From NCBI GenBank assembly GCA_965202665.1, contig OZ241841.1, positions 2,688,001 to 2,752,000 of the forward strand: 64,000 bases of DNA. Reading direction: 5' to 3'. The position numbers and the translations under genes were made by a program. Below the pieces are notes generated by a model that searched no databases, was not told where the DNA came from, and worked only from the letters and a program-made list of their open reading frames with translations. This document shows, one piece after another, positions 1 through 64,000 of the stretch (position 1 is its first letter; each line of letters begins with the position of its first letter). This stretch comes from Candidatus Spongiisociaceae bacterium. Its GTDB lineage: Bacteria > Actinomycetota > Acidimicrobiia > Spongiisociales > Spongiisociaceae.

Positions 1-70
1 GCGCCGGAACCTTTTACAATGGAGGGGCGCGCCGGGCGCCGAACTGTTCGCTAGCGGAGGTAGGTGGCGT

Positions 71-1423
71 GTGGAACCCTCCCAACCGTTGATCGCCTTG
101 GTGGGCCGCCCCAACGTGGGCAAGTCCGCCCTGATCAACCGGATTGTGGGGCGGCGGGCGGCCGTCACCGAGGAAATGCCGGGCGTGACTCGCGACCGCC
201 GCCGGTTCGACGCCGAATGGAACGGCCGCCGTTTTGCGGTGATGGACACCGGCGGGTGGCAGCCCCCCTCCAAAAAGGAGGAGGCCCCTTTGGCGGCCGA
301 CATCCGAGAGCAGGCGGAGTCGGCCATAGCGGAAGCCGACCTGGTGATCTTGGTGGTCGACGCGCAGGGCGCGGTCACCTCCGAGGACGCGGCCGTGGCC
401 GAAATGCTCCGTCCCGTGCGGGGGCGGGTATTGGTGGCGGCCAACAAATGCGACAACGATCAAACGGCTGTCGGGGCGGGCGTTTTTCATCAACTGGGAC
501 TAGGCGAACCGTTTCCGGTTTCGGCCATCCACGGGGCGGGGGTGGCCGATTTGCTGGACGAGGCGGTGTCCCGGATGGGGGAGGAGGCCCCGCCGTCGGG
601 GGGCCGCCCGCCTGCCGAGCCCCCCCGGGTGGCGATTATCGGCCGCCCCAACGTCGGCAAATCCACCCTGCTCAACCGGCTGGCGGGCGCGGAGCGGGTG
701 GTGGTGTCGCCGGTTCCCGGAACCACCCGCGACCCGATCGACATCGACATCCGGCTGGCCGGCTCCCCCTACCGGCTGATCGACACGGCCGGAATGCGAC
801 GGCGGCCCAAAATAGCCGAAGACGTTGAATTCTTTTCGGTGTTGCGGGCCCGGGAGACGTTGCGTTCGGCGGACGCCGCCCTGCTGCTGATCGACGCCCG
901 GGAGGGAGTGACGCAACAGGATCAGCGCATCGCCCGGGAAGCGGCCGCCTCCGGGGCCGGCCTGGTGGTGGTTCTCAACAAGTGGGACGGGGCAGACGCC
1001 GAACAACGGGAGCGCACTACCGCCGAAACGGGGCGGCGGCTGGCTTTCGCCGGATGGTCTCCGGTGATTCGCATCTCCGCCCTGACCGGGGCCCGCATGA
1101 AACAACTGGCCCCGGCTTTGGAAACTGCCCTGGAAAGCCGCACCCGCCGCATACCCACAGCCCTCCTCAACCGTATGGTCTCGGAGTGGACCGCCGCTCA
1201 TCCGCCCCCGGTGCGCAAAGGGCGCCGTCCCCGGATAATGTACGCGGTCCAGTCGCAGACCGAGCCCCCCACCTTTGCGTTTTTCGCCAAAGGGGGGACC
1301 ATCGACGACACCTACTTGCGGTTTCTGGAGCGCCGATTGCGGGAATCCGGCGATTTCATCGGAACCCCCCTGCGATTGGCGGTGCGGAGGGGGGCGGGGC
1401 CCCGCCGGGCGGAGGCGGAATGA
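71..1423 (+). CDS. der: Ribosome biogenesis GTPase Der (EngA)
   Basis: Two tandem G domains (GRPNVGKS twice, DTGG/DTAG, NKCD/NKWD) and a C-terminal KH-like PPTF region; GTG start after GGAGG. Confidence 0.97.
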   Translation: MEPSQPLIALVGRPNVGKSALINRIVGRRAAVTEEMPGVTRDRRRFDAEWNGRRFAVMDTGGWQPPSKKEEAPLAADIREQAESAIAEADLVILVVDAQGAVTSEDAAVAEMLRPVRGRVLVAANKCDNDQTAVGAGVFHQLGLGEPFPVSAIHGAGVADLLDEAVSRMGEEAPPSGGRPPAEPPRVAIIGRPNVGKSTLLNRLAGAERVVVSPVPGTTRDPIDIDIRLAGSPYRLIDTAGMRRRPKIAEDVEFFSVLRARETLRSADAALLLIDAREGVTQQDQRIAREAAASGAGLVVVLNKWDGADAEQRERTTAETGRRLAFAGWSPVIRISALTGARMKQLAPALETALESRTRRIPTALLNRMVSEWTAAHPPPVRKGRRPRIMYAVQSQTEPPTFAFFAKGGTIDDTYLRFLERRLRESGDFIGTPLRLAVRRGAGPRRAEAE

Positions 1424-1581
1424 GCGGGGACTTGCCCCCTCGGGAGGATCAAACCCGGCCGCGGGATGATGAGGGGAGCGGCTCCCCCCTGGGATTCAAA
1501 CTGTTCCTGGGATTGGCCGTCCTGTACCTGGGCTGGCGGCTGGCGCAGGGGATAATGTGGGTAATCGACCGGTTGGGATGA
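1420..1581 (+). CDS. Small single-TM membrane protein (53 aa)
   Basis: ATG at 1420 overlaps the der stop (ATGA), GGAGG upstream; MSGDLPP...FKLFLGLAVLYLGWRLAQGIMWVIDRLG has one hydrophobic helix. Confidence 0.7.
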   Translation: MSGDLPPREDQTRPRDDEGSGSPLGFKLFLGLAVLYLGWRLAQGIMWVIDRLG

Positions 1582-1597
1582 GCCCGCGGACAGACTC

Positions 1598-1674
1598 TGG
1601 TCGGGCTGGCGGGATTTGAACCCGCGGCCTCTTGACCCCCAGTCAAGCGCGCTACCAAGCTGCGCCACAGCCCG
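1598..1674 (-). tRNA. tRNA-Pro(GGG)
   Basis: Reverse complement CGGGCTGTGGCGCAGCTTGGTAGCGCGCTTGACTGGGGGTCAAGAGGCCGCGGGTTCAAATCCCGCCAGCCCGACCA folds as a cloverleaf with GTTCAAAT T-loop, GGG anticodon and encoded CCA. Confidence 0.97.
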
Positions 1675-1758
1675 TTGCGGCCCCAGTATAGCGCCCGCCG
1701 CGGGCGCGCAACGGGTAAAATGCCGCCCGGACGGTCCGCCCACCGAACCGGAGGAGCC

Positions 1759-2364
1759 ATGAACCCCGACCCGCCCCCTGGCCCGGCCCCGGATGTAACG
1801 GACAGAGGGTTGTGGACTTTGCCCAACCTGGTTTCCGCCTTGCGCATTTGCGCCATTCCGGTCTTTCTGTGGTTGTTGCTGGGAGCGGACAATGCGCGGG
1901 GGGCCGCCCTGCTCCTGATCGCCATCGGCCTTTCCGATTTCATAGACGGGGCGCTGGCCCGCAAACTGGGGCAGACCTCGCGCATCGGCAAGTTGCTGGA
2001 CCCCGCCGCCGACCGGCTGGCCATTCTGGCCGCGCTGGCGGGGGGGTTGGCGGCGGGGGTGGTTCCGAGCTGGCTGGGATGGCCGTTGCTGGTTCGGGAA
2101 ATTCTGGTGGGAGGGGGGGCGTTGTTGCTCATGTTCAAAGCGACGGTTAAACCGGAGGTGCGGCCCGCCGGCAAGTGGGCCACCGCCGTCGTTTACGCTT
2201 CCATTCCCGCTTATTACCTGGCCGCAACCGAGACGGCGGTTTGGTTTGCCGCCCCTGCTTTTTGGAGGATGCTGGGGGCGATCACCGGGATAGCCGGATT
2301 GGTTCTCTATTGGGGAGTGACCTGGCTGTATCTGGGAGACGCCCGCCGCGCCCTGCGCGCCTAA
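1759..2364 (+). CDS. CDP-alcohol phosphatidyltransferase (PgsA2/cardiolipin-synthase-like)
   Basis: TLPN..S..R and D..DG.LAR......G..LDP.ADR motif; multi-TM; ATG at 1759 after GGAGGAG. Confidence 0.92.
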   Translation: MNPDPPPGPAPDVTDRGLWTLPNLVSALRICAIPVFLWLLLGADNARGAALLLIAIGLSDFIDGALARKLGQTSRIGKLLDPAADRLAILAALAGGLAAGVVPSWLGWPLLVREILVGGGALLLMFKATVKPEVRPAGKWATAVVYASIPAYYLAATETAVWFAAPAFWRMLGAITGIAGLVLYWGVTWLYLGDARRALRA

Positions 2365-2419
2365 AGCTCCACTTCAACCTGAGAGCATCCCGCGCCGGGA
2401 GGAAAAATCAGGTTGAACG

Positions 2420-2448
2420 TTGGAAACGGGGCCGGCAGCCGCTACAAT
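2420..2448 (+). promoter_or_regulatory. Putative sigma70-type promoter for a leaderless FHA-gene transcript
   Basis: TTGGAA (2420-2425), 17 nt, TACAAT (2443-2448), 6 nt, ATG 2455; no SD sequence. Confidence 0.55.
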
Positions 2449-2454
2449 ACGAGC

Positions 2455-2886
2455 ATGCCTGAAAAAGAAAACCCGCCCCATGACGGGGAATCGGCGGAGT
2501 TTTCCACCGAGACCGACCCGACCGTCATCTTCGTCCCGATCAAAGAAACGGCGCTGACGCCGGAGGCGGCCCGGGCCATCGCCGGCGTGAAAGGAACGGC
2601 CTTGATAGTGGAACGGGGCCCGGAGGCCGGCAAGACCTGGCTGTTGGGCACGGGGGATACCGAATTGGGCCGCCACCCGTCCAACGACATCGTGTTGGAC
2701 GACATCACCGTTTCCCGCCGCCATTGCACCATTCGCGTCGCCGAACGGAAAATTTCCCTGCTGGACGCCGGTTCCACCAACGGCAGTTACGTGAACGGCC
2801 AGCGGGTGGACGCCGCTCCGTTGGCGGCCGGCGACCGGTTGCTGATCGGCAAATTTCATTTGATGGTGGCCCGGGGCGATGGTTGA
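2455..2886 (+). CDS. FHA domain protein, GarA/OdhI-like
   Basis: GRHPSNDIVLDDITVSRRH and GSTNGSYVNG FHA motifs; followed by the MerR-BFN-MerR genes that flank garA in actinobacteria. Confidence 0.88.
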   Translation: MPEKENPPHDGESAEFSTETDPTVIFVPIKETALTPEAARAIAGVKGTALIVERGPEAGKTWLLGTGDTELGRHPSNDIVLDDITVSRRHCTIRVAERKISLLDAGSTNGSYVNGQRVDAAPLAAGDRLLIGKFHLMVARGDG

Positions 2887-3583
2887 GGAGGACCACCTCA
2901 CCATCGGCGAGGTCATCAATCTCCTCAAAGACGACTTCCCCGACGCCACCGTCTCCAAAGTCCGGTTTCTGGAAAGCCAAGGACTGATCACCCCCACCCG
3001 CTCCGCCTCCGGTTACCGGCAGTTCACCGCCGACGATGTGAAACGGTTGCGGTTCATCATGGAACAGCAACGGGACTGGTTTCTCCCGCTCAAAGTGATC
3101 CGCTCCCAGCTGACCCTTTGGGAGAGAGGGGAGGAGCCCTCCCCGGTGCGGGAGTCGGGTCCGGCCTCCCTCCGGGGATTGCTGGAGGCGGAGGACGAAG
3201 AGGAACTGCTCGACGAGCACGAACTGGCCGCCCGGGCCAAAGTGAGCCGGGAGCAGGTGCGGGAACTGGTGCGGCACGGCCTGATCACCCCCTACGAAAA
3301 CGCCCAAAACCCCATGTTCTCCACCCGGCATGCGGCCATCGTCCGCCAGTGCGGAACGCTCATGGAAATGGGGCTGGAACCCCGCCACCTGCGATCGGTG
3401 CGCCACTCGGCGGAGCGCAGCGCCGACCTGCTGATCGGTTTGACCGCGCCGGTGCGCCGCCGTCGCAACCCGCAGGCCCAGCGGGAGGCGATGGACGCCC
3501 TCGCCGACTGCTCCGAAGCATTGAACCGGTTGATGACGTTGCTGTTCTCAGTGGAGATCAGGTCGGTCATCAACCCGGACTGA
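2879..3583 (+). CDS. MerR-family regulator (Rv1828/FtsR-like)
   Basis: IGEV...L..DFPD.T.SK.RFLE..GLI.P.R..SGYR HTH; LPL.VIR and G.EPRHLR motifs. Confidence 0.9.
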   Translation: MVEEDHLTIGEVINLLKDDFPDATVSKVRFLESQGLITPTRSASGYRQFTADDVKRLRFIMEQQRDWFLPLKVIRSQLTLWERGEEPSPVRESGPASLRGLLEAEDEEELLDEHELAARAKVSREQVRELVRHGLITPYENAQNPMFSTRHAAIVRQCGTLMEMGLEPRHLRSVRHSAERSADLLIGLTAPVRRRRNPQAQREAMDALADCSEALNRLMTLLFSVEIRSVINPD

Positions 3584-3591
3584 GGTTCGCT

Positions 3592-4779
3592 TTGCGCCGG
3601 GCGGCTGCCTGTTTGACCGCGGCGGGACTGCTCCTGCTGACCGCCCTCCCCGGCTGGGGGGCGGCGTTGCTGGGCGGTCCGTCCCCGCCTCCCGCCGCTT
3701 TCCTGCTTCCCGCCCCGCCTCCCCCGCTGACCGCCCCGGCCTGGATTCTCTACGACGACACCTACGGGCGGGAACTGGCGTCGCATCAGGCCGACCTGCC
3801 GCGGGAGGTGGCCTCCACCACCAAGATGATGACCGCCTTGGTGGCGCTGGAGTCTGCCGGGTTGGAGAGGCGGGCGGTGATCAGCAGGCGGGCGGCCGGG
3901 GTGGGGGAGTCGGAGATCGGGCTGACGGCGGGGGAGGAGATGTGGACGGTGCGGGATCTGCTGGCGGCCTTGCTGGTGGCCAGCGCCAACGACGCGGCGG
4001 TGGCCCTGGCCGAACACATCGGGGGTTCGGTGGAGGACTTCGCGGAGATGATGAACGAGCGGGCGGAGGAGATGGGCCTGGAGAACACCCGTTTCGCCAA
4101 CCCGCACGGCTTGGACCAGGAGGGCCATTACAGCGCCGCCCGCGATCTGCTGGCCATCGCCCGGGCCGGGATGGAGAACGCCGACTTCGCCGGCTGGGTG
4201 GGCGCGCAGACGGTGGACCTGCCCGCCGACCGGGAGGGCGAACCGCGCGCCGCGGTCAACACTAACCGGTTGCTGGCCGACTATCCGGGGGCGATCGGGA
4301 TCAAAACCGGCTACACCGACCTGGCCGGCCTGTCGCTGGCGACGGCCGCCGAACGGGACGGTCGACGGCTGTACGCGGTGGTTTTGGGGTCCGAAGACCA
4401 TTTCGCCGAAGGGGCGGCCCTGTTGGATTACGGGTTCCGGGAGTTCGGAACAGCCACCCTGGTGGAGGGGGGCGGCCTTCACCGGCCGTTGGGCGGCCTG
4501 CTGGCCGGGGAGGCTTTGGAATCCCCCCAGCCGGGCCTGATCACCGAAGTGACCGTCCCCGCCCCGCCGCCCGCCGCCCGCCGCCCGTCCCCCCCGGCGC
4601 GTTCGCTTCCCCCACCCGTTTCGCAACCCGCCCCCCCGGCCCCGGCGCGGGAGGCCGGGCCGGAGGCCGTCGCCCCGCCCCGGGAGGCGGAGGAGACGGC
4701 CCGCCCCGACCTGCCCGGGGTGGCCGATGCCTGGGGGTGGGCGACCCGTTACCTGGACCTGTTGCTGGGGCGGCGATGA
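3592..4779 (+). CDS. D-alanyl-D-alanine carboxypeptidase (peptidase S11) with Pro-rich C-terminal linker
   Basis: STTK, SAN and KTG motifs and NPHGLD; signal-peptide-like N-terminus; start (TTG 3592) inferred. Confidence 0.9.
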   Translation: MRRAAACLTAAGLLLLTALPGWGAALLGGPSPPPAAFLLPAPPPPLTAPAWILYDDTYGRELASHQADLPREVASTTKMMTALVALESAGLERRAVISRRAAGVGESEIGLTAGEEMWTVRDLLAALLVASANDAAVALAEHIGGSVEDFAEMMNERAEEMGLENTRFANPHGLDQEGHYSAARDLLAIARAGMENADFAGWVGAQTVDLPADREGEPRAAVNTNRLLADYPGAIGIKTGYTDLAGLSLATAAERDGRRLYAVVLGSEDHFAEGAALLDYGFREFGTATLVEGGGLHRPLGGLLAGEALESPQPGLITEVTVPAPPPAARRPSPPARSLPPPVSQPAPPAPAREAGPEAVAPPREAEETARPDLPGVADAWGWATRYLDLLLGRR

Positions 4780-5360
4780 CCGAACGGGCGGCCGCATCGG
4801 ATATTTTCCAGGAGGTGGCTTCGGCGCAGGCCATCGCCTCCCGGGTGGCGGAACTGGGCCGCCGCATCTCCGAGGACTACCGGGGGCGGTCGCCGGTGTT
4901 GCTGGGGGTGCTGTCCGGCTCCCTTATGTTCCACGCCGACCTGGTGCGCAGCATCTCCATCGAATGCGAGACCGACTTCTTGGCGCTGACCAGGTTCGGG
5001 GAAGGGGGGAGGGTGCGCCTGGCCATGGACGCCGCCTCCAACCTGGAGGGCCGCCACGTTCTGATCGTGGAGGACATCGTCGACACCGGCTTCACGCTCT
5101 CCTTGCTGATCAAGACCTTGCAGACCCGCAACTGCGCCGGGGTGCGCACCGTCGCCTTGCTGGACAAAGCCCCCCGACGCATCGTGGACGTTCCCATCGA
5201 CTATCGGGGATTCGAGGTGGGGGACGAGTTCCTGCTGGGCTACGGGTTGGACTGGGAGGGGATGTTCCGCAACCTGCCTTCCCTATGGGCGGTGATGGAC
5301 TTCGCCCGGTTCAACGAAAACCCCGCCGCCCTTTTTGAAATTGCCTACGCGGACGTCTAG
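4776..5360 (+). CDS. hpt: Hypoxanthine phosphoribosyltransferase-like protein
   Basis: VEDIVDTG PRPP loop and GYGLD....RNLP; ATG overlaps the upstream stop (ATGA). Confidence 0.85.
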   Translation: MTERAAASDIFQEVASAQAIASRVAELGRRISEDYRGRSPVLLGVLSGSLMFHADLVRSISIECETDFLALTRFGEGGRVRLAMDAASNLEGRHVLIVEDIVDTGFTLSLLIKTLQTRNCAGVRTVALLDKAPRRIVDVPIDYRGFEVGDEFLLGYGLDWEGMFRNLPSLWAVMDFARFNENPAALFEIAYADV

Positions 5361-5369
5361 ACTTGGATT

Positions 5370-5852
5370 ATGAGCGACGCCGTTCCCATGGACCTGATCG
5401 GGGTTCGGATTGAATACCCGACCAACCAGCCGATAGTTTTGCTCCGGGAGACGGAGGGGGTGCGCTATCTGGCCATCTGGATCGGGGCCATGGAAGCCAC
5501 CGCCATCGCCTACGCCTTGGAGGGGGTCAACAGCCAGCGTCCTTTCACCCACGACCTGTTGCGGATGGTTATAGAAGAACTGGAGGCGACGGTGAACAGG
5601 GTGACGGTCACCGAACTGCGGGACAGCATCTACTACGCCGAGATGGTTCTGTCCCGGAAAGGCCGGGAAACGAGCGTCAGCTCCCGCCCGTCGGACGCCA
5701 TCGCCTTGGCGGCCCGCACCGGGGCCTCCCTGTTCGCCACCGAAGAGGTGTTGGCGGACGCCGGGATTGAAATCAAGGACGAGGACCAGGAAGCCGAAGT
5801 GGAACGCTTTAAGGAGTTCCTGGAAGATCTCACCCCGGCGGACTTCGCCTGA
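5370..5852 (+). CDS. Bifunctional nuclease family protein (DUF151, Rv1829-like)
   Basis: IWIG..EA.AI, RP.THDL and SRPSDAIALA motifs. Confidence 0.92.
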   Translation: MSDAVPMDLIGVRIEYPTNQPIVLLRETEGVRYLAIWIGAMEATAIAYALEGVNSQRPFTHDLLRMVIEELEATVNRVTVTELRDSIYYAEMVLSRKGRETSVSSRPSDAIALAARTGASLFATEEVLADAGIEIKDEDQEAEVERFKEFLEDLTPADFA

Positions 5853-6015
5853 AACCGCAACACCGCCCGTCGGCGTCCCGGATGGGCCCGGACCGTAAAA
5901 GACCGATAAACGGGGGCGGGGGGTTTAGGCTGTCGAGTAACCGGAGGGTAGTTACGGCCGCGTAAGTCGTACTGCCGGATCCCGGACGGCGGGGGAGACG
6001 GCGAAGGGCTCGACG

Positions 6016-6507
6016 ATGACGCAACGGAAGATATCGGAACCGGAGGGCTACGGAGGCCCGCAGGCGTGCCAGCTGGCGGGCATCACCTACCGGCAACTTG
6101 ACTACTGGGCGCGCACCGAGTTGCTCACCCCCTCCATACAGGAGGCGCAGGGGTCCGGCACGCAACGGCTGTATTCATTCACCGACGTGGTGCAGTTGCG
6201 CATCATCAAACGCATCCTGGACACTGGTATGAACCTGAAAAAGGTTCGCATGGCGGTGGAATGGCTGCGCCGGGAAATGGAGAAAGGAAACGATCTGTCC
6301 GGGATGACTTTGATGTCGGACGGCGTGTCCATTTTCGCGGTAGGCAGCCCCCGGGAAATGATCGACGTTTTGGAAAGCGGCCAAGCGGTGTTCGCCATCG
6401 CCATTCAGCCGGTGGTGGACCAACTCACCGGAGAGTTGCATGAAATGATCCCCCGGGTAGCGGAAACCGGCCATCGGGCGCCGATCGGGGCGGCCTCCGC
6501 CGGGTAA
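6016..6507 (+). CDS. MerR-family regulator (Rv1830-like)
   Basis: AGITYRQLDYWART.L..PS...A.GSG.QRLYS signature. Confidence 0.93.
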   Translation: MTQRKISEPEGYGGPQACQLAGITYRQLDYWARTELLTPSIQEAQGSGTQRLYSFTDVVQLRIIKRILDTGMNLKKVRMAVEWLRREMEKGNDLSGMTLMSDGVSIFAVGSPREMIDVLESGQAVFAIAIQPVVDQLTGELHEMIPRVAETGHRAPIGAASAG

Positions 6508-6563
6508 AGTCAGGAGTCGACCTGAACGCTCCGCCGGCCCCGAAAACCCCCCGGGCGGAAACC

Positions 6564-6962
6564 ATGAATTTCGCTCACGAAAGCGAACGGGACTTCGCCC
6601 GCTTGTTGGATTTCTACGACTTGGCCTGGGAATACGAGCCCCGGTGTTTTCCAGTGGAATGGGGTTCGGACGGACGGCCCGTCAAATTTTTCACCCCCGA
6701 CTTCTACCTGCCCGAAGAAGATCTGTTTATCGAAATAACCACTATGAACCAGAAACGGGTCACATCTAAAAACCGAAAGGTGCGGAGGTTGCGGGAGCTT
6801 TACCCGGAGGTGCGCATCAAGGTTCTGTACAAAAAGGATTATCTGCATCTGGTGGCCAAATACGGGCTGGGGGCGGGCCGGGAGCGGGTGGCGGCGCTGA
6901 GCCGGGAACCGGGTCCGCCCCGGATTCATCCGGCCGAGCCGCTGTTCTCACCCGTCTCCTAG
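6564..6962 (+). CDS. Hypothetical protein with PD-(D/E)xK-like nuclease motif
   Basis: WEYEP...FTPDFYLP..DLFIEITT pattern resembles a PD-(D/E)xK core, with Thr at the Lys position. Confidence 0.7.
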   Translation: MNFAHESERDFARLLDFYDLAWEYEPRCFPVEWGSDGRPVKFFTPDFYLPEEDLFIEITTMNQKRVTSKNRKVRRLRELYPEVRIKVLYKKDYLHLVAKYGLGAGRERVAALSREPGPPRIHPAEPLFSPVS

Positions 6963-7022
6963 CAACGCGGACAGCGGCCGGCCGCTATCCTGTTCGGCGC
7001 GGGACGGCCGCGGAGAACCCTT

Positions 7023-7835
7023 ATGAAATCATCGGTACGGATCGGAACCACCCGGGCCGGGGTCACCGAACTCACCCGGCGCTGGCGGGCGGAAAACCCA
7101 TGGGCGGTTCTGCTGATCGTGCACGGCTTGGGGGAGCATTCCGGACGATACGAGGAAACGGGCCGTCTGCTGGCCGGGGCCGGCATCGAGGTTTTCGGAT
7201 TCGACCTGCTGGGCCATGGGGCCTCCGGGGGGAGGCGGGCCGATGCTCCCTCCTGGGACGCGTTTTTGGAGCAGGTGGCCGACAACCTGGGCCGGGCGCT
7301 GGGGGAGGGGCGGCCCGCGGTGTTGCTGGGCCATTCCCTGGGCGGCCTGATCGCCGCCTCCTACACCCGCTCCCGGCACCGCCAACCCGACCTGGTGGCG
7401 CTGAGCGCGCCCGCTTTGGACGCGGCCATGCCCCGATGGAAGCGGCGGGCCGCCCCGGTGCTGGGAAAATTGGCCCCCGGTTTGCCGATTCCCAACCGGA
7501 TTCGCCCGCACCACCTGTCCCGGGACCCGGCGGTGGGGGAGGTCTACCGGGCCGATCCGTTGACGACGGCCCGCACCCGGGCCCGGCTGGGGGCGATGAT
7601 CATCGGGCAGATGGACAAGTTCAAGCGTTCCCTGGACGCCTACTCCGCCCCCACCCTGCTGTTGCACGGCGGCGATGACCCGGTGGTTCCCCCGGCGGCC
7701 ACCGTCCGGCTGGGGGAGCGGCCGAGCGTGGAACGAAAGACTTATCCGGGTTTGCGCCACGAAATATTCAACGAACCGGAGGGGCCGCAGGTAACGGAAG
7801 ATCTGACGGCCTGGATCAGGGAACGGGCCGGCTAG
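7023..7835 (+). CDS. Alpha/beta hydrolase (lysophospholipase/monoacylglycerol lipase family)
   Basis: VHGLGEHSGRY, GHSLGG nucleophile elbow, HG..D and HEIFNE. Confidence 0.92.
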   Translation: MKSSVRIGTTRAGVTELTRRWRAENPWAVLLIVHGLGEHSGRYEETGRLLAGAGIEVFGFDLLGHGASGGRRADAPSWDAFLEQVADNLGRALGEGRPAVLLGHSLGGLIAASYTRSRHRQPDLVALSAPALDAAMPRWKRRAAPVLGKLAPGLPIPNRIRPHHLSRDPAVGEVYRADPLTTARTRARLGAMIIGQMDKFKRSLDAYSAPTLLLHGGDDPVVPPAATVRLGERPSVERKTYPGLRHEIFNEPEGPQVTEDLTAWIRERAG

Positions 7836-7848
7836 CCCGGCAAGGGGG

Positions 7849-8925
7849 TCACCCGCCGGCCTCGGCGGAGGGGGCGGGCGGAGGAGACAGCGACTCCTCC
7901 AAGGATTCAACGACCGTGTCCGACACCCACCCGAATTCGGACACCGCCGCCCTAAAGCGCTCCAAGGCCCGGGAACGCGCCTCCCCGGTATCGGGCGATT
8001 CCAAGCCTGCCACCATCCCCGCGGCCGAGTCGGCCAGCACCTGCAATGAATCCTGCAACCGGAGCCGGTTGTCCAAGGTCAGTTCGGCGGGCGGCTCCAG
8101 ATCCGCCAATTGATTGGGCAAATCGGCCGCCTGCAACTGGATGGAGATCAACCCGCTGCGGGTCACATCGTAGTTTTGGGTTCGGTCGTCCCAAGCCTGG
8201 TTGACTTGGGCGGCGGACGAGCCCACCGCGGCTACCTCCTCCGCCAGTTGCCGCAGACCGGCCGCGTATTCGCGGATCGACGTCTCCCGGGCGGCGGGCA
8301 GGGTGGTGGTGGAGGGAACCGGTTCCGGTTCATCGCCGGAGCGGAACAAAGTAAGGGCGGCCAAAATCACCGCCGCCCCTATTACGAACAGAATTATCGC
8401 CCGCCGCCAAAAGTAAGGGTTGTAAGCCGGGCCCGTCTGCGCCGGCTCCTCCCCGGGCATGGGAGGCAGAGGCCCGCCTCCCCCCCGCTCCCCGCCCGAC
8501 GGCGGGTAGGCGGTTCCGTAAGGATCGTCGCCCGGGGAGGGCCGGTCGTATTGGGAAAAATCAATGTCCCATTCTCCGCCGTTCCATTCCCCGGTCGGTT
8601 CCCCCCCGGTATCCCACTGCTCCGTTCCGGGCCGGGGGGGAGGGGGGGAGTGGGCGGCTGGAGGCGGCGGAGCGCGGGGGTCGGATTCTTGGTGGCGGAC
8701 CCCGCATTGCAGGCAGTAGGAAGCGCGGGCGGGATTGGCGGTTTTGCACACATGGCAGACGAACCCGTCCGGGTCGTCCGAGGACGAAGAGGGCCGGGAA
8801 GAAGTGTGGGGGTTGATCATGGCCTCGGTCACCGGCTCCGGTTCGGCGGCGCCCAAGTCGGCCCCCATGTCCCGCGCCGGCGGAGGACGGCCTGCGAAAG
8901 GCGTTTCATCTCCCGGGAAAGTCAC
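7849..8925 (-). CDS. Zinc-ribbon, Pro-rich, single-TM membrane protein
   Basis: CHVC...CLQC ribbon, Pro/Gly-rich linker, one TM (AIILFVIGAAVILAALTLF) and a helical extracellular domain. Confidence 0.72.
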   Translation of the reverse strand: MTFPGDETPFAGRPPPARDMGADLGAAEPEPVTEAMINPHTSSRPSSSSDDPDGFVCHVCKTANPARASYCLQCGVRHQESDPRAPPPPAAHSPPPPRPGTEQWDTGGEPTGEWNGGEWDIDFSQYDRPSPGDDPYGTAYPPSGGERGGGGPLPPMPGEEPAQTGPAYNPYFWRRAIILFVIGAAVILAALTLFRSGDEPEPVPSTTTLPAARETSIREYAAGLRQLAEEVAAVGSSAAQVNQAWDDRTQNYDVTRSGLISIQLQAADLPNQLADLEPPAELTLDNRLRLQDSLQVLADSAAGMVAGLESPDTGEARSRALERFRAAVSEFGWVSDTVVESLEESLSPPPAPSAEAGG

Positions 8926-8998
8926 GGATGCTCCCTCAACGGTTTATTCCTTGTTCAGTTCAAGAATAGTGCCATTATGTCGCTAGCCTGGCAACATT

Positions 8999-9928
8999 AT
9001 GCAAATCAGGATCGCCCCGCCGGGGCGGCTGGGCGAAGAGTTGCCGCGTCTCATCTCGGAAGTGACCAAGGCCGAAGGAGCCCCTCCGTTCAGCGAAGTG
9101 CTGCTGACCGCCCTCCGGGATCCGTCGCGGGGCGGAATCGGGGTGGCGGGGGAGGAGAATGGGCGGCTGGCGGCCTACGCCTTCGCCTTCCCCAACCCGG
9201 ACCGATGGGTATGGACGTTGGAAGCGGCCCATTCCGCCTCCGCCCAGCCGGGCGACTACGACCGCTTTTTGGAACAGGCGCTGCAGGCGCTGGCCGGGGA
9301 GGGGGTGGAGGAAGTCGTGCTATGGGTGCACGCCCCCGGCCTCCATCCCGGATTGGCCGGCTTGCGGCCCGACCGCCGCCTGTTGCGAATGACCGTCGAT
9401 TTGCCTCTTTCGGGATCGTCCCTGTTTTCGGAGGGCCCCCTGTTTCCGGAGGGCTTCGAAGTTAGGGGATTCGCCCCCGGCGAGGACAACGAGGCGTTGC
9501 TGGCCGTCAACAACCGGGCTTTCACCGGCCATCCCGAACAGGGGGCCTGGACCCTCCGCGATCTGGAAATGCGCCTGGGAATGGACTGGTTCGACGCCGA
9601 AGGCCTGCGCACCGCGTGGGCGGGGGAGGCCCTGGCCGCTTTCAACTGGACCAAGTTGCATCCGCCGGGAGCGGTCCGCCCCGGCCAAGCGGTGGGGGAG
9701 GTGTACGCCTTGGCGGTGGATCCGGCTTTCCGCGGGCAGGGATTGGGGCGGGCGGTCACCCTGGACGGCCTCCGCTACCTGAACCGGAGCCGGGGAGCGG
9801 AAAGCGCCATGCTGTACGTGGATTCCGACAACGGGCCGGCGGTAGGATTGTACGGCGGCCTGGGGTTCGCAGTCGAACACACCGACCGGGCCTATCGCTG
9901 GACCGCACCCGACGAAGCCGACCGTTGA
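8999..9928 (+). CDS. mshD: Mycothiol synthase (tandem GNAT)
   Basis: NNRAF..HPEQG.W, WTK.H, GEVY...VDP...G.GLGR and LYVD.DN motifs. Confidence 0.92.
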   Translation: MQIRIAPPGRLGEELPRLISEVTKAEGAPPFSEVLLTALRDPSRGGIGVAGEENGRLAAYAFAFPNPDRWVWTLEAAHSASAQPGDYDRFLEQALQALAGEGVEEVVLWVHAPGLHPGLAGLRPDRRLLRMTVDLPLSGSSLFSEGPLFPEGFEVRGFAPGEDNEALLAVNNRAFTGHPEQGAWTLRDLEMRLGMDWFDAEGLRTAWAGEALAAFNWTKLHPPGAVRPGQAVGEVYALAVDPAFRGQGLGRAVTLDGLRYLNRSRGAESAMLYVDSDNGPAVGLYGGLGFAVEHTDRAYRWTAPDEADR

Positions 9929-9948
9929 CCCCCGCCTAAGCCGAAGAA

Positions 9949-11901
9949 ATGAGCATCCAACTTACCTTGCCGGACGGAACGACCGCCCGCCATCCGTCCG
10001 GGGCCACCGGCCGGGAAGCGGCCCGGGCCATTGGCGAACGGCTGGCGGCGGCGGCGGTGGCGGTCTCCTTGGATGGGGCGTTGCTGGACTTGGACCGCCC
10101 TTTGCCCGGGGACGGGGCGTTTGCGGTGATCACGGAGGAAAGCGAAGAGGGCCGTTCCGTCCTGCGCCATTCGGCGGCCCATATTCTGGCCCAGGCGGTG
10201 CTCAACCTGTTTGCGGGGGCCGACTTCGCCATAGGCCCGGCCATCGCCGACGGCTTCTACTACGACTTCGACATCGGACGTCCCTTCACCCCCGGGGATT
10301 TGGAGGCCATCGAGGCGGAAATGAAGCGGATCATCGCCGCCGATCAGCCTTTCCTGCGGGAGGAGATGAGCCGGGAACGGGGACTGAGTTTGTTCGCCGA
10401 CCAACCATACAAACAGGAGATCATCCGGGAGGCGCAGCCCGCCGACCGGGGCGAAGTGGCCGAAGGGGAGACGGTTTCCGTGTACCGCAATCACCGGTTT
10501 GCGGATTTGTGCCGGGGCCCCCATATTCCCTCCACCGGCCGCCTCCCCGCCTTCAAGCTGTTGCGCACCGCCGGGGCCTACTGGCGGGGGGACGAAACCC
10601 GTCCGCAACTGCAACGGATCTACGGAACGGCCTGGGAGTCCCGGGCGGCGCTGGAGACGTATCTGACCAGGTTGGAGGAAGCCGAAAAACGGGACCACCG
10701 CCGGTTGGGGCGGGAACTGGACTTGTTCTCCTTCCCCCGTGAGTTGGGACCGGGGTTGGCGGTTTGGCATCCCAAAGGGGGAATGTTGCGCAAACAGGTG
10801 GAGGATTACAGCCGGCGCCTCCACGAGCAATTCGGTTTTGAGTTCGTGTCCTCCCCGCATGTGGCCCGGGCCGGGCTGTGGGAGGTTTCCGGGCATCTTG
10901 ATTTCTACGGCGAAAATATGTACCCGGGGATGGAGTTGCAGGACGGCCGGGGGGAAGACGAGTACCGGGTGAAGCCTATGAACTGCCCTTTTCACGTCCT
11001 GATTTACCGTTCCGCCGCCCGCTCCTACCGGGAGTTGCCGTTGCGCCTGTCGGAGCTGGGGGTGGTGTACCGCTATGAGCGATCGGGGGTGATCCACGGG
11101 CTGATGCGGGCCCGCGGTTTCACGCAGGACGACTCCCACACTTTCTGCGCCCCCTCCCAAGTAGGCGAAGAGTTGCAACTGCACCTCCGTTTCGTGCTGG
11201 ACTTATTGCGGGACTTTGGCTTCGACGATTTCCAGGCCGAGCTGTCCACCCGCCCCGAGGAGAAATGGGTGGGGGAGCCGGCCTTGTGGGAGTTGGCCGA
11301 GCGGGCGCTGGAGGAAGCCTTGCGCTCCGCCGACGTCCCCTACCGGATAGCGGCCGGGGAAGGGGCCTTCTACGGCCCCAAAATCGACGTACAAATCCGG
11401 GACGCCATCGGTCGCAGCTGGCAGATGTCCACCATCCAGGCGGATTTTTCCCTGCCGGAACGGTTCGGTTTGGAATATGTGACCCCCGACGACGGGCGGG
11501 AGCGGCCGGTGATGATCCACTCCGCCAAGTTCGGGTCGGTGGAACGGTTCGTAGGAGTGCTGTTGGAGCACTACGCGGGGGCGCTGCCGGCTTGGCTGTC
11601 CCCGGTGCAGGCGGCGGTCGTTCCGGTGGCCGACCGCCACTTGGAATACGCCGGGGAGGTGGCCGGGCTGTTACGGGAGCGGGAGGTACGGGCGGAAATC
11701 GGGAGCGGGGCGGGCAAACTGGGGGAGAAGGTGCGGGAGGCGCTGACGGCCAAGATTCCCGCGGTGCTGGTGGTGGGGGATCAGGACGCCGCGGAGCGGA
11801 CGGCGGGTTTGCGCCGCCGGGGGGAGAAAGGGGAGGTCAGGGGAATGGCGTTGGCCGAAGCGGTCGCCGCCGTAGCCGCCGACTCCCAACCCCCCCGCTG
11901 A
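9949..11901 (+). CDS. thrS: Threonine--tRNA ligase
   Basis: TGS domain, RHS.AH, DLCRGPH, RDHR.LG, KPMNCP, GAFYGPKID. Confidence 0.98.
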   Translation: MSIQLTLPDGTTARHPSGATGREAARAIGERLAAAAVAVSLDGALLDLDRPLPGDGAFAVITEESEEGRSVLRHSAAHILAQAVLNLFAGADFAIGPAIADGFYYDFDIGRPFTPGDLEAIEAEMKRIIAADQPFLREEMSRERGLSLFADQPYKQEIIREAQPADRGEVAEGETVSVYRNHRFADLCRGPHIPSTGRLPAFKLLRTAGAYWRGDETRPQLQRIYGTAWESRAALETYLTRLEEAEKRDHRRLGRELDLFSFPRELGPGLAVWHPKGGMLRKQVEDYSRRLHEQFGFEFVSSPHVARAGLWEVSGHLDFYGENMYPGMELQDGRGEDEYRVKPMNCPFHVLIYRSAARSYRELPLRLSELGVVYRYERSGVIHGLMRARGFTQDDSHTFCAPSQVGEELQLHLRFVLDLLRDFGFDDFQAELSTRPEEKWVGEPALWELAERALEEALRSADVPYRIAAGEGAFYGPKIDVQIRDAIGRSWQMSTIQADFSLPERFGLEYVTPDDGRERPVMIHSAKFGSVERFVGVLLEHYAGALPAWLSPVQAAVVPVADRHLEYAGEVAGLLREREVRAEIGSGAGKLGEKVREALTAKIPAVLVVGDQDAAERTAGLRRRGEKGEVRGMALAEAVAAVAADSQPPR

Positions 11902-11922
11902 TACCGGCGCGCGGCCGCCGTC

Positions 11923-12123
11923 TCAATAATGCATGTATCTAATTCCTTTATAGAACAATACTTTGGCTTCCCCCTCGCTCATCTTCCTGCCCGCCTCCTT
12001 TCCCCGACAGAGGTGCTGATGTCCGCAACAGGGGCAACCGCAACAATGGCAGGCTTGCGGAGCGATATCCGGATCCGGGGACGGTTGCGGCGGGTCGACC
12101 GGCGGGCTGTTATTCGATTTCAT
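11923..12123 (-). CDS. Cys/His-rich microprotein (66 aa)
   Basis: ATG at 12123 overlaps the stop of the upstream gene (ATGA) and follows GGGAGG; contains CHCCGCPCCGHQHLC. Confidence 0.6.
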   Translation of the reverse strand: MKSNNSPPVDPPQPSPDPDIAPQACHCCGCPCCGHQHLCRGKEAGRKMSEGEAKVLFYKGIRYMHY

Positions 12124-12683
12124 AGCAGTCCTCCCAAAATGGATATTAGCAAGGTAATTAGGGCGCTGACGGAAACACATGTGGAAGCGCGGGCGAAAAG
12201 GAGCGCTTTCCATTCATTGAGACAGAACCTCTGCTGATTAACCGAGTTATCGATGGCCACAAGCAGTTGTTGTAGGTTCCCGGAGTCTTTATCGACGCAT
12301 TCAGCCAGAGCGGTGGACGAGGTGATGAGATTGGGCCGCCAAGCCAAGTAGGCCAAGATCACGCCGGTGACTGCGATAAAGCCCGTTATTCCTATCATCC
12401 AACCGGGAATCAACCCGCGCGTCGACGCCAACAGGGCGATGTAAACCCCTCCGGCGGTGATCACCGCCAGCAATTTGCGGTCCAGCGCATTGGACGCTTC
12501 CAGCAAGTGGCGCTTTTCCAGTTGCGCCCTGTCCAAGAGTTGGCGTACCGTGTCCGGGTCGGCGTCCGGATGAAGGATCGTTGCGGGCGGCGGGATGTCC
12601 TGCGGCGGGCGCAAGGAACCCCGGAGGCGGCGGAGCCCGCGGCGAACGGCGAGCAGGAGATGGTATGTCACATAAAACAACAT
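12120..12683 (-). CDS. 3-TM membrane protein, Pycsar-effector (PycTM/DUF5706)-like topology
   Basis: ALDRK-TM1-TM2-WRP-loop-NEWK-TM3 layout; lower GC than its flanks. Confidence 0.6.
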   Translation of the reverse strand: MLFYVTYHLLLAVRRGLRRLRGSLRPPQDIPPPATILHPDADPDTVRQLLDRAQLEKRHLLEASNALDRKLLAVITAGGVYIALLASTRGLIPGWMIGITGFIAVTGVILAYLAWRPNLITSSTALAECVDKDSGNLQQLLVAIDNSVNQQRFCLNEWKALLFARASTCVSVSALITLLISILGGLL

Positions 12684-12717
12684 AACCCATCTTTTTCAGA
12701 AAAAGAAGGGGTATGTT
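12679..12717. promoter_or_regulatory. 39-bp near-perfect palindrome covering the start codon of the 3-TM gene
   Basis: AACATAACCCATCTTTTTC-A-GAAAAAGAAGGGGTATGTT; arms pair at 17 of 19 positions. Confidence 0.7.
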
Positions 12718-12718
12718 T

Positions 12719-13201
12719 TCAGGCGGGAGGGGTCAGGTTTTCCAAGTAGGGGTCGCCCAGGGGCCGGCCGGTGGAGGCGTAGATGCGGACCAGGGCCCGG
12801 CGATCGGGGGGGTCGTCGGCTGGGTAGAGGATGACGTTCCACACCGGTCGGCTGCGCCAGCCGATGAAAGTGAGGGCGGCCGAGGCGTGGCCCACCGCAA
12901 AAGGGGCCAAAGCGGCCGCCGCCGACAGGGCCTGCTCCTGTTCGATGCGCAAGGGCCAGGCGGTCCGGAAGTGATAGGCGGCCAAGACGATCAAACCGAG
13001 GGTCAAAGCCCAGAACCCGGCGGACAGGTCGGCCAGGGCCGCCAAAGCGGACAGGCCGGCCGCCGTCAGGTAGATGGCCCCGGCTACCGCCCGGCGGGCG
13101 GGGGAAGGGAATCGGTAGGGGCCGAGGACGCTGGAATCAAGATCGTCGGGCACGCCGGAGGCGGCGGCCACCTCGTCCGGTATGCGGATGCCGTCCGTCA
13201 T
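12719..13201 (-). CDS. Hypothetical 2-TM membrane protein
   Basis: ATG 13201 overlaps the gltA stop (ATGA); PDDLDS..LGPY.FP N-terminus, two TMs, RP.W.V.LY....P.RR.LV C-terminus. Confidence 0.75.
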   Translation of the reverse strand: MTDGIRIPDEVAAASGVPDDLDSSVLGPYRFPSPARRAVAGAIYLTAAGLSALAALADLSAGFWALTLGLIVLAAYHFRTAWPLRIEQEQALSAAAALAPFAVGHASAALTFIGWRSRPVWNVILYPADDPPDRRALVRIYASTGRPLGDPYLENLTPPA

Positions 13202-14520
13202 CGGTCGGCGATGGGAACGAAGTCGCGCCGGGTGCAACCCTGGTACAACTGACGGGGACGTTGGATGCGGGCGTCCGGATCCCGGGACATTTCACGCCAT
13301 TGGGCCAGCCAGCCGGGGAGCCTTCCCAAAGCGAATAGCACCGTGAACATGTTGGGCGGAAACCCCATCGCCCGGTAGATGATCCCCGAATAGAAATCCA
13401 CGTTGGGGTAGATGCGCCGTTCGATGAAGTAGTCGTCGGCCAAGGCTTCGGATTCCAGACGCACGGCCAACTCCAGCAGAGGGTCGTTGGTTCCCCGCAA
13501 CAGGGCCTGGGCGTGGGTTTTGATGAGGGCGGCCCGCGGGTCCACGTTGCGGTACACCCGGTGCCCGAATCCCATCAGCCGGAACGGGTCGTCCCGGTCT
13601 TTGGCGCGGGCGATGTAACGGCTGGTGTCGCCGCCTTCCCGCAGGATTTCCCCCAGCATGGACACCACCCGCTGGTTGGCTCCCCCGTGCAAAGGGCCGG
13701 ACAGGGCCAAGATGCCGGAGGCGATGGAGGAAAACAGGTTGGCCCGCCCGGAACCGACCAGCCGCACCGCCGACGTGGAAAGGTTCTGGCCGTGGTCGGC
13801 GTGCAGGATGAGCAGGATTTCCATGATCCGGATATGAGCCGGATCCGCCCGGTAGCCGTCCGGGTCTTCGTCGGGGGCGAACATCATATGGAGCAGGTTG
13901 GCCGCATATCCCAGTTCCGGCCGGGACGGGGCCGGGCGGCGGCCCGTTTCCGCCCGGTAAAGATGGGCGGCCATCACCGGCAACTGGGCCATCAGGCGCA
14001 CCATGTTCAGCCAGTCGCCCCCCTCCCCGGCCACATCCCGCGAGTCGGCGTAGCAGGAGTCCAGCAACAGGACGGCGGCCGCCAGCCGCTGCATGGGATG
14101 GGTGCGGGACGGCATGTCGGACAGGGCCTGTTCCATTTCGGGCAGGGTGCGGGCGTGGCGGGCCACCAACTCCCGGTACTGTTCCAACTGCAGGGCGGGG
14201 GGCAATTCGCCGGTGGCCAGCAGGTAGGACACTTCCAAGAAACCGGCGTGCTCGGCCAGATCCTCCACCGCGTATCCCCGGTAGCGCAACACCCCCCGCT
14301 CCCCGTTCAGGTAGGTGATGGAACTGACGGTTTCGGCCGTGTTGCCGTAGCCCGGATCCAGGGTGGTGAGGCCGGTGACGCCGCGCAGTCCGGAAATGTC
14401 GATGGCGCGCTCGCCTTCGCTGCCCTGCGCCACCGGCAGGGTCACCGGGGGGCCGTCGGGGGGGTTCAACTCGGCGTTGCGGCGGATTTCGGGGTCGGCG
14501 GCGCCGGGCTCCGCGCTCAT
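13198..14520 (-). CDS. gltA: Citrate synthase
   Basis: LHADHGQN.ST, GPLHGGAN, MGFGHRVY and PNVDFYSG; ATG 14520 after GGGAGG. Confidence 0.97.
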   Translation of the reverse strand: MSAEPGAADPEIRRNAELNPPDGPPVTLPVAQGSEGERAIDISGLRGVTGLTTLDPGYGNTAETVSSITYLNGERGVLRYRGYAVEDLAEHAGFLEVSYLLATGELPPALQLEQYRELVARHARTLPEMEQALSDMPSRTHPMQRLAAAVLLLDSCYADSRDVAGEGGDWLNMVRLMAQLPVMAAHLYRAETGRRPAPSRPELGYAANLLHMMFAPDEDPDGYRADPAHIRIMEILLILHADHGQNLSTSAVRLVGSGRANLFSSIASGILALSGPLHGGANQRVVSMLGEILREGGDTSRYIARAKDRDDPFRLMGFGHRVYRNVDPRAALIKTHAQALLRGTNDPLLELAVRLESEALADDYFIERRIYPNVDFYSGIIYRAMGFPPNMFTVLFALGRLPGWLAQWREMSRDPDARIQRPRQLYQGCTRRDFVPIADR

Positions 14521-14533
14521 GGCGATCCTCCCC

Positions 14534-16579
14534 TTATTCCTGTTGGCGGGCGGCGGCGGCCACCCGCTGCACTTCCTGCGGAGGGGCGGGTTCGTAATGG
14601 GAGAATTCAATTTCGAAGGTCCCCCGGCCGCCGGTCATGGAACGCAAATCCACCGAATAACGTTGCATTTCAGCCAGCGGAACCTGCGCCGACAGCACCC
14701 GGGATCCGCCTTCGGCGTCCATGCCCAGCACCCGGCCCCGTTTGGAGTTGATGTCGCCGATCACATCCCCCATGTATTCCTCCGGAACCCGAACCTGCGC
14801 GGTGACGATCGGCTCCAGGATGGTGGGCCGCAGGTCGTGGGCGGCGGCCCGCACCGCCAGAATGCCCGCCATCCTAAAACTCAACTCGTCGGAGTCCACG
14901 GAATGGAACTTGCCGTCGTAGACGGTGGCCCGCACGTCGATCACCGGGTAACCGGCCAGAATTCCCCGCTCCAGAGCCTCCCGGATGCCTTTGTCCACCG
15001 CCGGAATAAGGTTGCGGGGAATGGATCCGCCTTTGATTTCGTCGATGAACTCGTAGCCTTCTCCCCGCTGGTTGGGGGCGAACCTCACATAGGCCACTCC
15101 GAACTGGCCGCGTCCCCCCGACTGCTTCTTGTGCTTGCCTTCCACATCGGCTTCGCCCAAAATTGTTTCCCGATAGGGCACCTTGGGCACCCCGGTGTCC
15201 ACTTCCACCCCGAAGCGGCGCGCCACCCGGGCCAGGGTCACGTTGACATGGGCTTCCCCCAGCCCGGCCACCACCGTCTCCTTGGTCTCCGGGCGCCGCT
15301 CCACCATGATGGTTGGGTCCTCCTCCTGCGCCCGGCCGAGGGCGGTGGAAAGACGGTCCTCGTCCTGGTTGGAACGGGGGGTGACGGTCACCTCGTGCAC
15401 CGGGCGGGGCATGCGAACCGGGGTGATGACCGCCTCCGACCCCGCCTCCCGCAGAGTGTCCCCCACTTTTACCGTTTCCAGTTTGGCCACCGAGCCGATG
15501 CCGCCCGCCGCAATGCGGTCCATGTCCTGGTGTTCCTTGCCCAGCATGCTGAACAGGCTGGACATTTTCACCTTCTCGCCCCGGTTGGTCTCCAAAACCG
15601 CGTCCGCTCCGAACGAACCGGAGAAAAGGCGGAAGGTGTTGATGCGCCCCACGTACTGGTCGCCGGAGGTTTTGAATACGTAAGCCACCGCCGGCCCGCC
15701 CGGATCCGGTTCCAAGGAACCTCCCTCCAGGGGCGGCATGTTCCGCTCCAAAGGCGAAGGGCCGAAATCGACGATGAAGTCGATCAGGGTGTCGATTCCG
15801 GTGAGGGCGGCGGCCGATCCGACCAGTACCGGGAAAATATCTCCGGCGATCATCCCCCCGTGGATGACTTCCACCATTTTCTCCCGGGGCGGCTCGACGC
15901 CTTCGAAGTAGGCCTCCAAGAGTTCGTCGTCGGTTTCCACCACCGCCTCCACCAAGGCGGTATGCGCCTCCTCCACCCGGGCCGAAACCGAATCGGGCAA
16001 CTCCATTTCCTTTCCTTGGGGATCCCCGCCCGCGTAGCCGTAGGCGCGGCCGCTCACCACCCGCACTATGCCGGACAGGCTTTCCTCCTCGCCGATGGGG
16101 ACTTGGACGGGGGCGACCCGTTTCCCGAAGGAGGCGGTCAACTGGGCCAGGGTGCGGCTGAAGGAGGCCCGGTCGCGGTCCAGTTTGTTGACGAACACCG
16201 CCCGGGATATTCCTTCGGCGGCGGCCGCTTGCCACAGCAACTCGGTTTGAACTTCCACCCCGTCCACCGCCGACACCACGAACAGGGCCATGTCCACCGC
16301 CCGCAGGGCGGCCAAAGCGTCGGCTATGAAATCGGCGTAGCCGGGGGAGTCGACCAGATTGATGCGGTAACCGTTGTGCGTAAAAGACCCAACGCCGAGG
16401 CTGAGCGAGTTGCCCCGGTCTATTTCTTCCGGCTCGTGATCCATAACCGTATTGCCAGTTTCCGAGGTTCCCACCCGGTCGATTTGCCCCGCGTAGTAGA
16501 GCAGGGCTTCGGCCAAAGAGGTTTTGCCCGAGCCGCCGTGTCCGAACAATCCCACGTTGCGCGTCTTTTCCGGTGTCAT
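14534..16579 (-). CDS. Elongation factor G-like protein (EF-G2)
   Basis: GHGGSGKTS, DSPG, NKLD, KKQSGGRGQ and HSVDS; divergent from pgsA as in other actinobacteria. Confidence 0.95.
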   Translation of the reverse strand: MTPEKTRNVGLFGHGGSGKTSLAEALLYYAGQIDRVGTSETGNTVMDHEPEEIDRGNSLSLGVGSFTHNGYRINLVDSPGYADFIADALAALRAVDMALFVVSAVDGVEVQTELLWQAAAAEGISRAVFVNKLDRDRASFSRTLAQLTASFGKRVAPVQVPIGEEESLSGIVRVVSGRAYGYAGGDPQGKEMELPDSVSARVEEAHTALVEAVVETDDELLEAYFEGVEPPREKMVEVIHGGMIAGDIFPVLVGSAAALTGIDTLIDFIVDFGPSPLERNMPPLEGGSLEPDPGGPAVAYVFKTSGDQYVGRINTFRLFSGSFGADAVLETNRGEKVKMSSLFSMLGKEHQDMDRIAAGGIGSVAKLETVKVGDTLREAGSEAVITPVRMPRPVHEVTVTPRSNQDEDRLSTALGRAQEEDPTIMVERRPETKETVVAGLGEAHVNVTLARVARRFGVEVDTGVPKVPYRETILGEADVEGKHKKQSGGRGQFGVAYVRFAPNQRGEGYEFIDEIKGGSIPRNLIPAVDKGIREALERGILAGYPVIDVRATVYDGKFHSVDSDELSFRMAGILAVRAAAHDLRPTILEPIVTAQVRVPEEYMGDVIGDINSKRGRVLGMDAEGGSRVLSAQVPLAEMQRYSVDLRSMTGGRGTFEIEFSHYEPAPPQEVQRVAAAARQQE

Positions 16580-16668
16580 AGTTCCCTCCGATTGGGTATC
16601 CTGCCTAGCAGTGTAGTGGGCGGCGGCCCGCCGTGTTCGTCCGTCGGCCCCGCCGAGGGAGATTCGGG

Positions 16669-17262
16669 GTGATTGAACTAAGAGCCCAAAAATACATAGA
16701 GAAGATAGCGGCCCCCATCGGTCGGGGGTTGGCCCGCATCGGGTTGCGGCCCACTCATCTCACGTTGGGGGGGCTGATCATCACCCTCGTCGGCTCGGGG
16801 ATGTTGGCCAACGGGCTGGTGGTGGGCGGTTCGCTGGTCATTCTCGCCGGTTCGGCTTTAGACGGATTGGACGGCGCGGTGGCCCGGGCCACCAACGCCG
16901 CCTCAGCCCGGGGGGCGCTGGTGGATTCGGTGTCGGACCGGTTGGGGGAAACGGCCATGTTCGGGGCGTGCGCCTTCTGGCTGACCTCCCGGGGGTCGCC
17001 CGGCGAAGGAGACCCGGCGTTGGTGGTGTTGTGCGTGCTCAGCCTGGGGGCGGCCCTCATAACCTCCTATCTGCGGGCCAAGGCCTCCGAGAGCGGAGCC
17101 GACGGACGGGGGGGAATTATGGGGCGGGCGGAACGGGTGCTCCTGTTCGCCGCCGGTTTTCTGATCAATCAGGTCACGGCCATGCTGTGGCTGATGGCCG
17201 CCCTCACTTGGATCACCGTCATGCAACGGTTTTACAGCACTTGGCGGCAACTGGGCAAGTGA
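16669..17262 (+). CDS. pgsA: Phosphatidylinositol-phosphate synthase
   Basis: D.LDG.VAR.....S..GA..DS..DR motif, SY.RA and R.ER; first gene of the PIM operon. Confidence 0.88.
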   Translation: MIELRAQKYIEKIAAPIGRGLARIGLRPTHLTLGGLIITLVGSGMLANGLVVGGSLVILAGSALDGLDGAVARATNAASARGALVDSVSDRLGETAMFGACAFWLTSRGSPGEGDPALVVLCVLSLGAALITSYLRAKASESGADGRGGIMGRAERVLLFAAGFLINQVTAMLWLMAALTWITVMQRFYSTWRQLGK

Positions 17263-18182
17263 CCGACCGTCTCATCTATCTGGCCTACCGCTTGGGGGCC
17301 GGTCTGTTCGGCTTGTTGCCGGAACCGGCCGCCCGCGGCTTGGGCGGGACGGCGGGGCGGTTGGCGTGGATATGGGCGGGGGAGCGCAAGGCCATGGCCC
17401 TGCGCCATGCGCGGCGGGCGCTGGGTTTGCCCGCGGACGGCGCGGGGGAGACGGCGGCGGAAGCGGCCCGGGCGCGGGCCGGGGCGCGGGGCATGTTCGC
17501 CTCCTACGGGCGCTACTGGGCGGAGACGTTCTGGTTTCGTCCCCGCCGGGCGGAAGCGATCCGCCGTCATATGGAAGTGGAGGGGATGGAATACGTGCGG
17601 GAGGCGGCGGCGGGCGGGATCCCCATCCTGGCCGCCCTGCCCCATTTGGGAAACTGGGAGATGGCGGGGGTTCTGGCCGAGAGAGCCGAAGTGGAAATCA
17701 CCGCCGTGGCCGAGGCCTTGGACAATCGGTTGATCACCGACTGGTTCATCGGATTGCGGGCCGCCCTTTCCATCGAGGTCGTCTTGGCGGAGGGGCGACG
17801 CACTTTGCCCAAGCTGACCGAGGCCTTGCGGCCGGGGAAGGTGCTGGCTTTGGTGGCGGACCGCGACATGACCGGACGGGGGGTGGAAGTGGATTTTTTC
17901 GGGGAGAGGACCCTTTTGCCGGCCGGCCCGGCCGCTCTGGCCTTGCGCACCGGCTCCATGCTATTGCCGGTGGCGATGTTTTTCAGGCGGGGACGCGGGC
18001 ACCGGGCGGTCATCGGCCCGCCGGTGCCCACTCCGGAGGGGGCCGATACGGAGACGGTCGCCTCCGAGTTGGCCCGCCGATTCGAAGGGTTCATTCGGTC
18101 GGCGCCCGAGCAATGGCACTTGGTGCAGCCCAACTGGCCCTCCGACCGGGCGTTTCTGGAGCGACGGCGGGCGGGGTCGTGA
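17259..18182 (+). CDS. Phosphatidylinositol mannoside acyltransferase (PatA-like)
   Basis: SY.RYW.E.F, LPH.GNWE.AG, ADRD and QWH..QP.W; GTG overlaps the pgsA stop. Confidence 0.9.
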   Translation: MTDRLIYLAYRLGAGLFGLLPEPAARGLGGTAGRLAWIWAGERKAMALRHARRALGLPADGAGETAAEAARARAGARGMFASYGRYWAETFWFRPRRAEAIRRHMEVEGMEYVREAAAGGIPILAALPHLGNWEMAGVLAERAEVEITAVAEALDNRLITDWFIGLRAALSIEVVLAEGRRTLPKLTEALRPGKVLALVADRDMTGRGVEVDFFGERTLLPAGPAALALRTGSMLLPVAMFFRRGRGHRAVIGPPVPTPEGADTETVASELARRFEGFIRSAPEQWHLVQPNWPSDRAFLERRRAGS

Positions 18183-19216
18183 AAATCGTCTTGGTCTCGC
18201 CTTATTCCCTGGCCGAGCCGGGCGGGGTGCAGGCGCAGGTGACCGGCCTGGCCGAACGGCTGCGGGAGGCGGGGCACCGCGTGCGGGTGGCGGGGCCGGG
18301 AGCGGACGAGGGGGAGGGCGGGGCGGACGCCGGGCGGTGGGTGCGGGTTCCGGTGAACCGATCCAAAGCTCCCATAGCCCTGTCGCCCGCCGTTTTCCGC
18401 CGGGTGCGGGAGGCGGCGGCGGGGGCGCACGTAGTTCACATTCACGAACCTTTTGTTCCGGCGGTGGGTTGGGCCGCTTTGCGGGCGGACGTCCCCAAAG
18501 CGGTGACTTTCCACGCCGACCCCTCCCCAATGGTGCGGCGCCTTTACCGCTGGGCCGGGCCCGGATGGCGGCGGATGCTGTCCGGGGCGGCCGTCTCGGC
18601 GGTCAGCCCCACCGCCCGCCGGGCGGTGGAAAGGATGAGAGTGGAGGCGGAGGTGATACCCAACGGGTTGGATGTGGGTTCCTTCCGGCGGGAGGGGGAA
18701 CGCCGCTCCCGCCAAGTGGTCTTCGTGGGGCGGCCCGATCCGCGCAAAGGACGCGATCTGCTGTTGGCCGCCTGGCCGGCCGTGCGCCGGGCGGTGGCGG
18801 ACGCCCGTCTGGTGATAATCGGAGGCGGGGAGGAAACGGACGCGCCGGGAGTGGAATATGCGGGACGGGCGCCGGAGGAGCGCAAACGGGCCCTGTTAGC
18901 GGCCAGCGAAGTGTTGTGCGCCCCCAATCGGGGCGGGGAAAGTTTCGGGATCGTGGTGGCGGAGGGCATGGCGGCCGGATGCGCGGTGGCAGCCTCCGAC
19001 CTGGAAGCGTTCTCCGATGTGCTGGACGGCGGCGGCTTGCTGTTCCGCGCCGGCGACCGGCGCGATCTGGTGCGGGCCCTGGTGCGGTTGCTGACCGATG
19101 ACCGGTTGCGGGAACGGTTGACGGCCGCCGCCGCCCGCCGGGTGGAGGAGTTCGCCTGGGAGAAGGTGACCGCCCGCTATCTGGAATTGTACCGACGGGC
19201 GCGGGGGGTGGGCTGA
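18179..19216 (+). CDS. pimA: GT4 phosphatidyl-myo-inositol mannosyltransferase
   Basis: SPYS...PGGVQ, HIHEP, TFHA, RKG, APN.GGESFGIV..E.MA; third gene of the operon. Confidence 0.87.
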   Translation: MKIVLVSPYSLAEPGGVQAQVTGLAERLREAGHRVRVAGPGADEGEGGADAGRWVRVPVNRSKAPIALSPAVFRRVREAAAGAHVVHIHEPFVPAVGWAALRADVPKAVTFHADPSPMVRRLYRWAGPGWRRMLSGAAVSAVSPTARRAVERMRVEAEVIPNGLDVGSFRREGERRSRQVVFVGRPDPRKGRDLLLAAWPAVRRAVADARLVIIGGGEETDAPGVEYAGRAPEERKRALLAASEVLCAPNRGGESFGIVVAEGMAAGCAVAASDLEAFSDVLDGGGLLFRAGDRRDLVRALVRLLTDDRLRERLTAAAARRVEEFAWEKVTARYLELYRRARGVG

Positions 19217-19248
19217 GGGGCGGACCGGGGCGGTTGGCGGCAGGGGCG

Positions 19249-19278
19249 TTGACATAGCCGGATGCCGGGTTGGATACT
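19249..19278 (+). promoter_or_regulatory. Putative promoter of pdxS-pdxT-yebC
   Basis: TTGACA (19249-19254), 18 nt, GATACT (19273-19278). Confidence 0.5.
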
Positions 19279-19315
19279 GGTAGCATCACCGGAACGGCAT
19301 CGGCGAGGAGCAACG

Positions 19316-20230
19316 ATGGTGGATGCAAAATTGGATACGCGGCAAAATCGCGAGGTGGGCACCGACCGGGTCAAACGGGGTTTGGCCGAGATGTTGAAAG
19401 GCGGGGTGATCATGGACGTGGTCACCGCCGAGCAGTCCCGCATCGCCGAGGAGGCGGGCGCGGTGGCGGTGATGGCCTTGGAGCGGGTGCCGGCCGATAT
19501 TCGCGCCCACGGCGGGGTGGCGCGCATGGCCGACCCGGCCCGAATTGCGGAAATTATGGAGGCGGTGACCATCCCGGTGATGGCCAAGGCCCGCATCGGC
19601 CATTTTGCGGAAGCGCAGATTCTGCAGAGCCTGGGAGTGGACTACATAGACGAGTCGGAGGTGCTGACCCCGGCTGACATGGAACGCCATATCGACAAGC
19701 GGCCTTTCACCACCCCCTTCGTGTGCGGGGCCCGGAACCTGGGGGAGGCCCTGCGCCGCATCGATGAAGGGGCGGCGATGATACGCACCAAAGGAGAGCC
19801 GGGAACCGGCAACGTGGTGGAGGCGGTAACCCATATGCGGCGCATGAACGCTGAGATAGAACGGGTGCGCTCTTGCGAGGAGGCGCAACTGCCGGCCGTC
19901 GCCGAAGAGTGGCGGGTCCCCGTGCGGCTGGTGCGGGAAACGGCGGAGCGGGGGGCGTTGCCGGTGGTCAACTTTGCGGCGGGCGGGATAGCCACCCCGG
20001 CCGATGCGGCCCTGATGATGCAACTGGGTTGCGACGGGGTGTTCGTGGGTTCGGGCATTTTCAAAAGCGGGGATCCGAAACAGCGGGCCCGGGCCGTTGC
20101 GGAGGCGGTCACCTTCTACCAGGATCCGGGCGTTCTGGCCGAAGTGTCCCGCAACCTGGGCGAACCGATGGTCGGCATCGAAATCGACGCCATCCCCGAC
20201 GGGCAACGTATGCAGGAACGGGGCTGGTAG
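19316..20230 (+). CDS. pdxS: Pyridoxal 5'-phosphate synthase lyase subunit
   Basis: [33 protein letters not shown]; ATG after GAGGAG. Confidence 0.98.
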
Positions 20231-20237
20231 CCGGCTT

Positions 20238-20846
20238 ATGGGAGAAGCGGCCGCCGGTCGGGGGTCATCCGCCATGGCCGGGGTGCTGGCCTTGCAGGGG
20301 GATTTTCGCGAGCACCGCCGGGCCATGGCCGGGGCCGGGATGAGGACGATGGAGGTGCGCACCCCCTCCGATCTGGAAGAGGCGGACGGGTTGGTGATCC
20401 CGGGCGGGGAGTCGACCGCCATCAGCCGGCTGGCTTCCCGCTACGGGATGATCGAGCCGTTGCGGGAGCGAATCGAGGCGGGCATGCCCGTGCTCGGCAC
20501 CTGCGCCGGAATGATTTTTTTGGCCGCCCGGGTGTCCGACGGCGGAGGCCCCCGGCCGGGGGGGTTGGACATCACCGTGCGGCGCAACGCATACGGCCGC
20601 CAGAACGAATCCTTTGAATGCGACTTGGAGGCGGCTGTCTGGCCGGAGCCGTTGCGGGCGGTGTTCATCCGTTCCCCGATTGTGGAGGAGGCGGGGGAGG
20701 GGGTGGAGGTTCTTGCCGAATGGGACGGGCGCCCGGCGCTGGTGCGGCAGGGCCGCATCTTGGCCGCCGCGTTTCATCCGGAACTGACCGGCGACCTGCG
20801 GTTGCACGGAATGCTGGCCGATATGATGGGGGAGGATCGACGATGA
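20238..20846 (+). CDS. pdxT: PLP synthase glutaminase subunit
   Basis: GVLALQG, PGGEST, GTCAG, RRNA.GRQ..SFE, FHPEL. Confidence 0.96.
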   Translation: MGEAAAGRGSSAMAGVLALQGDFREHRRAMAGAGMRTMEVRTPSDLEEADGLVIPGGESTAISRLASRYGMIEPLRERIEAGMPVLGTCAGMIFLAARVSDGGGPRPGGLDITVRRNAYGRQNESFECDLEAAVWPEPLRAVFIRSPIVEEAGEGVEVLAEWDGRPALVRQGRILAAAFHPELTGDLRLHGMLADMMGEDRR

Positions 20847-20860
20847 CCGGGGAGGGTTGA

Positions 20861-21604
20861 ATGGCCGGGCATTCCAAATGGGCCAACATCAAACACCGCA
20901 AAGGGCGCCAGGACGCGGCCCGCGGCAAGTTGTTTTCCAAACTGACACGGGCCATCGAAGCGGCCGCCCGGGCCGGCGGGGGGGACCCGGCGGGCAACGC
21001 GGTGCTGGCCGCCGCCATCGACAAGGCCCGGTCGGCGTCGGTGCCCAAAGACAACATTGAGCGGGCCGTCAAACGGGGGACCGGGGAGATGGCGGGGGAA
21101 AGCCTGGAGGAAATCTTCTACGAGGGATACGCGCCGGGGGGCGTGGCGCTGTACGTGCAGGTGCTGACCGACAATCGCAACCGGGCCGCCTCCGAAGTGC
21201 GTTCCGCTTTCACCCGTTTCGGCGGGAATTTGGGCGAGCCGGGTTCGGTTTCCTACCTGTTCAACCCGAAAGGGTACGTTTTGGTGTCGGGCGAAGAAGA
21301 GGATGTTTTCTTGGCCGCCATCGACGCCGGGGCGGAGGATGTCCGTCCCAGCGGCGACCAGTTCGAGGTGATCACCGCCCCGGCTGATTTCCCGGCCGTT
21401 TCGTCGGCGATGGGCGAGGCCGGCCTGGCCGTGGAGTCGGCGGAAGTAACCCGGCTTCCCACCGCCACCGTCTCCTTGGACTCCGGCAAGGCGGGGCGGG
21501 TGTTGCGCTTGGTGGACGCCTTGGACGACCTAGTGGATGTCCAAGAGGTGTACGGCAACTTCGACATCTCCGACGAGATTCTGAGCGCCCTGGCCGAAAC
21601 CTGA
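20861..21604 (+). CDS. yebC: YebC/PmpR family protein
   Basis: MAGHSKWANIKHRK, YEGY.PGG, TDNRNR. Confidence 0.97.
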   Translation: MAGHSKWANIKHRKGRQDAARGKLFSKLTRAIEAAARAGGGDPAGNAVLAAAIDKARSASVPKDNIERAVKRGTGEMAGESLEEIFYEGYAPGGVALYVQVLTDNRNRAASEVRSAFTRFGGNLGEPGSVSYLFNPKGYVLVSGEEEDVFLAAIDAGAEDVRPSGDQFEVITAPADFPAVSSAMGEAGLAVESAEVTRLPTATVSLDSGKAGRVLRLVDALDDLVDVQEVYGNFDISDEILSALAET

Positions 21605-21645
21605 TTTTGCGTATTTTGCGCAGAGGGGGCCGGGGGAGGGAGCGG

Positions 21646-23289
21646 TCAGACGGCGTGGACGTGGATGGTGTGGTAGCCGGTGGCGCCGTCCGGGCGGGCG
21701 GGCACTCTTTCCGCGGTCTGGAATTGGCCCGTTCCGTCGGCGGCCCGCACCTGGAGCTGATGCATCCCGGGGGACAGATTTACTTCAATCCGCCACTGCC
21801 GCCAAGAGTCGATGCTCAACTCTTCGGGCATTACGGCCTCCTGCCAGTCGTCGCCGTCCACCGCAACCTCCACCCGGGAAACGCCCCGGGACTGGGCCCA
21901 GGCCACTCCGGCGATGGTGATCGGTCCGGCGTTCATCCGCCCCGGGCGGGGATAGTCGATGCGGGACTGGGTTTTGATGGGGGCTTCCTTGGCCCATCCC
22001 CGGGGAATCCAGTAAGCGTCGAAGTCCTCCCAACGGGCGAACTCTATTTCCGACAGCCATTTGGTGGCGGAAACGTACCCGTACAGGCCGGACACCACCA
22101 GCCGGGCCGGGAACCCGTGTTTGAAAGGGAGCGTTTGATCGTTCATTCCCACCGCCAGCAGAGCCTCCCGTCCGTCGAACAGGGCCGCGGTGGGGAAGCC
22201 GACCGTGAACCCGTCCACGGAACGTCCGATCAGTTGGGTTCCCTCCGGGCGCACCCCCGCTTCTTCCACCAGGGTACGCAACGGCACCCCCAGCCATTTG
22301 CCGTTGCCCACCAGGCCGCCCCCCACCGGGTTGGAGACGCAGGCCAGCGTGATGTAGCGCTCCACCATCGGCTGGGACAGTATCTGCTGATAGGTGAGTT
22401 GCAAAGGACGATCAACCAAGCCGGTCAGGGACAGGGTCCAAGAGTCCAGGTCGACCGTTGGAATTCCCAAAGCGGTGTCGATCTTGTAAAACTGGTCGAT
22501 GGGGGTGACGAGGGGGGAGACGCCGGGGGCGGAGGAAATCTGGGAGGCGGCGGGGTCGGGAACCGGGTCGGAGGCGCCGGGCAGGGCCACCTCTTCCCGG
22601 GTGGCGACCCGGATGCGGGAACGTTCCGTCCAGGCGCGTCCCAGGACGGCGGCTCCGGCGGCGGCCGCCGCCGCGCCGGCCGTTCCGGCCAGAAACGCCC
22701 GCCTGGAGGACGGGGGAGCGGAGAGGCCGGTTGCGTCCGGCTCGCTTTTTCGGTTCTCCCTCTCGATCAGGCAACGCAGGCCGAGCAGGGAGAAGAAACC
22801 GGACGCGGCGGCGGCCGCGGCGGAGATCGCGGTCAGGGCGGTGTTGGCCAAAGGCACGTCCGTTCCCACCCAGAAACCCAGCGCCCCGAAGGCGGCGAAA
22901 GCGGCCGCCCCCGCCCAGGTGAAACGGCGGGCGATCACCCCCACCGCTCCGCCGAGGAGAAGGACGACGACGACCATTCCCCCGATCAGGACGTTTTTGT
23001 CGTTGGTTCCGAACACGTCCACCGCCCAATCTTTCAGAGAAGGCGGAGTCACGTCGATGAAAGCGTCTCCCACCGCCAGCACCAGCGAAGGGGTGGACAG
23101 GTTGAACCCGGACAGCAGTTCCGCCACGCCCAGGGCCAGCCCGGCCGAAACCGCCCCCGCTACGGCGTACATCCACCCGGTGCGCCGCGCCGGGGCGGCA
23201 GTCGGGCCGGCGTCGGATTCCGAGACGGGCGGGGGGGCGGCGGAGGGGTCTTCGGTTTCCACCGGAGGGGGGTCTTGGCGTTCGTCCAT
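21646..23289 (-). CDS. Polytopic membrane molybdopterin oxidoreductase (sulfite oxidase family)
   Basis: About five N-terminal TMs, internal SRRAFL motif, CVSN..GG.L.GN..W.G, HGFPAR..V.G.YG...KW and a Mo-co dimerisation domain. Confidence 0.9.
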   Translation of the reverse strand: MDERQDPPPVETEDPSAAPPPVSESDAGPTAAPARRTGWMYAVAGAVSAGLALGVAELLSGFNLSTPSLVLAVGDAFIDVTPPSLKDWAVDVFGTNDKNVLIGGMVVVVLLLGGAVGVIARRFTWAGAAAFAAFGALGFWVGTDVPLANTALTAISAAAAAASGFFSLLGLRCLIERENRKSEPDATGLSAPPSSRRAFLAGTAGAAAAAAGAAVLGRAWTERSRIRVATREEVALPGASDPVPDPAASQISSAPGVSPLVTPIDQFYKIDTALGIPTVDLDSWTLSLTGLVDRPLQLTYQQILSQPMVERYITLACVSNPVGGGLVGNGKWLGVPLRTLVEEAGVRPEGTQLIGRSVDGFTVGFPTAALFDGREALLAVGMNDQTLPFKHGFPARLVVSGLYGYVSATKWLSEIEFARWEDFDAYWIPRGWAKEAPIKTQSRIDYPRPGRMNAGPITIAGVAWAQSRGVSRVEVAVDGDDWQEAVMPEELSIDSWRQWRIEVNLSPGMHQLQVRAADGTGQFQTAERVPARPDGATGYHTIHVHAV

Positions 23290-23393
23290 CGGTAATGCCT
23301 CTTTCGCAACTTGCTACCGAACCTCATTTTAGGACGGGAGTAGAATAGTGCGCGCCAACAGAGGATTTATCAACCCCAAGGAGGTGTGGGGAA

Positions 23394-23786
23394 ATGAGCG
23401 ACCTTCCCGAGACCGACGCCGAATGGCGGCAACGTTTGACATCCGAGCAGTACCGGGTGGCCCGGCGGGGCGGTACGGAGCGGCCTTTTACGGGGAAGTA
23501 CTGGGATTCCAAAGAGGAGGGCGTCTATCGTTGCGTAGGTTGCGGAGCCGCCTTGTTCAGCAGCGAAGCCAAATATGATTCGGGCACCGGATGGCCCAGC
23601 TATCACAGCGCGGTGGACGGCGCTCCGGTGGAGGAGCACGCCGACCGCAGTTACGGGATGGTTCGCACCGAGGTGCGGTGCAGCGCCTGCGGGTCGCATT
23701 TGGGGCATGTGTTTCCAGATGGGCCGCAACCGACCGGTTTGCGCTACTGCATCAACTCGGCTTCCCTGGATCTGGATCGAATCTGA
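23394..23786 (+). CDS. msrB: Peptide-methionine (R)-S-oxide reductase
   Basis: GTERPF, two CxxC, GWPS, HLGHVF.DGP, RYCINS. Confidence 0.97.
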
Positions 23787-23832
23787 CCGTCGGTTCGGCT
23801 ATTCAGTCGGGGGAGGGACGGAGAGGCGGCGG

Positions 23833-24615
23833 TTACCGGTTTCCGAACATGTTGGTCAAGCCTCCGATGAGGGAACCTTCCCCGTCCGAACCGCCCGGTT
23901 GCAGATTCTGCAACACCCGGTCGGCGATCCGGTTGAAGGGGAGCGACTGCAACCACACCCGTCCCGCCCCGCTGAGAGTGGCAACGAACAACCCTTCGCC
24001 GCCGAACACCATGGTTCGCAAGTTGCCCGCCCGCTCGATGGAGTATTCGATCTGCGGTTCGAAGGCCACCAGGCAACCTGTGTCCAAACGCAGGGTTTCC
24101 CCCTGCAGATGACGTTCGATGATGGTTCCGCCGGCGTGTAGGAAAGCCATCCCGTCCCCTTGGACGGTCTGCAGTATGAACCCTTCGCCGCCGAACAGCC
24201 CGGTTCCCAGTTTGCGGTTGAAAGTAATGTCCAGTTTGGTGCCCATGGCGGCGCACAGGAAAGCCTCTTTTTGGGCGATTATCCGCCCGCCCAACTGTCC
24301 CAAGTCGAGGGGGACGATTTTGCCCGGATAGGGGGCGGCGAAGGCCGCTTTGCGCAGGGAGCCGCCTCCGTTGGTGAAGTGGGTGAGGAACAGCGACTCA
24401 CCGGAAATGGCCCTCTTGCCCGCCGATTTGATTTTGCCCCAAGCGCCCTGTTTGGGTTCGGAGCCGTCCCCCAAGCGGGTTTCGAACGTGATGTCGGGTT
24501 CCAGGTACATCATGCCGCCCGCTTCGGCGACCACGGTCTCGCCGGGGTCCAAAGCGACTTCCACGAACTGCATGTCGTCGCCGTAAATCTGATAGTCAAG
24601 TTCGTGGCTGCGCAT
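23833..24615 (-). CDS. TIGR00266/AIM24 family protein
   Basis: GDDMQ.VE..LDP.E...AEAG and two FGGEG motifs; start at MRSHE inferred. Confidence 0.9.
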
Positions 24616-24751
24616 TTCATCCGCCTTTCTCCATTCCGGCCGATACGTTGCGGCCGCCATCGGGCAACACTACCACCATTTCGGCCTTCGCCGACCCAAC
24701 CGGCCTTGAACCGGCGCCGTTCGCCGACTGCGAAACTGCGACGAAGGGGGG

Positions 24752-25756
24752 CTACCGGGAGGCCAGTCGGCTGTCTCCGCCGACCATGAAAGAGGCCAGT
24801 TCGGCGCGGGTGGCCCCGTTCGGGTAAGCCCTGCTGACCACCGCCGTAATTTGCCGGGCGGTGATAGCTTGCACGGGACGGAAAGTTCCATCCGGATAGC
24901 CGGTGAACCATCCTCTGCGCACCGCCGCCGTCGCGTCGGGATTGTCGGTGTCGGGCGGGGGGGAGCAGGTGCCGAGCATGCTCCGCAAGGCGCCCCGCTC
25001 CGTTCGGTCGGCGGTCAGCGACCATTTCGTTTTGATCGCTATCCACTCTTGGGCGTACCGACAGTGCGCCGCCCCGGGGCCCGGTCTCCACTCCGCAGGA
25101 TCGGAAGCGGATTTGCGAATGTTCTCCGAGCCGGGCATTACGTACAAGTTGTCGGTGTCTACATAAAACCGCCGCCGCTCCGCTTGCCCCCAGTTGTTTC
25201 CGCCGGAGTCGTGGGCTTCTTTAACCGCCACCAAATGATCGCGGTGAACATTCCCGGAGCAGTCAGGGTTGCTGGCCGAATAGTAGGCCCATTTGCAACT
25301 GCCGGTGCGCCACCGCAGGGCTTGGTTGACGGAAGACGGCCAGCGCACGCTCCACAAGTCCCGGTCGTAACCGCCGACGGCTTCGGGACGTTCCACCAGC
25401 GGCCCGTTGGCCGCCACCCGCCCATCGCCCCCCACCATAAAGGAAGCCATCTCCACCCGGGTGGAACCAGCGGGGAAAGCCCGGCTTACCACCGTCCCGA
25501 GCTGCCCGGCGGTGATGCGCTGGTCCGGTCGGAAAGTGCCATCCGGGTAACCCTGGAACCATCCTTCTCGCACCGCCTGCAAGATGTCCGCACGGCGGGG
25601 GTGAGAAGCGGGCACGTCCGAGAAATCTGTTTGTCCTTCGGCGGGCGCAACCACCAACCCGGCCGTCGCCAGCAAAACAACCAGAACGACCGACAAACCG
25701 GCCATCCGGCGGTCCGCAAGATCCCGACCCGGCCTCACCCGGGCATCTTCCGACAT
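24752..25756 (-). CDS. Secreted SLH-anchored HNH (DUF1524-like) nuclease
   Basis: Signal peptide; SLH repeat (FSDV...GYPDGTFRP) on each side of a DH.V...A..SG..W......F..D..NL......N..K....P..W.P...C.Y...W...K..W.L core. Confidence 0.8.
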   Translation of the reverse strand: MSEDARVRPGRDLADRRMAGLSVVLVVLLATAGLVVAPAEGQTDFSDVPASHPRRADILQAVREGWFQGYPDGTFRPDQRITAGQLGTVVSRAFPAGSTRVEMASFMVGGDGRVAANGPLVERPEAVGGYDRDLWSVRWPSSVNQALRWRTGSCKWAYYSASNPDCSGNVHRDHLVAVKEAHDSGGNNWGQAERRRFYVDTDNLYVMPGSENIRKSASDPAEWRPGPGAAHCRYAQEWIAIKTKWSLTADRTERGALRSMLGTCSPPPDTDNPDATAAVRRGWFTGYPDGTFRPVQAITARQITAVVSRAYPNGATRAELASFMVGGDSRLASR

Positions 25757-25868
25757 AAACCCAGAATACCCCCGCAGGTTCGCAGAACGGCGGATTTACA
25801 GGTTTTTTCCGAGCCGGCCTATCAGGCAGATGGGCATATTGCTAGATTGGTCCCGAAAGGAAGGTGAC

Positions 25869-26504
25869 ATGAAACGGAAGTACCTGACAGACGAAGAACG
25901 GTACGGCCTGACTACAGGACAGGTTGACAGGCTTCTCTACCGAGCCAAACGAGACAGGTGCGATATTTGCCAACGAAAGTGGGCAGAGGTTGCGCACGCA
26001 GCGCGGAAGCGGCCTCAAAACATTGACCACTGCCATGACTGCGATGGCGTGAGGGGGGTGCTGTGCTTCCGATGCAACTACTACGTGGTAGGCGTTCTAG
26101 AAAAAGGCCGATACGTGAGGACCAGGCATTACCGGCGGGCGAAGGACTACATTCTAAAGGGCGGAGCGGAGCATTTGGAAAAAACGGCCGGCCTTTGGGG
26201 GCGGCTGTTGAAGTCCCACAAGATGAGATGCGACTGTCCGAGAGATGTTTTGGAAAAGCGCCTGCGCAGGAAGAAGAAAGCCGGGCAAGCGACGCACTCC
26301 GACCGACTGGACGACCTGGACGGGTTCGCCGCGGACGAAGGGTGCCAACGTTTAGACGACCTGCTAACGGAGCGACTGGGCGGGAAGGCAGGTAGGGACG
26401 ATCCCGAGTCGCGGCAGCGGGCAATCCGCTCTGGGTTCGGCCATATTAAGATGTGCAAGTGGTGTCTCCCAAAGTGGCGCGCCCAGTCGGCTGGCAACCG
26501 GTAG
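25869..26504 (+). CDS. Recombination endonuclease VII-like protein with C-terminal HxxxCxxC zinc finger
   Basis: YGLT...CDIC...IDHCH...VRGVLCFRCN is the Endo VII motif; C-terminal C...HIKMCKWC; ATG after GGAAGG. Confidence 0.8.
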   Translation: MKRKYLTDEERYGLTTGQVDRLLYRAKRDRCDICQRKWAEVAHAARKRPQNIDHCHDCDGVRGVLCFRCNYYVVGVLEKGRYVRTRHYRRAKDYILKGGAEHLEKTAGLWGRLLKSHKMRCDCPRDVLEKRLRRKKKAGQATHSDRLDDLDGFAADEGCQRLDDLLTERLGGKAGRDDPESRQRAIRSGFGHIKMCKWCLPKWRAQSAGNR

Positions 26505-26579
26505 GTCCGGGCAGCGACGCGGAGGTGGCGGCAATCCAGCCCGAATCCGGTTCCCGGACTTGACCCGGCTTTCCCAAGA

Positions 26580-26607
26580 ATGTCCGATAATGCCCGTTAT
26601 GTATAGT
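26580..26607 (+). other. dif: dif-like XerC/XerD chromosome dimer resolution site
   Basis: ATGTCCGATAA-TGCCCG-TTATGTATAGT has the 11-6-11 layout with ATAA-N6-TTATGT core; intergenic; gene strand bias flips here. Confidence 0.85.
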
Positions 26608-26947
26608 TAAACCCGGAAGGGCATTACGGGCTGGCAACCGGCTTAAAGTCTTGTCCAACAAGGGTTTTAGCAATCTGCCAGATCACCCACCTCCGCCCTC
26701 CGTCAGTGATTGCTGGAGAAACATGGCCCGCCTACCCTCGTCGCCCACTCTGCAACCCGCGTGGCCGTCCCTGCTCCGGGGCTATCCACGTAGCCTGCTC
26801 CGTAACGATCCTCGCCCGCATCCAGGATCGAGAACCCGCAATCGGCGCTTGTGCCACTTCAGTCGCACCTACCGCGTCCCACACCTGGACTGCTAACAGT
26901 CCCCAACCGAAAAGCCGGTTGAAATTTCAAAATTTCCCATCTTTGGT

Positions 26948-26976
26948 TTGACTTTGTGTAGTGTTTCTGCAACAAT
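26948..26976 (+). promoter_or_regulatory. Putative leaderless promoter of rloAB
   Basis: TTGACT, 17 nt, (TGc)AACAAT, 6 nt, ATG 26983; perfect palindrome TTGAAATTTCAA at 26919-26930. Confidence 0.5.
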
Positions 26977-26982
26977 CATGAC

Positions 26983-28299
26983 ATGAGCGAACCAGAAAAG
27001 CCCCTAGAAGGTGCTAGTGCACTGCTGTCCTTCACGACGGAGAACGCCCACTCCTACCGCGACGAGACAGAATTCTCCATGCTGGCCACGCGCTTCGCTG
27101 ATGATGACATACGGCGCGACCTGTCCCTAGCAGGATTGAAAGATCCAGTGGGCGTGCTGCCCCTCGCGGGCATTTTCGGGCCCAACGCATCTGGCAAAAC
27201 TACTATTCTGCGTGCGATGGCTGAAATGAGAATAGCGGTAAGAAACTCTTTTAGAAAAGGCGATGACGACAGTGGGTTTAGGCGTATTCCCTTTCTTCTC
27301 GACTCCCAGCACAGTCAAAAACCCTCTGTATACGGGGTTGATATCGTAATTGAAGGTGTTAGTTGGCAATATGGATTTATAGTAGATAACGAACGAGTTA
27401 TTGAAGAATACGCTTACTATTATCCTAAAGGCCGTAGATCTCTATTATTTGATCGCAATAAAAATGCTGTCAAATTTGGTCCCGCCCTTCGTCCTGTTAG
27501 TAGCTCGTTACAAGATATATCGCGACCTAACTCACTGTTATTATCAGCGGCAGGTGCCACTAGTAACAAAATATTGGCTCCACTATATAAATGGTTTCGC
27601 AGTAACTTGATATATATGGATTCGAATAGTAGAGATTTTCGTCTTCATGAATTATCGAATAAAATTCGAAATAATAATTCCAAGGAAAGGATAATGGATT
27701 TGATAAGAGAATCTGATTTAGGTATTACTGATATACAGCAGATAGAACCAGATCAGGTTATGTTAGAACAAGCAAAACAGATGATTAGTATTATATCAGG
27801 TGAAGATTCAGAAATAGATATTGATGATCTTAAGTTACTGGGTAGAGTTCAATTTATTCATCGCGGTTCAAACGCAAATGTAGAATTGGATTCATCATTG
27901 GAATCCTTAGGAACTGTAACTTGGGCAAGCTTGATCCAGCCTATTATAAATGCTTTAGACAATGGACAAACTTTACTCATAGACGAAATTGATTCGAGCC
28001 TTCATCCGCTTCTTGTAGAATCTCTTATAAATTTATTTCAGAGTAAGGTTTCTAATCCCAATTGCGCCCAGATTATATTCAATTCCCATGATAGCAGTAT
28101 TTTGAGTAATAGACAGTATGCTCTCACTAGGGATCAAGTTTGGTTTACATCTAAAAAACAGGAAGGTTCTACTATTCTTTATCCCCTGTATGATTATAAA
28201 CCGAGAAGTGGTGAAGCCATTGACAAACGGTATCTTCATGGACGATACGGTGCTATCCCTAACCTAGGAATACACTTCAATCCTCAAGAAGGAAAATGA
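26983..28299 (+). CDS. RloA-like ABC/AAA_21 ATPase (abortive infection, AbiL-type)
   Basis: IFGPNASGKT Walker A, ES.GT signature, LLIDEIDSSLHP, QIIF.SH, RDQVWF and YL.GRYGA.P C-terminus; AT-rich. Confidence 0.9.
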   Translation: MSEPEKPLEGASALLSFTTENAHSYRDETEFSMLATRFADDDIRRDLSLAGLKDPVGVLPLAGIFGPNASGKTTILRAMAEMRIAVRNSFRKGDDDSGFRRIPFLLDSQHSQKPSVYGVDIVIEGVSWQYGFIVDNERVIEEYAYYYPKGRRSLLFDRNKNAVKFGPALRPVSSSLQDISRPNSLLLSAAGATSNKILAPLYKWFRSNLIYMDSNSRDFRLHELSNKIRNNNSKERIMDLIRESDLGITDIQQIEPDQVMLEQAKQMISIISGEDSEIDIDDLKLLGRVQFIHRGSNANVELDSSLESLGTVTWASLIQPIINALDNGQTLLIDEIDSSLHPLLVESLINLFQSKVSNPNCAQIIFNSHDSSILSNRQYALTRDQVWFTSKKQEGSTILYPLYDYKPRSGEAIDKRYLHGRYGAIPNLGIHFNPQEGK

Positions 28300-28928
28300 A
28301 AAAGTATAACCGCTCTCGTAAACTAAATCGTTCTCGTAGAGGCGTTGAACAACGGGCCACCGTAGCAGTGTTTACGGAGGGCAAAATAACAGAACCTCAG
28401 TATGTCAAGGTTCTAAAAGATATCTACAGAGGAGCCGTCAACATTGATGTTATAAACAGATACGTTGGTTCTGCTCCTGATGTTCTTGTAAAGAAAGCTA
28501 TTGACTATCAGAGGAATGTAGACAGACATAATCCACAATACGATGAGATATGGTGCCTGTTTGATAGAAACGAACACCTAAACATCGAGGTAGCAATGCA
28601 AAACGCTCGTAAAAATAATATAAAGACGGCAATCACTAATCCATGTTTTGAATTGTGGTTGGTACTTCATCAAGAGAATCAATCTCGACATGTGAGCAAA
28701 GAGAGTATCCAGAAAAGGTCTCGGTCTTTGGGCATAACAGAAGGTAAGCATCTCTCGGAAACTGGTAAGAAATTATCGCGTGAAAAATACTATGATGCCA
28801 AAAATCGGGCGCAACGTCTTGAGAAGCAACACATAGGCAATGGTTCCAAGTCTTGGGAGAATCCTAGTAGTCAGGTGTGGAAGTTCGTTGACCGGTTAGC
28901 GTTGTTCTCGGAAGTAGGGGATGGCTAG
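28296..28928 (+). CDS. RloB family (TOPRIM-like) protein
   Basis: VFTEG..TE..Y, WCLFD, NPCFELWL.LH and NP.S motifs; ATGA coupling to the ATPase gene. Confidence 0.9.
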   Translation: MKKYNRSRKLNRSRRGVEQRATVAVFTEGKITEPQYVKVLKDIYRGAVNIDVINRYVGSAPDVLVKKAIDYQRNVDRHNPQYDEIWCLFDRNEHLNIEVAMQNARKNNIKTAITNPCFELWLVLHQENQSRHVSKESIQKRSRSLGITEGKHLSETGKKLSREKYYDAKNRAQRLEKQHIGNGSKSWENPSSQVWKFVDRLALFSEVGDG

Positions 28929-29849
28929 GTTGGCGGGGGCGCCCAGGTAACGGGCGCGTTTGCCGCTGGCTAGAACTATCATCGCCGCTATGGCCAACGC
29001 GAAGGGCAACATGGCCAGGATGGTGGATGGCACGTTGCTCCACGGCTCCCCCAGGGTCTGCAGGGTGAACTGAATGTATTCGGCGGCTCCGAACAGGTAG
29101 GCGGCGAAAATGGCGCGCCACGGCCGCCAGCTGGCCAGGATTACCAGGGCGATGGCGATCCATCCCGCCCCGCCGATGGGGTCGTCTTGCCAGGTGGGAA
29201 CCAAAGCCAGCGAGAAATAGGCCCCGCCCAGGCCGGCCAGCGCCCCGCCCGCCATCACATGCGCGTAGCGCACCCAGGTCACGTTGATGCCCACCGACTC
29301 GGAACTGGCCGGGTCCTCCCCCACCGCCCGCAACGACAATCCCATCCGGGTGCGGAACAGGTAATAACTGGCGCCTCCGGCGGCCGCCCACGCCAAATAG
29401 ACCAGCAGGTCGTGTCCGAACAGCAACGGGCCGATCACCGGCAGGTCGGCCAGCCCCCCTTCCAAAACGGCGGTGAACGCCTCCCGGGAGGGGCTGCCCA
29501 CCAGCGGCTCGGAGCCCGCCCGCCCCAGGAAACTGGCCAGACCCGACCCGAAAATGGTGAGGGCCAGGCCGGAGACGATCTGATTGACCCGCAGGGTGAT
29601 GGAAGCGAAAGCGTGGATGGAGGAAAAGGCCGCCCCGGCCGCCATGGCGGTCACCACCCCCAGGGCGAGGCTGCCGGTGTTGAAAGTGGCCCAAAACCCG
29701 GAAACGGCCCCCACCAGCATCATCCCCTGCACGCCCAGGTTGAGAATCCCGGCCCGTTCGGTGATGATCTCGCCCACGATGGCGAAGATAAGCGGCGTCC
29801 CCAAAGTAACGGCGGCGGCGATGGTGAGAACCAGTTGCGAATCGTTCAT
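28896..29849 (-). CDS. Nucleoside/purine ABC transporter permease
   Basis: GE...ER.G.LNLG..G.M, R.VGE.P, G.GWIA.A motifs. Confidence 0.92.
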   Translation of the reverse strand: MNDSQLVLTIAAAVTLGTPLIFAIVGEIITERAGILNLGVQGMMLVGAVSGFWATFNTGSLALGVVTAMAAGAAFSSIHAFASITLRVNQIVSGLALTIFGSGLASFLGRAGSEPLVGSPSREAFTAVLEGGLADLPVIGPLLFGHDLLVYLAWAAAGGASYYLFRTRMGLSLRAVGEDPASSESVGINVTWVRYAHVMAGGALAGLGGAYFSLALVPTWQDDPIGGAGWIAIALVILASWRPWRAIFAAYLFGAAEYIQFTLQTLGEPWSNVPSTILAMLPFALAIAAMIVLASGKRARYLGAPANLAIPYFREQR

Positions 29850-30964
29850 CCGCCGCCCCCCTCCCCCGTCGTTTGCAGGGCAACCCTCCGCGACCGAACG
29901 CGGCGCAGTCGGTTGGCTATCAGGAACTCGCCCGCCACCGCAAAAATCAGAATGGCCCCTTCCAGCATGGTCACGGTAGCGGTCGGAACCCCGATGGACT
30001 GCAGCGAAGGCCCCACGTTGTTAAGAGCCCCCAGCAGAATTCCCACCGGGATGACCGCCAGCAGGTTGAGCCGGGCCAGGGCGGCCACGATGATCCCGGT
30101 GAAACCCAGGCCCAGGTTCAACGACCGGGGGTCCAAAGCCCCGGCCGGGCCGGCCACGAACAACGCTCCGGCCAGCCCGGCGAAGGCCCCCGACAGCAGA
30201 AACACGCTCAGAATCTTTCCCGGCACTTTGATGCCCGCGTAGCGGGCGGTGTTTTCCGAATCTCCCACCACCCGCACCTCAAACCCCCACCGGGTCTGGT
30301 TGAGCAGATACCAGGCCCCGGCCGCCGCCGCCGCCGCAATGAACACGCCGATGTCCAAACGGTTGAAAAATTCAGGGAAGCGGGCCCCCTCCGGCAAAGG
30401 CCGTCCCGACGGGAAAGTGCTGAAGCCCGAATCCCGCCACGGGCTGTGCGACCCGAAAATCAGATATTCCATCAGTCTCAAAGCGATGAAGTTGAGCATC
30501 AGGGTGGTGATGATCTCGTTGGTTCCCAGATAGACTTTGGGGAGGGCGGAAGCCGACGCCCACGCCGCTCCGCCCGCGCATCCGGCCAGGACCACCAGCG
30601 GAAGGGCCAGCCCGGGGGCGACCCCCTCCCCCAGCCAGATGGCCATCCCCGACCCGGCGATGGCCCCCATCAGGAACTGGCCTTCCGCCCCTATGTTCCA
30701 CACCAGCATTTTGAAGGCCACCGCCGCCGCCAGCCCGGTGAGGATGAGGGGCGTCCCTGAAATCAGGGTTTCGCTCCAGCCCCGGGAACTGCCGAAAGCG
30801 GATCTCAACATGTGGGCGTACACAGTGGACGGGGTTTCGCCGGTTATGTACAGGAACACCCCGGCCACGAACCCGGCCGCCAACACCGAAAGGATCGGGA
30901 TGAGCAGTTTCACCCACACCGGGGTCAAACCGCGCGGTTCTGAGATGAGCAGGCGCAGGTTCAC
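29846..30964 (-). CDS. Nucleoside/purine ABC transporter permease
   Basis: WNIGAEGQ, NEII.TLMLN, ARYAGI, GF.GI.VA.L motifs. Confidence 0.92.
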   Translation of the reverse strand: MNLRLLISEPRGLTPVWVKLLIPILSVLAAGFVAGVFLYITGETPSTVYAHMLRSAFGSSRGWSETLISGTPLILTGLAAAVAFKMLVWNIGAEGQFLMGAIAGSGMAIWLGEGVAPGLALPLVVLAGCAGGAAWASASALPKVYLGTNEIITTLMLNFIALRLMEYLIFGSHSPWRDSGFSTFPSGRPLPEGARFPEFFNRLDIGVFIAAAAAAGAWYLLNQTRWGFEVRVVGDSENTARYAGIKVPGKILSVFLLSGAFAGLAGALFVAGPAGALDPRSLNLGLGFTGIIVAALARLNLLAVIPVGILLGALNNVGPSLQSIGVPTATVTMLEGAILIFAVAGEFLIANRLRRVRSRRVALQTTGEGGGG

Positions 30965-32496
30965 GCCGACCGCTCCTCCCGGTGGCCGGCCATCAACAGG
31001 CCCAGCTGGTCGGCGGTGGCTTGTTCCGCTTCCATTTCACCGACGATTTCACCTTCGTAGATAACGGCCAGCCGGTCCGATAAGGCCAGCAGCTCGTCTA
31101 AGTCCTCGGAAATGAGCAACACCGCTACACCGCGACGGCGCTGGGCCAGCAGATGCTCCCGCACCGCCTGGGTGGCCCCCACATCCAGGCCCCGGGTGGG
31201 GGAAACGGCGAGAATCACCCGCGGTTCCATTTCGATCTCGCGGGCGATCAGGGCCTTCTGCAGGTTGCCCCCGGACAGCAGGCGGATGGGCAAGCCGGGC
31301 CGCACCCCCCGTATGTCGTACTGCTCGATTTGGCGGGCCCCTTCGGTGCGGAAAGCCCCCGCCGCCAGACGCCCCCTTTTGCTGTAGGGGGGGCGGCGGT
31401 AGGTTTTTAGGGCCAGGTTTTCTTCGGTGGTCAGACCGGGGGCCAGGCCCATACCCAACCGGTTTTGGGGAATGTAGGCTGTTCCGGCCGCGATGCGTTC
31501 CCGTACCGACCAGCGGGTTACGTCCCGGCCCGCCACTTCCACCCGTCCCGCCTCGGGGATACGCAGGCCGGCTATCCCGTAGGCCAGTTCCCGCTGGCCG
31601 TTGCCCGCCACGCCGGCCAGGCCCAAGATTTCCCCTTCCCGGACTTGCAGCGAAACTCCCCGGACGGTTTCCAAACCCCGGTCGCCAGCCACCCGCAGGC
31701 CGCTTACCGCCAAAGCGACCTCTCCCGGCTCGGTTTCCGTTTCCCTCCGGGGCAGGCGCAGTTCCCGCCCCACCATCATGGCCGCCAGATCATTGGGGGC
31801 CAAGTCGGCGGTATCGCCCCGGCCGGCGTTGCGCCCGTCCCGCAGCACGGTCACCCGGTCCGAGACCTGTTTTACCTCCGCCAGTTTATGGGAAACGAAA
31901 ATCACCGACCGCCCTTCCCCGGCCAGCCGACGCATCGTGGCGAACAGTTGGGAGCTTTCCTGGGGGGTTAGCACCGCGGTCGGTTCGTCCAAGATGAGCA
32001 CCCGCACATCCCGGTAGAGCAGTTTCAGGATTTCCACTCGTTGCTGCTCCCCCACCGACAGTTGCCAGATGCGGGCCGACGGGTCGACGGGCAGGCCGAA
32101 CCTCTCCCCCATATCCTCCGCGATCCGTTCCTGACGGCGGCGTTGCACTCGCAACGGCAGGTCTTGATGGCCCAGCACCAGGTTTTCGGCCACGGTCAGG
32201 TTCTCCACCAGCCGGAAATGCTGATACACCATTCCCACCCCGGCCGCCAAAGCGTCTTTGGGAGTGCGGAAGTGAACCGTTCGACCGTCCAGCAATATCT
32301 CCCCCGCATCGGGGCGGTACAGGCCGGCCAGCGCCGAACACAAAGTGGATTTGCCCGCCCCGTTCTCCCCCAGCAGGGCGTGAATTTCTCCCCGTTTTAG
32401 TTCAAAGTACACCCCGTCGTTGGCTTTGACGCCGTAAAAGGACTTGTCGATGCCGCGCGTCTCGACGGCGGCATGGAGGGTCGCGTCATCGCCCAT
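30961..32496 (-). CDS. Sugar/nucleoside ABC ATP-binding protein (two NBDs)
   Basis: GENGAGKST, LSVGEQQRVEI, LDEPT, LSGGN.QK, PTRGLD. Confidence 0.95.
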   Translation of the reverse strand: MGDDATLHAAVETRGIDKSFYGVKANDGVYFELKRGEIHALLGENGAGKSTLCSALAGLYRPDAGEILLDGRTVHFRTPKDALAAGVGMVYQHFRLVENLTVAENLVLGHQDLPLRVQRRRQERIAEDMGERFGLPVDPSARIWQLSVGEQQRVEILKLLYRDVRVLILDEPTAVLTPQESSQLFATMRRLAGEGRSVIFVSHKLAEVKQVSDRVTVLRDGRNAGRGDTADLAPNDLAAMMVGRELRLPRRETETEPGEVALAVSGLRVAGDRGLETVRGVSLQVREGEILGLAGVAGNGQRELAYGIAGLRIPEAGRVEVAGRDVTRWSVRERIAAGTAYIPQNRLGMGLAPGLTTEENLALKTYRRPPYSKRGRLAAGAFRTEGARQIEQYDIRGVRPGLPIRLLSGGNLQKALIAREIEMEPRVILAVSPTRGLDVGATQAVREHLLAQRRRGVAVLLISEDLDELLALSDRLAVIYEGEIVGEMEAEQATADQLGLLMAGHREERSA

Positions 32497-32518
32497 AGGA
32501 TGGTAAATCTAATCGGGT

Positions 32519-32552
32519 TGAGGGAGCGCGGTCATGAAACCGCGCTCCCTCA
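32519..32552. terminator. Intercistronic 14-bp stem-loop after the BMP gene
   Basis: TGAGGGAGCGCGGT-catgaa-ACCGCGCTCCCTCA; no clear U-tract, so a partial terminator or mRNA stabiliser. Confidence 0.65.
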
Positions 32553-32588
32553 GGAACGTGAATGGCCGGCCATCGCCGGGCCGGGCGA

Positions 32589-33650
32589 TCAACCGGTGGG
32601 GCTGCCGGACACTCCTTGGACGAAGAAGTCCATAGTGAAGATGTCGCCCAACTGACGAGTGTTTCCGTCCTGGTCGACGATCGGGTCCGGGAAGACGGAG
32701 AAGGTCCCGTCGATGATCTGTTGCTTGCGCTCCAAAATCATGTCTTGGATGTTCTGCGGAACCGACGCCCCGAAGGGGGCGATGTCCACCATCCCGTCCG
32801 CCATGTTCCCGTAGTAGGCTTCCGGTTCCCAGGTTCCGTCGATTACCTGCTGGGCGGTGAGCAGATAATGGGGGCCCCAATCCCAGATGGCGGCGGTCAG
32901 CCAGGCGTTGGGGGCGAATTCGGTCATGTCCGTGTTGTATCCGACCCACTTGGCCCCAGCGGCGTCCGCGGCCTGTCCGGGGGCGGCTGAGTCTTGGTGC
33001 ATGGCGATCACGTCCACGCCCGCGTCCAGCAGTGATTGGGCGGCCGCCGACTCTTTGGGCGGGTCGAACCAGGTGGAGGTCCACACCACTTCCACCTGCG
33101 CGTCCGGGTTGATCTCCTGTGCTCCCAGGGTAAAGGCGTTGATGCCCCGCAACACCTCCGGGATGGGGAAGGCGGCTACGTAACCGATGCGGCCGTTTTC
33201 AGTGGCGTCTCCGGCGGCCATTCCGCTCAGGTAGCGCCCTTCCTCGGCGGCCCCGAAGTAGTTGCCCATGTTGGGGCCGGTCTTGTAGCCGGTGGCGTGC
33301 ATGAACACCACCTCCGGGTAGTTCTCGCCGGCGGCCAGCATCGGGTCCATATACCCGAAAGAAGTACCGAATATCAGGTCGTGGGTGTCGGCCAACTCTT
33401 CGAACACCCGTTGCGAGTCGGGCCCTTCGGGGATGATCTCCAGGGTGGTGATGGCAACCGCGTCGCCCAACTGCTCTTTAACGTACTGGGCGCCCTGGTC
33501 ATGGGCCCACGACCAGCCCTTGTCGGCCACCGGGCCGACATGCACGAAGGCGATGTTGAGGGGCTCATCGCTGCTGTCGTCGCCGCAAGCCGCGGCAACC
33601 AACGTCAAGGCCAGCATCAAGGCGGCGAACCGCCATATACCTTTAAACAT
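32589..33650 (-). CDS. BMP-family ABC substrate-binding lipoprotein
   Basis: Lipobox AAAC, D.GW...H..G, TSFGY, P.PEV.R..NAF.LGA, W.DP. Confidence 0.93.
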   Translation of the reverse strand: MFKGIWRFAALMLALTLVAAACGDDSSDEPLNIAFVHVGPVADKGWSWAHDQGAQYVKEQLGDAVAITTLEIIPEGPDSQRVFEELADTHDLIFGTSFGYMDPMLAAGENYPEVVFMHATGYKTGPNMGNYFGAAEEGRYLSGMAAGDATENGRIGYVAAFPIPEVLRGINAFTLGAQEINPDAQVEVVWTSTWFDPPKESAAAQSLLDAGVDVIAMHQDSAAPGQAADAAGAKWVGYNTDMTEFAPNAWLTAAIWDWGPHYLLTAQQVIDGTWEPEAYYGNMADGMVDIAPFGASVPQNIQDMILERKQQIIDGTFSVFPDPIVDQDGNTRQLGDIFTMDFFVQGVSGSPTG

Positions 33651-33797
33651 TTTGAGTTCTCCTTACTCCGCAAATCGCGCCCCGCCCGACAGCGGGGGGA
33701 TACCGTGCGATACTACCCGCAAAACGGCATGTAGGCTAATCAGCCGGGGCGAATTGACGGCAGATGGGGGACATGGCGATGAGGGTAGAGGAGGGCT

Positions 33798-34640
33798 GTG
33801 ACAAAAAAGGATGATGCGCTTCCGACGGCGGCTTCCCCTCCCTTCCCGCGCCTGGACGGGGGCTGGGAGCCGACCCGGGCCGCCCTCCACGCCTACAGCC
33901 GGGCTTTGTGCGCCCTGCCCGAAGGGATTCTCCCCCCTCATCCCGCTTGGTGGCACGCCAGCTTGGCGGTCGGCCCGGACGGGTTGCGCACCGGCAACCT
34001 GCCCTTGCCGGGCGGATGCATGGCGGCGGGGCGCCTGGACCTGCTCCGGCATCGGATCGCGCTGAACTCCAGTTGCGGGGAGGCCGTTTCTTTCGACCTG
34101 CGGGAGGGGCGCACCGCCGCCGAAATGGCCGACGGCCTAATCGCCGCCCTCCGGGATTGGGGCTTGGAGGGCGATTACCGGCGGGAGAACTTGGAAAGCG
34201 ACGCCCCGCTCCGCTACCGCCCGCAGGCGGTGGCCCCTTTCCGCAGGGCGCTGGCCAACGCGGCGGTCGCCTTCGAGGCCCATCAGGCGGGGCTGCCCTT
34301 CCGGGAAGTAGGTCCCGTCCAGTTCTGGTCGCACGGCTTCGACCTGTCCGTGGAATGGTTCGGGACGCGGCAGGTGGAATACGAGGGCGCGATGCATCCG
34401 GTGCAGATCAACCTGGGTTTCTATCCGAACGGCGACCGCCCCTACTTCTACTCCAACCCCTTCCCTTTCACCGAGGAAATGTCCCGCAACCCGCTCACGG
34501 TCGGGGAATGGCACGACGGCGAGTTCCGCGGTTCCATCCTTTACTACGACCGGGTAGCAGATCGGCCGGACGGACGGAGGCTACTCAAGACTTACGCCGC
34601 CGAGGTTTACCAAGCCGCCCGCCCCGCCCTCGCCGACTAA
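33798..34640 (+). CDS. DUF5996-like conserved protein
   Basis: W..TR..LH, P...WWH..L...PDGL.T, QFW.H.FDL, GF.P.....YFY....P pattern. Confidence 0.65.
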   Translation: MTKKDDALPTAASPPFPRLDGGWEPTRAALHAYSRALCALPEGILPPHPAWWHASLAVGPDGLRTGNLPLPGGCMAAGRLDLLRHRIALNSSCGEAVSFDLREGRTAAEMADGLIAALRDWGLEGDYRRENLESDAPLRYRPQAVAPFRRALANAAVAFEAHQAGLPFREVGPVQFWSHGFDLSVEWFGTRQVEYEGAMHPVQINLGFYPNGDRPYFYSNPFPFTEEMSRNPLTVGEWHDGEFRGSILYYDRVADRPDGRRLLKTYAAEVYQAARPALAD

Positions 34641-34679
34641 GCGGTCCCGGCAACAACCAGGGTATGGTAACCTGCGTTT

Positions 34680-35033
34680 ATGACGAAAATCACCGTTTCC
34701 GAATTGGAGCAAGATGTTGCCTCCTACGTGCGCCGGGCCATAGCGGATGGCGAAACATTCGAGATAACTGAGGACGGACTACCATCGGCCATCCTGAGCC
34801 CCGCCAATAGGTTTACTTCCCACGACCCAATCCGAGCCGACGGGGATTTTGAACCAGATGATGGCGCTAATGCATCGGCGGGTCTTTCCCCGCTAGATCG
34901 CCTCCGCGCCGCCGGTGAGGTGGAAAAACCGGTAGGTGATATTCGCGATGTGCCTGAACCCTTGAAACCAGTACCAGGTCAACCACTCCTGTCAGAGATG
35001 ATCATATGGATGCGAGATAATGAACGCTACTAA
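34680..35033 (+). CDS. Phd/YefM-type (VapB) antitoxin
   Basis: I.V.EL......Y.R....GE...IT..G.P.A.L.P N-terminus and LS.....MR..ER C-terminus; overlaps the PIN toxin start. Confidence 0.82.
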   Translation: MTKITVSELEQDVASYVRRAIADGETFEITEDGLPSAILSPANRFTSHDPIRADGDFEPDDGANASAGLSPLDRLRAAGEVEKPVGDIRDVPEPLKPVPGQPLLSEMIIWMRDNERY

Positions 35034-35142
35034 CAAGGTTGAATATTTCGATTCCTCTGCTATCGCAAAGATAGTACTGGATGAACCAGAATCCAGCGCA
35101 CTTCGTAGATATTTGCCGAATGCTTATCCGATAGTTTCTAGT

Positions 35143-36218
35143 TGTACATGGCCAGTAGGTTGGTTACAGTCTGGAGGTTGGTGGTTTGCCTCCGAGGCTG
35201 TAGTGGGGCCGGTGGTTATTGTAGTAGTGGAGCCAGTGGCGGAGGGCTTGGTTTCGGGTTTGGTTGTCGGGCCAGGGTTGGGAGTTGGCCCATTCTCGTT
35301 TGAGGGTTTGGTTGTATCGTTCCACTTTGCCGTTCTGCTGGGGATGATACGGTCTGATCGTGATATGACGGATGTCGTGTTGGGAGAGCAGGGAAGCGAA
35401 CGCTCGGCTGCGGGTGTAGCTCCAGTGGTTGTCGGTCATGATCTCCGCGATGTGGGTTACGCCTAGTTGGCGGAAGTGGTGGAGTGCGCGGGCGGTGAAC
35501 GCGGCGACGGTGGTTCCTTTCTCGTCTGATAGCGTTTCGGAGTAGGCGAGGCGGGTGTAGTCGTCCACGACAGAGTGCACAAAGGTCCATCCCGCTCCGC
35601 TGGCGGGGGCGTTGCCCCGGCCGTGTACCTTCCATCCCCCGCCGGGCGGTATGGAAGAAAGCTTCTTAACATCCATATGCAGCAACTCACCAGGCCGTTC
35701 CCGTTCATACCGCACCACCGGCCCGGGAGGGGTTTTGAGCGGTTCGCCGGTCAGCGGGTCGCATTCCCACAGACGCAACACTCCATGGCGGCGGAGGATG
35801 CGGCTGATCGTCCGCTCCGGCACCCCCGTAAACGCCGACAATCGAGCGGGCCCCGCCCGCAACATCCGCCGCGCCCGCAGCACCAGCTCTTCCACCTCCG
35901 GGCTGGTACGCATAGGGGAGCAACGCGGCCGCGACGACCGGTCTTCCAAACCGGCCTCGCCTTCTTCCCGGTAGCGGCGCACCCACTTGGACACGCACTG
36001 CCGAGACATCCCCATCCCCCGAGCCACTTGCGCTACCGGTTCCCCTTCTTCTATTACCCGCAACACCATCCCCAAACGTCCCAAAGGCGACGACCTCGCG
36101 TTACCATGCATCCCTGAAGACCTCCTCCCGTGCTATAGGGTGCTTTCACTCCCCATAACACCAGGAGGTCTTCACTTATGCAACAACCAAACCGTCACCA
36201 ACGTCCTGGCCAAGTACA
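35143..36218 (-). mobile_element. Complete IS481-family insertion sequence (1076 bp)
   Basis: Ends TGT...ACA; imperfect IRs TGTACATGGCCAGTAGGTTGGTTACAG / TGTACTTGGCCAGGACGTTGGTGACGG (22 of 27); 6-bp duplication TCTAGT at 35137-35142 and 36219-36224. Confidence 0.95.
35164..36111 (-). CDS. IS481 transposase
   Basis: H.NA....GR, KWV.RY..EG..GL.DRSSRP HTH, and DDE core (H.DVKKL, TDN, NGKVER). Confidence 0.96.
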   Translation of the reverse strand: MHGNARSSPLGRLGMVLRVIEEGEPVAQVARGMGMSRQCVSKWVRRYREEGEAGLEDRSSRPRCSPMRTSPEVEELVLRARRMLRAGPARLSAFTGVPERTISRILRRHGVLRLWECDPLTGEPLKTPPGPVVRYERERPGELLHMDVKKLSSIPPGGGWKVHGRGNAPASGAGWTFVHSVVDDYTRLAYSETLSDEKGTTVAAFTARALHHFRQLGVTHIAEIMTDNHWSYTRSRAFASLLSQHDIRHITIRPYHPQQNGKVERYNQTLKREWANSQPWPDNQTRNQALRHWLHYYNNHRPHYSLGGKPPTSRL

Positions 36219-36334
36219 TCTAGTACGCTTGCCCGTTTGTGGTTACGATAAACGGTAAGCGCAAGGTTGGGAAGTGCGCGCCCCTCGTTGAAAATACGGT
36301 ATCTGAAGGCGTCGGGTTCGGCGTTTGGGTTTCT

Positions 36335-37558
36335 TTAGCCGAAGGCCCCTTGGCGGCGGGCTTCGCTTATGCGCTCCGGGGGCCAGCCCAGTTCGGTAAA
36401 AACTTCCTCGGTGTGCTGGCCCGCTTCCGGGGCCGGGCCCTGCGGGGCGATGGGAACGCCGTCGATGCGGATCGGGGAGGCCACGGTGCGGAACTCCCCC
36501 GCCGTCGAATGCTCCAGCAACGGGAAAGAGCCCATCGCCTCCGCCTGCGGGTCGTCTGCCACTTCGGTGAGGCGGTTGGCCGGTCCCCACACCAACCCCG
36601 CCTCGTCCAAGATTTCCGCCCACTCCCCCAGGGTGCGGGAGGCGAAAGCCCCGTCCAACCGTTCCACTAGTTCTTCCATGTTGCGGTAGCGGGCGGAAGG
36701 GTCGGCGAACCGCTCGTCTTCGATCAACTCTTCCAGCCCCAAAGTGCGGCACAGGAGGGGCCACATCCGGCCGCCGGGCATGGTCAGGAACAGCCACCGG
36801 TCGTCGGCGGTGCGGTAGCGGTTGTTGAGGGCGGTGACCGCCCGGTTGCGGGCCCGCCGGGACGGTTGGCGGCCGTCGATCAGCACCGGGGCCAGTTCGG
36901 TGGCCATGGTCCACATCCCGGAGGCGTAGAGGCTGACCTCCGCCACCTGTCCCCTTCCCGTTTCCTCCGCTAAGCGCAGGGCTGCCAAAGTGGCGGCCAC
37001 GGCCGCCATCCCGGTGTTGTGGTCGCCGGGTCCGGTGGGGGGCATGGGGGCGTCCGCTTCGGGGCCGGTCATGGCCTCGGTAAGGCCCGCCCGCCCGAAG
37101 AAGGCGGTTACGTCGTAACCGGGGCGGCCCGCCTCCGGCCCCGTCCGTCCGTAGCCGCTCACCAAAGTAACCACCAGCCGCGGGTTGGCCGACAGCAGAC
37201 GTTGCGGAGCTATGCCGTATTTCTCCATCCGCTGCGGCAGCATGTTGGTGAGAAAAACCTGGGCGGAGGCGGCCAACTCCAACAAGGCGGTTACGCCGTC
37301 CGGACGGCGGAAATCCAAGGTGACGGAACGTTTCCCCCGGTTGCTGACCGTGAACGGATAATCCACCGCCGCCCGGTCCCCTTCCGTCTTCGGCTGGCGG
37401 ATCAAGCCCCGTACCGAATCCCCCTCCGGCGGCTCCACTTTGATCACGTCCGCCCCCAGGTCGGCCAGCACCGCCCCGGCCGAGGGGGCGGCGATCCAGT
37501 TGGCCGACTCGACTACCCGCACCCCGGCCAACGGCCCCGGCGTTTCCACTCCCGGCAT
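36335..37558 (-). CDS. CaiB/BaiF family III CoA-transferase
   Basis: L.G.RV......AAP......LADLGADVIKVE...GD, NRGKRS, GD...G, P..GQHT. Confidence 0.94.
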   Translation of the reverse strand: MPGVETPGPLAGVRVVESANWIAAPSAGAVLADLGADVIKVEPPEGDSVRGLIRQPKTEGDRAAVDYPFTVSNRGKRSVTLDFRRPDGVTALLELAASAQVFLTNMLPQRMEKYGIAPQRLLSANPRLVVTLVSGYGRTGPEAGRPGYDVTAFFGRAGLTEAMTGPEADAPMPPTGPGDHNTGMAAVAATLAALRLAEETGRGQVAEVSLYASGMWTMATELAPVLIDGRQPSRRARNRAVTALNNRYRTADDRWLFLTMPGGRMWPLLCRTLGLEELIEDERFADPSARYRNMEELVERLDGAFASRTLGEWAEILDEAGLVWGPANRLTEVADDPQAEAMGSFPLLEHSTAGEFRTVASPIRIDGVPIAPQGPAPEAGQHTEEVFTELGWPPERISEARRQGAFG

Positions 37559-37567
37559 CCCGGCCGG

Positions 37568-38455
37568 TCAGGTCACGGAAGCCTGGAAGATGGCCGCAAT
37601 GGAATCATCCAACGTCCGGTCGAACTCGGAGTCGCTCTGCCGAACATGCAGGCCTTCCAACAGGGCCCGGCTGAAACTGGCCGACATCCCCGGCTGGCGG
37701 GCCAGGCGGGAGTTGGCCTCCGCCTGGCTGTAGCCGCCGGACAGGGCCACCACCCGCGCCGTCCGCGGGTGGGCGATCAGTTCCGAATAGAAGCCGTCCT
37801 GGCTGGGGATGCTCAACTTGAACATCACCTGCTGGTTTTCGGCTAGGCCGTCCAAATGGTCGAAGACGGCCTCCAACAGCAAATATTCGGCTTGTTGCTT
37901 ATGGGGGCTGTTGATGTTCACCTCCGGCTCCAAGATGGGGAGCAGGCCCGCCTCCAAGATGCGAAGCCCGATGAGGAACTGCTGGTCCACCACGGCTTTG
38001 ATCCCGTCCGGGTCGGCCTCGTGCACCACCGACCGCATTTTGGTTCCGAACACGCCCTGCTCGCGGGCCGCCGCCAGCCTCTCGTCCAAGCCGGCGATGG
38101 GCGACATCAACTGCGCCCCCCGCGCCGGTTCCGCCAAGCCTTCGTCCGCTTTCAGGAAGGGGACCACCCCTTTCGCGTTCCACAGGTAATCGACCGCCCC
38201 CCGCCCTTCTATCTGACGGCCCAATGTGTCTTCAAACAGTATGGCCCCGTTGAGGCGGGTTCCGTCGAAGGCCGGGCTGGTGATAATGCGAGTGCGCATT
38301 TCGTGGATGCGGTCGAACATTTCCGCCGGGTTGGAATAGGATTCTTCGCCGAGGCCGTAACCGGCCAAAGCCCGGGGGCTGGAACCCCCGCTCTGGTCCA
38401 AGGCGGCGATGAAGCCTTGCCCCTCCCGCACCTTATGCAGTTGCTGTTCGTTCAT
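37568..38455 (-). CDS. Class I fructose-bisphosphate aldolase (bacterial Fda type)
   Basis: GFIAALDQSGGS.P.AL, AILFE.T, FGTKMRS, ALSGGY, SFSRAL. Confidence 0.95.
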   Translation of the reverse strand: MNEQQLHKVREGQGFIAALDQSGGSSPRALAGYGLGEESYSNPAEMFDRIHEMRTRIITSPAFDGTRLNGAILFEDTLGRQIEGRGAVDYLWNAKGVVPFLKADEGLAEPARGAQLMSPIAGLDERLAAAREQGVFGTKMRSVVHEADPDGIKAVVDQQFLIGLRILEAGLLPILEPEVNINSPHKQQAEYLLLEAVFDHLDGLAENQQVMFKLSIPSQDGFYSELIAHPRTARVVALSGGYSQAEANSRLARQPGMSASFSRALLEGLHVRQSDSEFDRTLDDSIAAIFQASVT

Positions 38456-38577
38456 TTCCCTCGTTTCCCGAACGCCGAACGTCCGTCCCTAACGATACAC
38501 TCCCCGCCGCCCTTCCCTATTCCATTACGGCGGCGGGCGCCGGCGTCCGGGCCGCGTGACCGGTTAATACAGGGCTG

Positions 38578-38586
38578 TGATATGAT
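38578..38586 (+). promoter_or_regulatory. Extended -10 promoter, probably leaderless, for the giant surface protein
   Basis: TGa-TATGAT ends 7 nt before ATG 38594. Confidence 0.5.
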
Positions 38587-38593
38587 GCCCCCT

Positions 38594-41500
38594 ATGCTCC
38601 TCACCTGGAGGAAAATCATAAAACGTTGCCTGGTAGTCATGCTGACGGTGAGTCTGATGGGGATCGCGGCGGCGGTTCCGGCGGGAGCGGAGTCCGGTGA
38701 TACGGTCATTTCTTTGAGTTTCACCGACGCCGCGTTGTCGGTGGTCGCCGAAGTTTCCGAAGACGGGGGGCCCCGGACGGTGCGGGTGGCGGCATCGGTG
38801 GCATCGGCCCCTGATTCGGATGTGACGGTGACGGTGACGGTGGGAGATTCGGGAGGGACCGCCGTCGCCGGGAGTTGCGCGGGCGTCGGGGCTTCGCAGA
38901 CGTGCTCCGGCGATTACCGGGCCGGTGTCTCGTCGGCGACGGTTACTATCGGAGCGGGGGCGACCAGCGGTTTCTCCGATGCCTTCGTCATCACCCCCCA
39001 CCGCGACGAGATTACCGAAGACGACGAAACGATCCGATTCGCCGGTACCGTCGCCGTCTCCGGGTACAAAGTGAACTCGGCCGACCTGCGGATCGCCGAC
39101 GCCGACCGGGGCATCATTCTTACTTTGTCCAATCCTGTTATGACCGAGCGGGGAGACAGGGCGGGCGGAACGGCGGAGAATGTTTGCGACTGCCGACCGG
39201 CGGGGGCGCATCGGACGAAGTTGACGGCTGCCGTGAGCGGGGCCTCCTCCACCTACGGCTCCGATCTGCGGATGCTGGTGGCTTTCCAGGACGGAACCGC
39301 TACCCGGGGTTCCGGCGGTGATTGGCACACTGAGCACGGAGGAGACGCTCCGCAGGCCTACGTAACTATTCCGGCCGGCTCCGTTTCCGCGGACGCGGAC
39401 CGTACCTTGGAATTTTTTTCCTGGGTGGACGATACGGCGGAACTGGATGAAACCTTCTCGGTCACGGTTACCGCGTCCGATGGGAGTCCGTTGCCGGGGT
39501 TCACGGTGTCCCCGGTTGAGATGACCATTGTGGATGACGATGCGCCGGTAACCCTGACCTTGAGTCGAACCTCGGTGGCGGAAGGACATGCCGGTTCTTT
39601 GACGATTACCGCCGAAATGCCCGGCGCCTCGCGTTCGGCTATCGGTTCCGCTTTGAGCCTTGCGATTACGGCGCAGGCCGCTACGGGGGATTTCGGGGCT
39701 GATGCAGGCGATTATTCGTATTCGGATACTACCGTCGTCATTCCCGCCCGCTCCACCGCCTCCTCCGCCGTCCCTTTGGGTTTGAGGATTATTGATGACA
39801 CGGTGGTTGATGCGGGGAGCGGGTCGGGGAATGTGGAGCGGTTGTCCATCGGAGCGCTCCAGCCGGCGGGGCTGACTTCCGCTATCCAACCGGCCGCTTT
39901 GGAAATTACCGACAACGATGCGCGGGTGGCGCTGACCGCCGATGCGGTTCCGGAGGGCGGGAGCGGTTCCGATGTGAACGTGTCGGCTTCTTTCCTCGAT
40001 ACGGTCACCGCCTCGCATCTAACCGCCGACACGGTAGTTACGTTGGATGTGAAGGCCGCAACCCCGGCGGGGACCGGTCTGGTTGGGGCAACCGAATTTT
40101 CTTACTCCCCGACTGCGGCCAATACGGTGACCATTCCCGCCGGGGCGGTCGCCTCTTCCCTACCGGGGAAGTTGACCGGGCTGACCATAAACCAGGACGC
40201 CGTCGTGGAAGGGCCGGAAACGTTGCTGCTAGAGGGCGCCTCCCGATTCGAAAAAGCGACGGCGGAAGTGACGGTGCAAGACGACGATTCCGCCATTACC
40301 CTGTCGGCGGCGCCGGGGTCGGTGGTGGAAGGCGCATCCCCCCGGGAGGTAACCGTCACCGCCCGATTCGCCGGTTCCTCCTCCCTGCTTAAAACGTCCA
40401 CCAACGTGGAGGCGACGATTACCGGCAGCAATGGAGCCGTTCGGGGCGCGGGGGGAGATTTCACCACCGATCAAGAAAACGGCTCTTTTACCATCACCAT
40501 CCCAGCAGAGCAGACTAGCGGGACCCAGACCATCCGGCTCACCGCACGCGACGACGGCGACTTCTCGGAAGGAGACGAGAAGGCGGCGGTGTCGGGGTCG
40601 GCTTTGGTGGGCGGGGCGGCGGCGGCGGTGACCGGAACGGAAATAACCATCCAAGACCCGATTCCGGTTACGCTCAGTTTCACCGACGGCTCCCCCTCCC
40701 CCGCCGCCATTACCTCCCTACGCGAGGAGGGCGGAACGCAAACGGTGCGGGTAAAAGCCGCCGTAGATGCCGCCCCCGCCGCCGACTTGACGGTAAACAT
40801 AACCACAGGAGGCGGTTCCGCGCTTCCCGGGGCAGACAACGACTACGTCTCCTCAGCGAACTCGGCGCAGGTGATCATCAAAGCGGGCGAAACCAGCGGA
40901 CTATCCCCCGCCCTCACCATCACCGTCGCCGACGACACCGCAACCGAAGGCGGCGAAACCATCCGCTTCACCGGAACCGTCGCCGAAGCCGGGTACGGAG
41001 TGCGCGGAGCCGACCTGACCATAACCGACAACGACGACAATATCGTCCTGTCAGTCAGCCCGGACACGATAGTGGAACGCTCCACGGCCAACCTGATAAC
41101 AGTCACCGCTACCTTTGCCGGAGCCGCCTCCTCCGCCCTAGCCGCCGACACCGAAGTAACGGTAAGCGTGGCGGGCGCCGCCGGAGCGGAGGGGGCCGTT
41201 GCAGGACCCGGCGCTGACTTCACAACCGACCAGACAGGAGCTTTTACGGTCGTCATCCCGGCGGCGCAGATTAGCGGGACCCAGACCTTCCGGCTCACCG
41301 CCCGCGACGACCACGACGACGCAGAGGGAGACGAGAAGGCGGCGGTGTCGGGGTCGGCTTTGGTGGGCGGGGCGGCGGCGGCGGTGACCGGGACGGAGAT
41401 AACCATCCAAGATCCGATTCCGGTTGTGCTCAGTTTCACCGACGGCGCCCTCTCCCCCGCCGCCATTACCTCCCTACGCGAGGAGGGCGGGGCGCAAACG

Positions 41501-44500
41501 GTGCGGGTAAAAGCCGGAGTGGATGCCGCCCCCGCCGCCGACCTGACGGTGAACGTAACCGCGGGCGCTACAGGGGGTTCCGCCCTCCCCGGGGTCGGCA
41601 ACGATTATGTTTCCTCCGCCAGCTCGGCGCAGGTGATCATCAAAGCGGGCGAAACCAGCGGATTATCCCCCTCCCTAACCATCACCGTCGCCGACGACGC
41701 CGTAGCCGAAGGCGACGAATCCATACGCTTCACCGCAACCGCCTCTGCGGCCGGTGATCGAATATCTTCGGCCTACCTGACCATAGAAGACGACGATGAC
41801 GATATTGTCCTGTCGGTCAACCCGGATACGGTAGTGGAACGCCCCTCGGCCAATCTGATATCGGTTACCGCCTCCTTCGCCACAGCCGCCTCCTCCGCCC
41901 TGACCGCCGACACCGACGTGACGGTGAGCGTGGCGGGCGGTTCCGGCGCTGACGGGGCCGCCATGGGAGCGAGCGGCGATTTCACCACCGATATAGACGG
42001 CGGCGCCTTCACGGTCACCATCCCGGGCGGACAGTTGAGCGGAACCGGGCTCTTCCGACTAACCGCCCCCCCGGACGACGACTCCGAAGGCGCCGAGAAG
42101 GCGGGCGTCTCCGGAGCGGCCGCCGTGGGCGGACGGGCGGTTGCGGTAACCGGCGACGAGGTGAGCATCGTTGATACCGGAGTCAAGCTGTCGGTGACCG
42201 ACCCGTCCGACGGGTCGGCGGTAACAGCGGTGAACGAAGCGGCGGTGGCGGCTCGCACCGTTCGAGTGACCGCCGTTTTGCCATCGGGGACAACCGCGGG
42301 CGCAGGCGGAGTAACGGTTCCCTTTGATCTAGCGAGCGGCTCCGCCGTTTTGGACTCCGACGGATCCACCTTCGGAACAGGGGAAGATTTCCAAGTCATC
42401 TACCCAGGATCGGACCCGGTGGAAGACGACGGGTTCGCCTCCGGGATTGCCATCCCCTCCGGGAATTCATCCCATTACATGGACATAACGCTGGCGGTAA
42501 ATGACGATGCGGTCGCCGAAGGAAGCGAAACCATTCTGCTAAGAGGAGGGGAAGTGACCCTTTCCGATACCGCATACGCGGTGGTGGGCAGCCAGCTGGA
42601 AATCATCGACAACGACGCGTCCCCGACGGTGATCAACCTCACCTTGCTTTCCGCCTCCGACGCCGACCTAGCGGGAGTGGCGGAAGACAGCGGAACAACC
42701 AAAGTGCGGGTGCGCGCCTCTTTCGCCGGAGGCAAGTCGTTGCCCTGGGAGGTGACGGTTCCCATACAGGTAGGAGTAGAAGGCCGCGGCGGATTCTCCG
42801 CCGGATACAACCCTTGCAATCCGCCCCAGAATTTAATAGAGGTGAGCTTAGGCGGAAGCGGAACCCTGGCCATAACGGGCGACACCGCCTCCTCCGGAAG
42901 CGATTACACCGCGGTTACCGGGCTGTCGGTGACAATCCCAGCCTTCTCAACATCTGGGATCGCCGAGTTTGATTTGGCGGTGACGGACGATTCGCAACGC
43001 GAAGGGACAGAATCATTAACGGTGGACGGCGATCCCGAAGGGACGCTGAACCGGTTCACGGTCAACGACGACGCCTTGCTGATTTACGATGACGAGCAAC
43101 CCCTTTCCGCAGTTGACATCACGTTGCTGGATTCCGCTGATCGTCCCATATCGCAAGTGAGCGAGGGAAGCGCCGCTAGCGTGACCGTTCAACTTTCCTA
43201 CCCGGGAGAGGTGACTTTGGACGAGGAACGCACCGTCTGGGTAGTGGTGGAGGAAGTGACCGCCAAGTACCGGGTGGATTACGACATATATTGCGTGATT
43301 AAGCGGGCACTCACCATCCCCGCCAATCAACAACGAGTGGAAGACTCCTTCGGTTTGATAACCAGCGGCGTCCCCTACGATGACAACGTGGTGGAGGGGG
43401 ACGAAACTTTGCGGGTAACGGGGGAGCTGGCCGGATACGGCTTCACGCCGAGGATTTTGACCATCAAAGACGACGATGTGCGGCCCTCCCGGATTGAGCT
43501 GAATGTTTCCCCGGCGACCGTTGCCGAGAACGTAGGGGAAGAGGCGCAGTCGATGACGGTTACCGCCAAGTTCCCGGACAACTCCGCGGTCCTTACCTCC
43601 GACACCGTGGTGACGATCACGATAGGCGGCGACGCCCGCTCCGGGGAGGACTATAAGGACTTGTCGGTGGAAAGCCCCTTCTCCATTACCATCCCCGCCG
43701 GATCGCGGCAGGGGCAACAGAAGATGACGGTGGCGATCGTAGACGACGTCGTCTACGAAGAAGACAATAAACAGATAGCTTTCACCGGCTCCGCTAGCGG
43801 GTTCACAGTCGAGGGAGCGTCGCTGACCATAACAGACGACGACCCCGCCCCTCCCAACGCACCGGACTACCCGCCGGGTACTAATCCGCCGGACGACCCC
43901 CCAGGCACCAATCCGCCGGACGACCCTGAGCCGCCGGAAACCAACCCCCCGGACGAACCGCCGGGCGCTAATCCGCCGGACGACCCCCCAGACAGCAATC
44001 CCCCGGACGACCCTGAGCCGCCGGAAACCAACCCCCCGGACGAACCGCCGGGCGCTAATCCGCCGGACGACCCCCCAGACAGCAATCCCCCGGACGACCC
44101 TGAGCCGCCGGAAACCAGCCCGCCGGTTGCCCCCGAGGAGCCAACCGTTAACAACCCGCCGCCGCCCGCCCCCCAGCCGCCCCGCCCCCCGCCCCCCGTC
44201 GTAGTTAACGACGGCGTCCCCGCTCCGCCGGCCCCGGCTCCTTTAATCCCGTCGCAACCGCCGTCGGAGCAGTCAGCCTGCCAGGGCCGGTTCTGCGACG
44301 AGGACGACAGCATCCACGCCGCGAACATCGAGCAGATCGCCGAATGGCGGATCACGCTGGGCTGCGACGCCGGCGATCCGACCATGTTTTGCCCTTCGGG
44401 CCTGATCACCCGCCGCCAGATGGCCGCCTTCCTTTACCGGGCCGCCTCATTACGGCCAAGCGCTCCGGCTTCGCAGGAAGTGACTATTACGGACGTGCCC

Positions 44501-44857
44501 GCCGACGCCTGGTACCGCCCCTTCGCCGACTGGGCGGTGTCGGTGGGATCGTTCACAGCCCCGCGCGGGGTGTTCGACCCGAACGGGGTGGTCACCAGGG
44601 CCGATATGGCGGTAATGATGACCGCCGCCTTCCCCCACATTGCGGAAAAAGAAGAACCGGACGGCCTGTTCGCTGATACGGACCACTTGGATCCGGCGAC
44701 GGTGCGCGCCATCGAAGGAATGTACGAGGCGGGGGTTACCAGAGGATGCGCCGCCGCCCCGCTTAGCTACTGCCCCGACCAGCCGGTCACCCGCGCGCAG
44801 ATGGCCTCCTTCTTCGTGCGCGCCATAAACCTCGCCCCGGCCGAGGCCGAACTCTAG
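38594..44857 (+). CDS. Giant secreted surface protein (~2087 aa): Calx-beta/Ig-like repeats, Pro-rich stalk, C-terminal SLH domains
   Basis: Signal peptide (…AVPAGA); repeated V.E…DY/DF…TIPAG…DD…EG.E…I.DDD units; C-terminal ITRRQMAAFL, VTRADMA and VTRAQMASF SLH motifs. Confidence 0.88.
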   Translation: MLLTWRKIIKRCLVVMLTVSLMGIAAAVPAGAESGDTVISLSFTDAALSVVAEVSEDGGPRTVRVAASVASAPDSDVTVTVTVGDSGGTAVAGSCAGVGASQTCSGDYRAGVSSATVTIGAGATSGFSDAFVITPHRDEITEDDETIRFAGTVAVSGYKVNSADLRIADADRGIILTLSNPVMTERGDRAGGTAENVCDCRPAGAHRTKLTAAVSGASSTYGSDLRMLVAFQDGTATRGSGGDWHTEHGGDAPQAYVTIPAGSVSADADRTLEFFSWVDDTAELDETFSVTVTASDGSPLPGFTVSPVEMTIVDDDAPVTLTLSRTSVAEGHAGSLTITAEMPGASRSAIGSALSLAITAQAATGDFGADAGDYSYSDTTVVIPARSTASSAVPLGLRIIDDTVVDAGSGSGNVERLSIGALQPAGLTSAIQPAALEITDNDARVALTADAVPEGGSGSDVNVSASFLDTVTASHLTADTVVTLDVKAATPAGTGLVGATEFSYSPTAANTVTIPAGAVASSLPGKLTGLTINQDAVVEGPETLLLEGASRFEKATAEVTVQDDDSAITLSAAPGSVVEGASPREVTVTARFAGSSSLLKTSTNVEATITGSNGAVRGAGGDFTTDQENGSFTITIPAEQTSGTQTIRLTARDDGDFSEGDEKAAVSGSALVGGAAAAVTGTEITIQDPIPVTLSFTDGSPSPAAITSLREEGGTQTVRVKAAVDAAPAADLTVNITTGGGSALPGADNDYVSSANSAQVIIKAGETSGLSPALTITVADDTATEGGETIRFTGTVAEAGYGVRGADLTITDNDDNIVLSVSPDTIVERSTANLITVTATFAGAASSALAADTEVTVSVAGAAGAEGAVAGPGADFTTDQTGAFTVVIPAAQISGTQTFRLTARDDHDDAEGDEKAAVSGSALVGGAAAAVTGTEITIQDPIPVVLSFTDGALSPAAITSLREEGGAQTVRVKAGVDAAPAADLTVNVTAGATGGSALPGVGNDYVSSASSAQVIIKAGETSGLSPSLTITVADDAVAEGDESIRFTATASAAGDRISSAYLTIEDDDDDIVLSVNPDTVVERPSANLISVTASFATAASSALTADTDVTVSVAGGSGADGAAMGASGDFTTDIDGGAFTVTIPGGQLSGTGLFRLTAPPDDDSEGAEKAGVSGAAAVGGRAVAVTGDEVSIVDTGVKLSVTDPSDGSAVTAVNEAAVAARTVRVTAVLPSGTTAGAGGVTVPFDLASGSAVLDSDGSTFGTGEDFQVIYPGSDPVEDDGFASGIAIPSGNSSHYMDITLAVNDDAVAEGSETILLRGGEVTLSDTAYAVVGSQLEIIDNDASPTVINLTLLSASDADLAGVAEDSGTTKVRVRASFAGGKSLPWEVTVPIQVGVEGRGGFSAGYNPCNPPQNLIEVSLGGSGTLAITGDTASSGSDYTAVTGLSVTIPAFSTSGIAEFDLAVTDDSQREGTESLTVDGDPEGTLNRFTVNDDALLIYDDEQPLSAVDITLLDSADRPISQVSEGSAASVTVQLSYPGEVTLDEERTVWVVVEEVTAKYRVDYDIYCVIKRALTIPANQQRVEDSFGLITSGVPYDDNVVEGDETLRVTGELAGYGFTPRILTIKDDDVRPSRIELNVSPATVAENVGEEAQSMTVTAKFPDNSAVLTSDTVVTITIGGDARSGEDYKDLSVESPFSITIPAGSRQGQQKMTVAIVDDVVYEEDNKQIAFTGSASGFTVEGASLTITDDDPAPPNAPDYPPGTNPPDDPPGTNPPDDPEPPETNPPDEPPGANPPDDPPDSNPPDDPEPPETNPPDEPPGANPPDDPPDSNPPDDPEPPETSPPVAPEEPTVNNPPPPAPQPPRPPPPVVVNDGVPAPPAPAPLIPSQPPSEQSACQGRFCDEDDSIHAANIEQIAEWRITLGCDAGDPTMFCPSGLITRRQMAAFLYRAASLRPSAPASQEVTITDVPADAWYRPFADWAVSVGSFTAPRGVFDPNGVVTRADMAVMMTAAFPHIAEKEEPDGLFADTDHLDPATVRAIEGMYEAGVTRGCAAAPLSYCPDQPVTRAQMASFFVRAINLAPAEAEL
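40516..41740 (+). repeat. Internal tandem duplication (offset ~756 bp) in the surface protein gene
   Basis: GGAGACGAGAAGGCGGCGGTGTCGGGGTCGGCTTTGGTGGGCGGGGCGGCGGCGGCGGTGACCGG and flanking sequence recur almost exactly at about 40570 and 41328. Confidence 0.9.
43850..44120 (+). repeat. Pro/Asp-rich tandem repeat with an 87-bp unit
   Basis: GACCCTGAGCCGCCGGAAACC at 43922, 44009 and 44096; encodes (DPEPPETNPPDEPPGANPPDDPPDSNPPD)x2+. Confidence 0.92.
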
Positions 44858-44870
44858 GATCGAAGACGCG

Positions 44871-47800
44871 TTAGCCGACCAGGTTGCCGAAGCGATGCAA
44901 GGTGCGGCTAACCGTCTGCTCTTTTAGGTAGTAGGCCAACTCCACCCGCCCGCTGGGGGTTACCGGCGCCTCGATTATGTGCACGTTCCCCTCCCGGCAG
45001 GCCCGTCGCAACTCCCCCTCCGGCTCCTCCCCCACCATCCGCACCCGTTCCGCCCCCAACCGGCCCACCCGGGCCGCAAACACCGACTGGCTTTCCTCCG
45101 ACGCCCGGGAAACCGCGGTCGGCGTTCCGCACCGGCGGGCGGCGGCCAAAGTCCGTTCTATCTCTTCTTCCCGGCCCCCCTCCCCCACCCGCACCGCCGC
45201 CCCGTCCAACGGCCGGTAACGGAAAACGTTGGACTCGCAGAACAGTCCGGACGGGTCGTGTTCCCGGCTGAAATGCTCCTCCCACCAGCGGGCGTCGGAA
45301 GCGGGGGCCGCCTCCCATCCCGCGCTCCCGTCCGGACGCCACTCCCCCAGCTGGCGCACGTAGTTGGGCCCCCCCGCTTTGGCCCCCGGCCCCACATTGG
45401 AGAGTTTCCATCCCCCGAACGGCTGACGTTGCACGATGGCCCCGGTGATGCCCCGGTTCACGTAGGCGTTGCCCACCTGCGCCCTTTCCAGCCAAAAATC
45501 CGCTTCCTCCGGATCCAAAGTGTGGATTCCGCCGGTCAGTCCGTAGGAGACCGAATTCTGTATTTCCAAGGCGGCCTCCAAGTTCGGGGCGTACATCACC
45601 CCCAGCGCCGGGCCGAAGCATTCCGTCAGGTGAAACCAGGAACCGGGGGCCACCCCCCAGCGAATCCCCGGCCGCCACAGCGACCCTTCGTCGTCGAGGC
45701 GTTGCGGGGCGACCAGCCATTCCTCCCCCGGCTCCAGCCGGGTCATAGCCTTTTCCAGTTTTCCCCCCACCGGGGCTATGACCGGGCCCATCACGGTGGC
45801 CGCCTCGGCGGCGGGCCCCACCGCCAAACTCAAGGCCGCGTCCCGCAGTTGGCGGCGGAACCGCTCCGACCGGTAAACGCCGCCCACGCACACCGCCAAC
45901 GAAGCGGCGGAGCATTTCTGCCCGGAATGGCCGAAGGCGGAATCCACCAGGTCGGCCACCGCTTGATCAAGGTCGGCGTGTTCAGTGACGACCATGCAGT
46001 TTTTACCGGAGGTTTCGGCGAACAGCCGCAATTCGGGCCGCCAGGAGGCGAACAGGCGGGCGGTTTCCTCCGAACCGGTCAGAATCAACCCGTCCGACTC
46101 CTCCACCAGGCGACGGGAGGCCCGCTCCCCCTCCTCCCCCCGGGGCAGGGTCAGGAAAGCCAAGGCGTCCCGGGGGACCCCCGCCTCCCAGGCGCATTCG
46201 GCCATAATCTCCGCGCAACGCCGGGTGCGGCGGGACGGTTTCAGCAGCACCCGCGCCCCGGCCGCCAAAGCGGCGGTGGTTCCGCCGGCGGGGATGGCCG
46301 CCGGGAAGTTCCAGGGAGGGACCACCGTTATCACCTCCAGCGGCTCAAAAGCCGCCCCGTCCTCCGGCCCCAGCTCCAGGGCGCGGTCCCCGTAGTAGCG
46401 GGCGAAGTCGATCGCCTCCGAAACCTCCGGGTCGGCTTCGGCGAAGGTTTTGCGTCCTTCGCCCACCATGGCCGAAATCAGGTCGCCCCGCCGCCGGGCC
46501 AGCAGGTCGGCCATCTCATGGAGGGTTTCCCGGCGGCGGGCGGGCGGCGTCCTCCCCCAGGAAGAGCGCCGGGCGGCGGCGGCGATGGCCCCCAGCTCCT
46601 CCGCCGACCCCACCGCCGGGGTGCGCACCGCCCCGCCGTCCCGGGTTCTGACCCTGTCCGCCCACTCCCGGTTGCCGGCCAAGGCGGGATCGGTGTCCGG
46701 TTCGTTTACGAAGGCGTCCCGGTTGCGGGCCTCGGCGGCCGGGGCGGGCCTTTCCCGCCAACGGCGGGGAGCTTCGGAAACCGCCTCCCGGTCCCGCACC
46801 GCCGCCCGGAAGGCTTCCGCCTGCCGGTGAAACTCCGCCGTGTCCGGGGCGATGTTGAACAAGGCCCGCAGGAAGTTCCCTTCCGTCGAGTTTTCCTCCA
46901 ACCGCCGGAACAGATAGCTGATGGCCGTGTCGAAAGTTTCCCGGGCCACCACCGGCGTGTAGAGGAGCACCCCGCCCGACGCGGTCTCTTTCACCACCCG
47001 GGACAAAGCCGGGGCCATGCCCTGCAACATCTCAAAGTCCACCCGGTCGGCCACCCCCCGTTCCCGGCTCAGCAGATGCGCCCAGGCCAGGTCGAAGAGG
47101 TTGTGGCTGCCTATTCCGATCCGCACCGCCCGCGTCCGCTCCGGACGCAATGCGTAGTCCACCAGCCGTTTGTAGTTGGCGTCCACCTCCGGTTTGGACG
47201 GATAGGGCGCCTGCTCCCATCCCCGCATTGCCGCCTCCACCCGTTCCATGGCCAGATTGGCCCCTTTCACCAGCCGGATCTTGATTTCCGCTCCCCCCGC
47301 TTCCCGCCGCCGCACGGCCCATTCGGTGAGCTCCCGCAGGGCGGCGGACGAGTCGGGCAGGTAGGCCTGCAACACGATGCCGGCGGTCGTACCCAGAAAC
47401 TCCGGTTCGTCCAGCAACTCTTTGAAGGCGGAAATGGTCAACTCCAGGTCGTGGTATTCCTCCATGTCCAGGTTGATGAAGGCGGGCGGACGGGAGGCGG
47501 CGGCCCGGCGGAGCAACAGGCGCATGCTCCCCAGTACGCGGGCCCGGCTTCCCTCCCAGTCCCAGTAGTTGAGCTGGGAGACCACCGCCGACGCCTTGAC
47601 CGAAACGTAATCAACCTGCGGGAGGCCGATGAGCCGGACGGTTTCCTCCAAGCGCCGGTCCGCCTCCTCCTCTCCCAGCACCGCCTCCCCCAGCAGGTTG
47701 ATGTTGCGGGCGAACCCGGCCTGGCCCGGAGCCGCCAAAGCCCGGCGCAGGGCGGCCGGTTCGGCCTCCGCCAGCAGATGCCCCACCAGCCTCCGCATCC

Positions 47801-48125
47801 GCCTCCGGGCCAACGGCATCACCGCCCAGGGAGCCAAAGGCGCCAGACGGGCCCCGACCGCCAGCAAAGCCCGATCCGCAACCGACAGGAAAGCCGGGGC
47901 GCCGCGCCGGACGACCAGGGAACGCAGTTGGCGGGCGGCGACGCGATTACGTTCCGGGCGGATGACCCGATCCACGAACCCCATTGTGAAAGCCGTCCCC
48001 TCCGCGTCGGACAGCAACCGGCGCAACCGGCCGGCCGCCGCCCGGTCCCGGCGGTTCCCTCCTGCGGCTGCCAGCCATTCCCCAACCAGGCCGACAGCCT
48101 CTTCGGTCAGGCTCTGGTCCGCCAT
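44871..48125 (-). CDS. putA: Bifunctional proline dehydrogenase / P5C dehydrogenase
   Basis: N.NLLGE, DMEEY, RLVKGAN, RRLEEN (PRODH); PWNFP, ETSGKN, SGQKCSA, QPFGG (ALDH). Confidence 0.95.
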   Translation of the reverse strand: MADQSLTEEAVGLVGEWLAAAGGNRRDRAAAGRLRRLLSDAEGTAFTMGFVDRVIRPERNRVAARQLRSLVVRRGAPAFLSVADRALLAVGARLAPLAPWAVMPLARRRMRRLVGHLLAEAEPAALRRALAAPGQAGFARNINLLGEAVLGEEEADRRLEETVRLIGLPQVDYVSVKASAVVSQLNYWDWEGSRARVLGSMRLLLRRAAASRPPAFINLDMEEYHDLELTISAFKELLDEPEFLGTTAGIVLQAYLPDSSAALRELTEWAVRRREAGGAEIKIRLVKGANLAMERVEAAMRGWEQAPYPSKPEVDANYKRLVDYALRPERTRAVRIGIGSHNLFDLAWAHLLSRERGVADRVDFEMLQGMAPALSRVVKETASGGVLLYTPVVARETFDTAISYLFRRLEENSTEGNFLRALFNIAPDTAEFHRQAEAFRAAVRDREAVSEAPRRWRERPAPAAEARNRDAFVNEPDTDPALAGNREWADRVRTRDGGAVRTPAVGSAEELGAIAAAARRSSWGRTPPARRRETLHEMADLLARRRGDLISAMVGEGRKTFAEADPEVSEAIDFARYYGDRALELGPEDGAAFEPLEVITVVPPWNFPAAIPAGGTTAALAAGARVLLKPSRRTRRCAEIMAECAWEAGVPRDALAFLTLPRGEEGERASRRLVEESDGLILTGSEETARLFASWRPELRLFAETSGKNCMVVTEHADLDQAVADLVDSAFGHSGQKCSAASLAVCVGGVYRSERFRRQLRDAALSLAVGPAAEAATVMGPVIAPVGGKLEKAMTRLEPGEEWLVAPQRLDDEGSLWRPGIRWGVAPGSWFHLTECFGPALGVMYAPNLEAALEIQNSVSYGLTGGIHTLDPEEADFWLERAQVGNAYVNRGITGAIVQRQPFGGWKLSNVGPGAKAGGPNYVRQLGEWRPDGSAGWEAAPASDARWWEEHFSREHDPSGLFCESNVFRYRPLDGAAVRVGEGGREEEIERTLAAARRCGTPTAVSRASEESQSVFAARVGRLGAERVRMVGEEPEGELRRACREGNVHIIEAPVTPSGRVELAYYLKEQTVSRTLHRFGNLVG

Positions 48126-48126
48126 C

Positions 48127-48555
48127 TCATATTCCCACCTCGACCGACTCCACCGGGATGGACTCGGTTTCCAGAAATTCCAGAAATCGGTTGTAGGCCT
48201 CCGAGCGCATGCCGCCCAATCCCCGCTGGGTTCCGATCACCACCAGAACCGGCTGGGCCTTCCGGGCGGAGTCGATCAACTCCTCCCCCACATCCCCTTC
48301 CCGCATCTCCACCGTTACCGGAATGTCCCCCGTTTCGGTGTCTTTGGCGGCCAACCCCACCATGGTGCGGATCAGCAAGCGGGTTTCGTCTTTGATGGCG
48401 TGCTTGAAGGCGGGGGAGGCTTCCTCGTAGGTGCGCCCGTTGAGAACATGCACCACCCGCAACTCCGCGTCGTGTTCTATGGCCCGCCACAACGATACGG
48501 CGTGCAACAGCCGGGAGTCGATGCGGGCCCCGGTGGCCACCATCACCGTTTTCAA
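48127..48555 (-). CDS. Universal stress protein-like
   Basis: V.V.T…AEL.VVHV…GDV.EELI..A…LVVIG USP pattern; TTG overlaps the antiporter stop. Confidence 0.75.
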   Translation of the reverse strand: MKTVMVATGARIDSRLLHAVSLWRAIEHDAELRVVHVLNGRTYEEASPAFKHAIKDETRLLIRTMVGLAAKDTETGDIPVTVEMREGDVGEELIDSARKAQPVLVVIGTQRGLGGMRSEAYNRFLEFLETESIPVESVEVGI

Positions 48556-50213
48556 CTTTCCGCCTCCTCGTCTTCGGCGCGCCGCCCGGCCTCCTCCGCC
48601 GCTTGTTTGTGCTGATCCCGGATGCGGTTGCCGATGTATTCCAAGGCGGCCAGCCTCTCCGATATTTCAATCACCAGCTCCTGGGCGACTTCTTCGCTGA
48701 CCAGCCCCCGCAACACGGCGTCCGCCATCTCGGAACGTCCGGCCCGCAACATGTCTTCCCGGGCTTTGAGCAGGGTGTCTATCTCCAGCCGGGGATTTTC
48801 GTGAAAATGCAACATCATGGAACGACGGTCTTCGGTCAGCTCCTCGTCGTACAGGCTGTCCATCACCTCCCAGGTTTCGGGGGTGATGACCTCTTCGCCG
48901 CTCAGTTTCTGCAGTTCCATGCGTCCCGCCCGGGCGGCCAGGAAGCGGCCTTGGAAGCGCATGTAGTCGATCAACACCGGGGAGGTGCCGGGTATTTTCG
49001 CCCAGTCGATGGCCCGTTTGATGGTGGTGCCCTGCACCAGCAAGGTGAACAGCACCGCTCCGAAGGTCATCGACATCAGAATTTCCGTGTCGTAGGCGGA
49101 GAAGTAAAACGGCAAAGACAGGGCCAAAGCCAGATTGACCGCCCCTTTCAGCCCCCCCCAATAAAGTATGTGCTGGAAGGACAGCGGCACCTTGTTGACG
49201 GCCGGAAGCAGGTTGTTGACGCCCATCATCCCGTATACGATCAACATCCGCACCACGATCAGGCTCATAACCGCCACCAAGATCTGGGGTATGTGGCTGA
49301 GCATCAAGCTGATGTCCATTCGCACCCCCATCAGCAGGAAGACGAAGGCGTTGATCACGTAAGCGGACATCTCCCAGAAGTTCTCCAGCGCGTAACGGGT
49401 GGTGGGGGAAGTGTTTTTTCGGCCCAGGTTGCCCACGATCAGCCCCGCCATGATCACCGAGGAAATCCCGTCCAAGCCCAGGTTGGTGGCCGCTATGTAG
49501 GAACCGAGGGCCAAAGCCAGGGTAATGATGGTTTCCAGCAGGTAGTTGTCCAGGAATTTGAGGACCAGGGTCACCGTCAGGTAGCCCAGTACCGCCCCCA
49601 CCGCCAAACCGCCGATGAACACCACCAGAAACCGACCCACCGTGTTGGAGAAGGTGAGGCTGGCGGACCCCGCCACCGTCAGGCTGAACAGGACGATGCC
49701 GGTCCCGTTGTTGAACAGGCTTTCCCCCTCCACCAGGGTGGACAGCCGCTTGTTGACTCCCAGTTCCCGGAAGCGGTCTATCACCGACACCGGGTCGGTG
49801 GAGGCGATTAGGGCCCCGAAGGCCAGGGCGGCTTGCCAGGGGATGTCCACGAAGGCCCGCACCAGCACCCCCACCAGGAAGGTGGTGAGGATGGTCCCCC
49901 CCACCGACAGGGAGAGAATTCTCCCCAGGTCCACCCGCAACCGTTGCCAGGGAAGATGCATGGTGGCTTGAAAAACCAGCGGGGGGATGAGCACGCCCAG
50001 AATGAAGCCCTCCGACACCTCCACGTTGAGGACGGTGATGAAGGACAGTCCCAGCCCCACCAGCACCAAGGCGACGGTGTAGGCGATTTTCAGGTAGCGG
50101 GCCAAAAGGGCCACCAAGGTGGCGATGCACAGCAGGACCGCCAGCAAAGTTTCCGCCGCCAGAACGGTGTCGGCCTCAACCATGGCCTGCGCTGGACCTA
50201 AGTGAAACATCAT
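48552..50213 (-). CDS. CPA1 Na+/H+ antiporter (NhaP-like)
   Basis: PPL.F, TDPVSV, EGESLFN and WGGLKG; about 12 TMs plus a cytoplasmic tail; start uncertain (50213 or 50183). Confidence 0.92.
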   Translation of the reverse strand: MMFHLGPAQAMVEADTVLAAETLLAVLLCIATLVALLARYLKIAYTVALVLVGLGLSFITVLNVEVSEGFILGVLIPPLVFQATMHLPWQRLRVDLGRILSLSVGGTILTTFLVGVLVRAFVDIPWQAALAFGALIASTDPVSVIDRFRELGVNKRLSTLVEGESLFNNGTGIVLFSLTVAGSASLTFSNTVGRFLVVFIGGLAVGAVLGYLTVTLVLKFLDNYLLETIITLALALGSYIAATNLGLDGISSVIMAGLIVGNLGRKNTSPTTRYALENFWEMSAYVINAFVFLLMGVRMDISLMLSHIPQILVAVMSLIVVRMLIVYGMMGVNNLLPAVNKVPLSFQHILYWGGLKGAVNLALALSLPFYFSAYDTEILMSMTFGAVLFTLLVQGTTIKRAIDWAKIPGTSPVLIDYMRFQGRFLAARAGRMELQKLSGEEVITPETWEVMDSLYDEELTEDRRSMMLHFHENPRLEIDTLLKAREDMLRAGRSEMADAVLRGLVSEEVAQELVIEISERLAALEYIGNRIRDQHKQAAEEAGRRAEDEEAES

Positions 50214-50405
50214 CCGTAAAGATACCAACCTCCCGGCGGCGGCGCGAACATTCCCGGGGTTGCCGATTTCCCAGGTCGGGGGCGGGGATGGTTGTATTCT
50301 GGGAGGGTCCGCGATCCGGGAGTTGGAATGAACGAGGCGTCGCAGGTTATTTACGTTAATGGGGCCAAACACGATGTTGCCTGGACCTGGATACAGGACG
50401 TTGGG

Positions 50406-50963
50406 ATGAACGAGGCGACGGTGGTGATTTTCGCCGGCTTGTTAGCCGCTTTGGCGTCGGTGGCCGCTTGGAAGGAGTCGGGCGGAGGCGCGCCCGCCGG
50501 GTTGCGGTGGAGCCCGACCGAGAGCTGGGTTACCACCAGCGCCGTTATCTTGGCCTGGGTGATGACCGCCTACGCGGACCCGGCGACCGGGGGTGATTCC
50601 CTGTCGGGCGGGCTTATCGGCGACAACGATCTGGACGGCTTTTTCGATCCGGGGACCTCCCGCGCTCCGCTGGTGTTCGGCTTGATTTTGGTGTTGTCCC
50701 CGCTTATACACCGGGGCCTGTCCGGCGGCGGCCGCTCCACCCGCCTGGGTTTCGGGATAACGGCCGGGGTGGTGGCATGGGCGGCTTTCAGCGTGATCAT
50801 CATCAGTTCTTTTCGCATCGCCGGCCTAGTGGACGGCTACCCCCTGCTCCCCCGCCTGCTGCTGCTGGCCGCGCTGACCGCTGCCGTGCTGGGCGTCTTC
50901 ATCAACACCGCCCGCTCCCTAGCCGCCGTCGCCTCCCCCGACGCCCCCTGGACGCTCCCATGA
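50406..50963 (+). CDS. Hypothetical multi-TM membrane protein
   Basis: About five hydrophobic segments; host-like codon usage. Confidence 0.7.
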   Translation: MNEATVVIFAGLLAALASVAAWKESGGGAPAGLRWSPTESWVTTSAVILAWVMTAYADPATGGDSLSGGLIGDNDLDGFFDPGTSRAPLVFGLILVLSPLIHRGLSGGGRSTRLGFGITAGVVAWAAFSVIIISSFRIAGLVDGYPLLPRLLLLAALTAAVLGVFINTARSLAAVASPDAPWTLP

Positions 50964-51030
50964 CCATCGGTATTTTCACCGATATGCACGCCCGTCGCTA
51001 CGCGGAAATGTACGGGCGGGAGGACGGAGA

Positions 51031-51300
51031 TTAGAAGGGATTGGGGCCGGAGCCGAGGACGGTCATTTCCCGGCGGGGGGAGGTGCGGGCCCCTGGAATG
51101 AGCAACACCGGCGCCCGGAACAAGTCGGGGGCCTCCAGATCCACCGGCATCGTCTTGCCGTCCAAGGCCCCTCCCGCTCCCACTAACAGGGTTCCGCCCC
51201 AAGAATGACCGGGATGGTCGATCGGCCCCAGCGAAGCCTCCGCCACATCCAGAGTGTTCTGGTTGGAGTCGATCACTTTTACGTAACCCTGGTATGCCAT
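51031..51300 (-). CDS. Small protein, DUF4873-like
   Basis: Y.G…W.G.L…G.G..PF layout resembles DUF4873. Confidence 0.55.
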   Translation of the reverse strand: MAYQGYVKVIDSNQNTLDVAEASLGPIDHPGHSWGGTLLVGAGGALDGKTMPVDLEAPDLFRAPVLLIPGARTSPRREMTVLGSGPNPF

Positions 51301-51335
51301 TGTCCGTTTATGGTAGCCGCCGCAGGCGGGATATT

Positions 51336-51983
51336 ATGAAAATTCGGATGAAGCCCGACCGCGCTCCCGTTTCCGTCAACCGCAACAGCCGGGACTGGAA
51401 CCTCCTATATCAGGACGACGGCGACCCGGCCCCCTTCGATCGGCAATGGCTGGCCCGCGTAGAAGGGCTTCCGCCGGGACGGGCCTTGGATCTGGGATGC
51501 GGGGCGGGCGGCAACGCCATCGGCCTAGCTGAAATGGGATGGGAGGTCACCGCCTTGGACATGGCGGCCAACGCCATCGCCTCCGCCCGCCGCGCGGCCG
51601 TAGGGGCGGGGGCGGAGGTGGATTTCCGGGTGGCCGATATGAGCGTGTGGGAGACGGAGGCGGCCTACGACCTGACGCTCATCTCCTACGCCCTCCCCTC
51701 CCGGGGCCCGGTTCGTGACAAAGCCCTGTCCACGGCCCGCGACTCGTTGGCCCCCGGCGGGAGGTTGATGATCGCCGAATGGGATGTCCGATACGCCTGG
51801 TGGGGTTCCCCCGATGATTACGCCACCCGCCGGGAACTGGAAGAAGCCTTGGCCGGACTGCAAGCCGCGGAAGTAGCCGCCGTTTCGGTAACGCGGGAGT
51901 TCAGCCCCGCCCACCGCCTCCCGGGCGCCCGCCGTCCCGGGCGGCGTCGGGCCTGGCACGCCGCCGCCCGCCGGTCCGGTTGA
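51336..51983 (+). CDS. Class I SAM-dependent methyltransferase (TehB-like)
   Basis: W...Y, ALDLGCGAG.NA..LA..GW.VT..D, YDL, LAPGG. Confidence 0.88.
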   Translation: MKIRMKPDRAPVSVNRNSRDWNLLYQDDGDPAPFDRQWLARVEGLPPGRALDLGCGAGGNAIGLAEMGWEVTALDMAANAIASARRAAVGAGAEVDFRVADMSVWETEAAYDLTLISYALPSRGPVRDKALSTARDSLAPGGRLMIAEWDVRYAWWGSPDDYATRRELEEALAGLQAAEVAAVSVTREFSPAHRLPGARRPGRRRAWHAAARRSG

Positions 51984-51994
51984 GCGGAGCGGAT

Positions 51995-52840
51995 TCAGCC
52001 GGGAATAAATTGCCGGTATTCGTCTAGGAGGGGGATTACCACTTCGGCCGGGGCGGGCGGCAACCACACCCCCATGCGGTTGATTCCCATCTCCTCCCAT
52101 TCCCCCCACCGTTCCGGGTCCGGTTTGCCGCCGAAGACCATGATGTCGAAGGCGGACGGATCCCGGCCCGCCGCCCGCAAAACCTCGCGGAGGGACTCCA
52201 CCTGTCCGCCCAGTTTGCGGCCGGGGAAAGGCAGCCAACCGTCGCAGAAGTCGGCCATGGCCGCGAAAGTTTTGGGCCCGGCCGAGCCGCCCATGTATAT
52301 GGGGGGATGGGGTTGCTGCACCGGTTTGGGCCACGCCCAGCTCGGCTCCAAGGTCAGCATCTCCCCCTGATAGGAGGCCTCTTCTTGCGTCCATAGGGCT
52401 TTCATCAAACTGATCTGCTCGGCTACCAGCGCCCGGCGGTCGCCGTAGGCCACTCCGTGTTGGGCCATTTCCTCCTTGTTCCAGCCGTATCCAATTCCGA
52501 ACTGGAAGCGGCCGCCGGAGATCACATCCAAGGTGGCGACTTCTTTGGCCAGCCAAATCGGGTCCCGCTGGGCCGCCAGGGTGATGCCGGTGCCCAAAAT
52601 CAGATTGTCGGTCACCGCCGCCGCCGCCCCCAGCGCCACGAACGAATCGAGGGTGCGCCAATACTCTTCGGGGAGCGGAGGGGCCCCGGCGCGTCCCCCC
52701 CATGGGCTGAGGCGGGAGGCGGGGATGTGGCTGTGTTCGGGAACCCACAGGGCCTCAAATCCCCTGCTTTCCAGTTCCTCCGCCAGCCGGGTGGGCTCGA
52801 TGCCCTGATCGGTCAAAAAAATACAGGCGCCGATTTTCAT
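51995..52840 (-). CDS. LLM-class (F420-dependent) oxidoreductase, Rv2161c-like
   Basis: PEH.HIP, RDPI..AK.VATLD..S.GR, G.GWN.EE, W.WPKP.Q.P.PP. Confidence 0.92.
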   Translation of the reverse strand: MKIGACIFLTDQGIEPTRLAEELESRGFEALWVPEHSHIPASRLSPWGGRAGAPPLPEEYWRTLDSFVALGAAAAVTDNLILGTGITLAAQRDPIWLAKEVATLDVISGGRFQFGIGYGWNKEEMAQHGVAYGDRRALVAEQISLMKALWTQEEASYQGEMLTLEPSWAWPKPVQQPHPPIYMGGSAGPKTFAAMADFCDGWLPFPGRKLGGQVESLREVLRAAGRDPSAFDIMVFGGKPDPERWGEWEEMGINRMGVWLPPAPAEVVIPLLDEYRQFIPG

Positions 52841-52880
52841 TTTTCTCCTTTGCGGCTCGGGACGGCCCTATCTTACCCCG

Positions 52881-53029
52881 GTTCCTGTTTTGCCGTTCTG
52901 CTAGGGATGATACGGTTTAATTTTGATATGGCGGATGTCGTGTTTGGAGAACAGGGAAGCGAACGCTCGGCTACGGGCGTATCTCCGGTGGCTGTCGGTC
53001 ATGATCTCCATAATGTGTGGGTGATGCCT
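52881..53029 (-). pseudogene. Degenerate IS481 transposase fragment
   Basis: Diverged copy of about 35319-35465 (TTTGCCGTTCTGCT.GGGATGATACGGT…CAGGGAAGCGAACGCTCGGCT…GTCGGTCATGATCTCC). Confidence 0.85.
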
Positions 53030-53629
53030 GCTGGCAACACTTCAAACGATGCGTCCAACGTCACCGCCTGCAAATCCCGGGCCTCGTCCGGGGCGCCGGA
53101 GCCGTCCACCGGAACCCGCCAACCAGTCAGCCCGGCCAAACTGTCAATCATCGTTTCCGTCCCTTCTGACGAAGACCGACCATTATCCTGTTACCCGCCA
53201 AACCCGGCGATGCCATCAAAAACGGGGTATGCGATAGTTGATAAGTATGAATAACCAGCCAACGCTCACCGTCCACCAGCAGGTCGTGAAGTTCCTTGAC
53301 CAGGTGCAACGGAACAGCAACCCAGCTCCTCCGCCGCCTCCGACACCGTCCGTCCCCGGCCTACCTACTGCGTCGCCCACCTAGCCGCCCGAGAAGTCAA
53401 CCGGGTCCGCATTGGGGCTATCCGCGGGTCCTGCTCCGTAAACGACCCCACCCCGCATCCTGCATCAGGATAACGCCACCGGCGTTTGGGCCCGCATCCC
53501 CAACCCCAAGTGAACGGACCATTCGTAGTCGGACGCTCTATACTCACTATCGTCTAACCGACTGGGAGTTCATTCCTCGCATTACGATAAGATTGTCGCC
53601 GGTGAATACGGTGCGGTTTCTGACATTAA

Positions 53630-53932
53630 TCATTTTCGCTTCCTCGCTATACATCTTTCTAGTTGCCATAGCCCATAGAGTAAAGAGGAAATTACAGTGG
53701 TAAACCACACTCGTATTGGAATGGCTAATAGCACAGTATCCACCGGAAAGAGTAAACTGCTTAATAGGGCCATTCCCCCAACGATGATACTAGGAGCATA
53801 CCAAACCTTTGAAAACACAGAGGCGATAATCCCCGGAAGGGTCACATCTGGTGCAGGCAAAGTCAATGTTATATTCCTGGTATGGGTAGGAATTCGTGCC
53901 GTCCCGAATATATCTCGCCTTCTACTAGGCAT
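53630..53932 (-). CDS. Small AT-rich 2-TM hypothetical protein
   Basis: TAATG overlap with the upstream ORF; two hydrophobic helices and a basic C-terminus. Confidence 0.55.
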   Translation of the reverse strand: MPSRRRDIFGTARIPTHTRNITLTLPAPDVTLPGIIASVFSKVWYAPSIIVGGMALLSSLLFPVDTVLLAIPIRVWFTTVISSLLYGLWQLERCIARKRK

Positions 53933-54174
53933 TACTTGCCTACTAACAAATCTTGGAGATTAACCCAATTCACAGCACCTTTATCTGAAAAAGTAAGTAT
54001 CTGGGAAGACTTGCCACCCACAGGACATACTGTCAACTGTACCGGTTCCGGTATATCGCTCTGCATGATCAAAGTCAACAGTCCCTGTGGAGTACTGCTG
54101 TAATCCACGTTAATTTCAAAGTCATAGGATTTCTCTAGTGAAATCCTAACATTGTGAGTATCTGTAGCAATCAT
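53932..54174 (-). CDS. Small AT-rich hypothetical protein (80 aa)
   Basis: SD AAAGGA upstream; downstream of a strong promoter. Confidence 0.55.
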   Translation of the reverse strand: MIATDTHNVRISLEKSYDFEINVDYSSTPQGLLTLIMQSDIPEPVQLTVCPVGGKSSQILTFSDKGAVNWVNLQDLLVGK

Positions 54175-54367
54175 TTATCTCTGTCCTTTCATAGTAGTGG
54201 CTGTCCGGGGTAGACTCACTAAAGGCTAAGTAAAACCCCGTCCCGCCCGCCTAGCCGTTCAACCACCAGTCCGATCCGTCCTCTCATCGTTCCTTTCCCT
54301 TCTGCTCTGCGTGTGTTGCGTTCACCGCCGGTCGGCCGCTTTCTACTGCTCCTTTCTGCTATGCGCC

Positions 54368-54395
54368 ATTATACCATTTGTGATAACGACGTCAA
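54368..54395 (-). promoter_or_regulatory. Near-consensus sigma70 promoter
   Basis: On the minus strand: TTGACG, 16 nt, (TGg)TATAAT. Confidence 0.65.
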
Positions 54396-54554
54396 ATCTG
54401 ACCCGCTGGTTTGCGGTTACGTCTGCCCTACCTACTATACTAGGTTGTTGGAAATAGCACCTGTAAAGGTGAGAACCTGCGATAGTCCACTATCCGTATA
54501 GGGGAAGTGTCGGACAAGTAACCGGAGCAGGACCTGGCCGGATAGGCGTTTAGT

Positions 54555-54829
54555 GGCCTTCGGATTTTAGGGGGGAGTGAGGTTGGGGAGTAGGTTCGGG
54601 TTGGGTTTTCCTGCGTAGAGGAGGATGCGGGTTCGGTAGTTGCGGAAGTTGCGGAATCCGAAGGCTACGCGTTTGACGCGTTTGATGGGGTTGTTGGCTG
54701 ATTCGGTGGGTCCGTTGCTCACTTGGGCGTGATGCCAGGCCACGATCTGGAAATGCCAGGCGGCCAGGGTGCGTCCTAGTTGGTTGATTTCCATAGCAAC
54801 CCCTAACTCCCCCCTCAAACGGAAGAGCT
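54555..54829 (-). mobile_element. Internally deleted ISL3-family element (~275 bp)
   Basis: C-terminal ISL3 transposase remnant (SNGPTES.N..IKRVKR.AFGFRNF.NYR.R.LL) between similar inverted ends GGCCTTCGGATTTTAGGGGGGAGT / AGCTCTTCCGTTTGAGGGGGGAGT. Confidence 0.8.
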
Positions 54830-54853
54830 GTTTATTCCGCCGGAGGGTTCGGC

Positions 54854-55615
54854 TCAGGAGACGACCAGCGGGCGGCGGGTGACGGGATGGGCGATTACCT
54901 CCATCCGACGTCCGTAGACCTCCGTCAGCAGGTCGGGCCGCAAAGTTTCCGAAGGAGTTCCGAGGGCCCGCATTTTCCCCTCGGCCATCACCCCCACTAG
55001 GTCGGCGTAGCCGGCGGCCAAATTAAGATCGTGCAACACGGCCACCGTCGCCCCGCCGCCCCGGGCGGCCCGTTGCGCCAGTTTCATCACCAGATGCTGA
55101 TGCCTGACGTCCAAAGCGGCCGTCGGTTCGTCCAACAGCAAAACCGGGGCCTGTTGCGCCAACACCCGGGCGAACATGGCCATGGCCTGCTCCCCCGCCG
55201 ACAGGGTGGGGAATCGGCGCTCGGCCAGCCTCGTTAATTCCGTATCGGCCAGGATCTGCTCCACTATCAGCCGATCTTCTGCGGAGCGGGTCCCGCCCCG
55301 ATGGGGGAAACGGCCCAGGGCCGCCACTTCCCGCACCCGGAGCCCGAACTCCAGATTGAACCGTTGCGGCAGGGCCGCCCGCACCTGGGACAGCTCCGGG
55401 GGTTTGCGTCCCGCCAGCGGTCGGCCCGCAAGGTGGACGGAGCCAGCGGTGGGAGCCAGGTCGCCCGCCAATATTCGCATTAGCGTGGATTTGCCCGCTC
55501 CGTTGGGCCCCACCAGCGCCGTCAGCGAACCGGCCTCCGCCTTCAGGTCGATCCCGTCCAGAATCATCCGCCCGCCCATCCGGCGGCGCACCCCCTCGGC
55601 TCGGAGCAAGCTCAT
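54854..55615 (-). CDS. hmuV: Heme ABC transporter ATPase
   Basis: GPNGAGKSTL, LS.GE, AR.LAQ, LLLDEPT.ALD..HQ, VLHDLNLA. Confidence 0.87.
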   Translation of the reverse strand: MSLLRAEGVRRRMGGRMILDGIDLKAEAGSLTALVGPNGAGKSTLMRILAGDLAPTAGSVHLAGRPLAGRKPPELSQVRAALPQRFNLEFGLRVREVAALGRFPHRGGTRSAEDRLIVEQILADTELTRLAERRFPTLSAGEQAMAMFARVLAQQAPVLLLDEPTAALDVRHQHLVMKLAQRAARGGGATVAVLHDLNLAAGYADLVGVMAEGKMRALGTPSETLRPDLLTEVYGRRMEVIAHPVTRRPLVVS

Positions 55616-56676
55616 CCCCAGCCTCCCTGGATACGGCGGGCGCGGACCAGCAACCACAGAAACAACGGGGCCCCCGCCAGGGAAGTCAAAACTCCCAGCG
55701 GGATTTCCGTTGGAGCGGCCGCGGTGCGGGCCGCCAAATCGAAGGCCAAGGTCAACCCGGCCCCGGCCAAAATAGAGGCGAAAACCAGCTTCCGGTTGCC
55801 CGGTCCCAGCGCCACGCGCATGGCGTGCGGGGCCAGCAATCCGATAAAGCCGATCACGCCGGCCGCGGCCACCGCCGCCCCGGTGAGCAAAGCCGCCGCC
55901 CCCATCACCGTCAGCCGAACCCGCCGAATGTCCACTCCCAGATGATGCGCTTCCTCTTCTCCCAGAAGCAAGGCGTCCATCTCCCCGGCCCGGCCCGCCA
56001 AAACCGCCGCGCCGGGCAGAGTCAGCAACAAGGTCACCCCCGCCGTCTCCCAGGTGGCCGCGCCCAGGGTTCCCAGACTCCAGAAAGCCAACGATCCCAG
56101 ACGGTCGGCATCGACGGTATTGACCAAAATTCCGATTACCGCCGCGCCCGCCGCGTTGACCGCCGCCCCGGCCAACAACAACGTCGCCGCTTCCACCCGC
56201 GACCCGGAGCGGGCGATGCGGTAGGCCAGCAACGCCGCCGCCATCCCCCCGGCGAAGCCCGCCAGCGGAGCGGCCAGCGGGGAAACACCTTCCCAGCCGA
56301 CGGCGATGGCCGCGACCGCCCCGGTCGCCGCCCCCCAGGAAACGCCGATCATCTGCGATTCGGCCAACGGGGTGCGGAACACCGCTTGCAATCCCGCCCC
56401 GGCCGCCGCCAAACCCCCGCCCACCGTTATTCCGAGCAGAATGCGGGGGGCGCGAATGGACCATAAAACCGACTCTTGCGTCGCCGAAGCTTCCCCTCCG
56501 ATGTCCCAGCCCGCCCGTTCCGCCAGCAAACCCAGCACTTGGCCGGGGCTGATGGACACCGCCCCCATTCCCAGGTTCAAAACCAGCAAAGCGGCCGCAA
56601 CCGCAGCAAGACAGACGAAGACCAAACGGGATCTTCTCCGCCCGTCAGAGGGCGGGGGGCTCTCAGCCCCCATCAT
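55612..56676 (-). CDS. hmuU: Heme/FecCD-family ABC permease
   Basis: R.PR…GA.LQ..FR.PLA, A.HLGV, G.IGFIGL..PH, P.EIP.G. Confidence 0.88.
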   Translation of the reverse strand: MMGAESPPPSDGRRRSRLVFVCLAAVAAALLVLNLGMGAVSISPGQVLGLLAERAGWDIGGEASATQESVLWSIRAPRILLGITVGGGLAAAGAGLQAVFRTPLAESQMIGVSWGAATGAVAAIAVGWEGVSPLAAPLAGFAGGMAAALLAYRIARSGSRVEAATLLLAGAAVNAAGAAVIGILVNTVDADRLGSLAFWSLGTLGAATWETAGVTLLLTLPGAAVLAGRAGEMDALLLGEEEAHHLGVDIRRVRLTVMGAAALLTGAAVAAAGVIGFIGLLAPHAMRVALGPGNRKLVFASILAGAGLTLAFDLAARTAAAPTEIPLGVLTSLAGAPLFLWLLVRARRIQGGWG

Positions 56677-57637
56677 CCCCGCCGTGCAGGGCGTCCACCA
56701 GATTCTGCAACACCCCTCCCATCCGGGGCGTCATCCCCAGAAACAACAGGTCGTCGTAAACTAGGAAGTTCCCCCGCCGTCCGGCCTCGGTTCCGGCTAC
56801 GCCCGGCGTCGCCAGCAAACCCTCCATCCCCCCCATGGACTCTAGGCCGTCTTCGGTCAGAATCAACCAGTCGGGAGCGGCCGCCGCCAGTCCTTCGGCG
56901 GTCAGCAAGGTGAACTCGCCCACCCCGGAGGAGGCCCCGGCGTCGATTCCGCCCGCCGCGGCGATCAAGGCCTCCGAGGGCGACCCGCTTCCGAAGAGGA
57001 GCAACAGATCGCGGCCGCGGGAGTAGATGAAGGCCACCCGGGGCGGATCCGCCTCCGGGGGAATGGAGGCTTGGACGGCCTCCACCTCGGTCCGCATCCG
57101 TTGCGCCAGCTTCGCAGCCTCCTCCTCCGCCCCCAGCGCCTCCCCTACCATCTCCACGCGCCGGTAGGCCCCTTCCAGGGTGAAATCCGCGGGCAAGATC
57201 ACCACCGGCGTTCCCGTTTCCCGCACCTGTTGCAAGGCGAAGGCCGGGCCCGCCTCGGCGCTGCCCAGCACCAGCGTCGGTTGCAAAGCGATGATGGCTT
57301 CCGCGTTCAGGGTGCGTTGATAGCCGATCTTGGCGACTTGTTGAGTCTCCGGCGGGTAGCGGGCGCTCAGGTCGTTGCCCACCACGAACCCCCCTCCGCC
57401 CAGGGCGTATACGATTTCGTTGATGTTTCCGTTGAGAACCACCATGCGGCTGATGTCGGAGACGACGGATTCAACTCCGTCGGCGCCGGTGATGGTGCGG
57501 GACGCGGAGACAGCCGGCAGGTTCCCCGCCGGGGAGATAGCGGCCTCATCGCTCGGAGGGGCGGGGCCGGCGCAGGCGGAGAAGGCTAGGGCCCCGGCCA
57601 GCGCCGTCGCCAGCAGGCGCCCGGCGGGCGGGTTCAA
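56663..57637 (-). CDS. hmuT: Heme ABC substrate-binding lipoprotein
   Basis: Lipobox AFSAC; EIVYALG and IGYQRTL.AE (Tyr heme ligand motif); TTG overlaps the upstream stop. Confidence 0.85.
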   Translation of the reverse strand: MNPPAGRLLATALAGALAFSACAGPAPPSDEAAISPAGNLPAVSASRTITGADGVESVVSDISRMVVLNGNINEIVYALGGGGFVVGNDLSARYPPETQQVAKIGYQRTLNAEAIIALQPTLVLGSAEAGPAFALQQVRETGTPVVILPADFTLEGAYRRVEMVGEALGAEEEAAKLAQRMRTEVEAVQASIPPEADPPRVAFIYSRGRDLLLLFGSGSPSEALIAAAGGIDAGASSGVGEFTLLTAEGLAAAAPDWLILTEDGLESMGGMEGLLATPGVAGTEAGRRGNFLVYDDLLFLGMTPRMGGVLQNLVDALHGGDDGG

Positions 57638-58182
57638 CCGGCTGGGCAGGACACCCGGGCGGAGGACATAAAAGTGCAAAATCTTTCCCGGGTTACGATC
57701 CACGCCCCGTCCACCCGCACCGCGTTTCCGGTCAGATCTGTATAGACCGCCCGCTCTCCGAACATCACGTTGTAGGTTACCTCGGCTAGGTCCCCGTCGA
57801 TTTCCACCGCGGTCGGGTCTAGGGAAATGCCCCCGAAGTTCTCGGCGGTCTCCGCATATTCTTCAATCACATCGCTTAGCTCTTCGGCGTCCTCCAGGTA
57901 TGGGATTTTTTCTTCAAAGGGGATGCGGCTGTCGAATACGGTGCGGTAGGCCAGCAGCACCTCCGCTGACGCGTCTTCTGCTTCCGCGGTCGTCGTGTCA
58001 GCCTCGGCGGCGGCCGTTGTGGTTGTCACGGCGCTGGCCGCGGGGGCCTCGGTGGTGGTGGCCGCGATGGTTGTAGGGGCGGTTGCGGCAGGTTCCCCCG
58101 TCGGCTCCGAATCGGAGTTGCAGGCGGCGACGACCAGCGCCATCATGGTCAGCACGGCCGCCGCTTTTCTAGATATTTCCAT
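57634..58182 (-). CDS. Lipoprotein with Thr/Ala linker and small Mtb12/SnoaL-like domain
   Basis: Lipobox VAAC; FD..IP.EEK…A.V.Y…G.AV..DG.W.V....C......C. Confidence 0.75.
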   Translation of the reverse strand: MEISRKAAAVLTMMALVVAACNSDSEPTGEPAATAPTTIAATTTEAPAASAVTTTTAAAEADTTTAEAEDASAEVLLAYRTVFDSRIPFEEKIPYLEDAEELSDVIEEYAETAENFGGISLDPTAVEIDGDLAEVTYNVMFGERAVYTDLTGNAVRVDGAWIVTRERFCTFMSSARVSCPAG

Positions 58183-58235
58183 CGTTCTCCTCGATGTCGG
58201 ACCCGGGATTCAAACTAACCATCCCGGGTTGAATA

Positions 58236-58254
58236 TTAGGTTAGCCTAACATTT
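58236..58254. promoter_or_regulatory. DtxR/IdeR iron box
   Basis: TTAGGTTAGCCTAACATTT matches 17 of 19 positions of TWAGGTWAGSCTWACCTWA; lies upstream of the heme-uptake operon. Confidence 0.88.
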
Positions 58255-58265
58255 TATATAAGGTA

Positions 58266-59624
58266 TTACGAACCCAGCCTTCGCCGTTGCGCAATTCCCC
58301 ACCATGCCAGTCCGGCGGCTGCCGCCAGCCACAGCCCGTGCCGCATCCAAGTGGCGGGAATCTGATGCATGTAATCGGGCAAAGCCGCGCTCCACAGCCG
58401 GTAAAACGGATTAGCGGTCTGCGTGAAATCAACTATTAGAGCGCGGACGCCAAAGGTGGCTTCCGCCGCCAGCCACACGTATGCTAACACTCCCGCCGCC
58501 CCCGCCGCTGCCCACCCCGTTTTAGCCGCCCGGGGCAGGCCGTCCGCCCACTTCATTATCAACAGGGCCATTACCGGAACCACCGCCACCGTCTGCCGTC
58601 CCGGCCACCACCAGCCGTGCATGGTGGCGGCGAGGAAAGTAGCCGCCAGCCATCCCGTCCCCGCCGCGCCCAGCAGCAACCTCCGTCCCGGGAAACGGCC
58701 CGCAGCCGCCGCGGCCGCCGCCGGAATCACGGCTAGGAAGGCCGGTTGCCAAGCGGCTAGGCCGAAGCCCCGATCGATCAGGAGTCCCAGCAACCGAACC
58801 GACCTCCCCGGCCAGTTCGGCTCCGCTCCCCAGGCGGTAAGTTCGCCGCCCGTAAAAAAATCGCCGGCGGCGTACGGCGTCCACCCTCCGTAGATCGCCT
58901 GGTTGAAAATCAGATAGGCCGCCCCCATCACCGCCCAAAACGCCCCCCAGCCGGCCACGGCCCCCGGACGGGTCCGCATCCTCCACAGCATCGCCCCGGC
59001 CAAAACGGCCGCTAACGGAACGTATTTGACGGCCAACCAGGGCAACGCGACAACCGCGGCCGCGGTGACCGCCCGCGACCGTCGGTCATCGGCGCCGGTC
59101 AAACAGGCGACGGAGACCACCGTAAGCAGGGCGGCCGCCATCTCCGGATAAATCTGGGTGCCGTAGAAGGCCATGGGCGGGGAAGCGGCCATCAGCAACG
59201 CCCCCGTTTCCGCCGTGCGGCGGGAAACGCCGAACCGGCGCACCGCCGTCCAAGCGGTAACCGCCGCCGTCGCCCCCGCTAAAACGGCCAGGGCCGCTTT
59301 AGCCGCCGCCCATCCGCCGAAGGCGGTGGGGAAGGCGAGATAGGCGGGCAAGAGCGGATTATGGGGGCTAAGGCGGGAACCGTCCTCCCGCAACGCGGTC
59401 TGCGTCGGCAAAGCGGCCTCGTGAAACTCCCGATACGACCCCGAGGAACGCTGGTTGGCGATATCCAAGTCGCCGTCTTGGGCGATGGAGAGGGCGGTCA
59501 GCAGGTACTGCGGCTCGTCGGCGGAAGTGCGGGCCCCGTAGGTGGCCCGGGCCCCTATCCCCGCCGCCGCTAGGAGCAGGGCCGCCAATCCCACCCGCGC
59601 CGCCCGCCAACCGTCCCCGCTCAC
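58266..59624 (-). CDS. Polytopic GT-C-like membrane glycosyltransferase
   Basis: One TM followed by DEPQY (DE motif) …DGDLD, then Y.E, many TMs and WP.R; GTG overlaps the permease stop. Confidence 0.7.
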   Translation of the reverse strand: MSGDGWRAARVGLAALLLAAAGIGARATYGARTSADEPQYLLTALSIAQDGDLDIANQRSSGSYREFHEAALPTQTALREDGSRLSPHNPLLPAYLAFPTAFGGWAAAKAALAVLAGATAAVTAWTAVRRFGVSRRTAETGALLMAASPPMAFYGTQIYPEMAAALLTVVSVACLTGADDRRSRAVTAAAVVALPWLAVKYVPLAAVLAGAMLWRMRTRPGAVAGWGAFWAVMGAAYLIFNQAIYGGWTPYAAGDFFTGGELTAWGAEPNWPGRSVRLLGLLIDRGFGLAAWQPAFLAVIPAAAAAAAGRFPGRRLLLGAAGTGWLAATFLAATMHGWWWPGRQTVAVVPVMALLIMKWADGLPRAAKTGWAAAGAAGVLAYVWLAAEATFGVRALIVDFTQTANPFYRLWSAALPDYMHQIPATWMRHGLWLAAAAGLAWWGIAQRRRLGS

Positions 59625-61231
59625 GTCGGGGGACGGCGCAGTACCAGAAGCCATGTCAGAACCCACGACAATCCGATCAACGACAGGGAAGCCACTCCCA
59701 CCTCGGCGAAAAATCCGTCTTGGGCCGCCCCCCAGATGAGAGTGGACAAGGTTTGGAAGCCGATGGGGGCCAACAGCAATGTGGCGGGAAGTTCCTTCAG
59801 GGTGGAAAGCATCACCAACCCCGCCCCGGAAATCAGGCCGGGGGCGATAAGGGGGAGATTCACCGTCCAGAACCGCCGGTTGCGTCCCGCCCCCAAAGTT
59901 TGGGCGGCTTCCGGGAGCGCGGGCGGCAAGTCGCGGACCGCGTTGCGGGAGGCCCCCATGGACTGCGCCCCGAAGTTCAGCACGTAGGCCAAGATCAGGA
60001 GGGGGAAGGTCTGATAGAGGCCGGACAGGGCGGAGGGGGCCCGGATGGCCCAAAACACCACCGCTAAGGCAACCACCAGCCCCGGCAAGGCGAAGACTGA
60101 AGATACGGCGGCGGCCGCCGCCGCGGGCAGAAACCCCCGCCCCCGAGCGGCCGCGAAAGCCACCGGCAAGGTGATCGCCGCCGCCGCGGCCGCGGCGGTA
60201 GCGGCGGCGACGGCGGAATTCAGCAACGGGCTGACGAGAAAATCGAGGCTGTCCCCCCAGCCGGAATATCCCAGCCCCACCGTGGCGGAGCCCCGCGCCG
60301 TCCACACCGCGAACACCGTCACCGGGGCCGCGAAGCCGGCGGCGGTAACCGCCCCGACGGCTGCCCCGGTCGGCCATCTCCACCCCCCCAGCCGGTAGCG
60401 GATCTGGCGGGCCCCGGAGCGGGAAACGGGTTGAACGGAACGGGAAATGGCCCATTCGCCGCCCGCCGCCCCCAGAGCCAGCACCGCCAAGATCAGGCCC
60501 AGCGTGAGGGAAGCGGCCTGGTCCAACAACCGGGCTGAGAAGATGGCCCGGGTGATGGTGTCGTAGCGCATCAGGGAAACCGCCCCGAAGTCGCTCAGCG
60601 CGTACAGGAAAACCAGCAGCATCCCGCTGCGGACGGCGCCCCGCGCCTGCGGGTAGGCCACCCGGCGCAACATCCGCCCGAAGCCCCGGTCCAGCACCCG
60701 GGCCGCCTCCTCCAGTTCCGGGGCGGTGTTGCGCAACCGCGCCGCGGTCGGGAGGTAGACATAGGGGTAGCTGAGCAGAACCAGCACCGCAAACGCCCCC
60801 CAAAAGCCCTCCGGCCGGGGGACGAAGGGGACGAGGGCCCCCGGTCCGAAGGCCGACAGCAAGGCCGTGGCCCCAACAAACGACGGAATGACCAGGGGCA
60901 AAGGCAACACCATCTTCCACAACCTCCGGCCCGGAACGTCGGTGCGCACCACCAGCCAGGCCAAAACCCCGCCCAAGGCCCCGCACGCTGCGGCGACGGC
61001 GGCGGACAAAAAAAGCGACCGCGACAAAGGGCCCCACACCGCCCAGCCGGACAGCGCCGCCGCCGCATCGCCCCCCCGGCTGGCCACCCCCCATATCAGG
61101 TAACCCAGCGGGAATAGGAAAAAAGCGGCTACCACTCCGGCCAAGGCGAGAGTGGGCCTTCCGGCTGCCGGCCCGGGTGAGACTTTTAACCCGCCGGTTT
61201 GGTCAGAAGCCCTCCAGTCCGCTTTCATCAA
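59621..61231 (-). CDS. Fe3+ ABC transporter permease (FbpB-like)
   Basis: RTD.PG, YPYVYL, EEAAR, LSDFG.V, EAA..LG, KELPATL.L.P. Confidence 0.92.
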   Translation of the reverse strand: MMKADWRASDQTGGLKVSPGPAAGRPTLALAGVVAAFFLFPLGYLIWGVASRGGDAAAALSGWAVWGPLSRSLFLSAAVAAACGALGGVLAWLVVRTDVPGRRLWKMVLPLPLVIPSFVGATALLSAFGPGALVPFVPRPEGFWGAFAVLVLLSYPYVYLPTAARLRNTAPELEEAARVLDRGFGRMLRRVAYPQARGAVRSGMLLVFLYALSDFGAVSLMRYDTITRAIFSARLLDQAASLTLGLILAVLALGAAGGEWAISRSVQPVSRSGARQIRYRLGGWRWPTGAAVGAVTAAGFAAPVTVFAVWTARGSATVGLGYSGWGDSLDFLVSPLLNSAVAAATAAAAAAAITLPVAFAAARGRGFLPAAAAAAVSSVFALPGLVVALAVVFWAIRAPSALSGLYQTFPLLILAYVLNFGAQSMGASRNAVRDLPPALPEAAQTLGAGRNRRFWTVNLPLIAPGLISGAGLVMLSTLKELPATLLLAPIGFQTLSTLIWGAAQDGFFAEVGVASLSLIGLSWVLTWLLVLRRPPT

Positions 61232-62213
61232 TCAGTTCCTTGGTTCTTTCCAGGCCGCCGCCCAAACGGTCGAAGTCGTAGGAGGTTATGTTAATCTCCG
61301 ACAATGCGGGCAGAACGGAAGCCGGCCGAACCCCGGCCGCCAGCGGGTATTCAAAAGTCTGCCGGCTGAAAAACTCCTGGGCGGAGCGGCCCAGCATGAA
61401 CCGCACCAGTTCCTCGGCCCGTTCCGGTTCGTCGGAGGAGTCGAGTATCCCGATGGCGGTGATGATCAGCAACGACCCGATGTCGCCCGCGGCGAAAAAG
61501 TGGTTCTCGGAGGAAACATCGGGGTTTTCGGCCCTGGCCCGGTAGTTGTAATAATGGTTGACCAGCCCCATCGGAACCTCCCCCCGTCCCACGGCTTGCA
61601 CGATGGAGGTGTTGTTGGGGTAGGTTCGGGCGTCGTTGTCCGCCATCCCCCGCAACCAGTCCAACGCGGCCCGGTCGCCGTGGGCCTCCCGCATGGCGGT
61701 TGTGAAATCTTGGAAGGAGCCGTTGGGGGGGGCTACCGCCACCCGTCCCCGATACTCCTCCCCGGTGAGGTCGAAGACCGATGAGGGCAACTCGGCCGGG
61801 TCCACCAGGTCGGAGTTGTAAACCAGGGTGCGCACCCTCCCCGACATCCCCACCCATTGCCCGGCCCCGTTGCGGAAGAGCGGATCCACCAGTTCCAAAA
61901 TCCGCGAATTCAGGGGACGCAACCTGCCCTCCCCGGCCAGAAAACCCACCGCTCCCGGACTTTGGGAGATGAACACGTCCGCCGGGCTTTGCCCCCCTTC
62001 GGTTTCAATAAGCAACGCCAGGTCGGCCGACTGCCCGTAGCGGACTTCGATGTCGATATTGCCGGCTTCCGCGAACTCCCGCAACAAAGGTTCGATGAGG
62101 TTGGAGGTGCGTCCCGAGTAGACGGTGATCGCATCTCCGCCCCCCGAACAGGCGGCCCCCGCCGCTAGCAGGGCGGCCAGCAACGACAGGCAGACGGTTC
62201 GGCGAAGGTTCAT
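61203..62213 (-). CDS. Fe3+ ABC substrate-binding lipoprotein (FbpA/FutA-like)
   Basis: Lipobox GAAC, VYSGR, EG..SPAD, W.G.SGR.R, N.SFQ, NHYY iron ligands, EYP. Confidence 0.92.
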   Translation of the reverse strand: MNLRRTVCLSLLAALLAAGAACSGGGDAITVYSGRTSNLIEPLLREFAEAGNIDIEVRYGQSADLALLIETEGGQSPADVFISQSPGAVGFLAGEGRLRPLNSRILELVDPLFRNGAGQWVGMSGRVRTLVYNSDLVDPAELPSSVFDLTGEEYRGRVAVAPPNGSFQDFTTAMREAHGDRAALDWLRGMADNDARTYPNNTSIVQAVGRGEVPMGLVNHYYNYRARAENPDVSSENHFFAAGDIGSLLIITAIGILDSSDEPERAEELVRFMLGRSAQEFFSRQTFEYPLAAGVRPASVLPALSEINITSYDFDRLGGGLERTKELIDESGLEGF

Positions 62214-63118
62214 ACCGCCGTCCGCCAGCGAAGGAGCACCGCGGCTTGCCGCCGCGCCGCCGCCTCCAAATCGGTGGTCAAATCCGCGCCCAGCGTCCGG
62301 GCGGCGCGGGCGGTGTCGGCCAGGGTGTGGACGGCCTCTTCGGGGGGGGCGGGTTCTACGATCACCGGAGAGTCCGCCCCTAGGGCGGAAAACACCGCTT
62401 CTGTCATTTCCCGCAGGGTGCGGCCCCGGCCGCCGCCAAGGTTGAATACGCCGGTTTCCCCGGTTTGGGCGATGCGCGTCAAAGCGGCGGCAACCAGCCG
62501 CACGTCGGTCACATCCCGGGTGCGTTCCAAAGAACCGAACACCCGCAGCGGCCGGCCGCTCCGCACCGCCTCCATCCACAGGGAAAGGGCCATGTCGGGC
62601 CGTTGCCCCTCCCCGATTACGGTAAACGGGCGGGCGATGGCGACCGGCCGTCCCGACCTGAGGAACAGCTGCTCCATTTCCAGTTTGCGCCGGGCGTACT
62701 CCCCGGCCGGCGCCGGCCGGTCCCCTTCCCGGCAAGCGATCACCCGCCCCCCCTCCGTTTTGGCGCCCCCGTACACCGAGGAGGAGGAAACGGCCACCAG
62801 CCGCCGGTGCGGGGGGGAGGCCGCTATCACCATCCGGGCGGCTTCTATGATGTTGCGCCGCCGCCGCCGGGCGATGTCCGGCGCCCGGTTGCGAATGCCG
62901 ACCTCCCCGGCCAGGTGAAAGACCACCTCCGCCCAGCCGGTCCACTTCCGGAGTTCGGGCAGGCATTTCGCCTCCGCCAGGTCCATGGGGACGAAGCGGG
63001 CCGGATCCCCGGGACGGGGACGCCGATCCACCCCCGTCACCTCGGCCCCCGCGCAAAGCAGTTCATCCACCAGGCAGGAGCCGATGAACCCGGAGGAGCC
63101 GGTCACCAAGGCTTTCAT
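62210..63118 (-). CDS. NAD-dependent epimerase/dehydratase
   Basis: VTGSSGFIG, HLA, SSSSVYG, YxxxK, FTV.G..QRPDMA, RD.T.V. Confidence 0.92.
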   Translation of the reverse strand: MKALVTGSSGFIGSCLVDELLCAGAEVTGVDRRPRPGDPARFVPMDLAEAKCLPELRKWTGWAEVVFHLAGEVGIRNRAPDIARRRRRNIIEAARMVIAASPPHRRLVAVSSSSVYGGAKTEGGRVIACREGDRPAPAGEYARRKLEMEQLFLRSGRPVAIARPFTVIGEGQRPDMALSLWMEAVRSGRPLRVFGSLERTRDVTDVRLVAAALTRIAQTGETGVFNLGGGRGRTLREMTEAVFSALGADSPVIVEPAPPEEAVHTLADTARAARTLGADLTTDLEAAARRQAAVLLRWRTAV

Positions 63119-63166
63119 GAGCGCCAGCGTAGCCCCCCGGACAATGCTTGTAAAGTTGACCTAAGG

Positions 63167-64000
63167 ATGAGTGTTTGGCAAACCTTACGAAACCCCGGTA
63201 AGGGTTCTAAAGTATCCCGGACTGTCTGGGTTTTGCTGTCGCTGGCGGCTACCGCGGCCGCGGCGTGGGCGGTGGGGGCGACGGCGGACTGGGCCGCCCT
63301 GGGGGCGGCCTTCCGCAATCTGGCCCGGGACCCGCGGTGGTTGACGTTGGGGATGATCCTGTTCGGGGCGGCTTTTCTCATCCGCTCGGTGACTTGGAGG
63401 CGAATGGCCCCCGGGTTGTCCCTGGGCCACGCCTGGGCGGCCATCCACGTCGCCCTGCTGGGGAACCATCTGCTCCCTTTCCGTCTGGGGGAGCCGTTGC
63501 GTCCCCTGTCCGTCCGCCGCCGGGCCGGACTCCCGCTGGGAGCGGCCGTTTCCAGCACATTGACCTTGCGTTCCGCCGATTTGCTGGCCCTCCTCGGTTT
63601 GGCCTGGTTGACGGGGGCCGCCAACTTGCCCGCCTTCCGGTCGGCTACGGGATGGGCGACGGCGGCGGCCGCGACTGCGGCGGCCCTGGCGGCCGGGGTT
63701 TTCTGGTCCCGCCGCTGGCGGTCCGGGGGGCGGTTGCGGCGGCCCGACCTATGGACCTTTCTGGGAGCGGCCCTGGCCTGGGCGGCGGAGGCGGGGTTGG
63801 TTTACGCGGCGGCCCGGGCGGCCGGCGTTTCCCTCACCTTGTCGGGCGCCATGCTGGTCACCGCCGTTTCGGTAGCGGCCCAGATCGCGGCCCTCACCCC
63901 CGGCGGCTTCGGCGTCTACGAGGCGGGGGCGGTCGCCGCCTACGTCTATCTGGGCGTAGACCCGGCGGCCGGCCTCACCGCCGCCCTAGTGGCACATTCG
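63167..64000 (+). CDS. Lysylphosphatidylglycerol-synthase-TM (flippase-like) domain protein, runs off the window end
   Basis: Own translation from ATG 63167: R..TW.R…GNHLLPFRLGEPLR…TPGGFGVYEAG, open to 64000. Absent from the ORF track because it has no stop in the window. Confidence 0.85.
   Translation, partial: MSVWQTLRNPGKGSKVSRTVWVLLSLAATAAAAWAVGATADWAALGAAFRNLARDPRWLTLGMILFGAAFLIRSVTWRRMAPGLSLGHAWAAIHVALLGNHLLPFRLGEPLRPLSVRRRAGLPLGAAVSSTLTLRSADLLALLGLAWLTGAANLPAFRSATGWATAAAATAAALAAGVFWSRRWRSGGRLRRPDLWTFLGAALAWAAEAGLVYAAARAAGVSLTLSGAMLVTAVSVAAQIAALTPGGFGVYEAGAVAAYVYLGVDPAAGLTAALVAHS

Follow-up and report, generated by a model that had tools for sequence, protein, structure and literature searches.

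The chromosomal dif/XerCD system is typified by a single-copy site of 11-6-11 form at a shift in skew, together with two Xer recombinases and FtsK. Such sites have been predicted in 66 of 66 Actinobacteria (PMC3025954), in a survey whose main text, in the part consulted, does not mention Acidimicrobium. The published islands that hijack Xer, and the published pdif modules, were proteobacterial examples in the portions of the sources available to us. Among IMEX, the gonococcal genetic island (GGI) and LME-1 carry conjugation genes without a recombinase of their own, and pair a canonical dif with a second copy whose core is the same but whose XerD arm diverges (PMC5357621, PMC9765430; consulted in part). 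Modules associated with pdif and chromosomal dif are known from Acinetobacter (PMC12907356, PMC10132070; likewise). A further relevant system is the AbiL (Lactococcus)/RloAB defence pair, an overlapping two-gene operon encoding an AAA ATPase and a TOPRIM-like effector (PMC10440598, in the excerpts consulted). Here we compare with these systems a 64,000-nucleotide stretch of DNA (the window) from the genome of a Candidatus Spongiisociaceae bacterium (Acidimicrobiia; G000), using the genome of a sister species (G001) and other relatives. An earlier note on the window had proposed that its dif site was embedded in one nuclease and defence island.

The dif site at the replication terminus

The 28-mer ATGTCCGATAA-TGCCCG-TTATGTATAGT was present at exactly the positions given by the earlier note (26580..26607, + strand), with an 11-6-11 form, an inner palindrome and an XerD-type arm. 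The XerC arm (26580-26590), core (26591-26596) and XerD arm (26597-26607) were assigned by comparison with the C-spacer-D table in the available part of PMC10132070. A weight matrix built from the sites of 30 relatives scored the 28-mer at 39.3 bits across the whole 2.77-Mb genome, against 17.5 bits for the runner-up, and a broader matrix gave 40.6 bits with the next site at 14.3. One of the 30 sites came from G039, a genome otherwise used in counts only, and no claim depends on it alone. The search for a better dif thus returned none, and the 28-mer, in single copy per chromosome, is the only strong dif-type site of the genome.

The site is located at 2,714,580 in the genome, 2.6 kb from the GC-skew maximum (2,717,155; minimum at 1,346,453) and opposite dnaA (1,347,179), with replichores of 1.367 and 1.401 Mb. 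The polarity of GGGNAGGG and TGGGGGAG flipped 2.8 and 5.8 kb from dif, and gene strands, counted with our own ORF caller, changed from 20 + and 8 - on the left to 8 + and 19 - on the right. The terminus position, the inflections in skew and GGGNAGGG polarity, and the strand switch all agree with what the earlier note had proposed. G000 encodes two tyrosine recombinases and no more, as does G001; the best matches of the G000 pair were the XerD and XerC models, and both scored above the NF001399 cut-off but below the TIGR XerC/XerD equivalog cut-offs. An FtsK gene was observed at 149,738. Across the family, a dif-type site was found in 24 of 29 genomes, 18 of which had just one copy, and a reversed pattern used as control gave 0 matches.

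On the strength of its position, uniqueness and conservation, and of the XerC/D-like and FtsK genes in the genome, the 28-mer is confirmed at the level of sequence as the chromosomal dif, with no essential difference from the described dif/XerCD system, and is very likely the predicted site of chromosome-dimer resolution by the host XerC/XerD pair. Its XerC arm has a G at position 7, common to G001 and also observed in extra sites of G019, G023 and G008, while most primary sites of the family differ. This likeness would fit a palindrome that arose by chance, or a mobile pdif, with the true dif elsewhere, but we regard that as extremely improbable, given that the 28-mer stands alone in the genome by 22 bits, lies at the skew maximum opposite dnaA, and sits beside the same AIM24 gene as in genus g4, with the position-7 G shared by G001.

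Genes and strain variation on the two sides of dif

An AIM24-family gene (23833..24660, - strand; PF01987) forms the conserved left anchor, and in G004 and G009 its end is 84-115 bases away from dif. In G000, non-conserved DNA begins near 24680 rather than at the limit of 25790 claimed previously, and it includes a gene that the earlier note omitted. This gene encodes an SLH-HNH(GmrSD_C-like)-SLH protein (24752..25756, - strand; PF00395 E=6e-14; PF07510 E=7e-4, below the cut-off), likely a secreted nuclease anchored to the cell wall as predicted from its domains. It was absent from the orthologous place in G001, G004, G009 and G013, and its nuclease domain was 45% identical to an ORF within a G001 element described below and 48% identical to another G000 locus. 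The 224-aa Endonuclease VII-domain protein is encoded at 25830..26504 (+ strand, alternative start possibly 25869; PF02945 E=2.7e-12, residues 23-93), and its stop, as noted before, falls just left of dif, at a distance of 75 bases. The DHxH and CxxCN columns were invariant in all 7 rows of its alignment, the C-terminal half matched two unnamed proteins without Pfam families, and the AlphaFold2 model had a mean pLDDT of 41. Two of the 29 family genomes had homologues, and the other copies lay far from dif; an Atlas search retrieved Endonuclease_7 clusters only, and no relatives were found in viral contigs. Neither gene is AT-rich (GC 0.58 for EndoVII and 0.655 for SLH), and together they are an insertion of their own on the XerC side of dif, separate from rloAB.

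On the XerD side, rloA (26983..28299, + strand; 438-aa AbiLi-type AAA_21 ATPase; PF13304 E=1.6e-34, PADLOC AbiLi E=1.6e-83) starts 375 bases right of dif and adjoins rloB (28296..28928, + strand; 210-aa AbiLii-type TOPRIM-like protein; PF13707 E=1.1e-33, PADLOC AbiLii E=6.7e-22). Their GC contents of 0.405 and 0.42, compared to 0.64 genome-wide, and the return to 0.63 at 28901 bear out the AT-rich pair and the host-like composition near 28895 described earlier. A dispersed intergenic repeat (26727..26874) recurs at 8 further genomic places with 71-75% identity, and an ABC-transporter permease (28896..29849, - strand; PF02653), 93% identical in G001, is the conserved right anchor. The acidic motifs of TOPRIM domains are E...DxD. 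RloB keeps E28 and D90 but has D90-x-N92 against DxD in 5 of 5 aligned homologues, a change that may weaken the predicted nuclease. The adjacent AAA_21 ATPase and RloB genes resemble AbiL/RloAB in their overlapping arrangement, in their best PADLOC matches (AbiLi and AbiLii) and in the conserved E28-G29 and D90; compared with the consulted description of those systems, this predicted pair differs in being chromosomal, outside a type I RM operon, and in having N92 for the second aspartate. We infer that rloAB would work as an AbiL-type abortive-infection pair of ATPase and TOPRIM nuclease.

The rloA gene is 65% identical to an orthologously placed copy in G001, where rloAB and dif are 5.2 kb apart, with fic and cobUTS between them. 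Approximately 4.9 kb of G001 DNA (fic, an SLH-like gene and cobUTS) is missing between dif and rloAB in G000, and rloAB is near dif in G000 because this intervening DNA was lost. The rloAB pair is a genus-level locus beside the ABC operon, common to the sister species. Strain X16 carried a divergent rloAB allele between 97%-identical flanks (the in-frame likeness of the loose ends was judged by eye), and turnover of rloAB probably proceeds by homologous allele exchange. The four dif-proximal RloA copies formed one clade (98/99). Genera g1 and g4 were not sisters in a quick PyrG tree, so that between them the dif-proximal RloA clade may have been inherited vertically or, just as well, transferred. 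No rloB adjoining rloA was found in the dif loci of G004 and G009.

A nuclease gene lies close to dif on one side and an AbiL-type pair on the other, which had suggested that the whole of 25790-28930 was one Xer-integrated defence island, a reading that we now find very unlikely. A single integration would place dif at one end of the island rather than within it, and a second site at the other end, and matrix and half-site searches found no second full or half att/dif site bounding the cargo (24680-28930), which accordingly does not have the two direct-repeat dif-like sites of an IMEX. Partner-site candidates at window positions 12369 and 28888 scored 0.8 and 1.8 bits and were rejected. The two halves are also unlike in GC (0.58 vs 0.41) and in distribution, and the sharing of rloAB with G001, at its greater distance from dif there, already contradicts a single island. 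The cargo has no recombinase of its own, which is uninformative alone, and an AT-rich islet next to dif is unremarkable because G000 has 60 such islets, with 7.3% of positions within 500 bases of one. The proposed Xer-derived micro-island of EndoVII and rloAB was not upheld; the dif-flanking genes are probably a patchwork of at least two separate acquisitions.

Strains were compared using 8 assemblies of 21 listed. Two of these (X12, X17) had extra DNA against the XerC arm, in a variable segment at 26417..26578, with homology resuming 1-2 bases outside the arm. In X17, 161 bases were swapped for 1521 others and the match resumed at 26578, while in X12 the match ended at 26506 and restarted at 26579 on another contig. 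The left breakpoints of the two differ, and the inserts may share one origin. Four of the 8 (X3, X4, X5, X9) were arranged as in G000, without a joint at dif; X15 was fragmentary. Transposons of the IS1202 family (ISAba32 group), which target Xer sites, are about 1.5 kb long and at chromosomal dif insert beside the XerC arm (PMC10132070, 10.1101/2022.12.17.520857; consulted in part), and so resemble the X17 insert in both size and side. They are nevertheless an unlikely source, as they land 5-6 bases away from the arm and duplicate 5 bases of target, neither of which was seen here, G000 flank DNA was lost, and the hosts named in the consulted parts of these two sources are mainly Proteobacteria. 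Whether Xer or an IS produced the X12 and X17 inserts is directly testable with public data.

Probable Xer-associated elements and dif flanks in relatives

In G001, 65.8 kb was observed between direct dif copies at positions 1486549 and 1552380, which have the same core and an XerD arm that is altered in the distal copy. This segment sits in the AIM24-dif interval with its att sites intact, and contains TrwC, VirB4-like, T4CP, ArdC and tad genes. No tyrosine recombinase or resolvase was found inside it by six-frame searches with PF00589 and PF00239, and Pfam found no recombinase or transposase family among its 50 called ORFs. Its direct repeats, divergent XerD arm and lack of an integrase or resolvase are those of a GGI-type IMEX, and it shares with GGI and LME-1, as far as the consulted descriptions go, conjugation genes and a canonical dif paired with a same-core copy; it differs in its actinomycete sponge-symbiont host, TrwC relaxase-primase and tad genes. 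This likeness belongs to the sister genome, the window itself being without a second site. The G001 conjugative element is likely an actinobacterial hijacker of the host Xer machinery. Our literature search found no description of a dif-integrated, recombinase-free conjugative element in Actinomycetota, and the available parts of PMC5587801 and PMC10121019 contain nothing on dif-integrated elements.

Many dif-like sites were observed in G019 and G023, some of them in inverted pairs that enclose gene modules of 1-3 kb, with two sets directly downstream of TrwC relaxases, and contig 2 of G014 had one dif-like site amid TA-type genes. These sites, all outside the window, are like the Acinetobacter modules as described in the portions consulted, but those of G019 and G023 also include direct-repeat pairs and have approximately 170 conserved bases on the XerD side. 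A second family of ATAA-N6-TTAT 28-mers (8 near-copies) was rejected as pdif because its members fall within the genes for paralogous secreted proteins of ~1250 aa. A genus-specific dif pattern gave 0 matches in JGI metagenomes, and a broader pattern gave 120 loci there, and among the 80 listed, no locus encoded a relative of any of the six proteins of the window that were tested; 16 loci in viral contigs fit the broad pattern.

Comparison of dif-flanking genes across relatives, as the earlier note had suggested, revealed variable flanks with a moderately supported leaning towards defence. Defence or TA genes were observed at 9 of 14 dif flanks in related genomes versus 3 of 14 controls (p=0.054), and the enrichment was also not significant under a stricter count (p=0.13); the genomes counted are, moreover, related to one another. 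In 4 of 22 flanks, half-site remnants of at least 19 bits lay no more than 1.1 kb from dif, while the control DNA, 200 kb in all, had nothing above 16.3 bits. For the family's dif flanks 15 insertion junctions were predicted; one had a clear remnant, one a borderline remnant and 13 none. Xer-driven acquisition at dif in this lineage is supported by G001, with hints from G023 and from G002, where a damaged direct-repeat site lies 418 bases left of dif. The hotspot proposed earlier is thus partly upheld, in the variable, defence-leaning flanks of relatives and in the G001 element, but Xer delivery of EndoVII and rloAB as one island is not supported.

Origin of the flanking genes and significance for the family

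Taken together, the locus is probably best explained as a dimer-resolution dif with patchwork flanks, in which only the XerC side is possibly a worn-down Xer integrant. The chances are about evenly balanced that the SLH-nuclease/EndoVII segment arrived by the route likely taken by the G001 element, in which a circle carrying a dif mimic with a damaged XerD arm would enter, recombine at dif and land on the XerC side, and later loss of the distal site would block excision and fix the remnant beside dif. Against this, Xer may have been uninvolved in any window cargo, with a terminus that tolerates insertions by homologous or illegitimate recombination, and with breakpoints gathering at dif since the site itself is indispensable. 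We hold this to be a serious possibility, somewhat below even, that is consistent with the lack of att remnants in G000, the many family junctions without remnants (13 of 15), the AT-rich islets scattered genome-wide while dif is the only strong site, and paralogues of the EndoVII and HNH domains elsewhere in G000. It sits less easily with the G001 element, whose att sites are intact and which fills the equivalent interval between AIM24 and dif, with the X12 and X17 breakpoints at most 2 bases from the XerC arm, and with the damaged repeat in G002.

A wider reading, to which we give slightly less than an even chance as a whole, is that Spongiisociaceae maintain an Xer gene-capture economy, not yet described in Actinomycetota, that would combine GGI-type conjugative islands without recombinases at dif, pdif-like modules on plasmids and conjugative elements related to them, and loss of distal att sites that locks in defence/TA cassettes, including the SLH-nuclease/EndoVII remnant of the window. 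The window's own content is ordinary, since actinobacteria are expected to have dif and AbiL-type pairs have been described before. Comparison with relatives yields a concrete candidate for an Xer-hijacking conjugative island, together with pdif-like modules, in Actinomycetota. The exact dif sequence is now defined for an uncultured sponge-symbiont family, and the results suggest how its members may stock defence genes without integrases of their own.

Replication terminus and the dif site

The genome under study (G000) is one contig of 2,768,541 bases, of which the window spans 2688001-2752000, and against a dif weight matrix built on 30 relatives' sites, including its own, the 28-mer at window 26580-26607 scored 39.3 bits, far ahead of the next best site in the whole genome (17.5 bits). 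Cumulative GC skew reached its maximum at 2,717,155, 2.6 kb from the 28-mer, and its minimum at 1,346,453, beside dnaA (1,347,179), with replichore arms of 1.367 and 1.401 Mb. GGGNAGGG was counted 893 times on leading versus 604 on lagging strands and flipped polarity 2.8 kb from the 28-mer, while TGGGGGAG flipped at 5.8 kb and two further motifs at 7 kb and about 58 kb. G000 encodes FtsK and two tyrosine recombinases, with best models XerD (gene 34 kb from the 28-mer) and XerC, both above the NF001399 cut-off and below the equivalog cut-offs. The closest relatives of this XerD were labelled Ca. Spongiisociaceae or Acidimicrobiia, and the named holders of window DNA were sponge and marine metagenomes, which confirms the actinobacterial origin assumed in the earlier note.

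The dif pattern was present in 24 of the 29 family genomes, including 18 of the 19 good ones; 18 of the 24 had a single copy, and the control gave zero hits. Across the order, a looser pattern matched 203 of 272 genomes, some of these matches being due to chance. The analysis confirmed what the earlier note had described, namely the sequence and position of the 28-mer, the distances to neighbouring genes, the GC dip and the switch in gene orientation. The 28-mer is almost certainly a genuine chromosomal dif, with predicted XerC/XerD binding. PMC3025954 reports dif predictions in 66 of 66 Actinobacteria.

In two relatives (G008, G015) dif is oriented relative to the AIM24 gene oppositely to G000, G001, G002 and genus g4. 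About ten paralogous secreted proteins of ~1250 aa, some in tandem (G000:1461263, 1580229, 1584302, 1588320, 2094771, 2271730 and others), share a highly conserved N-terminal part; a dif-like palindrome within the family was rejected as a pdif site, being a chance match inside paralogous genes.

Genes on either side of dif

Left of dif, the distance from the end of AIM24, the conserved left anchor, was 1964 bases in G000 versus 84-115 in G004 and G009 (genus g4), and the gap contained an SLH-HNH gene and an EndoVII-domain gene, both with GC near the host's. EndoVII homologues occurred in 2 of 29 family genomes, and those besides the window gene were an orthologous pair, distant from dif and with a different C-terminus. 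This paralogue (G000:846389-847216; G001:2869615-2870400) has a hydrophobic, probably membrane-spanning C-terminus, and in G000 it adjoins a methylase-HNH fusion gene. SLH-domain matches were observed at about a dozen further G000 loci.

Synteny with the sister species G001 (same genus, core 81-83% identical) broke at window 24678 and picked up again at 26933. On the right of dif, the AbiL-type pair rloA and rloB (65% and 54% identity) occupies an orthologous slot in G001, preceding the same ABC operon. In G001 the stretch from dif to rloA carries fic, an SLH-like gene and cobUTS. No copy of cobUTS was found in G000, and G004 likewise has these genes right of dif, so G000 has likely lost about 4.9 kb, placing rloA 375 bases from dif. 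RloA relatives occupied 14 loci, spread over 12 of the 29 family genomes, and the four copies at most 5.3 kb from dif (G000, G001, G004, G009) formed a single clade (support 98/99). In G004 and G009 rloA lies on the opposite side of dif, past AIM24, and rloB was not found at either dif locus; in a quick PyrG tree their genus and that of G000/G001 were not sisters. Contigs of strain assembly X16 matched both flanks at ~97% but, once within rloA and rloB, continued with sequence that differs from the window's; their loose ends, judged by eye to be in-frame homologues of the two genes, suggest a divergent rloAB allele in the same slot. DxD is the TOPRIM motif, and in our alignment RloB kept E28 and D90, with N92 versus D in 5 of 5 homologues. 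PMC10440598 describes AbiL as a pair of genes acting in abortive infection, the effector being of TOPRIM type.

The reading of 25790..28930 as one Xer-integrated micro-island was not supported: right and left cargo are separate, matrix and half-site scans found no second full or half dif site bounding cargo on either side, and rloAB sits at the same place in G001. The flanks are composite.

Elsewhere in the window, an IS481-type transposase (35164-36111) splits a PIN-like ORF behind a Phd antitoxin (34680-35033), more IS-like fragments lie near 52850-54800, and a predicted secreted protein of 2091 aa (38582-44857) is absent from the syntenic G001 region.

Variation at dif among relatives and strains

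For 14 family genomes, ORFs lying at most 5 kb from dif were compared with those of 20 hand-picked 10-kb control loci. Matches in G000 (45% identity, 50% cover) were found for 22 of 104 flank ORFs versus 110 of 181 control ORFs (p=0.015 per locus). Defence/TA Pfam families (Fic, RES, PIN, GmrSD, TIR, Abi_C, AAA_21, AAA_14/DUF4143, Schlafen, methylase) occurred in 9 of 14 dif flanks versus 3 of 14 controls, or 4 with Tubulin_2 counted (Fisher p=0.054; 0.13 for 9 versus 4; the genomes are related to each other). The scan covered 72 of the 104 flank ORFs, omitting recognisable housekeeping genes and earlier-scanned ORFs, and 128 of the 181 control ORFs (14 of 20 loci); a PemK ORF from a later scan would bring G016 into the count. 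The same cassettes reappeared next to dif in several genera in changed order, at 80-89% identity versus 77-82% for pyrG. Against dif as a special insertion place, AT-rich islets are frequent in G000 (60, with 7.3% of positions at most 500 bases from one).

Eight of 21 strain runs were compared. X3, X4, X5 and X9 were arranged like G000, without a joint at dif, and X15 was fragmentary. A 27-kb contig of X17 carried 1521 different bases in place of window 26417-26577, and X12 diverged past 26506 and matched again from 26579.

Two relatives carried several dif-like matches (G019 14, G023 5), inverted pairs among them, and some lay directly downstream of TrwC relaxases ~49% identical to G001's. 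Small genes are enclosed by pairs of these sites, some pairs inverted and others direct, and next to the sites about 170 bases are conserved towards XerD; one 2.8-kb block that includes two sites has a 98.7%-identical duplicate, and two site sets follow TrwC relaxases. In G014 one site lies among TA-type genes (C2:85082). Its contig, the second, is 183 kb long, includes a VirB4-like gene and is likely a plasmid with a pdif. At G008:354528, G008:760604 and G015:3133335 a shared dif-like site is in every case preceded by the same 240-aa gene, and the XerD-side DNA differs between the two G008 copies.

Possible Xer recombination and the G001 conjugative element

The AIM24-dif interval of G001 contains a 65.8-kb element (C1:1486549-1552407), strongly G-skewed (0.19) and bounded by direct dif copies with identical cores, the distal one with an altered XerD arm. 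It encodes a TrwC relaxase-primase, a VirB4-like ATPase, a coupling protein, ArdC, SSB, tad genes, ribonucleotide reductase, thymidylate synthase (thyA) and a 2237-aa helicase-domain protein. No recombinase was found inside it; both G001 tyrosine recombinases lie outside, and no resolvase domain was found. The element shares the anatomy of the gonococcal island (recombinase-free, direct dif copies, divergent XerD arm), in which, according to PMC5357621 and PMC9765430, the divergent arm prevents FtsK-activated excision. With that geometry, cargo would be expected to land next to the working dif at its XerC arm; the extra DNA of G000, X12 and X17 appears to lie on the predicted XerC side, and rloAB does not.

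Half or damaged dif remnants of at least 19 bits were observed in 4 of 22 flanks, and 200 kb of control DNA gave no score above 16.3. The four were a damaged site in direct repeat, 418 bases to the left of dif, in G002, an inverted XerC arm just past an Abi_C gene in G023, and duplicated XerD arms in G001 and G013. A clear remnant marked 1 of 15 predicted insertion junctions in family dif flanks, so most cassettes are without a Xer footprint. The literature searched, with few subscription papers, yielded no actinobacterial IMEX (an integrative element exploiting Xer) or dif module; supplements of PMC3025954 and of an IS1202 preprint may name such hosts. The proposal of a Xer-driven hotspot is unproven for the window's own genes and is supported for the lineage, by its variable, defence-leaning dif flanks and the G001 element.
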